A stretch of 45,686 nt of DNA from a virus (lineage: Duplodnaviria > Heunggongvirae > Uroviricota > Caudoviricetes): IMG/VR virus record IMGVR_UViG_2718217885_000013; one strand, given 5' to 3'. The notes beneath the pieces are model-generated. The model was not told the DNA's origin. It saw nothing but the letters and a program-made list of their open reading frames with translations, and made no database searches. The first letter of the stretch is position 1; each line of letters opens with the position of its first letter. Both the position numbers and the translations under genes were made by a program. This document shows positions 1-45,686 of the stretch, piece by piece.

Positions 1-750
1 TCAGTCAATTGTTTTGTTTATTCCATCTGTGACGCCGATTATTTTCTCAAAATAATGAGATGGCGTGACACCATAATAATCTTTAAATGCACATATGAAA
101 TATGAAGTACTGTTATAGCCACATTTCTGGGCTACGACATTGATAGAATAAGAGTTTGAAGTTATGAGTTTTTTTGCATACCTCATCCTAGTATCTCTCA
201 ATATTTCAGTAAATGACGTTCCTTCATCCCTTAATCTTTTTTTTATTAAACTTTCACTCGTATAAATCAATTCCGCAATATCTTTTAAATGCCATTGCCG
301 CTCAATATTAAAACTGATTATTCCAGTAATTTTACAGGTAAATGTATTTATATTTGTTAGTATAAATGAATTTACACTTTCGCGTTTTTTGAACATGGCA
401 AGTAAGGATATACATAGTCTTTCTTTTAACCAAAGGGAGTGTGAGTCTGCTATTTTAATCCCTTCAAACAGAGAAAAAACAAGCGATAATGGAGGTTCCT
501 CTTCAGCAATATAGCCATTCTTATCAAGAGTAAATTTGCCAGGCAGCTCATTATTCACGTCGATAAAAAAGGATAAACATGTTTTCTTATCTATATCAAC
601 AATTCTTAGTTTAGAGGGGCATACTGGTAACTCCCTTCTAATTTTGTCGCTTACAATAAACAATGAATTTTTTTTGAACGAGATAACTCTCCTGTTTATA
701 ATTAAATCAAATGATTGACAGATGAAAACTACGGAGCAAACATAATCCAT
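1..750 (-). CDS. appY: AraC-family transcriptional activator AppY
   Basis: 249-aa ORF whose translation ([22 protein letters not shown]...) matches remembered K-12 AppY; C-terminal AraC-type HTH; sits beside tfa/ybcY as in DLP12. Confidence 0.85.
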
Positions 751-1340
751 CTTGCACCTATCATAAAATTAAAACAAGTTGATAGTAGTCAAATAACAAC
801 CAATTAAATACACAATCATAATCAGGATGATGTGCATTTATATTTTTATACACAAAATTATAGTTTGCAAATTTTAATAAATTTCATTTAAGATTAAATT
901 ATTATATGTATGTTGTTTTTTATTCTAACTTATTTCAAAGTTACATTTTTCAACGCTTACTATGCTTTTTATTAACATAAACTCACTACAACGCACCTGA
1001 AACCTCTTGCTATATATATGTCAACCGTTTGAATTTAAAATAAAAAGAGTATCATTTTTACTTGCATTTCTTATCAAGTCACATTCAACAACAGTAAAAA
1101 AACATTATTAGAACCATTCAATTAACAAAAAACCAACATCCAGCTTGCTTAATTTTTCTTTATTAAACGATATTGAAAATCAATTGATAAAATACATCTA
1201 AACAACCTTTTGGGGCGCAAAAGCATAACATCAAACAAACAAATAACACACCGAAAAAACTCACAATTAATAACCTATGATATACATACTGTTTATTATG
1301 GTTGAATAAGCCACTCGATATCTGGTGCTACGGAAGTGTC
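751..1340. promoter_or_regulatory. AT-rich upstream region of appY with no ORF of 60 aa or more; probable promoter/silencing region
   Basis: About 590 bp of strongly A/T-rich sequence directly 5' of appY on the minus strand; function inferred. Confidence 0.3.
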
Positions 1341-1451
1341 CACACGGTTTAGCAGCACCCGATACTTTTTTCAGGCTTCCAGCAACGATCTTTCTTCCTC
1401 CGTTGCGATTTCCAGATCTACAGCATCCTGCAGTGGCGCAATATACTCACT
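1341..1451. repeat. Direct repeat copy 1 (tfa 3' segment), about 110 bp
   Basis: About 90 percent identical to 2389-2500 by eye (cacggtt.agca.cacccgatacttttt.caggcttccagcaa...ccgttgcgatttccagatctacagcatcctg). Confidence 0.7.
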
Positions 1452-1556
1452 GAATTCCTGGATGTAGAACTGTGTGGTGACGGTCTTCCAGCCATTCGGC
1501 TCCTGCTGTATTGAAGCATACCAGGCTATTTCAATATCGCTATGCTGCGGCAGCAT
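1371..1556 (-). pseudogene. Tail fibre assembly protein fragment (tfaX-like remnant)
   Basis: 61-aa ORF whose C-terminus ([23 protein letters not shown]) duplicates a segment near the C-terminus of the full tfa at 2335-2919, with an unrelated N-terminus. Confidence 0.6.
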
Positions 1557-1695
1557 TTAACCCCTTGTAATTCATTGCCATAATTGATTTAATTCACAAA
1601 TAAAACTATAACATGGTGAAATTAATAAAAAAAACACAGATGATGGGGCTAGAATTTACACACCACTTACCCTAAAGCTTTATGACTGGTGGGTT

Positions 1696-2280
1696 TTGGG
1701 AGTATCAAATCGGCTTGCATGGGGATGTCCTACAAAGGAACACCTTCTTCCACACTTTCTGGAACATTTAGGTAACAACCATCTGGATATTGGTGTTGGA
1801 ACTGGGTTTTACCTTACTCACGTACCTGAGAGTAGTCTGATATCTTTAATGGATTTGAACGAAGCTAGCCTGAACGCGGCATCTACAAGGGCTGGGGAAT
1901 CAAAAATTAAACATAAAATTAGCCATGATGTTTTTGAACCTTATCCCGCGGCGTTACATGGTCAATTTGATTCCATTTCCATGTTTTACCTTCTTCACTG
2001 CCTGCCTGGAAATATATCTACAAAAAGCTGTGTAATACGCAATGCGGCGCAGGCCTTAACTGACGATGGAACTCTATACGGAGCCACAATTCTTGGCGAT
2101 GGAGTTGTGCACAATAGCTTCGGTCAAAAACTGATGCGCATTTACAATCAGAAAGGCATCTTTTCAAACACAAAAGATTCCGAAGAAGGCTTAACACATA
2201 TACTCTCAGAGCATTTCGAGAATGTTAAAACCAAGGTTCAAGGTACTGTAGTAATGTTTTCCGCTTCAGGGAAAAAATAG
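1696..2280 (+). CDS. ybcY: Putative SAM-dependent methyltransferase (YbcY-like); start is TTG with no in-frame ATG near the 5' end, so possibly disrupted
   Basis: 194-aa ORF with a glycine-rich motif I-like segment (LDIGVGTGFYL); same position as the ybcY pseudogene in DLP12; the first codon of the track ORF is TTG. Confidence 0.45.
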   Translation: MGVSNRLAWGCPTKEHLLPHFLEHLGNNHLDIGVGTGFYLTHVPESSLISLMDLNEASLNAASTRAGESKIKHKISHDVFEPYPAALHGQFDSISMFYLLHCLPGNISTKSCVIRNAAQALTDDGTLYGATILGDGVVHNSFGQKLMRIYNQKGIFSNTKDSEEGLTHILSEHFENVKTKVQGTVVMFSASGKK

Positions 2281-2287
2281 CATCCAA

Positions 2288-2320
2288 CCGCAGCACGTTC
2301 TTGCTTAAGACGTGCTGCGG
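2288..2320. terminator. Perfect 11-bp inverted repeat between the convergent ybcY-like and tfa genes
   Basis: ccgcagcacgt-(11 nt)-acgtgctgcgg; a T-run follows on the minus strand after a short spacer. Confidence 0.45.
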
Positions 2321-2334
2321 CATAATCCCAATGA

Positions 2335-2919
2335 TTACTCCCTGACAGGGTTCGTAGGCCACTCAATATCAGGTGCAGTTGATGTATCAACACGGTTCAG
2401 CAACACCCGATACTTTTTCCAGGCTTCCAGCAATGAGGTTTCTTCCTCCGTTGCGATTTCCAGATCTACAGCATCCTGAAGTGGCGCAATATGCTCACTG
2501 GCTACCTGCATCAGGCTGTTTTTTATTTCTTCCGCCTCCCGGATCCGGAACAGTTTTTCTGCTTCTGCATCTTTCACCCAGGCTGTGCCGTTCCACTTCT
2601 GAAACTCCCCTTCCGGCGATAACCAGGTAACATTTTCCGGTAACGGACCGAGTTCAGAAATAAATAACTCGTCCCCTGACGCTACGTCATAAACCGTTTT
2701 ACCCCGATGGTCTTCAACGAGATGCCACGATGCCTCATCACTGTTGAAAACAGCCACGAAGCCAGCCGGAATATCTGGCGGTGCAATATCGGTACTGTTT
2801 GCTGGCAGACCTGTATGAGGCGGAATATATGCATCACCTTCACCAATAAATTCATTAGTTCCGGCCAGCAGATTATAAATTGTTATGGTCCGTGGTTGTT
2901 CACTCATTCTGAATGCCAT
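2335..2919 (-). CDS. tfa: Tail fibre assembly protein Tfa
   Basis: 194-aa translation recognised as lambda/e14-type Tfa; directly downstream of stf. Confidence 0.9.
2389..2500. repeat. Direct repeat copy 2 (within tfa)
   Basis: Partner of 1341-1451. Confidence 0.7.
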
Positions 2920-5900
2920 TATGCAAGCCTCACAATATAGTTAAATGCGATGTTTTTGACGGTGTTTTCCGCGTTACCAGCAGCGTTAACGGTGATGGTG
3001 TGTCCATGTGAGCCAATCGCAACGGAGTGCGTATGAGCACCAATACCGACAGTATGTGCGTGTGCACCTGCGCTTGCAGCAGTACCCGATACAGAGTGCG
3101 TATGAGCGCCTGCAGAAGAAGTGTTAACACTGTATTTAGAATAATCAGGTGATCCACTTCCCGGAGCACCACTGGAACCACCTGAAACAAATGTCATCGA
3201 ATGGGTATGTGCACCGGCTGAAGCAGCCGTACCGCTAACACTATGGGTATGTGCACCAGTGTTATTCGTGGATTTAGTGCCGTAATCAAACGATGATGTG
3301 GTTTTCGTCCCCAAATCCGTACTGGATGCGCTGGCGCTGTGGGTGTGCGATTTAATGCCGTCCTGTTCCTGAGACAATACGGCACGACCACTGGCGGGCT
3401 TGCCCTTAATCGTCCAGCCACGCATATCAGGAATAACGCCTGACGGATAAGCCACTGCAAGTTTCGGGTATGCAGATTTGTCAAAAGTCTGCCCCTGCAT
3501 CAGGGCATAGCCAGACGGAACGGTATCTGATGGCCACGGGATTGGTGCGCCGACTGGGTAGCTTTCTGGTGGAAGATTTTTCGAGGTATAAACTTCTGCC
3601 CAGTCATCCTCAAAACCATAACCGTCTCTTGAAGAACGGTAGAACAGACCACCATTTCTGTAATGCGCCTTCATCTGCAGGGTCCGGCAACTTCCGACTC
3701 CGGTATAGAAGTTAACCAGAATATAGCTGTCGCCAGAGCGAGTGACATTGTAAGCGCCTGATTCGGCATTCCATGGAACGCCACCATCCGCATCGGCATA
3801 TGTATCCGTTGCCCTTCTGGCAAAAGCAGCCACATGCGCGGCGGTTAAAGTAATATCTTTGGAACCATCAAACTCAACACCAGAAACCCGTCTTGGCGTT
3901 TGCAGCTTTGTTGCTGTTAATGCATTACCGTTCAGACTTGCGGACAGTTTGGTTCCAATAACCAGTTCGCCGGTTGCGTTATCAATAGCAAACGGTCTTA
4001 ATGTATTCCAGCCACCATAAACATCACCTTGATTGGTAAGCAGCAGGTAAGTTTTAGCGCCATCATTACGCCATAATGCACCATACTCTCCACCTATCAT
4101 TCGAATCTGATTACCACCACGCGCTACAATTTCGTCTGTGGCAAAAAGTTTTTTGCACGACAAGTTATCGTTAACGATTAACGAATGAGACTCATAAAAA
4201 CCACGCCCACTCTTAAAATCAAGGATAACGTCCGCCGCGATACATTCAGTCGCTGGATTTGTTGCCCCAAACTTATAGGTCGTATCATTAACAACGAGAT
4301 CAGCACCAGGTGCGGATATTGACAGGCCATCTTCGATAAACGCAAAAACAGGGAAAGCAGCGCCATCAACATAGAACACAGAGCGCAAATCATCGCCCTT
4401 ATTACTCATCATTATTGAGTGGATGGCTCGTTCATTGTTTTGATATTGCCAGAACATTCCATAAGCATAACGCCCCCTGTCAGTCCAGCCACCAGGCATA
4501 ACAAATCCGTTAAACTCGCAGTTATTCATCGGATCGCCTGCGGTTCGCGTTGCCGTGGTGATAATGACCCTTGATGCCAGTTCGCTTACTGAGCCAGCAG
4601 AACGCATAACAACAACAGGGTAATATTTTCCAGATGTTGCACCTGCAGGAGCGTTAACCCGCACATAACGCATACCACGCTTATCAGCAAAGTCTGTTTT
4701 ACTGACCGCGTTAATGTTGTTCAGGAAGCGTCCCTTATCGGGTATATCAGTGCCGTTCTGGTCTTTCTGCAGACGTTTCTCTGCATTGTCATAGGCTGAT
4801 TTTACTGCCTTTGGCGTTGCCGCCAGCGTTTCAGACGTACTGTTGGTCGCACTGCTGAGCTGTACTATCCCCTTTTTCGTCGTGCTCGCATCCTCAAGCG
4901 CCACGGCGGATGCAATATCCTCTGCCCGTTTTGCTGCTGTCTCGGCGCGCGTTGCCGCGGATTCCGCCGTACTTTTGCTCTGAGCTGCCGCCGTCGCACT
5001 GCCAGCTGCCTCTGTCGCCTTCGTGGATGCCGTCGTGGCGCTGCCCTTCGCTGCTGACGCCTGTCTGGTCGCCTCATCTTTTGAAGCAGACGCCGATGAT
5101 GCCGATGACGCCGCCGAACTGGCTGACGATGCGGCAGCCGTTTTTGAGGATTCTGCGCTGGTTTCCGACGCTTTCGCGTTCGTTTCGGATGTCTTCGCTG
5201 CGGAAGCTGACCTCGCTGCTACCGTGGCCTGTTCAGTGGCTTCGCCAGCCTTCGTTGTGGCTGTTGAAGCGGATGATGCGGCGCTTTCTGCCGACTTTCC
5301 GGCAGCGGTGGCACTGGCTGAGGCCTGCCCGGCATTTGTTGACGCGGCGCTGGCAGATGAGGCAGCCGCTGTTTTTGAGTCTGCTGCTGCGGAGGCACTC
5401 TGTCCCGCTGCCGTCTCAGAAGACTTTGCGTTCGTCTCGGACGTTTTTGCCGCCTTCGCGGAAGTTCCTGCCGCTGTTGCCGAGGAGGCTGCACGACTGG
5501 CGCTCGAGGCTGCGTTCGTTTCTGATGATTTCGCTGCCTCTTTTGAAGCCGACGCATCCCTGGCTGAAGTGGCTGCTTCTGACGCTTTCGTGGTCGCGGT
5601 GGATGCAGAAGTGGCTGCTGATTGTTGTGACGCTGCCGCATTCGTTTCTGACGTTTTCGCCGCACCGGCACTGGTAGCCGCCGCGCTTTTTGAGGACTCT
5701 GCAGCGGCAGCACTTTTTGATGCTTCAGTGGCCTTTGCTGATGCCGTTCCTGCGCTGGAAGACGCTGACTGAGCAGATGATGCAGCCTGTCCGGCTGACG
5801 TGCTGGCGGCACGTGCTGAGCCTGCAGCATCGGTTGCATGGGTTGCCGCCTCACGGGCAGATGTGCTGGCATCACTGGCTGACTTCTTCGCGGCTGCCGT

Positions 5901-6269
5901 GTTCTGTGCCACTGCGGACGCGTTACGCGCCACCTCTTCCACCATCAGTTCAAAACGGCGCAGTGCCTCCGGACGGGCATCATCCTCCGTCATGGCACCG
6001 AGAAAATCATTCAGCGTACCGGGTTGAGAATCTTCATACACGGTAATGGTCCCGGCATGTGACGGCGGGAATCCTTCCACCAACAGAATAACGCTGTACT
6101 GACCGTACTCAACGTCCATGCTGTAACGCCCGGCTTCATCCGGATTTTCTGAGGCCAGCGTGTTCACCACCACCGTGGTGCTGTTACGTTTTGCTTTCAG
6201 CTGGATTGTGCAGTTCTGTACCGGTTTTCCTGTGCCGTCTTTCAGTACACCTGAAATCTTTACTGCCAT
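2919..6269 (-). CDS. stf: Side tail fibre protein Stf
   Basis: N-terminus [27 protein letters not shown] matches lambda Stf; long Ala/Ser/Thr-rich central region; C-terminal GAHTHS repeats; ATG at 6269 is two codons inside the track ORF, which begins with GTG. Confidence 0.9.
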
Positions 6270-6280
6270 ATTCACCCCAC

Positions 6281-6307
6281 AAAAAAGCCCGCCTGAACCG
6301 GCGGGCT
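6281..6307 (-). terminator. Intrinsic terminator after lom, immediately upstream of the stf start
   Basis: Minus-strand AGCCCGCC-GGUUCA-GGCGGGCU followed by UUUUUU. Confidence 0.6.
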
Positions 6308-6333
6308 GTCATAACACTGTGTTACCTGGCTAA

Positions 6334-6933
6334 TCAGAACTTATAACCGACACCCACGATGAAACCGTCAGTGCGCCAGTCGCCACTGCCGGAGCCTTCA
6401 TAAGCAATATCAATGGCCACGGATTCGGTCGGGTTAAACTGCACGCCAGCTCCCCACGCCAGAGACGTGTTGCTGTGGCGACCGTCATCACTTCCGGTCA
6501 GCACATCGTGCGTTTTCCCCTTGTTGTCAGTTACGCGAAGATAATCCCCGGAGAAAGTCGACACACGGCTGTAAGCCACACCCGCCATCGCATACGCGCT
6601 GAACCATTCATTCACGCGCACAGACGGCCCCGCCATCACGCTGAACCAGCGGTTACGCACGGAATCTTCATGCCAGCGGGTATCGCTGTAATGGGTCAGC
6701 TGGCGATTCTTGTCTCCTGCATAGCTGAATGACGTCACCATCCCCAGTGTGTCCGTAAACTCATAACGGTATTTCACGTTAATCCCGTTCAGATCATCGC
6801 TGCCGGGAACGTTCGTCGAGGCATGAAGATACCCCGCGCTCAGCGTGGACTGATGTTCAGACGCCCATGCAGGCGCACCGGATACGGCCAGACAAATGGC
6901 TGCGGACAAAATGGCGGCATAAAGTTTACGCAT
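6334..6933 (-). CDS. lom: Outer membrane protein Lom (Ail/Lom family)
   Basis: 199-aa ORF with signal peptide and beta-barrel-type sequence; canonical position after J. Confidence 0.9.
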   Translation of the reverse strand: MRKLYAAILSAAICLAVSGAPAWASEHQSTLSAGYLHASTNVPGSDDLNGINVKYRYEFTDTLGMVTSFSYAGDKNRQLTHYSDTRWHEDSVRNRWFSVMAGPSVRVNEWFSAYAMAGVAYSRVSTFSGDYLRVTDNKGKTHDVLTGSDDGRHSNTSLAWGAGVQFNPTESVAIDIAYEGSGSGDWRTDGFIVGVGYKF

Positions 6934-6999
6934 AATTACCTCTCGCTTTTCTGCAATAAAAAAGGCGTCATTTCTGACGCCCGTTATGGGTTATAAAAT

Positions 7000-10401
<3,402 letters not shown>

Positions 10402-10458
10402 TCATGCTCCATAAACGATAAAACCGCCCGGAGGCGGTTTCACATAAAACATTTTGCA

Positions 10459-11130
10459 TCAGCGACCAATCACCACAACCTGACCACCGTCCCCTTCGTC
10501 TGCCGTGCTGATCTCCTGAGAAACCACGCGTGACCCCACGCGCATTTCACCGTACAGAACCGGCAGAACATTGCCCTGGGCAACCATGTTATCCAGTGAG
10601 GAGAAATAGGTGTTCTGTTTGCCGTTATCCGTTGTCTGTTTACGGGGAGTTCTGGCTTTCGGTGCCAGCATCTGCGCCACACCACCGAGCACCATACTGG
10701 CACCGAGAGAAAACAGGATGCCGGTCATACCACCGGCCCCAATGGCTGCCCCCCATGCTGCAAGGGTGGCTCCGGCGGTAAAGAATGATCCGGCAATGGC
10801 GGCAGCCCCCAGGACAATCTGGAATACGCCACCTGACTTGGCCCCGGCGACTCTGGGAACAATATGAATCACAGCGCCATCAGGCAGAGTCTCATGTAAC
10901 TGCGCCGTTAACCCGGACGTGCTGACGTCCCGCCCGGCAATCCGTACCTGATACCAGCCGTCGCTCAGTTTCTGACGAAACACCGGGAGCTGTGTGGCCA
11001 GTGCGCGGATGGCTTCAGCCCCCGTTTTCACACGAAGGTCGATGCGGCGGCCAAATCGTTGCAAATCCCCGTAAAGGCAGATGCGCGCCATGCCCGGTGA
11101 CGCCAGAGGGAGTGTGTGCGTCGCTGCCAT
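10459..11130 (-). CDS. I: Tail assembly protein I
   Basis: 223 aa, lambda I-like; overlaps K as in lambda. Confidence 0.9.
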   Translation of the reverse strand: MAATHTLPLASPGMARICLYGDLQRFGRRIDLRVKTGAEAIRALATQLPVFRQKLSDGWYQVRIAGRDVSTSGLTAQLHETLPDGAVIHIVPRVAGAKSGGVFQIVLGAAAIAGSFFTAGATLAAWGAAIGAGGMTGILFSLGASMVLGGVAQMLAPKARTPRKQTTDNGKQNTYFSSLDNMVAQGNVLPVLYGEMRVGSRVVSQEISTADEGDGGQVVVIGR

Positions 11131-11771
11131 TTGTCGGTATACCTCTCTCGTTTGCTCAGTTGTTCAGGAATATGGTGCAGCAGCTCGCCATCACCACAGT
11201 AAATGGCGGCATGATTCGGCACCGATGAACCAAAACAGCACAGCAGCACATCGCCCGGTTGTGCTGATGACAACGGCACCTGATACAGCCCTGTGGCCTC
11301 CAGATTATCCAGATAGAGATTCTGACCGTGACGCCACCAGTCATCCCCGCGATGAAAATCCGGCATCTCAATCCCCGCCAGATGATAAGCATCCCGGAAC
11401 AGCGTGTAACAGTCCGTCACCCCGTGCTCAAAGCGCCGCCCGGTGAGATGCGGCACACAGCGGAACTTATGAATCGTCCCCCGGCAGACCAGCCACCACG
11501 GCAAATCACTCTGCACCTGCAGCCGCCTGTCGGCCTCACTCAGCCAGGGCAGACCACCGGGGTGGCTGTGGACCAGCGCCACAATCTCACCCTGCATTTC
11601 TGCCTGCAGCCAGTCTTCCGGCGACATACGGAAATACGCCTCCGGCTCACCGGAAATATTCACGCCGGGAAAATATCTTTCCCCCTCCGGCGTTCTCACC
11701 ACGAAGCCGCACGACTCCGCTGGCGCACATCGCCGGGCGTGCGCCAGAATCGCTGATTCTGTCTTTGTCAT
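11028..11771 (-). CDS. K: Tail assembly protein K (MPN/JAB plus NlpC/P60-like)
   Basis: Translation matches lambda K (HSHP motif, C-terminal Cys-containing domain). Confidence 0.9.
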   Translation of the reverse strand: MTKTESAILAHARRCAPAESCGFVVRTPEGERYFPGVNISGEPEAYFRMSPEDWLQAEMQGEIVALVHSHPGGLPWLSEADRRLQVQSDLPWWLVCRGTIHKFRCVPHLTGRRFEHGVTDCYTLFRDAYHLAGIEMPDFHRGDDWWRHGQNLYLDNLEATGLYQVPLSSAQPGDVLLCCFGSSVPNHAAIYCGDGELLHHIPEQLSKRERYTDKWQRRTHSLWRHRAWRASAFTGICNDLAAASTFV

Positions 11772-11776
11772 GGGAT

Positions 11777-12475
11777 TTACTGCGAAAGTTTGTTAATGGA
11801 AAGGAAGCCGCCAAAGTTGCCGACGTTATTGCGGAACTTACAACCGCTCAGGCATTTGCTGCATTTATCCTTCGTGATATCGGACGTTGGCTGGTCATAT
11901 TCATCCGCGACCGCCGGACCGTGATAACCGCACTCACCGCCGCGATAGGTCCAGGTGCAGGTGTTGGCCAGCATGATACGTCCCGGAAAAACAGCGCCGT
12001 CCGTTTCCGTCGGCGTGGACAGTACAAAGGAGGCACTGACCGCGCTCAGTTCGCTGCACTGCTCAATGCGCCAGCGGCTGATCACCTCCTGCTCCGGATC
12101 GGCGTCACTGTTTCCGTTGACGAAGTTCACCGCATCCAGAAAACGGGCGTAAACCTTACGCCGGACCACCGTTCCGCCGACCAGACTCTGCAGATCTTCC
12201 GCCATCCCGGTGACCATACCGTACAGGTTAGAAACCGTCAGCGTGGGGCGCGTACTGGTGCCTTTGCCATTCAGTTCAAAACCACTCCCCTGAATGGGAT
12301 ACGGCTGATACTGTCGCCCCTGCCAGGTGACCGGCTCACCTTTTTCGTTCTGCTCATTACAGAAAAAATAACGTTCTCCACCGACCTCTGTCAGATCGAT
12401 TTCCCAGAGCACCACGCTGGCCGACTGCTCCGCACGGGTGCATTCATTCAGTGTTTCCTGCCGGATATCCTGCAT
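11777..12475 (-). CDS. L: Minor tail protein L
   Basis: 232 aa, lambda L-like including the C-terminal Cys cluster. Confidence 0.9.
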   Translation of the reverse strand: MQDIRQETLNECTRAEQSASVVLWEIDLTEVGGERYFFCNEQNEKGEPVTWQGRQYQPYPIQGSGFELNGKGTSTRPTLTVSNLYGMVTGMAEDLQSLVGGTVVRRKVYARFLDAVNFVNGNSDADPEQEVISRWRIEQCSELSAVSASFVLSTPTETDGAVFPGRIMLANTCTWTYRGGECGYHGPAVADEYDQPTSDITKDKCSKCLSGCKFRNNVGNFGGFLSINKLSQ

Positions 12476-12804
12476 CAGTTCACCACCTGTTTAAACTCTG
12501 CGCTGAACTCAACACGCAACATACTGACCTGCGACGACCATTTTGCGCAGGTCACCTTTATCTGCCTGTAACCATAAGGCGGCGTCCACAGAAAGGCCTT
12601 CCAGCCTCCGTGCTCTGCCAGAAACGACTCCAGCGCCGTGGCCTCCTCACGGGAGACAGACAGCGTCACGCTGTACGTTTTCAGGTCAGCGTTCAGCCCG
12701 GCAGGCGCACGCTGGGAATAGCCATCACCAAAGCGCACCTCCCTGACGGAAGGAGCCGATGTCACATCCATCCCGGGTTTCACTTTCCAGCGGAAGGTTT
12801 TCAT
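12475..12804 (-). CDS. M: Minor tail protein M
   Basis: 109 aa, lambda M-like. Confidence 0.9.
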   Translation of the reverse strand: MKTFRWKVKPGMDVTSAPSVREVRFGDGYSQRAPAGLNADLKTYSVTLSVSREEATALESFLAEHGGWKAFLWTPPYGYRQIKVTCAKWSSQVSMLRVEFSAEFKQVVN

Positions 12805-15362
12805 CGTCCACCTCCGGAGAACAGACCACCATCGCGCATCTGCCCGGTCACAACATCCATTGCCGCCTTACGGGCTACGTCATAAACAGCCTTCAGCGCC
12901 TGTGGCCCTATCTGCCCGTTCGTGCCGTCGTTGTTAATCACCACATGGTTATTCTGCTCAAACGTCCCGGACGCCTGCGACCGGCTGTCTGCCATGCTGC
13001 CCGGTGTACCGACATAACCGCCGGTGGCATAGCCGCGCATCAGCCGGTAAAGATTCCCCACGCCAATCCGGCTGGTTGCCTCCTTCGTGAAGACAAACTC
13101 ACCACGGTGAACAATCCCCGCTGGCTCATATTTGCCGCCGGTTCCCGTAAACCCTCCGGTTGCAAAATGGAATTTCGCCGCAGCGGCCTGAATGGCTGTA
13201 CCGCCTGACGCGGATGCGCCGCCACCAACAGCCCCGCCAATGGCGCTGCCGATACTCCCGACAATCCCCACCATTGCCTGCTTAAGCAGAATTTCTGTCA
13301 TCATGGACAGCACGGAACGGGTGAAGCTGCGCCAGTTCTGCTCACTGCCGGTCAGCATCGCCGCCATATTCTGTGCAATACCATCAAAGGTCTGCGTGGC
13401 TGCACTTTTTACCTGCGACATACTGTCCGTGGCGCTCTCTTCCCACTCACTCCAGCCGGACTTCAGGCCTGCCATCCAGTTCCCGCGAAGCTGGTCTTCA
13501 GCCGCCCAGGTCTTTTTCTGCTCTGACATGACGTTATTCAGCGCCAGCGGATTATCGCCATACTGTTCCTTCAGGCGCTGTTCTGTGGCTTCCCGTTCTG
13601 CCTGCCGGTCAGTCAGCCCCCGGCTTTTCGCATCAATGGCGGCCCGTTTTGCCCGTTGCTGCTGTGCGAATTTATCCGCCTGCTGCGCCAGCGCATTCAG
13701 GCGCTCCTGATACGTGACCTTATCGCCAAGTGCAGCCAGCTGGCGTTTGTACTCCAGCGTCTCATCTTTATGCGCCAGCAGGGATTTCTCCTGTGCGGAC
13801 AGCTGGCGACGTTGTGCCGCCTCCTCCAGTACCGCGAACTGACTCTCCGCCTTCCACAAATCCCGGCGCTGCTGGCTGATTTTCTCATTTGCTCCGGCAT
13901 GCTTCTCCAGCGTCCGGAGTTCAGCCTGAAGCGTCAGCAGGGCAGCATGAGCACTGTCTTCCTGACGATCGCCCGCAGACACCTTCACGCCGGACTGTTT
14001 CGGCTTTTTCAGCGTCGCTTCATAATCCTTTTTCGCCGCCGCCATCAGCGTGTTGTAATCTGCCTGCAGGATTTTCCCGTCTTTCAGTGCCTTGTTCAGT
14101 TCTTCCTGACGGGCGGTATATTTCTCCAGCGGCGTCTGCAGCCGTTCGTAAGCCTTCTGCGCCTCTTCGGTATATTTCAGCCGTGACGCTTCGGTATCGC
14201 TCTGCTGCTGCGCATTTTTGTCCTGTTGAGTCTGCTGCTCAGCCTTCTTTCGGGCGGCTTCAAGCGCAAGACGGGCCTTTTCACGATCATCCCAGTAACG
14301 CGCCCGCGCTTCATCGTTAACAAAATAATCATCCTTGCGCAGATTCCAGATGTCGTCTGCTTTCTTAAACGCAGCCTCTGCCTTAATCAGCATCTCCTGC
14401 GCGGTATCAGGACGACCAATATCCAGCACCGCATCCCACATGGATTTGAATGCCCGCGCTGTCCTGTCTGCCCAGGTCTCCAGCGTGCCCATGTTCTCTT
14501 TCAGGCGGCGGGTCTGGTCATCAAACCCTTTCGTTGCGGCCTCGTTCGCCGCCTGCAATGCCCCGGCTTCATCGCCGGAACGCTGCAACTGAGCAACATA
14601 CGCAATCTGCTCCGCCGTCACGTTATGGAACTGGCGTGCCATCGCCGTCAGCCCCGACGTCGGGTCTGTGGTCAGCTTCCCGAAGGCTTCAGCGACCTTG
14701 TCCACCTCCACGCCGGATGCAGAGGAGAAACGCGCCACACTCTGGCTGATGGACGCAATCTGAGCCTCACCGCTTACCCCCGCCTTAACCAGTGCGCTGA
14801 GTGACTCGCTGGTCTGGTTAAACGTCAGCCCTGCCGCCTGCCCGGCTCTGGACAGGACCAGCATACGATCTGCCGTCAGTCCCGCCTGATTGCCGGAAAG
14901 GACCAGCGTTTTGTTGAAATCGGACAGGGTTGAGTTGCCCTGATACCAGGCATACGCCAGCGCACCGGTCGCCACCGCCAGCGAGGTGGCCCCCACCATC
15001 GGCAGGGTGATCGCACCGGCAAGCCCCCTGAACATGGGGATCATCCCGCCGAAGGAGTCCTTCACCTGCCCCCCCTGTTGCAGCAGGATCAGCCACGGAC
15101 TTTGCCCGCCTGCAAGCTGCGTGGCCACGTCGGTGAACTGTGCAGGCAGCATACGCATGGCGGCTTTATACTGCCCGACGGAAATCCCCGCTTTCTGTGC
15201 AGCCAGCGCCTGTCGGCTCAGCGACTGTTCAACGACTGCCGCTGTTTTTTTCGCATCACTTTCCGTACCGGAAAAATGACGCCTGACTCTGGCCATCTGC
15301 TCGTCAAATCTGGCCGCATCCAGACTCAAATCAACGACCAGATCGCCTACCGGTTCAGCCAT
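12801..15362 (-). CDS. H: Tail tape measure protein H
   Basis: 853 aa, the same length as lambda H; coiled-coil-rich; canonical position. Confidence 0.9.
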   Translation of the reverse strand: MAEPVGDLVVDLSLDAARFDEQMARVRRHFSGTESDAKKTAAVVEQSLSRQALAAQKAGISVGQYKAAMRMLPAQFTDVATQLAGGQSPWLILLQQGGQVKDSFGGMIPMFRGLAGAITLPMVGATSLAVATGALAYAWYQGNSTLSDFNKTLVLSGNQAGLTADRMLVLSRAGQAAGLTFNQTSESLSALVKAGVSGEAQIASISQSVARFSSASGVEVDKVAEAFGKLTTDPTSGLTAMARQFHNVTAEQIAYVAQLQRSGDEAGALQAANEAATKGFDDQTRRLKENMGTLETWADRTARAFKSMWDAVLDIGRPDTAQEMLIKAEAAFKKADDIWNLRKDDYFVNDEARARYWDDREKARLALEAARKKAEQQTQQDKNAQQQSDTEASRLKYTEEAQKAYERLQTPLEKYTARQEELNKALKDGKILQADYNTLMAAAKKDYEATLKKPKQSGVKVSAGDRQEDSAHAALLTLQAELRTLEKHAGANEKISQQRRDLWKAESQFAVLEEAAQRRQLSAQEKSLLAHKDETLEYKRQLAALGDKVTYQERLNALAQQADKFAQQQRAKRAAIDAKSRGLTDRQAEREATEQRLKEQYGDNPLALNNVMSEQKKTWAAEDQLRGNWMAGLKSGWSEWEESATDSMSQVKSAATQTFDGIAQNMAAMLTGSEQNWRSFTRSVLSMMTEILLKQAMVGIVGSIGSAIGGAVGGGASASGGTAIQAAAAKFHFATGGFTGTGGKYEPAGIVHRGEFVFTKEATSRIGVGNLYRLMRGYATGGYVGTPGSMADSRSQASGTFEQNNHVVINNDGTNGQIGPQALKAVYDVARKAAMDVVTGQMRDGGLFSGGGR

Positions 15363-16193
15363 ACCGGACTCCTCCTGCGATCCCTTCTGATACTGTCATC
15401 AGCATTACGTCATCCTCCGTCATGTCCGCCACATCCGGGGAAGCGGGGATAACTTCATTCCCGTCCGGGCCAAAGCGGACACCTCCGGCAAGCCCTGCCG
15501 CTTTCTGCATCAGCACATCATCTTCAGGCTCTTCGTCAGCCTCGCGCCGGTTCAGCAGACTGAAATCCAGCGGATGCATATCCGGATCGCTGAAAAACAG
15601 GCTGAGCACGGTGTACGTCAGCCCGGAAAAGTGCATATCCAGCAGAACATCATGAAAATAATGGGTACTGTAAAAGCGGTGCCAGTCGGCATACTCCGTG
15701 GATGACATCCCGGCAAGCATGGCACGCCAGTCGGGTCGCCCCATCTCACGCGCCAGTTTCAGGGCAAAACTCAGCTCACCGTCGAACACTTTCCCGCAGA
15801 AACAGGCTCTGCGGGCCTGGCGTCCTCTGTCTGTTCAGGGGCATTATTCACAACAAACTCATACATACCAGACAGCCGGTACACCACGTTTTCAGCATGA
15901 GAAATTGCCTCCGTGGGCCAGGTGGTAAGCACTTCCTGCTCAATCTGTTTAACGGCTTCATTCATGGACGGCATCTGCGTCTTCTGCGGATGGTTATGCC
16001 ACAGGGACATCGCCACCAGAAACGCGCCGGTTCTGATGGCGTCTTCCACAGTAAACTTCCGGTTGCTGTCTGACTCCGCCTGTTCTGCCTGCCGTTTCAT
16101 CAGGGCGAGATGCTCAATACGCTGCAGGGCTGACAGTTCAGAAAGCGTGACGGTCACGCCGTTATGTTCAAATGATTCGGTTTTCAGGAACAT
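15355..16193 (-). CDS. GT: Tail assembly chaperone G-T fusion made by programmed -1 ribosomal frameshift
   Basis: T-frame ORF 15355-15789 overlaps the G 3' end; slippery heptamer G GGA AAG (plus-strand CTTTCCC at 15789-15795) lies in the overlap. Confidence 0.8.
15771..16193 (-). CDS. G: Tail assembly chaperone G
   Basis: 140 aa, lambda G-like (MFLKTESFEHNGVTVTLSELSALQRIEHLALMKRQ). Confidence 0.9.
   Translation of the reverse strand: MFLKTESFEHNGVTVTLSELSALQRIEHLALMKRQAEQAESDSNRKFTVEDAIRTGAFLVAMSLWHNHPQKTQMPSMNEAVKQIEQEVLTTWPTEAISHAENVVYRLSGMYEFVVNNAPEQTEDARPAEPVSAGKCSTVS
15789..15795 (-). other. Slippery heptamer GGGAAAG for the G to GT -1 frameshift
   Basis: Read directly in the G/T overlap; same heptamer as lambda. 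Confidence 0.8.
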
Positions 16194-16208
16194 CGCTGAC
16201 TCTCCGGA

Positions 16209-16949
16209 TTAACTGTCGGTGACAGTGATTTCTGCAACCGCAGCAAGTTCACCATTACCGGATACAACCGGAATGTTGACCTTACCTGCAGCAACGCCTT
16301 TCACGGTGATGGTCATACCACTGACCGACACGGTGGCTTTTGTTTTATCCGCTGACACCGCACGGAAGCTCTTGTCAGTTGCGCCCTCCGGCTGGAATGC
16401 CACGGTCAGCGTGGTGCTCTGCCCTTTCACCACCGAGGAGCTGGCAGGCGTCACAGTCATACCGGTTGCCGCCGTCACCGTACTGCGATCTTCTGCCATT
16501 GACGGACGGCCCACATTGGTGACCTTCACCGTACGGGTGATCACTTCCTTCGCCGTCACCGCCTTACCGATACTGCTGACCCAGCCACGGAACACATCGA
16601 CCGTGCCGTTCGGGAAGCGGATTTTATAGGCACGGGTATCACCTTCATTAAACCACGCCAGCAGCGCCTGCTGCCCCTGCTCTCCGGGCATCCACGCCAG
16701 CGTGAAGCTGGTATCTCCGGCGGATTTCTGCCCCTGCCCGGTCGCGGTCCAGTCCGCATCTTCATCATCGAGATAACTGTCGTCATAGGACTCAGCGGTC
16801 AGTTCGCCGGGCGTCAGGTCTTTAACTTTAGCCAGACGCGACCAGTCAACGTCTGAAAGCGGGTTCGCATAAGGGTCGCCGCTCCCGTTATAAACCCACA
16901 GGGTGGTCCCGGCACCTTTCACCGGTATTGCTGGATTTGGTACAGGCAT
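16209..16949 (-). CDS. V: Major tail tube protein V (with C-terminal Ig-like domain)
   Basis: Matches lambda V from MPVPNP onward; start set at the internal Met 10 codons inside the track ORF. Confidence 0.9.
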
Positions 16950-16956
16950 ATCGTCC

Positions 16957-17352
16957 TCACATTTCATAGGTAATGACATAAGTCAGATCGGCAGAACTCC
17001 ACAGGCCCGCATCATCGTCGCGCCGGTAGTCATAGCCACTGGCCACCATACTGGTGAGCAAATCTGACAGTGCCGGGATATCGCTCATCACCGGATAAAT
17101 CCGGGACTCCATCCACGCATCCAGCTCTGAATCCGGTACCTGAGCAGGCAGGAAAACTTCGATATGCAGCTCCGCCTGCCAGGTATCGCTGTCCAGCTCT
17201 TCGCCCGTGTATTCAGCGCCGGTGAGATAAACGGCAACTGCCGGAAAATCCTCCTCATCAAAAACAGCGGGGCGACCATCAAAAAACGTCGCCCCGGTGT
17301 CATGCTTCTCCAGTGCATCCAGTACGGCTGCACGGAGTTCAGTATGTTTCAT
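16957..17352 (-). CDS. U: Tail terminator protein U
   Basis: 131 aa, lambda U-like. Confidence 0.9.
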
Positions 17353-17927
17353 CGCTTTATTACCATCCTCAGTTGATGCTGCAGCGCATAGCCCAGCTCT
17401 TTCGGAAGACGTTCACGCCGTATCCGCTCAATATTTTGTTTAAACGCCGTGGTCAGCGGCACCGCCATCGGGATTTTCACCACATCAATGGGGTAACGGT
17501 TTTTCCCGGCCACACGCTGCATGACATGCCACCGGCCATTTTTCAGTTGCTGAATAAACGCGCCGGGAATACGACGGTTTCCCACCACAAGCACGCTGCC
17601 GCCACCTTTCAGGGCTGAACGCTGCCCCTTTTTACGACGCCTGCGTCGGGACAGGACAATCCGCACGTTACCCAGCTTTATTACGGGCAAATCCCCCCGG
17701 TTAACCTTGATTCTGGCCTGCGGATTTTTGACCGTGGCCCTTTTCAGCCTGGCCCTTTCCTTTACCAGTTTCCGGCGTACCTTTGTCTCACGGGCAACCT
17801 GTGACGCCGACTGCGATATCGCGGATGAAGCAACGCGGTTAATGGCCATTGCGGCGGCACCGGGCACCGCCGTTTTGCTGATACGGCTGAGGTTTTCAAC
17901 GGCCTGCTCAAGACCCTGTATGGCCAT
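17349..17927 (-). CDS. Z: Tail completion protein Z
   Basis: Matches lambda Z from MAIQGLEQAVENL; start set at the internal Met. Confidence 0.85.
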   Translation of the reverse strand: MAIQGLEQAVENLSRISKTAVPGAAAMAINRVASSAISQSASQVARETKVRRKLVKERARLKRATVKNPQARIKVNRGDLPVIKLGNVRIVLSRRRRRKKGQRSALKGGGSVLVVGNRRIPGAFIQQLKNGRWHVMQRVAGKNRYPIDVVKIPMAVPLTTAFKQNIERIRRERLPKELGYALQHQLRMVIKR

Positions 17928-17938
17928 ACATCCCCCTT

Positions 17939-18292
17939 TCAGCGACGACGGCTGGCGGCAGGTGGTTGCCCCCGGTTGAGCCAGAGATAACAACTCCCTC
18001 CGTCATCCGGAGAAACACGGTCCACCCAGAACATCTCGCCGTTAATGGTCAGCGTGTCACCACGCCGTACAGCACAAACCGTATCCGTAAGCACAAATAA
18101 TGACGGGTTACTTCCTTCAATACGGATCCCACTACTGGCAAAACCCAGCGACTCCGGATCGTCAAAAACGCCATGAACCTCGCCGCCACGCTGTGCACCG
18201 GAGGTGAACTGCGCACTGATGCCCATCACTTCAACAATCGTACTGTCCACCCCGGCAAGGGCGGCATCAAAGGCATTCTGAAAATCACGCAT
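17939..18292 (-). CDS. FII: Head-tail joining protein FII
   Basis: 117 aa from MRDFQNAF; conserved C-terminal DRVSPDDGGSC...RRR as in lambda FII. Confidence 0.85.
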   Translation of the reverse strand: MRDFQNAFDAALAGVDSTIVEVMGISAQFTSGAQRGGEVHGVFDDPESLGFASSGIRIEGSNPSLFVLTDTVCAVRRGDTLTINGEMFWVDRVSPDDGGSCYLWLNRGQPPAASRRR

Positions 18293-18659
18293 AAACAGCC
18301 ATTCCACCATCAACGTGTGTTTTTGCATCTGAGGACATAATCAGAATCACCCGACCAACATCCGCAAGCTCAACGGATTCCCCCGTTTCACCATCAACGC
18401 CACAGAGATGGAGGCAGGTCAGAACTCTGATGCGCGTTAACGCGCCGGATGTTTCCTCACGAACATCATGAGCCGCGGTTTCCCGCTCCCGGATATCCAT
18501 ATTCATAACCTGTACATCATCGCCGGATGACTGCATTTCCTCTTCCCATTCTGCCACCCGCTGCGCTATCTCTGCGGCACTCCCGGATATATCCGGCTCA
18601 CGCCCCAGAATCAGGGCCAGTTCATCAAGCCGTTTCAGATTTTGCTCTTTCGTTGCCAT
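18285..18659 (-). CDS. FI: FI-like DNA packaging / head assembly protein
   Basis: Position between E and FII; start at MATKEQ preceded by an AGGGGG Shine-Dalgarno; sequence diverges from lambda FI. Confidence 0.65.
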   Translation of the reverse strand: MATKEQNLKRLDELALILGREPDISGSAAEIAQRVAEWEEEMQSSGDDVQVMNMDIRERETAAHDVREETSGALTRIRVLTCLHLCGVDGETGESVELADVGRVILIMSSDAKTHVDGGMAVYA

Positions 18660-18710
18660 ATCAGCCCCCTGTGAAAAAAGACACGGGGGCATTTCGCCCC
18701 CGCTCACGGA

Positions 18711-19739
18711 TTATTTCACCTGTACCACCACAAACTCATCCGGGTCCGGCAACACCATCAGCGGCGCGGACTGCGTCATGGTAAATTCACGGGCGGGATC
18801 CCCTACCGTCAGCCAGTGTTTCGGATAACGGGAAGATGCCACCACACCTTCGGACAACGCCTGAGCATCCTGAATGGCACCGTAACAACGGATCCCATCT
18901 GCAGCAGTATTCCCCAGAACCAGCATGCCATCTGGAAGATAACGTTTTTCGATACCGTCTTCTGCTATATAAGACGTTTTCGCCACCACAATGGCCAGAT
19001 CGCCGTAATACCCCTTGAAGGACACCACTGCGCCCAGATCTTTCACTGCCGTTTCGAGTTGAGAATTTGAACCGCGACGGGTATCCAGTTTTTCGCGGAA
19101 CAGCTTAAAACCATTCAGAAGACGCCAGACGGTACCGTCCATAATGGCAATATTCACAAGACCGCTGGCCTGGTCGCAGTAGAGGTCAATATCATGTGTA
19201 GGATCGAACGTGTCACGATCCTGTTTTGACCACTCCTTACCACTACCCTGAGTGATGTTATTCTTCGTCGACCTGCCAAAATCGACCTCAATTTTCTCGA
19301 ACTGGTCTCCTTCCATGGTGTATTTGCCATACAACACAGCATTTACCGCCTGCATTTCTTCCACCTGGACAATCGCGTGCTCTTCCTGTTTGAGGTTATC
19401 GGTAATGATACGCAGACGGCGGTAAGCCGGATCATTCAGTTGAGATGGATCTTCACCAGGAAGGCGCTCAACCGCCTGCTGGTAATTAAATTCGTGTTTC
19501 GGCTTGACGTAGCCCGGACGCAACACGCGGGTTTCACCACCACGATGACGCAGCACTTTTCCTTCAACAACCGGGGAGACATAGGCCGCCACCGGCGTTT
19601 TTCCGGTAATTTTGTCCAGCATCACCTCTTCGGTATGGAAATTCACCGTACGGCGGAAAAACAGCTCCAGAAACAGCGCACGAAATTTAACTTTTTGTTC
19701 GGTATAACCGAGTAACTGGCGGGTCGTAAACAATCCCAT
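18711..19739 (-). CDS. E: Major capsid protein E
   Basis: 342 aa; strong similarity to lambda E (PGYVKPKH, LDTRRGSNS, GDPAREFTM, SAPLM motifs). Confidence 0.95.
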   Translation of the reverse strand: MGLFTTRQLLGYTEQKVKFRALFLELFFRRTVNFHTEEVMLDKITGKTPVAAYVSPVVEGKVLRHRGGETRVLRPGYVKPKHEFNYQQAVERLPGEDPSQLNDPAYRRLRIITDNLKQEEHAIVQVEEMQAVNAVLYGKYTMEGDQFEKIEVDFGRSTKNNITQGSGKEWSKQDRDTFDPTHDIDLYCDQASGLVNIAIMDGTVWRLLNGFKLFREKLDTRRGSNSQLETAVKDLGAVVSFKGYYGDLAIVVAKTSYIAEDGIEKRYLPDGMLVLGNTAADGIRCYGAIQDAQALSEGVVASSRYPKHWLTVGDPAREFTMTQSAPLMVLPDPDEFVVVQVK

Positions 19740-19796
19740 AAATCAGTTCCTTTCATTCAGAAATCAGTCAGGCCACCGCGGTGGCCTGATAACGTG

Positions 19797-20144
19797 TTAC
19801 GGCAGCGCCGCGTGACTCAGGGCACTGCCAGCAAAGGCGTTGGCCTTTTTGTGTTCATCCACACTTTCAGGCCAGTGGATTGCCTCCGTCGCAAAGGTTC
19901 CCGACTTGTAATACGTCAGCGCCGTCTCTGTGCCGTCAATCGGCAGTACCAGTATGCCAACCGCACTACCGGCTTTCTGTCCGTCCCAGACCACCAGTTT
20001 CCCGGTGGCTTCATCCAGCATCAGGGGCGTCAGTGCCGGTGTTGGCGAGGAAATCCCGCTGCTGCCTGTGGCGGTATGAGCCGGATCATTACCGGCAAAA
20101 ATACGTACTTCCGCACGCTGTTCAGTGATGGTTTTCGTCACCAT
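19797..20144 (-). CDS. D: Head decoration protein D
   Basis: 115 aa; DPAHTAT, TPLMLD and YKSGTF motifs as in lambda D. Confidence 0.9.
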   Translation of the reverse strand: MVTKTITEQRAEVRIFAGNDPAHTATGSSGISSPTPALTPLMLDEATGKLVVWDGQKAGSAVGILVLPIDGTETALTYYKSGTFATEAIHWPESVDEHKKANAFAGSALSHAALP

Positions 20145-20180
20145 ATTGTAAAAACCTCCTATTGATGGTCAGCACTGGCT

Positions 20181-21686
20181 TCATGGCATGGCCATGAGCA
20201 TTTTCACGTCCGCATCACCATCTGCTGACGTCTGTGGCACGCCACCCTGTACCGCTGCCGGTGAATGGTTCGCCATGAAATGTTCAAACATGGCGGTTGT
20301 GGATGCAGAGACCGGTTCTGCCTTACCTGATCCCGCAGCCAGCACAGCCCGGGCGCTCTCCACAGTCATTCCCGGGCAGGCAGCCAGCTGTTCAGCCTGC
20401 ACCTCAGCCCCTTTTGCCTCATCCAGTGCCATGATCTGATCACGGAGTGATGGTCCGGCATCCGCCTGCGGTGAAGCAGCCAGGATCGGGCGGGCTTTTT
20501 CCACCGTCATCTCCGGCATCGCCGCCAGTGTTGCCGCCAGTTGTTCACGACCGTTCGCTTCTTCACACGCCATAATGCGATCGGCTTCACTCTGCGTGGA
20601 TGCCACCGGCTGCTGCGGTGCCGCCGCGGCCAGAATCGCCCGGGCCTGTTCAACGCTCATGCCCTGTTGTCCTGCCAGCATCGTGGCAAGCTGTTCACGT
20701 CCTTTCGCTTCCTGGCATGTCAGGATCCCCATCACTCGCTGGTTCTCCTGCGCGGCGGCTTCCGTTGCAGTTAATTGCGGCATAGTGCCTCCTCTGACAT
20801 TACTGTTCAGCGCCGTGGCCATCACACTGATGGCATCCGACGCATTGATTAATTCATCCGCCAGCCCGGCCTCAATGCCGGACTGACCTTCAAAAACGGC
20901 GGCCTCTGTTCCCGTGACTGCATCAACAGACAGACCGGTAAACATCGCCACTTTTTCGGCAAACATCCGGCGCGCCGCATCAATCCGCTGCTGCATGTCC
21001 TGGCGAACCTCTGCCGGCAACGCTTCAAACTGATTGCCATCCACCTTGTGCGCCCCTGAGTAAATCAGCGTGATATCCACACCGGCCTGCGCCAGATGAC
21101 CGGCATAGCTGACATGGCTCATCATCACGCCAATGGAACCGATACGGGATGTCTGGGTAACCAGCCGTCGGGAGCAGGCCGACGCCAGCAGCATGGCTGC
21201 AGAACAGGCCGTGTCATTGCACAGTGCCCAGACCGGCTTCTGCTGACGGAGGCGGTAAATCATGTCAGCGCAGTCAAACGCGCCGGCGGCCTGCCCGCCC
21301 GGACTGTCAATGTCCAGCAGTACGCCCCGCACCTGGCTATCCGCCATTGCCTGCTGAAGACAGGCGACAATACCGTCATAGCCTGTCATTCCGGAAAATG
21401 GCCGCATACCACCCAGCCGGTGCACCAGCGTGCCGGTCACCGGCAGTACAGCAATACCGTTCACCACCCTGTAAACACGGGCAGGTCGTTTACCTCCGGC
21501 CATGTACTCGTCCGTTTCAGCCAGCATTCCGGGAGCATCAAACTGTACCTGCTGTTGTGGTACCGAAAGACTTGCTGCCCCCATCTCGCGCCCGAGCGCG
21601 CAAAAGAAAACCCGCGCATAGGCGGGCTCCAGAAGCAGCGGTTCATTGAATGCTGCGGCAATAATGTGTGAAAGATTACGTCTCAC
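20181..21686 (-). CDS. C: Capsid assembly protease C (S49 family) with in-frame scaffold (Nu3-like) C-terminal part
   Basis: 501 aa, lambda C-like N-terminal protease domain; C-terminal region has three tandem repeats of roughly 48 aa. Confidence 0.9.
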   Translation of the reverse strand: MRRNLSHIIAAAFNEPLLLEPAYARVFFCALGREMGAASLSVPQQQVQFDAPGMLAETDEYMAGGKRPARVYRVVNGIAVLPVTGTLVHRLGGMRPFSGMTGYDGIVACLQQAMADSQVRGVLLDIDSPGGQAAGAFDCADMIYRLRQQKPVWALCNDTACSAAMLLASACSRRLVTQTSRIGSIGVMMSHVSYAGHLAQAGVDITLIYSGAHKVDGNQFEALPAEVRQDMQQRIDAARRMFAEKVAMFTGLSVDAVTGTEAAVFEGQSGIEAGLADELINASDAISVMATALNSNVRGGTMPQLTATEAAAQENQRVMGILTCQEAKGREQLATMLAGQQGMSVEQARAILAAAAPQQPVASTQSEADRIMACEEANGREQLAATLAAMPEMTVEKARPILAASPQADAGPSLRDQIMALDEAKGAEVQAEQLAACPGMTVESARAVLAAGSGKAEPVSASTTAMFEHFMANHSPAAVQGGVPQTSADGDADVKMLMAMP

Positions 21687-23268
21687 GTGGTGTTGTCTCC
21701 TCTTCCGGCCTGCGACTCTCCGCTATCTGCTGCTGATACGCCTGCGCTATCCACACCGGACGTGAGAGTCCGGCTTTTTGCCGCTCAGCAGATTCCCTGA
21801 CCTGCTGGCGGAAAATGTCCTGATAATCCTCGCCCATCAGCGCCAGCTCTTTCTCATACGTGCTCAGTCCGGCCTCAATGCGCATCACTGATTCCTGGAC
21901 TTCCTTGAGCCCGTCAATGGCCATTCTTCCGGCACCAATCCACTCTGCCCGTGACCAGGCTGATCGCGCCTGATAAAAATCAAAACGTGCCCGTGGCGGA
22001 CGAATAATCCCCCGAAGAAGTGCCTCTTCCAGCCAGCAGGAAAACATCTGCGTGGCCAGCCGGGCCGCAATAAATTTTCGCCGCCCCATAAAATAGCGCC
22101 ACGACTCATTGGCGGAGGCGCGGGCACTTGAGTAACTGACCTTCGAGTAATCACGGGACAACTGTTCGTAGGAAACGCCAAGACCGGCGGCGATATACCG
22201 CAGCAGCGCCTGTTCAAGCGCAGAAAATCCATTGTCTGAATCCTGCGCAGTCTGTAGTTTCAGATCATCACCAGGGAAAAGGTGCGGAATTTTGACACCG
22301 CCCAGTGTCACGTTATTCGTGTCATACCAGCTGGAGAACTTCTCCAGAATATTAATAAGCGGATTATCCTTCTGCTCCTGTGGCGCGCCGGCGATATATT
22401 CAAAGGCCTTTTCGGTATCAAGTTCACTTTCAATCGTCGCTGCATACATCGCCTTCACTATGGCCGACTGAAGCTGTGTTGCCTGCAGGGAATCGAGCAT
22501 CTTCAGCCGTTCCATGACGCTGTAAAACTGATTAGCCCCACGGGTCTGCCCGTCCTCCACCGGCTCGAAAATATGCAGCATGGCCGGACGCCCGGTGGGA
22601 AGTTCACGCGGGATCCGTTCCCATCGTCCACTACCAGAGAACGGAAAATCATCCTCACAGATATGGTACGCGACGGCACGGCCATATCGATCGACCTCCA
22701 CACCGGCCCGCAGAAAACGGTTCCCCATACCGTGTCCAGGCGTGTCCACCCGTTTCGGACTCACGGCTTTAAAACGCGTACGGAATAACTGCGTGGTTTC
22801 CGTATCCCAAACCGGCTGCACAAAGATTTCGCCGTTAAACGCATGAACGCCCACACCTTCACGGATAAATTCCGTGAACGTGCGTTTTCCTTCCACGTCG
22901 ATCTCGCCAAACATCCCTTCGGCGTATTCCGACCAGGCCGCCTCCACCTCATCGACAAAGCTTTTTGCTGCGGTCTCCCGCATCCCCAGCCAGCGCCAGT
23001 TCGGACGGTAGCTGATCAGAAACATATGCCCGACAATGTGATCCTTATGCAGAGCCACCGCATTAGCCGCTATTCCGTTATTGCGCACCAGATCATCTGC
23101 CCGGGCATTCCCCAGACGCAACGCGGGCAGCAGGGCCGCATCGGCACTCTGCGCCGGTGGCAACCACTCAGCCATTTGCCCGCCAAATCCTGCACCGCCC
23201 CCGTTGTAGCTGAGACTCTCACGAAGCGGAACGCCGTTCACATCAATCAGGACAGGCGTTCGTTTCAT
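21676..23268 (-). CDS. B: Portal protein B
   Basis: 530 aa, lambda B-like. Confidence 0.95.
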   Translation of the reverse strand: MKRTPVLIDVNGVPLRESLSYNGGGAGFGGQMAEWLPPAQSADAALLPALRLGNARADDLVRNNGIAANAVALHKDHIVGHMFLISYRPNWRWLGMRETAAKSFVDEVEAAWSEYAEGMFGEIDVEGKRTFTEFIREGVGVHAFNGEIFVQPVWDTETTQLFRTRFKAVSPKRVDTPGHGMGNRFLRAGVEVDRYGRAVAYHICEDDFPFSGSGRWERIPRELPTGRPAMLHIFEPVEDGQTRGANQFYSVMERLKMLDSLQATQLQSAIVKAMYAATIESELDTEKAFEYIAGAPQEQKDNPLINILEKFSSWYDTNNVTLGGVKIPHLFPGDDLKLQTAQDSDNGFSALEQALLRYIAAGLGVSYEQLSRDYSKVSYSSARASANESWRYFMGRRKFIAARLATQMFSCWLEEALLRGIIRPPRARFDFYQARSAWSRAEWIGAGRMAIDGLKEVQESVMRIEAGLSTYEKELALMGEDYQDIFRQQVRESAERQKAGLSRPVWIAQAYQQQIAESRRPEEETTPRET

Positions 23269-23471
23269 AACCTCACTCCCAGCGGACGACGGCGACGCCG
23301 GGTTGTCCCCAGTACCGACTCCGCATCATTGATCGCCCGGTTAAGCTCATCCAGAGAAGCCGCCGTATATTCAATTCTGCGACCATCTTTCTGGACAGAC
23401 ACCACCCGTTTACCGGTTAATAAATCAAGGCGCGCCTGACGCAGCGCCTGCAGTTCAGCGACTGTAACCAT
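23265..23471 (-). CDS. W: Head-tail connector protein W
   Basis: 68 aa; LTGKRVVSVQKDGRR resembles lambda W. Confidence 0.9.
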   Translation of the reverse strand: MVTVAELQALRQARLDLLTGKRVVSVQKDGRRIEYTAASLDELNRAINDAESVLGTTRRRRRPLGVRL

Positions 23472-25383
23472 TCACTCCTCCGGACAGCTTCGCTGCCAGT
23501 TCTTTAAGGGTTGGCCGGGTCGTCTCTTCTTCCCGGGATTTTGCCAGTACAGCCAGATCAAGCTGCCAGCGTTGCACGGACACACGTAATGCCGCGTAGG
23601 CATACACCAGGCAGTCCAGCGCTTCGTTACGCCGCTTTTTGTTATCCCACAGCAGACGCATCTTTCCTTTTTCCCACTTCTCCACAAGCTCTTCCGCGAC
23701 CAGTTGCTGCGCCTCTGTCTGCGAAAAAATCTCCGGATCATCAGGAAAACGGATGGCATACGACGTGGCTTCATACACAGGCGTGGGATCGGCTTTCATA
23801 CGGGCATAGAGAATTTCTTTTGCGGTGTCCGTCCCCACTTCACACAGATACACGCCCCGCTGATTGCGGGTTTTTGGCATGGTGATCACCGGCTTGCCAT
23901 AGACAGATGCGCCTTTTATCGGCAGCACCCGGAAAACACCGTGTTTTTTTGACCTCTGATAAACGATTTCGCCATCGATCCCCCCGATGTCCCAGCAGAC
24001 ACGAGAAATAGTCATTTCGGTTCCGTCTGCATGGCGGTATTTTTTGTTGATCGCCGCATCCACACGTAACAGCGTCTCTTCCTCATCGGGACGCCCCATA
24101 ATGATGATTTTATCCACCAGAAAGGCTTCCTCTCCCGGAGCCCATCCCCAGACATACATCTCAAAACGGTTTCGCTGCGAGTCAATGCCCGCCGTCAGAT
24201 AAACCACCCGGGCAGGCACCGCCGCCGTGTAACGCACAACCTTATCCATCAGTACCTGGTGATCGAGTTTTTCGCCCACGGCCTCTTCCCAGGTCTCGCC
24301 CAGCGTGGTGTTCACAAAGGTTTTCAGGCCGTTGGGATCTTTCAGTGCATCCAGCCAGTCATAGACAATCTGTACCCATGTGGTGAACGGACTGTACGCC
24401 GTCCAGATATGGAAAGTGATGGAGCGCGGCGGCGGAATTTCATCACCCCGGGCGCTGAAAAACATCAGGCCGTCACGGGTCCACATGCCCGTGTTTTCAC
24501 AGATCCACCGCCCGTTACTCTGGTCAAGCTCAGACTGATGGATCACACAGCCATGATGCTCACAAAGGTAGAAAACACTTTCTGGCTTATTCTTCTCCCA
24601 CTTAAGACCGAAAGGCGAGGCATCATCGCCAAATTTCAGATACTGCTCCTCCCCACAGTGCGGACAGGGCACATAAAAACGCATGAAGTGTGCCGACTCG
24701 TTAGCGGCTTTTTCGATCTGGCAGGAGCCTTTGATTTTAGGCGTCGAGCCGCGAATGGATTTTGGCCATACAGAGCCCTCAATACGTTTATCCCCCAGCA
24801 GGGTTGGCGAACCCTCTTTTTCAACATCCGGTTCGAACGAGGAAAGCTCGTCATAACAGACCACATCCACGGATTTTTCACGGTAGTTTTTTGCTGCCGC
24901 ACCACCCAGACACCAGAACCCCACACCGGAGGAAAAACGCTTCAGGGTGAGCGTATTATCGCGGTGTTTTCTTCCGAACCATGGAGCCAGCTCCAGCAAT
25001 GCAGGAACATCCCTTATCGTTGGCTCAACATGAGATTTCATAAAATCTTCAGCAGCTGAGTCCGTGGGCTGAAAAAGAAGGCTGTTGCGTGATTTATGCT
25101 CAATAAAATAAGCCTCCACTCCCAGCAACATCTTTGTATAACCAACACGGGCAGATTTAATCAGGTTAACCGTGCGAATCAGATCGTTGCCCATACAGTT
25201 CATGATGCCAACCTGAAACGGCAGTGTTTCCCACCGCCCCGGGGTATAAGACGACTCTTTAGGAAGGTAATAATGTTTATTGGCCCACTGAACTGTCGTC
25301 AGTGGAACAGGAATAATGAGAGATAAAAGCCCTGTAGCTATCGCACCGGCTGCATTAGCTGCCTTCTGCGCGTCTGAAATCAT
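23455..25383 (-). CDS. A: Terminase large subunit A
   Basis: Lambda gpA-like throughout; start set at MISDAQ, which gives lambda-like N-terminal spacing; the track ORF extends to 25425. Confidence 0.9.
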
Positions 25384-25903
25384 CGATCCACCCGCCCACG
25401 TTTTCACCGGCCTTAGCTGCAACATTGGAGGCTTTCGCGATTTCAGTTTTCACCACATCAAGGTGTGATGGTGAAATGTCCGGATATTTACGCTGTAATG
25501 TCAACGGCACACGCACAAGTATCCCCGAAATCTCCTGTGCCACACGTTGCAGAATGAAGGTAAACAGTTCAGTTTCCAGCACTACTCCGTCTTCACGGGC
25601 ATTTTTCAGTTCCTGCGCATCTGCCTGCGCTTTTGTGAGCCTGTAGCGTTCATAGTCAATGGTGCCGGGTTGTAAATCTGACTCCGCTGCCGCACGCAAA
25701 TCGTCCAGTTCTTTGCGGAGCTTTTCGTTTTCGATATCAGTTTCCCTCTGCGCATACCACTGAATTGCCATGGCAGTATCAAATACAGATTCAATGCCCT
25801 TACTACCTTTGGAGGCGCAAGGGAGTCCCTGAGACTGCCAGCGTTCAATCGTCCGCGGGTCCACGTTGAAAATTTCGGCAAGCCTCTTTTTATTAACCTT
25901 CAT
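25355..25903 (-). CDS. nu1: Terminase small subunit Nu1
   Basis: 182 aa; [12 protein letters not shown]...EIENEKLR...[15 protein letters not shown] matches lambda Nu1. Confidence 0.95.
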
Positions 25904-26080
25904 GAAAACAACCCATTATCAAATACAAGGCCCGACATGAAAACGCCAGAAAAAGGCATTTTCGGACACTTTCATGTCGGACCTTTACGGATGAAATATT
26001 AAAAAAAAACAAAAAGTTATATTCGAGAAGTACCGACACGATTTTCCCTGAAAAATTTTCATAAATAGTGAAAAACCGCG

Positions 26081-26092
26081 AGGTCTCCGCCC
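26081..26092 (-). other. cosN cohesive-end site (12 nt); cosB probably lies between it and Nu1
   Basis: Minus-strand GGGCGGAGACCTCGCGGTTTTTCACTATTTATGAAAATTTTTCAGGG closely resembles the lambda cos sequence; 12-nt end GGGCGGAGACCT. Confidence 0.8.
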
Positions 26093-26291
26093 CGTAACCT
26101 GTCGGATCGCCGGAAAGGACCCACAAAATGATAATAATTATCATCTACATGTCACAACGTGCATCTACGCCATCAAACCACGTCAAATAATCAATTATGA
26201 CGCAGGTATCGTATTAATTGATCTGCATCAACTTAACGTAAAAACAACTTCAGACAATACAAATCAGCGACACTGAATACGGGGCAACCTC

Positions 26292-26486
26292 ATGTCAACT
26301 AAGAACAGAACCCGCAGAACAACAACCCGCAACATCCGCTTTCCTAACCAAATGATTGAACAAATTAACATCGCTCTTGAGCAAAAAGGGTCCGGGAATT
26401 TCTCAGCCTGGGTCATTGAAGCCTGCCGTCGGAGGCTAACGTCAGAAAAGAGAGCATATACATCAATTAAAAGTGATGAAGAATGA
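26292..26486 (+). CDS. ylcI: YlcI-like small protein (DUF3950-type)
   Basis: 64 aa; same position next to nu1/cos as ylcI in DLP12. Confidence 0.7.
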   Translation: MSTKNRTRRTTTRNIRFPNQMIEQINIALEQKGSGNFSAWVIEACRRRLTSEKRAYTSIKSDEE

Positions 26487-26657
26487 ACATCCCGCGTTCT
26501 TCCCTCCGAACAGGACGATATTGTAAATTCACTTAATTACGAGGGCATTGCAGTAATTGAGTTGCAGTTTTACCACTTTCCTGACAGTGACAGACTGCGT
26601 GTTGGCTCTGTCACAGGTTAAGTAGTTTGATCCTACCCACGTAATATGGACACAGGC

Positions 26658-27524
26658 CTAAGCGAGGTTCTTGTTTTCAAATTGTTCCGGACTGAGGCCG
26701 CCACACCAACTGTGCCGCCGCCACCGATTGTAATCACATTCGATATAATTAAACACCGTTGCCCGCATTATTTCCCGGCTGATAAAGTGTTCTCCATGGA
26801 TACATTCCACTTTCAGCGAATGAAAGAAGCTTTCCACGCAGGCATTATCGTAGCAGCAACCTTTTGCGCTCATACTTCCACGCAGATTATGCCGCTTCAG
26901 TTGCGCCTGATAATCTGCTGAACAGTACTGGCCTCCACGGTCCGTGTGAACGATAACGTTCCGGGGCCTCTTACGCCGCCACAGCGCCATCTGCAGGGCA
27001 TCGCAGGCCAGTTGCGCCGTCATGCGTGGCGACATTGACCAGCCAATAACGGCACGTGACCACAGGTCAATGACCACTGCCAGATACAGCCAGCCTTCAT
27101 CTGTACGTAAGTACGTGATGTCTCCTGCCCACTTCTGGTTCGGGCCACTGGCGTAAAAATCCTGCTCCAACAGATTTTCTGACACAGGCAGGCCGTGTGC
27201 GCGGTAGCTGACCGGGCTGAACTTCCGGGAGGCCTTTGCCCTCAGTCCCTGACGGCGCAGGCTTGCCGCCACGGTTTTTACGTTAAAGGGGTAACCCTGA
27301 GCACGCAGTTCATCCGTCAGGCGTGGGGCACCGTAACGCTGTTTTGACCGGGTAAAAGCCGCGAGGACAACGCTGTCGCAGTGTTGGCGGAACTGCTGAC
27401 GCGTGCTTATCCTTGTCCGCCGCTGACACCACGTATACCAGCCGCTGCGGGCCACCCGGAGCACGCGGCACATTGCTTTGATGCTGAACTCAGCCTGATG
27501 TTTTTCAATAAAGACATACTTCAT
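26658..27524 (-). CDS. insF: IS3 transposase OrfB (InsF)
   Basis: 288-aa DDE integrase-type translation recognised as IS3 InsF. Confidence 0.9.
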
Positions 27525-27820
27525 TTCAGGCGCTTCGCGAAGTATGTCGCGGCCTTTTGGAGGATAGCCAGCTCTTCATCCCGTTCTGCCAGCTGGCGTT
27601 TGAGACGTGCAATCTCGGTAGACATCTCCAGTTCACGTTCAGAAGACGTCTGCTGATTTTGCTGTTTACTGCGCCAGTTGTAGAGTTGTGATTCATACAG
27701 GCTGAGTTCACGGGCTGCGGCAGTAACACCGATGCGTTCAGCAAGCTTCAGGGCTTCACTGCGAAATTCAGGCGAATGCTGTTTACGGGGTTTTTTACTG
27801 GTTGATACTGTTTTTGTCAT
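27521..27820 (-). CDS. insE: IS3 transposase OrfA (InsE)
   Basis: 99 aa from [25 protein letters not shown]; HTH; overlaps insF in the -1 frame. Confidence 0.9.
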
Positions 27821-27911
27821 GTGAGTCACCTCTGACTGAGAGTTTACTCACTTAGCCGCGTGTCCACTATTGCTGGGTAAGATCAGTTTGAATGATTAGC
27901 AGTTATGGTGA

Positions 27912-28118
27912 TCAGTCAACCACCAGGGAATAATCCTTCATATTATTATCGTGCTTCACCAACGCTGCCTCAATTGCCCTGAATGCTTCCAGAGACACCT
28001 TATGTTCTATACATGCAATTACAACATCAGGGTAACTCATAGAAATGGTGCTATTAAGCATATTTTTTACACGAATCAGATCCACGGAGGGATCATCAGC
28101 AGATTGTTCTTTATTCAT
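27912..28118 (-). CDS. ybcW: YbcW-like small protein
   Basis: 68-aa ORF at the DLP12 ybcW position; assigned by position and length only. Confidence 0.55.
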
Positions 28119-28403
28119 TTTGTCGCTCCATGCGCTTGCTCTTCATCTAGCGGTTAAAATATTACTTCAAATCTTTCTGTATGAAGGTTTGAGCACGTTG
28201 GCCTTACATACATCTGTCGGTTGTATTTCCCTCCAGAATGCCAGCAGGACCGCACTTTGTTACGCAACCAATACTATTAATTGAAAACATTCCTAATATT
28301 TGACATAAATCATCAACAAAACACAAAGAGGTCAGACCAGATTGAAGCGATAAAAACGATAATGCAAACTACGCGCCCTCGTATCACATGGAAGGTTTTA
28401 CCA

Positions 28404-28814
28404 ATGGCTCAGGTTGCCATTTTTAAAGAAATATTCGATCAAGTGCGAAAAGATTTAAACTGTGAATTGTTTTATTCTGAACTAAAACGTCACAATGTCT
28501 CACATTATATTTACTATCTAGCCACAGATAATATTCACATTGTGTTAGAAAACGATAACACCGTGTTAATAAAAGGACTTAAAAAGGTTGTAAATGTTAA
28601 ATTCTCAAGAAATACGCATCTTATAGAAACGTCCTATGATAGGTTGAAATCAAGAGAAATCACATTTCAGCAGTACAGGGAAAATCTTGCTAAAGCAGGA
28701 GTTTTCCGATGGATTACAAATATCCACGAACATAAAAGATATTACTATACCTTTGATAATTCATTACTATTTACTGAGAGCATTCAGAACACTACACAAA
28801 TCTTTCCACGCTAA
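28404..28814 (+). CDS. ybcV: YbcV-like protein (DUF1398-type)
   Basis: 136 aa from [18 protein letters not shown]; the track ORF is extended upstream by a TTG. Confidence 0.7.
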
Positions 28815-29104
28815 ATCATAACGTCCGGTTTCTTCCGTGTCAGCACCGGGGTGTTGGCATAATACAATACATGTACGCGCTAAACCCTGTGTGCATCGTT
28901 TTTAATTATTCCCGGACACTCCCGCAGAGAAGTTCCCCGTCAGGGCTGTGGACATAGTTAATCCGGGAATACAATGACGATTCATCGCACCTGGCATACA
29001 TTAATAAATATTAACAATATGAAATTTCAACTCATTGTTTAGGGTTTGTTTAATTTTCTACACATACGATTCTGCGAACTTCAAAAAGCATCGGGAATAA
29101 CACC

Positions 29105-29398
29105 ATGAAAAAAATGCTACTCGCTACTGCGCTGGCCCTGCTTATTACAGGATGTGCTCAACAGACATTTACTGTTCAAAACAAACAGACAGCAGTAGCA
29201 CCAAAGGAAACCATCACCCATCATTTCTTCGTTTCTGGAATTGGGCAGAAGAAAACTGTCGATGCAGCTAAAATTTGTGGCGGCGCAGAAAATGTTGTTA
29301 AAACAGAAACCCAGCAAACATTCGTAAATGGATTGCTCGGTTTTATTACTTTAGGCATTTATACTCCGCTGGAAGCGCGTGTGTATTGCTCAAAATAA
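29105..29398 (+). CDS. bor: Bor lipoprotein (serum-resistance factor)
   Basis: 97 aa with lipobox LITGC; matches lambda Bor. Confidence 0.9.
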   Translation: MKKMLLATALALLITGCAQQTFTVQNKQTAVAPKETITHHFFVSGIGQKKTVDAAKICGGAENVVKTETQQTFVNGLLGFITLGIYTPLEARVYCSK

Positions 29399-29429
29399 TT
29401 GCATGAGTTGCCCATCGATATGGTCAGCT

Positions 29430-29891
29430 CTATCTGCACTGCTCATTAATATACTTCTGGGTTCCTTCCAGTTGTTTTTGCATAGTGATCAGCCTCTCTC
29501 TGAGGGTGAAATAATCCCGTTCAGCGGTGTCTGCCAGTCGGGGGGAGGCTGCATTATCCACGCCGGAGGCCGTGGTGGCTTCACGCACTGACTGACAGAC
29601 TGCTTTGATGTGCAACCGACGACGACCAGCGGCAACATCATCACGCAGAGCATCATTTTCAGCTTTCGCATCAGCTAACTCCTTCGTGTATTTTGCATCG
29701 AGCGCAGCAACATCACGCTGACGCATCTGCATGTCAGTAATTGCCGCGTTCGCTAGCTTCAGTTCTCTGGCATTTTTGTCGCGCTGGACTTTGTAGGCGA
29801 TTGCGTTATCACGGTAATGATTGACCGCCCATGACAGGCTGACGATGATGCAGATAATCAGAGCGGATATAATCGCGGTTACTCTGCTCAC
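29430..29891 (-). CDS. Rz: Spanin inner-membrane subunit Rz (i-spanin)
   Basis: Near-identical to lambda Rz from [10 protein letters not shown]; GTG start overlapping the R stop (GTGA). Confidence 0.85.
29489..29671 (-). CDS. Rz1: Spanin outer-membrane lipoprotein Rz1 (o-spanin), embedded in Rz in the +1 frame
   Basis: 60 aa; [49 protein letters not shown] matches lambda Rz1. Confidence 0.9.
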
Positions 29892-30385
29892 TGTTGCCCC
29901 CACAAACAGACTTCACGCTCAATCTCACGACGAGTCATCAGGCCTTTCCATTGCTTACCGCCAGCGTATGTCCAGCGACGCAGCTGATCACATGCGCCTT
30001 TGATATCGCCCTGGTTTATTTTGCGAAGAAGCGTCGATGTTCTAAAATTGCCAGCACCCACGTTGTAAACGAATGAGTAAAGAGCACCGCGCGTTGTTTC
30101 CGGTATATCGACTTTGATATACGGGTTAATTTGTCTGGCGACAGTGGCAAGGTCTTTATTCAAGAGTGCTTTGCATTCTGCTTTGGTATACGTTTTACCG
30201 AGCATGATGTCTTTTCCGGTGTGTCCGTGACATACAGTCCATACACCAACAATATCTTTGTATGGTATGTAGCTGACACCTTCCAGACCATCGTTACCAC
30301 TTGGGCCAGTGATTAACACTGATGCTATAGCAATTGCTCCGCCACCAATAGCAGCAGCAACGGCTTTTCGTAATGATGGAGGCAT
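29888..30385 (-). CDS. R: SAR endolysin (T4-lysozyme-type, phage 21 R-like)
   Basis: 165 aa; weakly hydrophobic Gly/Ala-rich N-terminal signal-anchor-release segment followed by a lysozyme domain. Confidence 0.9.
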
Positions 30386-30600
30386 TATTCACCTCTCGCA
30401 GCCTTGCGCTTATCTTCTTTAATCTTGAAATAAAGGTTTGTCAGGTACGTCAGCAGGCCAAATACCAGGCTACCCAGCACACCTATTGCTGCCCACTGTG
30501 AGGGAGTGACTTTATCGAGCAGCTGTAAAAACCAGTAACCGGCACTACCTGCTGAGGTGCCATAGGCGACTCCAGTTGTTAACTTATCCATGAATTTCAT
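30385..30600 (-). CDS. S: Pinholin S (phage 21-type) with dual-start motif MKFM
   Basis: 71 aa from [26 protein letters not shown]; two transmembrane segments; GAGGTGGGG Shine-Dalgarno; the track ORF extends 15 codons upstream. Confidence 0.85.
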
Positions 30601-31188
30601 AACCCCACCTCGCAGACAAAGCGGGTGTAAATTGAGGGAATACAACGTATCGCAAAAAAGCAGAAACGTAACTGACTCCGAGTCAGTGAATAACTCAGGT
30701 ATTGAGTTATCAGCTAATATCGAGACTCAAAAAATGGAAAAACCAGCTCGACGGCGGGTTTAAGCTGTGTGACGAAGTAACCACTCTTAACAGCATAACC
30801 AATTTTTTACGTACGTAAACCACTGAATGATATTTATGAGAATGCTACCGAGTGTTCAAAACATCACCACAAATACATAAGAAAACTTCAACAAATAACC
30901 AATAAATAATTTCCAGTGTTATTTTTAGCTGGTTTAAATTAAACAGACGAATTATAGAACCACCATAAATAACAGCCATTAATATAAATTAGCTAATAGA
31001 TTTATTTTTGTTCAAATAAGAGCCATAAATAGGTTTCGATAGAAAAAGTTCAGATAAAAATAGAGATCTACTTCACAAATTAAATGAGAAACTAAAACTT
31101 ACATCTTGAAATAATCACATTGATTAGATGAATATTTATCGCGCAGTGACATCATTTTTTAATAATAGTTCAAAAAAAAGGGCTCACG

Positions 31189-32286
31189 ATGAAAAAATTA
31201 ACAGTGGCAATTTCTGCTGTAGCTGCATCAGTACTGATGGCGATGTCTGCTCAGGCAGCTGAAATTTATAATAAAGACAGTAACAAGCTGGATCTGTACG
31301 GGAAAGTTAATGCCAAGCACTACTTTTCCTCTAACGATGCAGATGATGGTGATACTACTTATGTTCGTCTGGGCTTCAAAGGCGAAACCCAAATCAACGA
31401 TCAGCTGACTGGTTTCGGTCAGTGGGAATATGAATTCAAAGGCAACCGCGCTGAATCTCAAGGTTCCTCCAAAGACAAAACCCGTCTTGCATTTGCAGGC
31501 CTGAAATTCGGTGACTACGGCTCAATCGATTACGGCCGTAACTACGGTGTAGCATACGACATCGGTGCGTGGACTGACGTTCTGCCAGAATTCGGTGGCG
31601 ATACCTGGACCCAAACAGATGTGTTCATGACTGGTCGCACCACTGGTGTTGCAACCTATCGTAACAACGACTTCTTTGGTCTGGTTGATGGTCTGAACTT
31701 TGCTGCTCAGTACCAAGGCAAAAACGATCGTAGCGATTTCGATAACTACACCGAAGGTAACGGTGATGGCTTCGGTTTCTCTGCTACCTATGAATACGAA
31801 GGATTCGGTATCGGTGCAACTTATGCGAAATCTGATCGTACCGACACTCAAGTTAATGCAGGGAAAGTTCTTCCTGAAGTATTTGCTTCCGGTAAAAATG
31901 CAGAAGTTTGGGCCGCAGGTCTGAAATATGACGCTAACAACATTTACCTGGCCACTACCTATTCTGAAACCCAGAATATGACTGTATTTGCTGATCACTT
32001 CGTTGCTAATAAAGCTCAAAACTTCGAAGCTGTTGCACAATATCAGTTCGATTTCGGTCTGCGTCCGTCCGTTGCTTACCTGCAATCTAAAGGTAAGGAT
32101 CTTGGAGTATGGGGCGATCAGGACTTAGTCAAATATGTTGATGTAGGTGCAACCTATTACTTCAACAAAAATATGTCTACTTTCGTTGATTACAAAATCA
32201 ACCTGCTTGACAAAAATGACTTCACTAAAGCACTCGGTGTAAGCACTGATGACATCGTTGCTGTAGGTCTGGTTTACCAGTTCTAA
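31189..32286 (+). CDS. nmpC: Outer membrane porin NmpC (OmpC/OmpF/PhoE family), full length
   Basis: 365 aa with signal peptide and general-porin sequence ending in YQF; sits between Q and S, antisense to the late operon. Confidence 0.9.
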
Positions 32287-32294
32287 TCTGATTA

Positions 32295-32336
32295 CGAAAA
32301 AGATATGTTGCGGGAGGCTTTGCCTCCCCAACATAT
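32295..32336 (-). terminator. Intrinsic terminator on the late-operon strand about 140 nt downstream of Q (tR'-like)
   Basis: Minus strand: imperfect 16-bp stem (ATATGTTG.GGGAGGC / GCCTCCC.CAACATAT) followed by CUUUUUCG. Confidence 0.5.
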
Positions 32337-32423
32337 AAGTGGCTCCCTCAAGCCACTTCCTTTAGGAGCACAACCTTGCTTCTAACTATATAAACCTTCT
32401 GTTATATATTACCCTTTATTTTT

Positions 32424-32448
32424 GGGGGCGTTGCAACGCCCCATTTTT
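32424..32448 (+). terminator. Intrinsic terminator on the nmpC strand
   Basis: GGGGCGTTGCAACGCCCC followed by ATTTTT. Confidence 0.55.
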
Positions 32449-32475
32449 AATAACTTTTAGTAAACAACTGGCATA

Positions 32476-32859
32476 TTAATTAGAGTTATTAACAACGATA
32501 TCCATCTCTAACCGGATATCTAATGCCATTAACATCCCTTCAATTATACCCTCAGCCTTCTGTAACCTTTTCCCGATATAACCATCAGAGCAGCAATGCT
32601 TACCTGCCAGTGACATGAATGTCATACCGACTACATAATAATCTACTAATAAATCGTGCAAATCGCTGTTGTTCTTTTTCAGACGGGCCATGCACCCGCA
32701 AATGATCATCGCGTCATCGTCACAACATTGCGGGCGAGATTTTACTTTTGAAGTAATTAATCCCTTAAAACCGGCGGCAATGGACGACCAGGTCACATCT
32801 TCATGATTATTAGCCGCCCACGCTCCCCAACGCTCAAGAACCATCTGAATATCACGCAT
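32476..32859 (-). CDS. quuD: Late-gene antiterminator Q (DLP12 QuuD / phage 82 Q type)
   Basis: 127 aa from [18 protein letters not shown]; Cys-rich zinc-binding region; directly upstream of the late/lysis region. Confidence 0.85.
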
Positions 32860-32944
32860 CAACTTACTCCACAAAAATCAGACCAAAACGCCAATTACAA
32901 GCAAAAATCAACAAAACAGTATTAGTTGATTGTTATCTCTGACT

Positions 32945-33067
32945 TCATACTCCTGCTCCTGTCAGGGTTTTGGCGTAACTCTTCAGTATTCGGTAATCGG
33001 TCAAAACAGAACCGGGGAAACGATATAAGCGCAGGCGCACCCAGCGGCGGCGAAGACGTTCTGCCAT
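32945..33067 (-). CDS. Small basic ORF (40 aa) in the ylcG position between rusA and Q
   Basis: ATG-initiated ORF MAERLRRRWVRLRLYRFPGSVLTDYRILKSYAKTLTGAGV read by hand; no clear Shine-Dalgarno. Confidence 0.3.
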   Translation of the reverse strand: MAERLRRRWVRLRLYRFPGSVLTDYRILKSYAKTLTGAGV

Positions 33068-33081
33068 ATAAGACTCAAACA

Positions 33082-33444
33082 TCATTCATCTCCCAGTTCA
33101 GTGATGGTCAGTTCCAGCCTCCCACCTTTGGTAACAGGCATCTTCACAACGCGGTAATCAACGACCTGAGCATCATCCAGCCAGAAACCTGCTTTGGTGA
33201 GTGCGTCAAAAGAGGCTTTTTGTAGATTATCCAGGTCACGGCGACGGCGATCCGGCATGTGGCACTCAATGCGGATTTTCACAGGCATAGCCAGACCGAT
33301 ATCCAGCATTGAGCCTTTAATGATTCGGGCGACGTTATCGCGGTATGCCTGCCCTTCTGCGCTGATGTGCGTGCGCCCTCGATTATGGCGGTAGTAGCGG
33401 TTATTGCTCGGCGGCCAGGGTAGTGTGATGTGGTAAGTATTCAC
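33082..33444 (-). CDS. rusA: Holliday junction resolvase RusA
   Basis: 120 aa; [26 protein letters not shown] matches RusA. Confidence 0.95.
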
Positions 33445-33731
33445 GCCTTAATTACCCCCTCTTTCAGCCAGATAACCTGCGTTCTCGCCATACCTTCCAG
33501 CGCGCATTCTTTTGCATATCCAGCGTCAACAAAATGCGTGCGGCGGTCGATTTCGTCGTGGCAGGCAGAACATGCAATGGTGGCAATCAGGTCTGGCGGT
33601 TTCGTACCGGTGCCGCACAATCCAGTCAGCCGGATATGTGCCAGTACAGACGTTTCAGGGTTGCCATTACATACGCCAGGGATTCTTACCTGGCATTCCC
33701 GACCACGCGCTGCTTTTCTCAAATCAGCCAT
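33441..33731 (-). CDS. ybcO: YbcO-like protein (DUF1364-type, Cys-rich, putative nuclease)
   Basis: 96 aa from [23 protein letters not shown]; the track ORF extends 13 codons upstream. Confidence 0.8.
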
Positions 33732-33894
33732 GATTCCTCCTTGCTGCCAGTCGCAACCATTTTTTATCAACCAGGCTAGCGGTATATCCGAGCAGTGTTG
33801 GTATTTCGGATGGCTTCAGCTCAGGTTTACGCTTACGACGATTTGGTACTTTGTAGATGTGTCCGTTCATGACACGAATAAGCGGTGTAGCCAT
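33724..33894 (-). CDS. ninE: NinE-like protein
   Basis: 56-aa ORF translated by hand ([56 protein letters not shown]); tightly coupled to ybcN (TAATG) and ybcO (ATGGCTGA); below the track cutoff. Confidence 0.75.
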   Translation of the reverse strand: MATPLIRVMNGHIYKVPNRRKRKPELKPSEIPTLLGYTASLVDKKWLRLAARRNHG

Positions 33895-34349
33895 TACGCC
33901 TCCTGCTTGTCGCGCAGCAGCTGGAACTCGCAGCTCTGCGGAATAGTCAGGTGGCAGCCAATATTCATCGCCCAGGCTTCAACCTTACACAGGAAGACAT
34001 ACATCTCTCCGGTATCAAGATCGGAGGTATGGCGTAACGACTGGATAGTAGTGATTTCGCCGGTTACGACATCAACCAGGTCCTTGGTTTCATAACCGAG
34101 GTATGTGTGTTTGAGAGCATCTTTTACCCATGCTGCGGTAGCGAACGATTTCCCCCTGCTGATGAGGTATTCACTGATTTCGCTGTACCACATGTGGCTG
34201 AGTGCATTCTGGGAAAGACTGCGTCTCTCTCGCCACGGTTTAAGCACCATGCGAAAGCATTTGCCGTCTTCCAGATAAGGCTGGATCTGCTGACCGATAG
34301 CGGTGAAGTTACCGCGATGCAATTTGATGCCATCTTGTGGGAGGTTCAC
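33894..34349 (-). CDS. ybcN: YbcN-like protein (DUF1367-type)
   Basis: 151 aa; GTG start preceded by a GGAGGTG Shine-Dalgarno. Confidence 0.8.
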
Positions 34350-34555
34350 GCTTCACCTCCACAGAGGTCAAACGCTAGATGCAAAGAATTGCAGGTGCAT
34401 TTCTGCATCTGTGAAAGGAGAAGATAGTTTGGATTGTATGTGCGCATAAACGTCCCCGTTTAGCGCAGAAGTCACCGGAGTTGTTCAGGCTCCGATTACT
34501 TAATTATGGCAAGTTGATTATCGCAAATCAAAGGTTTTAATTGTGCTTTATTCTT

Positions 34556-34756
34556 TCAAGCGTTTCCTTCATACCAAAGCCTATAAAGTTTTTCTTCTTC
34601 GTTTGGGTTAATAGGCTCACCATGTTTTAATTTTTCAGTGTACAAAATTGTTGAACAAATCGCGGAAGTTAATCCAGTGATCGCCATCTGCTGCAGATCG
34701 GATTTTTGTGTCCCCCCCAACAGACGATCTCCCATCCATGTAATAATTGTATCCAT
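34556..34756 (-). CDS. Hypothetical 66-aa protein in the moron slot
   Basis: ORF only; no family recognised; preceded on its strand by about 300 nt with no ORF. Confidence 0.35.
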   Translation of the reverse strand: MDTIITWMGDRLLGGTQKSDLQQMAITGLTSAICSTILYTEKLKHGEPINPNEEEKLYRLWYEGNA

Positions 34757-35343
34757 GCTTCAGCCCTTCTTAGTAAATAGTGTGTAGGGCGACTGAAGGA
34801 CCGAGTTTATGCTTTTTCGCATTGCTTTCAGTTAGTAGACCGGTATCGCACCGGAAACAATCCTACGGCAAATTGGTTGTCTGACCTCTCGGTTTTTCGT
34901 GCATTAACCGATACCCACTACAGTCTCGGCGAAAGCTGCACACCCCCAAGGTGTACTGGTAGCACTCGGCACAGCCTAGCGCGCCACTTTCTTCTCACTA
35001 TCCAGTCTAATTTTATCCCCTAGTCAGACACTCAGATGTAGTGCTCCGCAGCGGCATGCGGGGGAATACAAAAACTCGGACAAAATTGGGCCCTCCTTTT
35101 TGAATCACTCGCGGGGATGTAGTTATTAATACATGGGAAAAGATCTGTTTTCAAATCCAACATTATATGGTTTCAATACCACGGGGTGGCTATGTGTTTC
35201 TCATTATTATTTACAATCTACTGTAATCGCTCCGAACGCAAATGCGTCAATACTCGAATCAACTGATCATCCTGCCACGACTGAAATCTCAAATAGGCCG
35301 TTTCTCAAGTAAGAGATTTTGAATGCATTATTGGCTACTGAAA

Positions 35344-35368
35344 TAAAAAACCCAGCACCAACTGGGTT
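35344..35368 (-). terminator. Intrinsic terminator directly after the 164-aa secreted-protein gene
   Basis: Minus strand AACCCAG-uuggug-CUGGGUU followed by UUUUUAUUU. Confidence 0.65.
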
Positions 35369-35385
35369 CATATGAAATTTTTTTG

Positions 35386-35880
35386 TCATTTCCAATTGCA
35401 AGACTGTGAAATTTTTTCCACAACCTTATCAATCTCAGACAAGTCAAACTCAACTACTTGCATAGTTGATCCATAAGGTTCAAACCCAAAAATAGCTTTT
35501 TTATGCTTAGCCAAGGTCTTTATAAATTGTATTGGTTGTGGAGCAAATGCAGAATCACCGCCTTCCCCACCTCCCCAAGCACTCTTGACCGGCTTTCCGC
35601 CATCTAACCGCACTGTAATTCTTGGGTTGTCCGAACCCATATAATCATTGAATGATAAATAGGCATCTGTTTTGTTATCACTACAACGCAACACCAGTGA
35701 AGTTGCACGATCAGTACCTGCTTTGTTATATGAATCTGGTGATAAATTAAGAGCCACAAAGTCAGTCTGGTCAGTCATTTTATTTATCTCAGACTTTGTT
35801 ATCCACGGCCCTAACTTCTCTACACCAGCATTTGCAGTAAACGAGGCACTTATGACAAAGGCTATAATAAATTTTCTCAT
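35386..35880 (-). CDS. Hypothetical secreted/periplasmic protein (moron)
   Basis: 164 aa with a typical Sec signal peptide (MRKFIIAFVISASFTANA); own terminator; no family recognised. Confidence 0.6.
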   Translation of the reverse strand: MRKFIIAFVISASFTANAGVEKLGPWITKSEINKMTDQTDFVALNLSPDSYNKAGTDRATSLVLRCSDNKTDAYLSFNDYMGSDNPRITVRLDGGKPVKSAWGGGEGGDSAFAPQPIQFIKTLAKHKKAIFGFEPYGSTMQVVEFDLSEIDKVVEKISQSCNWK

Positions 35881-36026
35881 AACCCTATCTCCTTGGATTT
35901 AAAGAACTAAATATTATCAAGTCTCTTGCCACTAGAAAACCCACTTTATTTCCAAACTCTGATGGCATTCCTGAAAATCCGCTTCATACTCACTTGCCCC
36001 GCCCTATCATCCTGAGTAGCTAACCG

Positions 36027-36200
36027 TTAAACAAACGTTCGCCAGACCTTACCATCAATGACCAGGATTCCTGCCCGCGCCATTTTTGCCGCAGCCTGAT
36101 TTATGCTGGTTAATGTCACACCTGTTGTCGCAGCAACGTCCGGCGCACAGAAGCTCTTGTGCGTCTCCAGATAATGAATAATTGCCTCTTTGCCCGTTAT
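36027..36200 (-). pseudogene. ren: ren remnant (start codon lost, truncated)
   Basis: Hand translation ITGKEAIIHYLETHKSFCAPDVAATTGVTLTSINQAAAKMARAGILVIDGKVWRTFV matches the lambda Ren N-terminus; the lambda ATG is ATA here and the frame stops after about 57 codons. Confidence 0.7.
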
Positions 36201-36898
36201 ACAGTTGCTCCTTTCAGTCCGAACTTCGCTTTGATTTCTGCGATCTTCGCCAGAGCCTGTGCACGATTTAGAGGCCTACCGCCCATGACAGGAAGTTGTT
36301 TTACTGGTTCAGGTATCGCCTCACCACGGTTAATTCGCGCGGTCATACAGGTCAGCTCATCGGCAGCTTTACGCCGTAATTCCGCGTCAGTCAGCGCATT
36401 GGCCCGCATGTTCTGGTACAGGTTGGTAACCAACCAGTAGTGCGCGTTTGATTTCCATGGATAAGACTCTGCGTCCGGATACAGGCCACGCTTCCGGCAA
36501 TACTCGTAAACCATATCAACCAGCTCGCTGGCGTTTGGCAGTCCGGCGGTAACGGATGCTTCTTCCCGGCACCAGGCGACAAACTGCCCGGGTGATGGCA
36601 GGAATGGTCGATTCTGCCGACGGGCTACGCGCATTCCTGCGTTAACCTGTTCCATTGTGGTGATCCCGTTTTCCCGGAAAGCCAGAACCCACTGGCGGCG
36701 GATTTCGTTCAGTTCGTTCTGGTCCCGGTTAGCCAGGCTCGCCGGGAAAGTTGCCAGTAACTGGCTGAACACACCGTTGATGATCCGCGCTACCTGCTGT
36801 ACCTGCGGCTTTTCGTCGTACTGTTCCGGCATGTTGTTGGCGATCCGGCGCATCTGCTCACGGTCAAAGTTAACCATCTGTGCGGCGATGTTTTTCAT
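36197..36898 (-). CDS. P: Replication protein P (DnaB helicase loader)
   Basis: 233 aa, near-identical to lambda P (MKNIAAQMVNFDREQMRRIANNMPEQYDEKPQVQQV). Confidence 0.95.
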   Translation of the reverse strand: MKNIAAQMVNFDREQMRRIANNMPEQYDEKPQVQQVARIINGVFSQLLATFPASLANRDQNELNEIRRQWVLAFRENGITTMEQVNAGMRVARRQNRPFLPSPGQFVAWCREEASVTAGLPNASELVDMVYEYCRKRGLYPDAESYPWKSNAHYWLVTNLYQNMRANALTDAELRRKAADELTCMTARINRGEAIPEPVKQLPVMGGRPLNRAQALAKIAEIKAKFGLKGATV

Positions 36899-37824
36899 AA
36901 ATCCACCCCATAAATCCAGTCAGTGTTTGTCAGGTCGAGTTTTGATTTTCCGGCTGTCACGCCAGCCTGTTGCTTGTTACGGTTGATTTCGAGCTGGGTC
37001 CACTTGTCGCGGAGTTTGGCCGGACTTAGCACGTTACCGGACCAGAAGTTGTCCTGGCATGCCCAGCGGAACAGCACGCACATGTCGCGGTGGTTACGTC
37101 CGTCACGTTCACGCATCAGGCGGATATCGTTAGCCCACCCTGCAAAATTCGGTTTTCTGGCTGATGGCGCGATGGTCTTCACCATGTCAAACATCCACTC
37201 TGCGGCGGTCAGGTCTTCTGCTGTCCCCCACCTGCTGCCGCTCTGAATTGCAGCATCTGGTTTCTCCACAGGAAGATCGTTTTCTGGTTGGTCAGAGGAT
37301 TCGCCAGAATTCTCGGACGAAAAAGGTTTTATATTGTCTTTTGTTAGTTTGTCTTTTGTGTTTACCTGATTCGGGTAAACGCCTTTACCTGATTTGGGTA
37401 AACTTTTCTTACCTGATTCAGGTAAATTTACCTCTTTCAGGTAAACTTTATTTTTCTTACCTGATTCGGGTAATGTTGACCATTCACTGACCACATTATT
37501 AATGCCGATATTCCGCCCGCTCTGAATAAGAATCCCACGCTTTACCAGAACGCTTTTTGCAGCAGAACACTTGTGCGGCAATATCCCGGTCAACTCGGAA
37601 AGTTGCTCGTTGCTCACCCAATCCAGTTTTTTATTAAAGCCATATGTTTTGCGCATGACAGCCAGGAAGACCAGAAGCTGGTGCTGTGTTAATCCGGCCA
37701 GCATCACAGCTTCCAGCAACTCATTTGCAATGCGCGTATAACCATCATCGAGATCTGCCACGCGCGGCTCCTTTTGTGCCGCATCCGGCACTGGAAAATT
37801 GAATATCTCAGCAGTGTTTGCCAT
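36895..37824 (-). CDS. O: Replication initiator O; alternative upstream start at 37914
   Basis: Lambda O-like N-terminus spacing from MANTAEIFNF with a GGGAGG Shine-Dalgarno; C-terminus conserved; iterons inside the gene; the track ORF begins 30 codons upstream with an ATG coupled to the preceding stop. Confidence 0.8.
   Translation of the reverse strand: MANTAEIFNFPVPDAAQKEPRVADLDDGYTRIANELLEAVMLAGLTQHQLLVFLAVMRKTYGFNKKLDWVSNEQLSELTGILPHKCSAAKSVLVKRGILIQSGRNIGINNVVSEWSTLPESGKKNKVYLKEVNLPESGKKSLPKSGKGVYPNQVNTKDKLTKDNIKPFSSENSGESSDQPENDLPVEKPDAAIQSGSRWGTAEDLTAAEWMFDMVKTIAPSARKPNFAGWANDIRLMRERDGRNHRDMCVLFRWACQDNFWSGNVLSPAKLRDKWTQLEINRNKQQAGVTAGKSKLDLTNTDWIYGVDL
37363..37474. repeat. Replication origin iterons: five copies of about 18 bp (TACCTGATTCGGGTAAAC type) next to an AT-rich stretch (37321-37362)
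   Basis: Direct repeats tacctgattcgggtaaac, tacctgatttgggtaaac, tacctgattcaggtaaat, tacctctttcaggtaaac, tacctgattcgggtaat read in the sequence, inside O. Confidence 0.85.
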
Positions 37825-37910
37825 AATTCCTCCCGCAATGAGTGTGTTACGATTTGCACCTGAAAGTCGGTTCTGTTCCCGCAGACCGACTTTCGCCATT
37901 TCTGAACCTG

Positions 37911-38450
37911 TCATATTGCCCCCAGCATGGTGGTCACCATCGCCATTAATGGACCAGCCAGATCCGGGTCCACACGAAACATCGACACAATACCTTCACT
38001 CATTTCCTTCAGTTTCTGGTGGCGTGGTGCGTTGAGAATGACAGCCTGTTTTGCCTCACTGAGTTCCTTTTCCATTTCAGCCAACCGAGTCATGAAGCTA
38101 TCCTGCTCAACCAGGTAACCGCGATATTCCAGCGGTAGTACCGCCAGAATTGCCGGGGTCAGTTCACGCACGTTATTTCGGTATTTTTCAGAATCGAATT
38201 TGTTATCGAGGAAGCGGAACAGCTTCTGGCGTGCACGGCTGACATCATCAGGGAAATCGATGGTGCCGTCGCCCTGCTCCCGATACTCATTCACAATGAG
38301 TGCGGCAACGACATCCTGATTATCTACAGCCGACCAGGCGCGGACGGCATCACGGATTTTTTCGTGGCCTGGAGCTTGTTTTGTTTGAGAACGATTTATC
38401 ACCGCAGTCGGAATAAATCCGCTAGTCTGTTGGTATGTAAGTGGTTGCAT
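37911..38450 (-). CDS. YdaT-like protein in the cII position
   Basis: 179 aa; AAGGAG Shine-Dalgarno; segment LTPAILAVLPLEYR recalls Rac YdaT; downstream of the Cro-like gene. Confidence 0.55.
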   Translation of the reverse strand: MQPLTYQQTSGFIPTAVINRSQTKQAPGHEKIRDAVRAWSAVDNQDVVAALIVNEYREQGDGTIDFPDDVSRARQKLFRFLDNKFDSEKYRNNVRELTPAILAVLPLEYRGYLVEQDSFMTRLAEMEKELSEAKQAVILNAPRHQKLKEMSEGIVSMFRVDPDLAGPLMAMVTTMLGAI

Positions 38451-38519
38451 AATTGACTCCTTTAGTTTGAATTGACTGTTAAGTTGATTGCTTATTGTTA
38501 AAGAGCGTGAAATGGAAAT

Positions 38520-38750
38520 TTAAGCTGCGTTCTTTTCGGTGTGTGGAAACAACTTCGGAAGATCCGGGCGAATCTGGTATGCCTTCACAACTCCACCAGT
38601 AGCCGTAACAATGCTGCCGACATGTTCAGGGGATACCTTTGCTTTGTTGTGAAGCCACTTATAGACGGCCTGCTGTGAAACTTCGCAGGCATCGCCTAGT
38701 TTCTTTTGTGAACCAACGATATTGATCGCTGTTTTGATTGCTGGGTTCAT
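38520..38750 (-). CDS. Cro-like HTH regulator (YdaS-type)
   Basis: 76 aa with HTH (GSQKKLGDACEVSQQAVYKWL); divergent from cI; GGAGG Shine-Dalgarno. Confidence 0.75.
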   Translation of the reverse strand: MNPAIKTAINIVGSQKKLGDACEVSQQAVYKWLHNKAKVSPEHVGSIVTATGGVVKAYQIRPDLPKLFPHTEKNAA

Positions 38751-38854
38751 AACAACCTCCGTGGTTAATCCGAATCAAGATTAAAACTATGGTTGTTTTT
38801 AGTCAACAACCATTTTCGTTTGATGAAATAAAACCTTGGTTGTACATTTGATCT
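38751..38854. promoter_or_regulatory. Right operator/promoter region (OR, PR, PRM)
   Basis: Repeated GGTTGTT/AACAACC half-sites including palindrome ATGGTTGTT-N7-AACAACCAT (38789-38813); candidate PR (TTGACT-17-TAATCT, minus strand) and PRM (TTGATG-17-TACATT, start near the cI ATG, implying a leaderless cI mRNA). Confidence 0.7.
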
Positions 38855-39544
38855 ATGAAAACAACACTCTCAGAAAGACTTAAAGAAGCCAGATTAGCGC
38901 GAGGCCTTACACAAAAGGCGCTTGGGGATTTGGTCGGGGTTAGCCAGGCTGCTATTCAGAAAATCGAAACAGGGAAAGCTAACCAAACAACTAAAATCGT
39001 GGAGATCGCGAACGCTTTGGGTGTGCGCGCAGAATGGTTATCTTCTGGCGTTGGAAATATGTCAGACAGTACAGTGCAACCAATACAATCAACTGTCAGC
39101 CATTCCAAATACTTCAAAATTGACGTTCTTGATATAGAAGTCAGTGCCGGGCCAGGTGTAATCAACCGTGAGTTTGTAGAAGTTCTACGCTCGGTTGAGT
39201 ACTCGTTTGACGATGCTCGTCACATGTTCGATGGCAGGAAGGCGGAAAATATCCGCATCATTAACGTGCGAGGTGACAGCATGTCAGGGACGATCGAACC
39301 AGGTGACCTGCTGTTCGTTGATATCACTGTTAAATCTTTCGACGGTGATGGCATCTATGCGTTTCTGTACGACGACACTGCCCATGTAAAACGTCTTCAA
39401 ATGATGAAGGATAAGCTGCTGGTTATCTCTGATAACAAGAGCTACTCGCCGTGGGACCCGATCGAGAAAGACGAGATGAACCGGGTGTTCATATTCGGTA
39501 AGGTCATTGGAAGCATGCCGCAGACGTACAGGAAGCATGGTTAA
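38855..39544 (+). CDS. cI: CI-type repressor (HTH plus LexA/S24 autocleavage domain)
   Basis: 229 aa; N-terminal HTH (LTQKALGDLVGVSQAAIQKIETGK); C-terminal S24-like region with GDSM and a later Lys. Confidence 0.9.
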   Translation: MKTTLSERLKEARLARGLTQKALGDLVGVSQAAIQKIETGKANQTTKIVEIANALGVRAEWLSSGVGNMSDSTVQPIQSTVSHSKYFKIDVLDIEVSAGPGVINREFVEVLRSVEYSFDDARHMFDGRKAENIRIINVRGDSMSGTIEPGDLLFVDITVKSFDGDGIYAFLYDDTAHVKRLQMMKDKLLVISDNKSYSPWDPIEKDEMNRVFIFGKVIGSMPQTYRKHG

Positions 39545-39773
39545 TTTATCTACGACTTAAGGGAGCGAAGGTTAAGGTTTATACCACTCGGATTAGATAT
39601 TGCACTAAATTCTCTATAAGAACGCCAAATCTGTTTGCATATTTCAGTAAATATTCTCGTTGTTAGCTGAGATTTGTTGCTACTGTCAGCAAAATGTCCC
39701 CCTATCTCGTAGCGGTTTTTATTTCGAATCATTATGTTAAGATGTTTCTGATTATAATGAATGGAAACATAAA

Positions 39774-40154
39774 ATGAGAAAAATCCTAATCGCTGTCATG
39801 ATGGCATCTGTATTGGCTGGGTGTGCTTCTTCAGGCAACCAGCAACTCAAAAATGAAACTGAAATTAGTGTCCAGTCTAAACTTCAGGAAGGTAAAACAA
39901 CCAAGAATGAGGTTAAATCTTACTTTGGTTCTCCTGATGCTGTTTCATATACTGACAGTGGAAACGAGATCTGGAAGTACGCCTTTGCAAAAGTAAAAGT
40001 TAATGGCACCACTTTTATTCCATTCTATGGATTATTCCATAATGGAACGAACGGTACGAAAAAAGAACTTACTATTCTTTTTAACGATGACACGATTAAG
40101 AAATACACAATGTCAGAAACCCAAATAAACTCGAAATCAGGTTGGGCTGACTGA
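39774..40154 (+). CDS. Lipoprotein with BamE (SmpA/OmlA)-like pattern, in the rex position
   Basis: 126 aa; lipobox LAGC; pattern G-K-T-x-x-E-V...FGSP...W-x-Y...LTILFN resembles BamE; has its own candidate -10 TATAAT at 39753-39758. Confidence 0.6.
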   Translation: MRKILIAVMMASVLAGCASSGNQQLKNETEISVQSKLQEGKTTKNEVKSYFGSPDAVSYTDSGNEIWKYAFAKVKVNGTTFIPFYGLFHNGTNGTKKELTILFNDDTIKKYTMSETQINSKSGWAD

Positions 40155-40162
40155 TAATCATA

Positions 40163-40189
40163 CCCGGCAACCGCGCCGGGTTTTCTTTT
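40163..40189 (+). terminator. Intrinsic terminator after the lipoprotein gene (end of the cI operon)
   Basis: CCCGGC-aaccgc-GCCGGG followed by TTTTCTTTT. Confidence 0.7.
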
Positions 40190-40280
40190 CCTCCCCCTCA
40201 TAACTCATACCGTCCAAAAAACCACCACACCTCACTTCAGTTATCGCTATGCGATGCAAGTCACAAAATAAATCCATCCT

Positions 40281-40357
40281 AAATACAACCAGTTATATTT
40301 AAAACAACCGACAAAACAACTTTTGTTGTTGACGATAAAACAACTATAGTTTTAAAT
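40281..40357 (+). promoter_or_regulatory. Left operator/promoter region (OL/PL)
   Basis: The same AACAACC/GGTTGTT half-sites as OR, including AACAAC-tttt-GTTGTT at 40315-40330; candidate PL TTGACG (40329-40334)-17-TTAAAT (40352-40357). Confidence 0.65.
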
Positions 40358-40361
40358 AAAT

Positions 40362-40413
40362 TCATCGCAACGACACAACGATACGGTAACCACCTGTTTC
40401 ACCGTTGCGATGA
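40362..40413 (+). other. Large hairpin (11-bp perfect stem, 29-nt loop) at the predicted 5' end of the PL transcript
   Basis: TCATCGCAACG ... CGTTGCGATGA read in the sequence; function unknown. Confidence 0.4.
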
Positions 40414-40634
40414 CCACTTAGATCCGCAGTTTGAATTTCAGCAGGCTTCGGGGAGTGCGAGGGGTGAAGCGGACGCGTGAACGTCGGTGTGACCAGCTGA
40501 AATCAACTCAACACTTCATACCTCAGTCGCTTCAACGAGGCGACTTAGTTATGACAACCGGCGGCCATCCACCGCCTGAATACGCGCAGAAGTCTCTATA
40601 TGTTCAGCAGCCCAGCTTACGGGCAGGAGTTTTT

Positions 40635-40841
40635 ATGGTTCATCAACATTACGGAACGCAGACCGTTAATCGAGGTGCGGTCATGCCAGGAATGCTGGTC
40701 AAACACAAAGATGGTACCTGGACTGCATCAGCTAATTTACGCGGACGGCTTTATCTGCATCGCGGCATCGAGCGCACTTATACCCGTGATTTGCTCGTGG
40801 AAGTTTTTCTCGACGGACGCGGTAACGGCCTGAATCGCTAA
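40635..40841 (+). CDS. Hypothetical early-left protein in the kil position; start uncertain (alternatives 40551 or 40431)
   Basis: ATG at 40635 has an AGGAG Shine-Dalgarno 5 nt upstream; the track ORF begins at a TTG; lambda homology resumes exactly at this ORF's stop. Confidence 0.4.
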   Translation: MVHQHYGTQTVNRGAVMPGMLVKHKDGTWTASANLRGRLYLHRGIERTYTRDLLVEVFLDGRGNGLNR

Positions 40842-40916
40842 TCCCCTTTCCTGTTTTCCTAATCAGCCTGGCATTTCGCGGGCAATATTTTCACAGCCAT
40901 TTTCAGGAGTTCAGCC

Positions 40917-41213
40917 ATGAACGCTTATTACATTCAGGATCGTCTTGAGGCTCAGAGCTGGGCGCGTCACTACCAGCAGATCGCCCGTGAAGAGAAAGAG
41001 GCAGAACTGGCAGACGACATGGAAAAAGGCCTGCCCCAGCACCTGTTTGAATCGCTATGCATCGATCATTTGCAACGCCACGGGGCCAGCAAAAAAGCCA
41101 TTACCCGTGCATTTGATGACGATGTTGAGTTTCAGGAGCGCATGGCGGAACACATCCGGTACATGGTTGAAACTATTGCTCACCATCAGGTTGATATTGA
41201 TTCAGAGGTATAA
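40917..41213 (+). CDS. gam: Gam, host RecBCD inhibitor (short GamS form)
   Basis: 98 aa near-identical to lambda GamS ([21 protein letters not shown]). Confidence 0.95.
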
Positions 41214-41218
41214 AACAA

Positions 41219-42004
41219 ATGAGTACTGCACTCGCAACGCTGGCAGGGAAGCTGGCTGAACGTGTCGGCATGGATTCTGTCGACCCACAGGAACTGATCA
41301 CCACTCTTCGCCAGACGGCATTTAAAGGTGATGCCAGCGATGCGCAGTTCATCGCATTGTTGATCGTCGCCAACCAGTACGGCCTTAATCCGTGGACGAA
41401 AGAAATTTACGCCTTCCCTGATAAGCAGAACGGCATCGTTCCGGTGGTGGGCGTTGATGGCTGGTCCCGCATCATCAATGAAAACCAGCAGTTTGATGGT
41501 ATGGACTTTGAGCAGGACAATGAATCCTGCACATGCCGGATTTACCGCAAGGACCGTAATCATCCGATCTGCGTTACCGAGTGGATGGATGAATGCCGCC
41601 GCGAACCATTCAAAACCCGCGAAGGCAGAGAAATCACGGGGCCGTGGCAGTCGCATCCCAAACGGATGTTACGTCATAAAGCCATGATTCAGTGTGCCCG
41701 TCTGGCCTTCGGATTTGCTGGTATCTATGACAAGGATGAAGCCGAGCGCATTGTCGAAAATACCGCATACACTGCAGAACGTCAGCCGGAACGCGACATC
41801 ACTCCGGTTAACGATGAAACCATGCAGGAGATTAACACTCTGCTGATCGCCCTGGATAAAACATGGGATGACGACTTATTGCCGCTCTGTTCCCAGATAT
41901 TTCGCCGCAACATTCGTGCATCGTCAGAACTGACACAGGCCGAAGCAGTAAAAGCTCTTGGATTCCTGAAACAGAAAGCCGCAGAGCAGAAGGTGGCAGC
42001 ATGA
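41219..42004 (+). CDS. bet: Bet, single-strand annealing recombinase
   Basis: 261 aa near-identical to lambda Bet. Confidence 0.95.
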
Positions 42005-42681
42005 CACCGGACATTATCCTGCAGCGTACCGGGATCGACGTGAGAGCTGTCGAACAGGGGGATGATGCGTGGCACAAATTACGGCTCGGCGTCATCACCG
42101 CTTCAGAAGTTCACAACGTGATAGCAAAGCCCCGCTCAGGAAAGAAGTGGCCTGACATGAAAATGTCCTACTTCCACACCCTGCTGGCTGAGGTTTGCAC
42201 CGGTGTGGCTCCGGAAGTTAATGCTAAGGCGCTGGCCTGGGGAAAACAGTACGAGAACGACGCCAGAGCCCTGTTTGAGTTTACTTCCGGCGTGAATGTT
42301 ACTGAATCCCCGATCATCTATCGCGACGAAAGTATGCGCACCGCCTGCTCTCCCGATGGTTTATGCAGTGACGGCAACGGCCTTGAACTGAAATGCCCGT
42401 TTACCTCCCGGGATTTCATGAAATTCCGGCTCGGTGGTTTCGAGGCCATAAAGTCGGCTTACATGGCCCAGGTGCAGTACAGCATGTGGGTGACGCGAAA
42501 AGATGCCTGGTACTTTGCCAACTATGACCCGCGCATGAAGCGTGAAGGCCTGCATTATGTCGTGATTGAGCAGGATGAAAAGTACATGGCGAGTTTTGAC
42601 GAGATGGTGCCGGAGTTCATCGAAAAAATGGACGAGGCACTGGCTGAAATTGGTTTTGTATTTGGGGAGCAATGGCGATGA
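42001..42681 (+). CDS. exo: Exo, lambda exonuclease
   Basis: 226 aa near-identical to lambda Exo. Confidence 0.95.
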
Positions 42682-42839
42682 AGCATCCTCACGATAATAT
42701 CCGGGTAGGCACGATCACTTTCGTCTACTCCGTTACAAAGCGAGGCTGGGTATTTCCCGGCCTTTCTGTTATCCGAAATCCCCTGAAAGCACAGCGGCTG
42801 GCTGAGGAGATAAATAATAAACGGGGGCTGTATGACTGA
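42678..42839 (+). CDS. Small hypothetical protein (53 aa), translationally coupled between exo and the methyltransferase
   Basis: ATG overlaps the exo stop (ATGA) and its stop overlaps the methyltransferase start (ATGACTGA); hand translation [53 protein letters not shown]. Confidence 0.5.
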
Positions 42840-43389
42840 TTTCACCGGAAGCAATACTCCTGCCGAACATCGCGACAGCTGGCGCACACCACCAGAGATT
42901 TTTGCTGCGCTTAATGCAGAGTTCGTTTTTCAACTTGATGCTGCCGCCAGCGAAAAAAACCGACTATGTCGGCTTTTTATCTCACAGGAGCAGAACACAT
43001 TAACCACTTCATGGCCTGAAGCAATGGGATATGCCTCTGGTTATGTCTGGTTGAATCCACCATACAGCAATATTTCCCCTTTTGTGAAAAAGGCAGCCAC
43101 TGAAAACAAATTCAGTAGTGTGGGATGTGTAATGTTATTGCCTGCTGACACATCTGTCGGATGGTTTCATGAAGCGATACAAACCGCCAGTGAGGTCAGA
43201 TTCATCACGGCAGGACGACTGGCATTTATTAACCCACTCACTGAGAAACCCGTCAGTGGAAATAATAAAGGCTCGATGCTCATTATCTGGCACCCATACC
43301 CCCGTACACACTGCCACTTTACGACCGTTGATCGTGGAGAGTTGATGGCGTTCGGCTCAAGGATTCTTGCCCGTCGGGAGGCTGCATGA
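42832..43389 (+). CDS. Phage-type DNA N6-adenine methyltransferase (Dam-like)
   Basis: 185 aa with the amino-methyltransferase catalytic motif NPPY (WLNPPYSN). Confidence 0.8.
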   Translation: MTDFTGSNTPAEHRDSWRTPPEIFAALNAEFVFQLDAAASEKNRLCRLFISQEQNTLTTSWPEAMGYASGYVWLNPPYSNISPFVKKAATENKFSSVGCVMLLPADTSVGWFHEAIQTASEVRFITAGRLAFINPLTEKPVSGNNKGSMLIIWHPYPRTHCHFTTVDRGELMAFGSRILARREAA

Positions 43390-43469
43390 CAACCACGGAA
43401 TGCATTTTTCTGGCAGCGGGCTTCATATTCTGTGTGCTTATGCTTGCCGACATGGGACTTGTTCAATGA
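43386..43469 (+). CDS. Possible 27-aa hydrophobic micro-protein
   Basis: MTTTECIFLAAGFIFCVLMLADMGLVQ; start overlaps the methyltransferase stop and its stop overlaps the next start (both ATGA); read by hand. Confidence 0.3.
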   Translation: MTTTECIFLAAGFIFCVLMLADMGLVQ

Positions 43470-43681
43470 CACCTCAGCACGAAAACGCCCTTCGCAGCAT
43501 TGCCCGTCAGGCTAATTCTGAAATCAAAAAAGCCAGACAGCAGTTTCCGGATAAAAACGTCGATGACATTTGCCGTAGCGTACTAAAGAAGCACCGCGAA
43601 ACGGTAACGCTGATGGGATTCACACCGACTCATTTAAGCCTGGCGATCGGCATGTTAAACGGCGTCTTTAAGGAACGGTGA
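43466..43681 (+). CDS. Hypothetical 71-aa protein
   Basis: ATG-initiated part of the track ORF 43367-43681, from MTPQHENALRSIARQ. Confidence 0.5.
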   Translation: MTPQHENALRSIARQANSEIKKARQQFPDKNVDDICRSVLKKHRETVTLMGFTPTHLSLAIGMLNGVFKER

Positions 43682-43703
43682 ACATGAAAAGCAAAATCAT
43701 CAG

Positions 43704-43726
43704 GGAGCTACAGGCTCCTTTTTTAT
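43704..43726 (+). terminator. Intrinsic terminator after the exo-methyltransferase block
   Basis: GGAGC-tacag-GCTCC followed by TTTTTTATT. Confidence 0.45.
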
Positions 43727-43779
43727 TGTTCGCATTCATCCTCAAGCGTATTAACCAACAATTCAGGGATTAATGGAAG

Positions 43780-43998
43780 ATGGCAGACATCATTGATTCG
43801 GCATCAGAAATCGAAGAATTACAGCGCAATACAGCAATAAAAATGCGTCGTCTGAACTACCAGACTGTATCCGCAACTCATTGTTGTGAGTGTGGCGATC
43901 CGATAGATGAGCGAAGACGCCTGGCTGTTCAGGGTTGTCGGACTTGTGCAAGTTGCCAGGAGGAGATCGAACTTAAGAACAAACAATGGGGACTGTGA
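43780..43998 (+). CDS. TraR/DksA-family C4 zinc-finger protein
   Basis: 72 aa with the CxxC-N17-CxxC spacing (CCECGDPIDERRRLAVQGCRTCASC). Confidence 0.8.
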   Translation: MADIIDSASEIEELQRNTAIKMRRLNYQTVSATHCCECGDPIDERRRLAVQGCRTCASCQEEIELKNKQWGL

Positions 43999-44045
43999 TG
44001 GCCTCAAAGCAGCAAATTTCAACATCGTCCAACTGAGGTGTAAAA

Positions 44046-44324
44046 ATGTTCAGAATCATTTTTCCTAACACCTGGTACGTCGACCACCACGGCACTCCCT
44101 GCAAAATCCTGCGTTCTACCCACAACAAAGTTCACTACATCCGAAAAGGCAGAACATGTATCGCCAGCATGTTCCGCTTTAATCATGACTTTGAACCTGT
44201 GAATAAAGCTGATGCAGATCGGATAGCAGAAGAGATCGAAACGGCAGAACACATTAAGAAGTTACGTGACATGCGTTCAAAAAGCAGAGGTAACCATGGA
44301 ATCATACAGCCTCACACTCGATGA
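44046..44324 (+). CDS. Hypothetical phage protein
   Basis: 92-aa ORF; no family recognised. Confidence 0.5.
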   Translation: MFRIIFPNTWYVDHHGTPCKILRSTHNKVHYIRKGRTCIASMFRFNHDFEPVNKADADRIAEEIETAEHIKKLRDMRSKSRGNHGIIQPHTR

Positions 44325-44667
44325 GGCCTGTCAGTTTCTTAAGATATCCAGACCAACCGCCACCAACTGGATACGAACAGGCCGCCTACAGGCAACACGT
44401 AAAGATCCAACCAAGCCAAAATCTCCTTACCTCACAACACGGCAAGCCTGCATTGCGGCGCTTCAGTCTCCGCTGCATACTGTCCAGGTGAGCGCGGGTG
44501 ATGGCATAACAGAGGAAAGAAAATGTCACTCTTCCGCAGAAATGAAATATGGTATGCCTCGTATTCGCTCCCGGGCGGGAAACGAATTAAGGAATCTCTT
44601 GGCACAAAGGACAAGCGGCAAGCTCAGGAGTTGCACGACAAGCGAAAAGCAGAACTCTGGCGAGTAG
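44296..44667 (+). CDS. xis: Excisionase-like HTH protein; 3' end overlaps int, true C-terminus uncertain
   Basis: [31 protein letters not shown] is a typical Xis/AlpA-type HTH; GAGG Shine-Dalgarno; immediately upstream of int. Confidence 0.6.
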
Positions 44668-45686
44668 AAAAGCTAGGGGATTTACCTGATGTCACTTTTG
44701 AAGAGGCCTGCCTAAGATGGCTTGAGGAAAAAGCTGATAAAAAATCTCTCGATTCAGATAAAAGCCGGATTGAGTTCTGGCTTGAACATTTTGAGGGTAT
44801 AAGGCTTAAAGATATCTCGGAGGCAAAGATTTACTCTGCTGTAAGCAGAATGCATAACAGAAAGACGAAAGAAATATGGAAACAGAAAGTTCAGGCCGCC
44901 ATCAGGAAAGGTAAAGAACTGCCTGTTTATGAACCAAAGCCAGTATCAACTCAGACAAAGGCAAAGCATCTTGCCATGATAAAGGCCATTCTCCGTGCTG
45001 CAGAACGCGACTGGAAGTGGCTGGAAAAAGCGCCTGTCATCAAGATACCAGCGGTCAGAAACAAGCGAGTCAGATGGCTGGAAAAGGAGGAAGCAAAACG
45101 CCTTATTGATGAGTGCCCCGAACCACTGAAATCTGTCGTCAAGTTTGCGCTGGCAACTGGTCTGAGAAAGTCGAACATCATAAATCTGGAATGGCAACAA
45201 ATCGACATGCAGCGACGAGTTGCCTGGGTGAATCCAGAAGAGAGCAAATCAAACCGCGCCATTGGTGTGGCGCTGAACGATACCGCCTGTAAAGTGTTGC
45301 GTGATCAAATAGGCAAGCATCACAAATGGGTGTTTGTACATACCAAGGCGGCTAAGCGAGCAGATGGAACATCAACGCCTGCGGTCAGGAAGATGCGCAT
45401 CGACAGCAAGACATCATGGCTATCAGCTTGTCGTCGTGCAGGAATTGAAGATTTCCGTTTCCATGACCTCAGACACACCTGGGCAAGCTGGCTGATCCAG
45501 TCAGGCGTCCCATTATCTGTGCTTCAGGAAATGGGCGGATGGGAGTCCATAGAAATGGTTCGTAGGTATGCTCACCTTGCGCCTAATCATTTGACAGAGC
45601 ATGCAAGGAAAATAGACGACATTTTTGGTGATAATGTCCCAAATATGTCCCACTGTGGAATTATGGAGGATATAAAGAAGGCGTAA
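44523..45686 (+). CDS. intD: Tyrosine integrase (DLP12 IntD-like)
   Basis: 387 aa; C-terminal catalytic residues (R...HDLRHTWAS...Y); translation matches remembered IntD; stop at the window edge. Confidence 0.95.

What the first reader, a model, noticed from the sequence alone, without database searches (positions are those of the whole stretch)
40281..40640. No recognisable N antiterminator; a large hairpin sits at the start of the PL transcript
Downstream of candidate PL there is no N-like gene. The first ATG-initiated ORF (40635 or 40551) is not N-like, and the arginine-rich stretch in the track ORF arises only from a TTG-extended reading. A perfect 11-bp stem with 29-nt loop (40362-40413) lies at the predicted transcript start. 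Lambdoid phages lacking N (the HK022 put system, Rac-like phages) use other solutions, so this may be a cis-acting antitermination or regulatory RNA, or an additional operator.
Basis: partly seen in the sequence, partly recalled or inferred. Interest (0 to 1): 0.5.

Follow-up and report, generated by a model that had tools for sequence, protein, structure and literature searches.

The report
Conserved leader RNA replacing phage N
This N-less lambda-like prophage starts its early-left transcript with a hairpin followed by a conserved, structured ~95-base RNA module that sits exactly where related phages carry the HK022-type "put" antiterminator RNA, so it is probably a second, unrelated kind of RNA that lets RNA polymerase ignore terminators.

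Summary
An 11-bp perfect inverted repeat (40362-40372 / 40403-40413) lies at the predicted PL start (+1 about A40364). No N-like gene follows. The first real gene is kil (40635-40841), and the arginine-rich TTG reading is not coding.

The hairpin is not the main feature. Its right arm overlaps the 5' edge of a ~95-nt module, here called X (40409-40503). X folds as two abutting imperfect hairpins (40415-40457 and 40460-40498). Across three sequence types, 99% of cells pair and five pairs show compensatory changes.

X occurs once per phage, always in the PL leader, behind at least six operator types and ahead of unrelated genes. Most of the query that contains it is present in about 38% of complete E. 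coli genomes.

In one relative (L266) X replaces, between matching flanks, the annotated putL-like antiterminator RNA of phage HK639. A put covariance model does not match X, and Rfam has no match.

Best reading, inferred and not shown: X is a cis-acting processive antiterminator RNA that works like put but is not homologous to it. No PR-side copy exists; PR carries a perfect rrn-type boxA instead.

The parts
40309..40357 (+). OL operators and the PL promoter: -35 TTGACG 40329-40334 and -10 TTAAAT 40352-40357.
   Evidence: Two 19-nt direct repeats lie at 40309-40327 and 40333-40351, with AACAAC/GTTGTT palindromes. The sequence GTTGTTGAC..AACAAC.ATAGTTTTAA recurs at PR/OR on the minus strand, about 38780-38815.
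40364..40364 (+). Inferred PL transcription start (A of AUCGCAACG).
   Evidence: It is the 7th base after the -10. The same geometry and the same start AUCG(A/C)AACG occur in phi80 (annotated pL), HK639 and phiEt88. HK022 PL RNA starts at the equivalent position (AUAGACG; residues A3-G7, sequence). Homology with heteroimmune phages begins at 40364/40365. Inferred, not mapped.
40362..40413 (+). It is specific to X type A.
   Evidence: Searches show it exists and is unusual; 88% of cells pair across 14 distinct type-A sequences, but no better than shuffles (391/500); nucleotide diversity (pi) of the loop is 0.108, like neutral sites. Types B and C have other 5' modules here.
40409..40503 (+). 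Element X: a conserved ~95-nt leader RNA module, including a single-stranded 5' motif GAUGAC.
   Evidence: Types A, B and C align without gaps, with 60 invariant columns. It occurs once per locus in 42 of 42 loci and once in the window. Within type A, nucleotide diversity (pi) is 0.025, against 0.10 at kil third codon positions and in the kil-gam spacer. In L266 it swaps with the HK639 putL-like core between matching flanks.
40415..40457 (+). SL-2, the first stem-loop of X (alignment columns 25-67), with apical loop AAUUUCAG.
   Evidence: It appears in the single-sequence MFE and in the RNAalifold consensus. About 99% of cells pair. Three pairs show compensatory double changes: 36-59 GC/AU, 38-57 AU/CG/GU and 39-56 GC/AU/GU. 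Pairs 26-66, 29-63 and 40-55 show compatible one-sided changes.
40460..40498 (+). SL-3, the second stem-loop of X (columns 70-108). Its apical hairpin is 40469-40488, and the loop sequence differs between types.
   Evidence: Pair 79-98 is AU/GU/GC and pair 83-94 is AU/GC. The apical loop is CGUGAA in type A, AAUGGAGA in type B and UGAGAG in type C. The basal helix (columns 70-75 / 102-108) is nearly invariant, so it is not informative.
40516..40576 (+). Mosaic junction element: hairpin 40516-40554 plus GGCGG-CCAUCCA-CCGCC at 40560-40576.
   Evidence: One search reports the inverted repeat (I1). A 28-nt stretch is identical to phi80 sequence downstream of the N terminator. The 23-mer occurs in more than 120 IMG/VR contigs, after unrelated genes. 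In HK639 the same hairpin, followed by a U tract, is annotated as a terminator; here there is no U tract.
40635..40841 (+). kil (FtsZ inhibitor), the first gene of the PL operon, preceded by the Shine-Dalgarno sequence AGGAG.
   Evidence: The upstream in-frame extension is broken by a TAA in MEI4B and is 2 nt shorter in L121.
43702..43728 (+). Terminator-like hairpin with a T run inside the PL operon, upstream of the TraR-like gene and the excisionase.
   Evidence: Consensus scan: 8 pairs followed by TTTTATTGTT. The excisionase at 44266-44667 lies beyond it. This is a pattern match only.

Best explanation
Transcription from PL starts at about A40364. The first 140 nt of the RNA form three successive stem-loops: H1 (40364-40411), SL-2 (40415-40457) and SL-3 (40460-40498).

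SL-2 and SL-3, with their conserved unpaired segments, make up a mobile leader module, X. I propose that X acts in cis on the RNA polymerase that has just made it. It would convert that polymerase to a termination-resistant form without any phage protein, as HK022 and HK639 put RNA do. The early-left operon (kil, gam, bet, exo and on to xis) could then be read without N. H1 is a 5'-terminal stem specific to type A. It more likely protects the 5' end or guides folding than provides the activity itself.

Shown here:
- the hairpin, the promoter, and the absence of N;
- the conservation, single copy and PL-leader position of X;
- the covariation support for its two stem-loops;
- the cassette swap with HK639 putL;
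- the lack of homology to put.

Inferred:
- the transcription start, by homology;
- the antitermination activity and its cis mode, from position, context and absence of N.
For: Slot equivalence.
- HK639 and relative L266 share the PL start and about 55 nt of 5' flank. They also share the 3' flank, which runs into the same downstream gene. Between these flanks HK639 has its annotated putL-like antiterminator RNA and L266 has X.
- phiEt88 has a PL like this window's, the same transcript start, and then an HK022-type putL.
- phi80 has the same transcript start followed by nutL and N.

Context.
- X always sits 45-70 nt after a PL-type promoter. It is found behind at least six operator sets, including phi80-like and HK022-like ones, and ahead of unrelated first genes.
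- There is one copy per locus.
- tblastn found no N-like protein in 70 X-bearing loci. PHROGs found none in this window.
- X-bearing phages are viable isolates, for example PhiR26_1 on MG1655.

Need for antitermination.
- X phages L097, L251, L252, L255, L258, L264 and L265 share, downstream of X, the HK639 segment that carries the strong terminator AACCCGCTCCGGCGGGTTTTTT.
- This window has a terminator-like site at 43702-43728, before xis.

RNA-level selection on the PL strand.
- 99.2% of cells pair. Five pairs have double changes. No shuffle of 500 reaches the observed covariation score, and slid controls pair at 49% or less.
- RNAalifold and the single-sequence MFE find the same two hairpins independently.
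- Several changes create G-U pairs, which work only on the + strand.
- Nucleotide diversity in X equals that of kil codon positions 1 and 2, and is a quarter of that at neutral proxies.
Against: - No experiment bears on function. The argument rests on position and context.
- X shares no detectable sequence or structure with put. Model R2 detects an independent phiEt88 putR at 58.7 bits, but nothing at X.
- X is not thermodynamically unusual: z = +0.3 against shuffles.
- Diversity is low. There are three sequence types and few independent events, and the structure was derived from the same sequences it was scored on.
- In this window X is followed directly by kil, and only a modest pattern-matched terminator lies about 3.2 kb downstream. 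The need for antitermination is therefore weaker here than in types B and C.
- There is no PR-side copy, so X cannot explain antitermination of the right operon. HK639 is annotated with a single put as well.
- I could not read King et al. 2011. It may already describe this element.
Confidence: 0.45

Rival explanations
1. The leader (H1 plus X and the downstream hairpins) is an mRNA-stability or translation-control 5' UTR. A base-paired 5' end would shield the transcript from 5'-end-dependent RNase E decay. The structured leader would tune expression of the toxic kil gene. Polymerase processivity would not be affected.
For: H1 pairs from the very first transcribed base. That 5'-terminal stem-loops stabilise E. 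coli mRNAs is established knowledge (the ompA 5' UTR; stated from my own knowledge). In this window X lies 131 nt upstream of kil. The whole 270-nt leader is constrained: nucleotide diversity (pi) is about 0.03.
Against: In types B and C, X lies 1-2 kb from kil and ahead of unrelated genes, so it is not a kil-specific regulator. H1 is absent from types B and C. Stabilisation does not explain the exact exchange with put in the HK639 background.
Confidence: 0.17
2. X is a nut-like recruitment site for a trans-acting factor not yet recognised, either a phage protein encoded elsewhere or a host factor other than core RNA polymerase. It would then work like nutL with N rather than like put.
For: X occupies the nutL position relative to phi80. 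It has long invariant unpaired segments: the GAUGAC motif, the apical loop AAUUUCAG, and the G-rich stretch. The PR side of this phage carries a perfect boxA, so Nus factors are probably used by this phage.
Against: No gene co-occurs with X across the loci. The first genes, the immunity modules and the cro/cII types all vary. There are no N-like hits in 70 loci. There is no boxA next to X in this window.
Confidence: 0.13
3. X has no function of its own. It is a hitch-hiking piece of mosaic leader sequence, or a remnant left when an N module was lost. Its conservation would reflect recent spread among E. coli prophages.
For: Only three sequence types were found. Type A copies are 95-99% identical. 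X is not thermodynamically unusual. Neighbouring junction sequences are also widely shared.
Against: Compensatory changes keep both stems. Diversity is four times lower than at adjacent third codon positions and in the kil-gam spacer. X is kept behind many immunity types with sharp module boundaries. It shows no similarity to phi80 nutL or N sequence.
Confidence: 0.1
4. One reading: the 11-bp hairpin itself is the antiterminator, or is an extra operator.
For: It is a strong hairpin at +1. putL also starts within a few bases of +1. The stem is largely kept in MEI4B and O157 variants whose loops differ.
Against: There is no covariation beyond chance. Most type-A copies have an A-C mismatch at the inner pair. 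The isolated phage PhiR26_1 has an uncompensated mismatch. The hairpin is absent from types B and C, which carry X in the same slot. The arms are unlike the operator repeats, and they persist behind unrelated operators.
Confidence: 0.07

Closest known systems
HK022 putL/putR and the HK639 putL-like antiterminator RNA (cis-acting RNAs that bind the RNA polymerase beta' zinc-binding domain)
   Same: Both sit in the promoter-proximal part of the PL transcript of a lambdoid phage with no N. Both consist of two abutting imperfect stem-loops. In L266 X sits between the same flanks as the HK639 put core. HK639 is also annotated with a single put, on the left side only.
   Different: A put covariance model finds no similarity at X. 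X is longer: about 84-95 nt against about 73. It starts at about +45 to +70, not +3. It has no PR-side twin, unlike HK022 and phiEt88. Its activity and its dependence on the zinc-binding domain are untested.
Lambda-type N/nut antitermination, including the phi80 nutL and N annotated by Rotman et al.
   Same: The genomic slot is the same: between PL and the first early-left genes. phi80 shares the transcript start and the junction sequence.
   Different: There is no N gene, no boxA and no boxB-like short hairpin on the PL side.
rrn-type boxA / Nus-factor antitermination
   Same: A perfect GCTCTTTAACAA follows cro on the PR transcript of this phage.
   Different: It lies on the other operon. It is absent from the PL leader. 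It travels with this immunity module, not with X.
5'-terminal stabiliser hairpins such as the ompA 5' UTR (from my own knowledge)
   Same: H1 pairs the first transcribed nucleotides, leaving no single-stranded 5' end.
   Different: This applies only to H1, not to X, and no decay data exist.

Membership tests
put antiterminator RNA (HK022/HK639 type) | Sequence and structure homology to the put consensus | tested here: not met
   Model R2 was built from HK022 putL and putR, HK639 putL and phiEt88 putL. It finds the untrained phiEt88 putR (58.7 bits, E = 2.5e-18). Its best hit in the window has E = 1.6 and is not at X. It finds nothing in nine X-bearing loci.
put antiterminator RNA (HK022/HK639 type) | Promoter-proximal position on the PL transcript of an N-less lambdoid phage | tested here: met
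   X begins about 45 nt after the inferred +1. In L266 it lies in the same slot as HK639 putL. No N is present.
put antiterminator RNA (HK022/HK639 type) | Two stem-loops of about 70 nt in total | tested here: inconclusive
   X has two abutting stem-loops with covariation support. They span about 84 nt, and their internal loops are unrelated to those of put.
put antiterminator RNA (HK022/HK639 type) | A second copy (putR) on the PR transcript | tested here: not met
   There is one copy in the window and one per locus in 42 of 42 loci. HK639 also shows a single put, so this feature is not universal to the family.
put antiterminator RNA (HK022/HK639 type) | Factor-independent terminator readthrough that is blocked by rpoC zinc-binding-domain mutations | not testable with these tools
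   This needs in vivo reporter assays or in vitro transcription.
Lambda N / nut system | An N-family protein encoded just downstream of PL | tested here: not met
Lambda N / nut system | boxA plus a boxB hairpin in the PL leader | tested here: not met
   No boxA within 3 mismatches lies in 40360-40640. The only perfect boxA is on the PR side.
Any Rfam family | A match at the gathering score, or at E <= 10 | tested here: not met
   Rfam also lacks a put model: it gives no hits on HK022, HK639 or phiEt88.
Kil (FtsZ inhibitor), for ORF 40635-40841 | A profile match over the whole short protein | tested here: met
   PHROG 294, E = 1.8e-38. NF008465, E = 1.3e-16 and 60.3 bits, which is below that model's 92-bit curated cut-off. 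The PGAP call is 207 nt.

The most novel reading that the evidence does not exclude
Element X is a second class of RNA-only processive antiterminator, structurally unrelated to put. It would load onto RNA polymerase at PL and replace N in a large group of lambdoid prophages; about 38% of complete E. coli genomes hold most of the query that contains X.
Probability: 0.4. Interest if true: 0.8.

Novelty: new variant of a known kind. Interest (0 to 1): 0.62.

Why it matters
RNA-only processive antitermination in phages is known essentially from one family, HK022 put and its homologues. A recent review of Rho-dependent termination still cites only put for this mechanism.

A non-homologous RNA in the same genomic slot, present in thousands of E. 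coli prophages including O157:H7 and ST131 strains, would give a second, independent solution to compare structurally on RNA polymerase.

It would also explain how a very common group of N-less lambda-like phages express their recombination and excision genes.

It would correct database annotation as well. Several GenBank records extend kil across the element.

The hypothesis is directly testable with isolated phages such as PhiR26_1 and Perceval, and with the natural put/X swap in the HK639 background.

Tried and rejected
- **Rfam.** A gathering-score scan of the whole window and an E <= 10 scan of 37800-41000 found nothing at the locus. Rfam has no put family either.
- **TTG/GTG-extended ORF as an arginine-rich N-like protein.** Rejected. 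Family profiles cover only the Kil part. Stops appear in relatives (TAA in MEI4B, TGA in types B and C), and L121 is 2 nt shorter.
- **Homology to put.** Rejected with a covariance model that had an independent positive control.
- **PR-side paralogue of the hairpin or of X.** None found.
- **Extra operator.** Rejected.
- **My first structural model.** I first proposed a long-range helix 40435-40445 / 40493-40503. It gave way to the SL-2 / SL-3 model, which has three more covarying pairs and is what RNAalifold and the MFE predict. A loop-tail pseudoknot (40435-40441 / 40497-40503) remains possible but shows only wobble changes.
- **A P1 stem enclosing GAUGACC.** The pairing register differs between types, so I dropped it.
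- **The genome-contig scan with a 17-mer.** Almost all hits were chance matches in GC-rich genomes. Only Scandinavium hiltneri (L200) was real.
- **The metagenome scan.** It added only two known types.
- **The 23-mer junction as a marker of 'just after N'.** Wrong. It follows many unrelated genes.
- **boxA as an obligate partner of X.** No. It travels with one immunity module only.
- **King et al. 2011 (PMC3187212).** Not held in the library, so I could not read it. No held paper contains the X core sequence.

Full report
**Setting.** The window is a lambda-like prophage. It is 100% identical over the queried segment to the chromosome of E. coli 09-00049. It is 98.7% identical to the isolated phage PhiR26_1. 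On the + strand the order is:
- a Cro-position gene of the YdaS family (38520-38750, minus strand);
- an S24 cI repressor (38855-39544);
- a BamE-like lipoprotein moron with its own terminator (39774-40190);
- OL/PL;
- a 270-nt leader;
- kil, gam, bet, exo and small genes, a TraR-like gene, an excisionase and the integrase.

**PL and its start.** PL is secure. Its -35 (TTGACG, 40329-40334), 17-nt spacer and -10 (TTAAAT, 40352-40357), with the AACAAC/GTTGTT operator repeats, repeat almost base for base at PR on the other side of cI. The seventh base after the -10 is A40364. The sequence from there, AUCGCAACGACACAACGAU, is a variant of the start AUCGAAACGAAACAUCGA found after the annotated or evident PL of phi80, HK639 and phiEt88. 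It also aligns with the start of HK022 PL RNA, whose residues A3-G7 are AGACG. Homology with phages of other immunity begins at 40364/40365. I therefore place +1 at about 40364. This is inferred, not mapped.

**The observation.** The inverted repeat exists as described: arms 40362-40372 and 40403-40413, 11 of 11 complementary, with 30 nt between. It is unique in the window, against 0.01 expected by chance. It is far more stable than shuffled sequence, z = -5.5. From +1 the RNA stem is 9 bp and leaves no free 5' nucleotide.

**There is no N.**
- The long ORF 40431-40841 matches only Kil, and only in its last 68-76 residues.
- PGAP annotates kil as 207 nt, starting at the ATG at 40635 behind an AGGAG.
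- The upstream frame is interrupted by TAA in strain MEI4B, is 2 nt shorter in L121, and hits TGA immediately in the other sequence types.
- The 'arginine-rich motif' is simply the translation of a G-rich RNA segment.
- None of the other early-left ORFs matches an N family.
- The annotated twin phage has Q but no N.

**What is conserved is not the hairpin.** I compared 48 IMG/VR copies, annotated phages and E. coli genomes. The hairpin's loop is as variable as neutral sites, with nucleotide diversity (pi) of 0.108. Most copies have an A-C mismatch at the innermost pair. PhiR26_1 has an uncompensated mismatch in mid-stem. The pairing is no better than column shuffles, 391 of 500. The stem is nevertheless largely kept in O157 and MEI4B variants with different loops, so it is probably real, but it belongs to one subtype only.

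By contrast, a block from 40409 to 40503 (element X) is nearly invariant. Its diversity (pi = 0.025) equals that of kil codon positions 1 and 2 (about 0.03). It is a quarter of that at kil third positions and in the kil-gam spacer, both 0.10.

**Divergent copies.** More distant copies of X were found in other viral contigs (types B and C: L097, L251-L268) and in a Scandinavium hiltneri prophage (L200). All align without gaps.

**Structure of X.** RNAalifold, the single-sequence MFE and hand inspection converge on two abutting imperfect hairpins: SL-2 at 40415-40457 and SL-3 at 40460-40498. On 22 distinct sequences:
- 99.2% of cells pair;
- five pairs carry changes on both sides (36-59, 38-57, 39-56, 79-98 and 83-94 in alignment columns; window coordinate = 40390 + column);
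- several more change to G-U or back;
- none of 500 shuffles reaches the covariation score;
- sliding the partners by 1-3 columns drops pairing to 49% or less.

The apical loop of SL-3 is replaced wholesale between types while its stem is kept.

The caveats are real. There are only three types. The structure was derived from these same sequences. X is not more stable than shuffled sequence, z = +0.3. A first model with a long-range helix was discarded.

**Where X sits.** X is always in the PL leader, 45-70 nt after the promoter. It is found behind at least six unrelated operator sets, including phi80-like and HK022-like ones, and in front of unrelated first genes: kil here, and an HNH nuclease, a TerB-like protein, an HK639_45 homologue or small Cys-rich proteins elsewhere. 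A covariance model of X finds exactly one copy in the window and one in each of 42 loci. It finds none in HK022, HK639, phi80, phiEt88 or 76 other lambdoid loci.

**The decisive comparison is with HK639.** HK639 and contig L266 share the PL start, about 55 nt of 5' flank, and the 3' flank into the same downstream gene. Between these flanks HK639 carries the core of its annotated 'putL-like antiterminator RNA' and L266 carries X. Two other relatives fill the same slot differently:
- phiEt88 has a PL closely resembling this window's, followed by an HK022-type putL;
- phi80, with the same transcript start, has nutL and N.

So three alternative cassettes occupy one slot: nut with N, put, and X.

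**X and N.** X-bearing loci have no N-like protein. Several of these loci retain the strong HK639 terminator downstream of X. In this window a terminator-like site at 43702-43728 precedes the excisionase.

**Is X a put?** No. A covariance model built from four put RNAs recovers an untrained fifth, phiEt88 putR at 58.7 bits. It gives nothing at X, either in the window or in nine X-bearing loci. Rfam has neither put nor X. No held paper contains the X core sequence. A 2025 review cites only put for RNA-mediated modification of the polymerase in phages. The one paper that might have described X, King et al. 2011, could not be read.

**Mechanism.** I propose that X is a cis-acting processive antiterminator RNA that works like put without being related to it. 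It would fold behind the polymerase that has just left PL, bind it, and make it resistant to downstream terminators. That would replace N for the left operon. I put this at about 0.45. That X is a selected, structured, PL-specific RNA module I put at about 0.85.

H1 is best read as a type-A-specific 5'-terminal stem that protects the 5' end or aids folding. Its right arm overlaps only the unpaired GAUGA at the 5' edge of X, so H1, SL-2 and SL-3 can all form together.

The rivals are a stability or translation leader, a nut-like site for an unknown factor, and a functionless passenger. Each is listed with its refuting experiment.

**The PR side.** Neither the hairpin nor X has a paralogue on PR. 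Instead a perfect rrn-type boxA (GCTCTTTAACAA, 38495-38506, minus strand) follows cro. It travels with this immunity module, not with X.

**Distribution.** A 341-nt query spanning PL, the leader and X matches 2,231 of 5,426 complete E. coli genomes. In 2,044 of them (38%) one match covers at least 80% of the query. These include O157:H7 and ST131 strains.

Noticed in passing
window 38495-38506 (-): A perfect rrn-type boxA (GCTCTTTAACAA) lies 13 nt after the cro stop on the PR transcript, with no boxB hairpin and no N gene. It is the only exact 12-mer in the window. In other loci it occurs only with this same immunity module, not with element X.
   Followed up: partly
window 40516-40576: A mosaic junction element made of two hairpins. 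Its 23-mer ATGACAACCGGCGGCCATCCACC occurs in more than 120 viral contigs, after many unrelated genes, and in phi80. In HK639 the same GGCGG-CCATCCA-CCGCC hairpin, followed by a U tract, is annotated as a terminator. Here it has no U tract.
   Followed up: partly
window 40364-40382; L004, L249, L248, L003: PL transcripts of phages that use nut (phi80), put (HK639, phiEt88; HK022 more loosely) or X all begin with a related sequence, AUCG(A/C)AACGA(A/C)ACA, that can form a small 5' hairpin. This is a conserved initial transcribed region of unknown role.
   Followed up: no
window 40464-40841; GenBank PV340555.1 and OV696612.1: Deposited phage annotations extend kil to 378 or 420 nt, across the RNA element. 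The family profiles, PGAP and stop codons in relatives all support a 207-nt kil starting at 40635.
   Followed up: yes
window 39774-40190: A BamE-like lipoprotein gene with its own intrinsic terminator sits between cI and OL/PL, the position of rex in lambda. Relatives carry other cargo there, such as a SIR2 protein in an O157 strain.
   Followed up: no
window 37911-38750 (-): The cro and cII positions are occupied by YdaS-family and YdaT-family proteins, as in the Rac prophage.
   Followed up: no
window 2378-2576 (-): A full-length match to Rfam IS009 (RF02111): 227.9 bits, E = 6e-56.
   Followed up: no
window 43702-43728 (+): A terminator-like hairpin with a T run lies inside the early-left operon, just before the TraR/DksA-like gene and the excisionase. 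It is a natural test site for PL antitermination.
   Followed up: no
L200 7030-7490; L251, L253, L257-L262: In many type-B phages X is followed by about 450 nt of ORF-poor, G-rich sequence that begins with a tiny ORF (MKH-stop). This may be another structured leader.
   Followed up: no
L249 10188-10250 (-); L097, L256, L264-L267: The 3' flank shared by HK639 put and by types B and C of X contains a boxA-like GCUCUUUG inside a CAGC...GCUG hairpin. The HK639 'putL-like' annotation includes this flank. It is absent from the window's type A.
   Followed up: no
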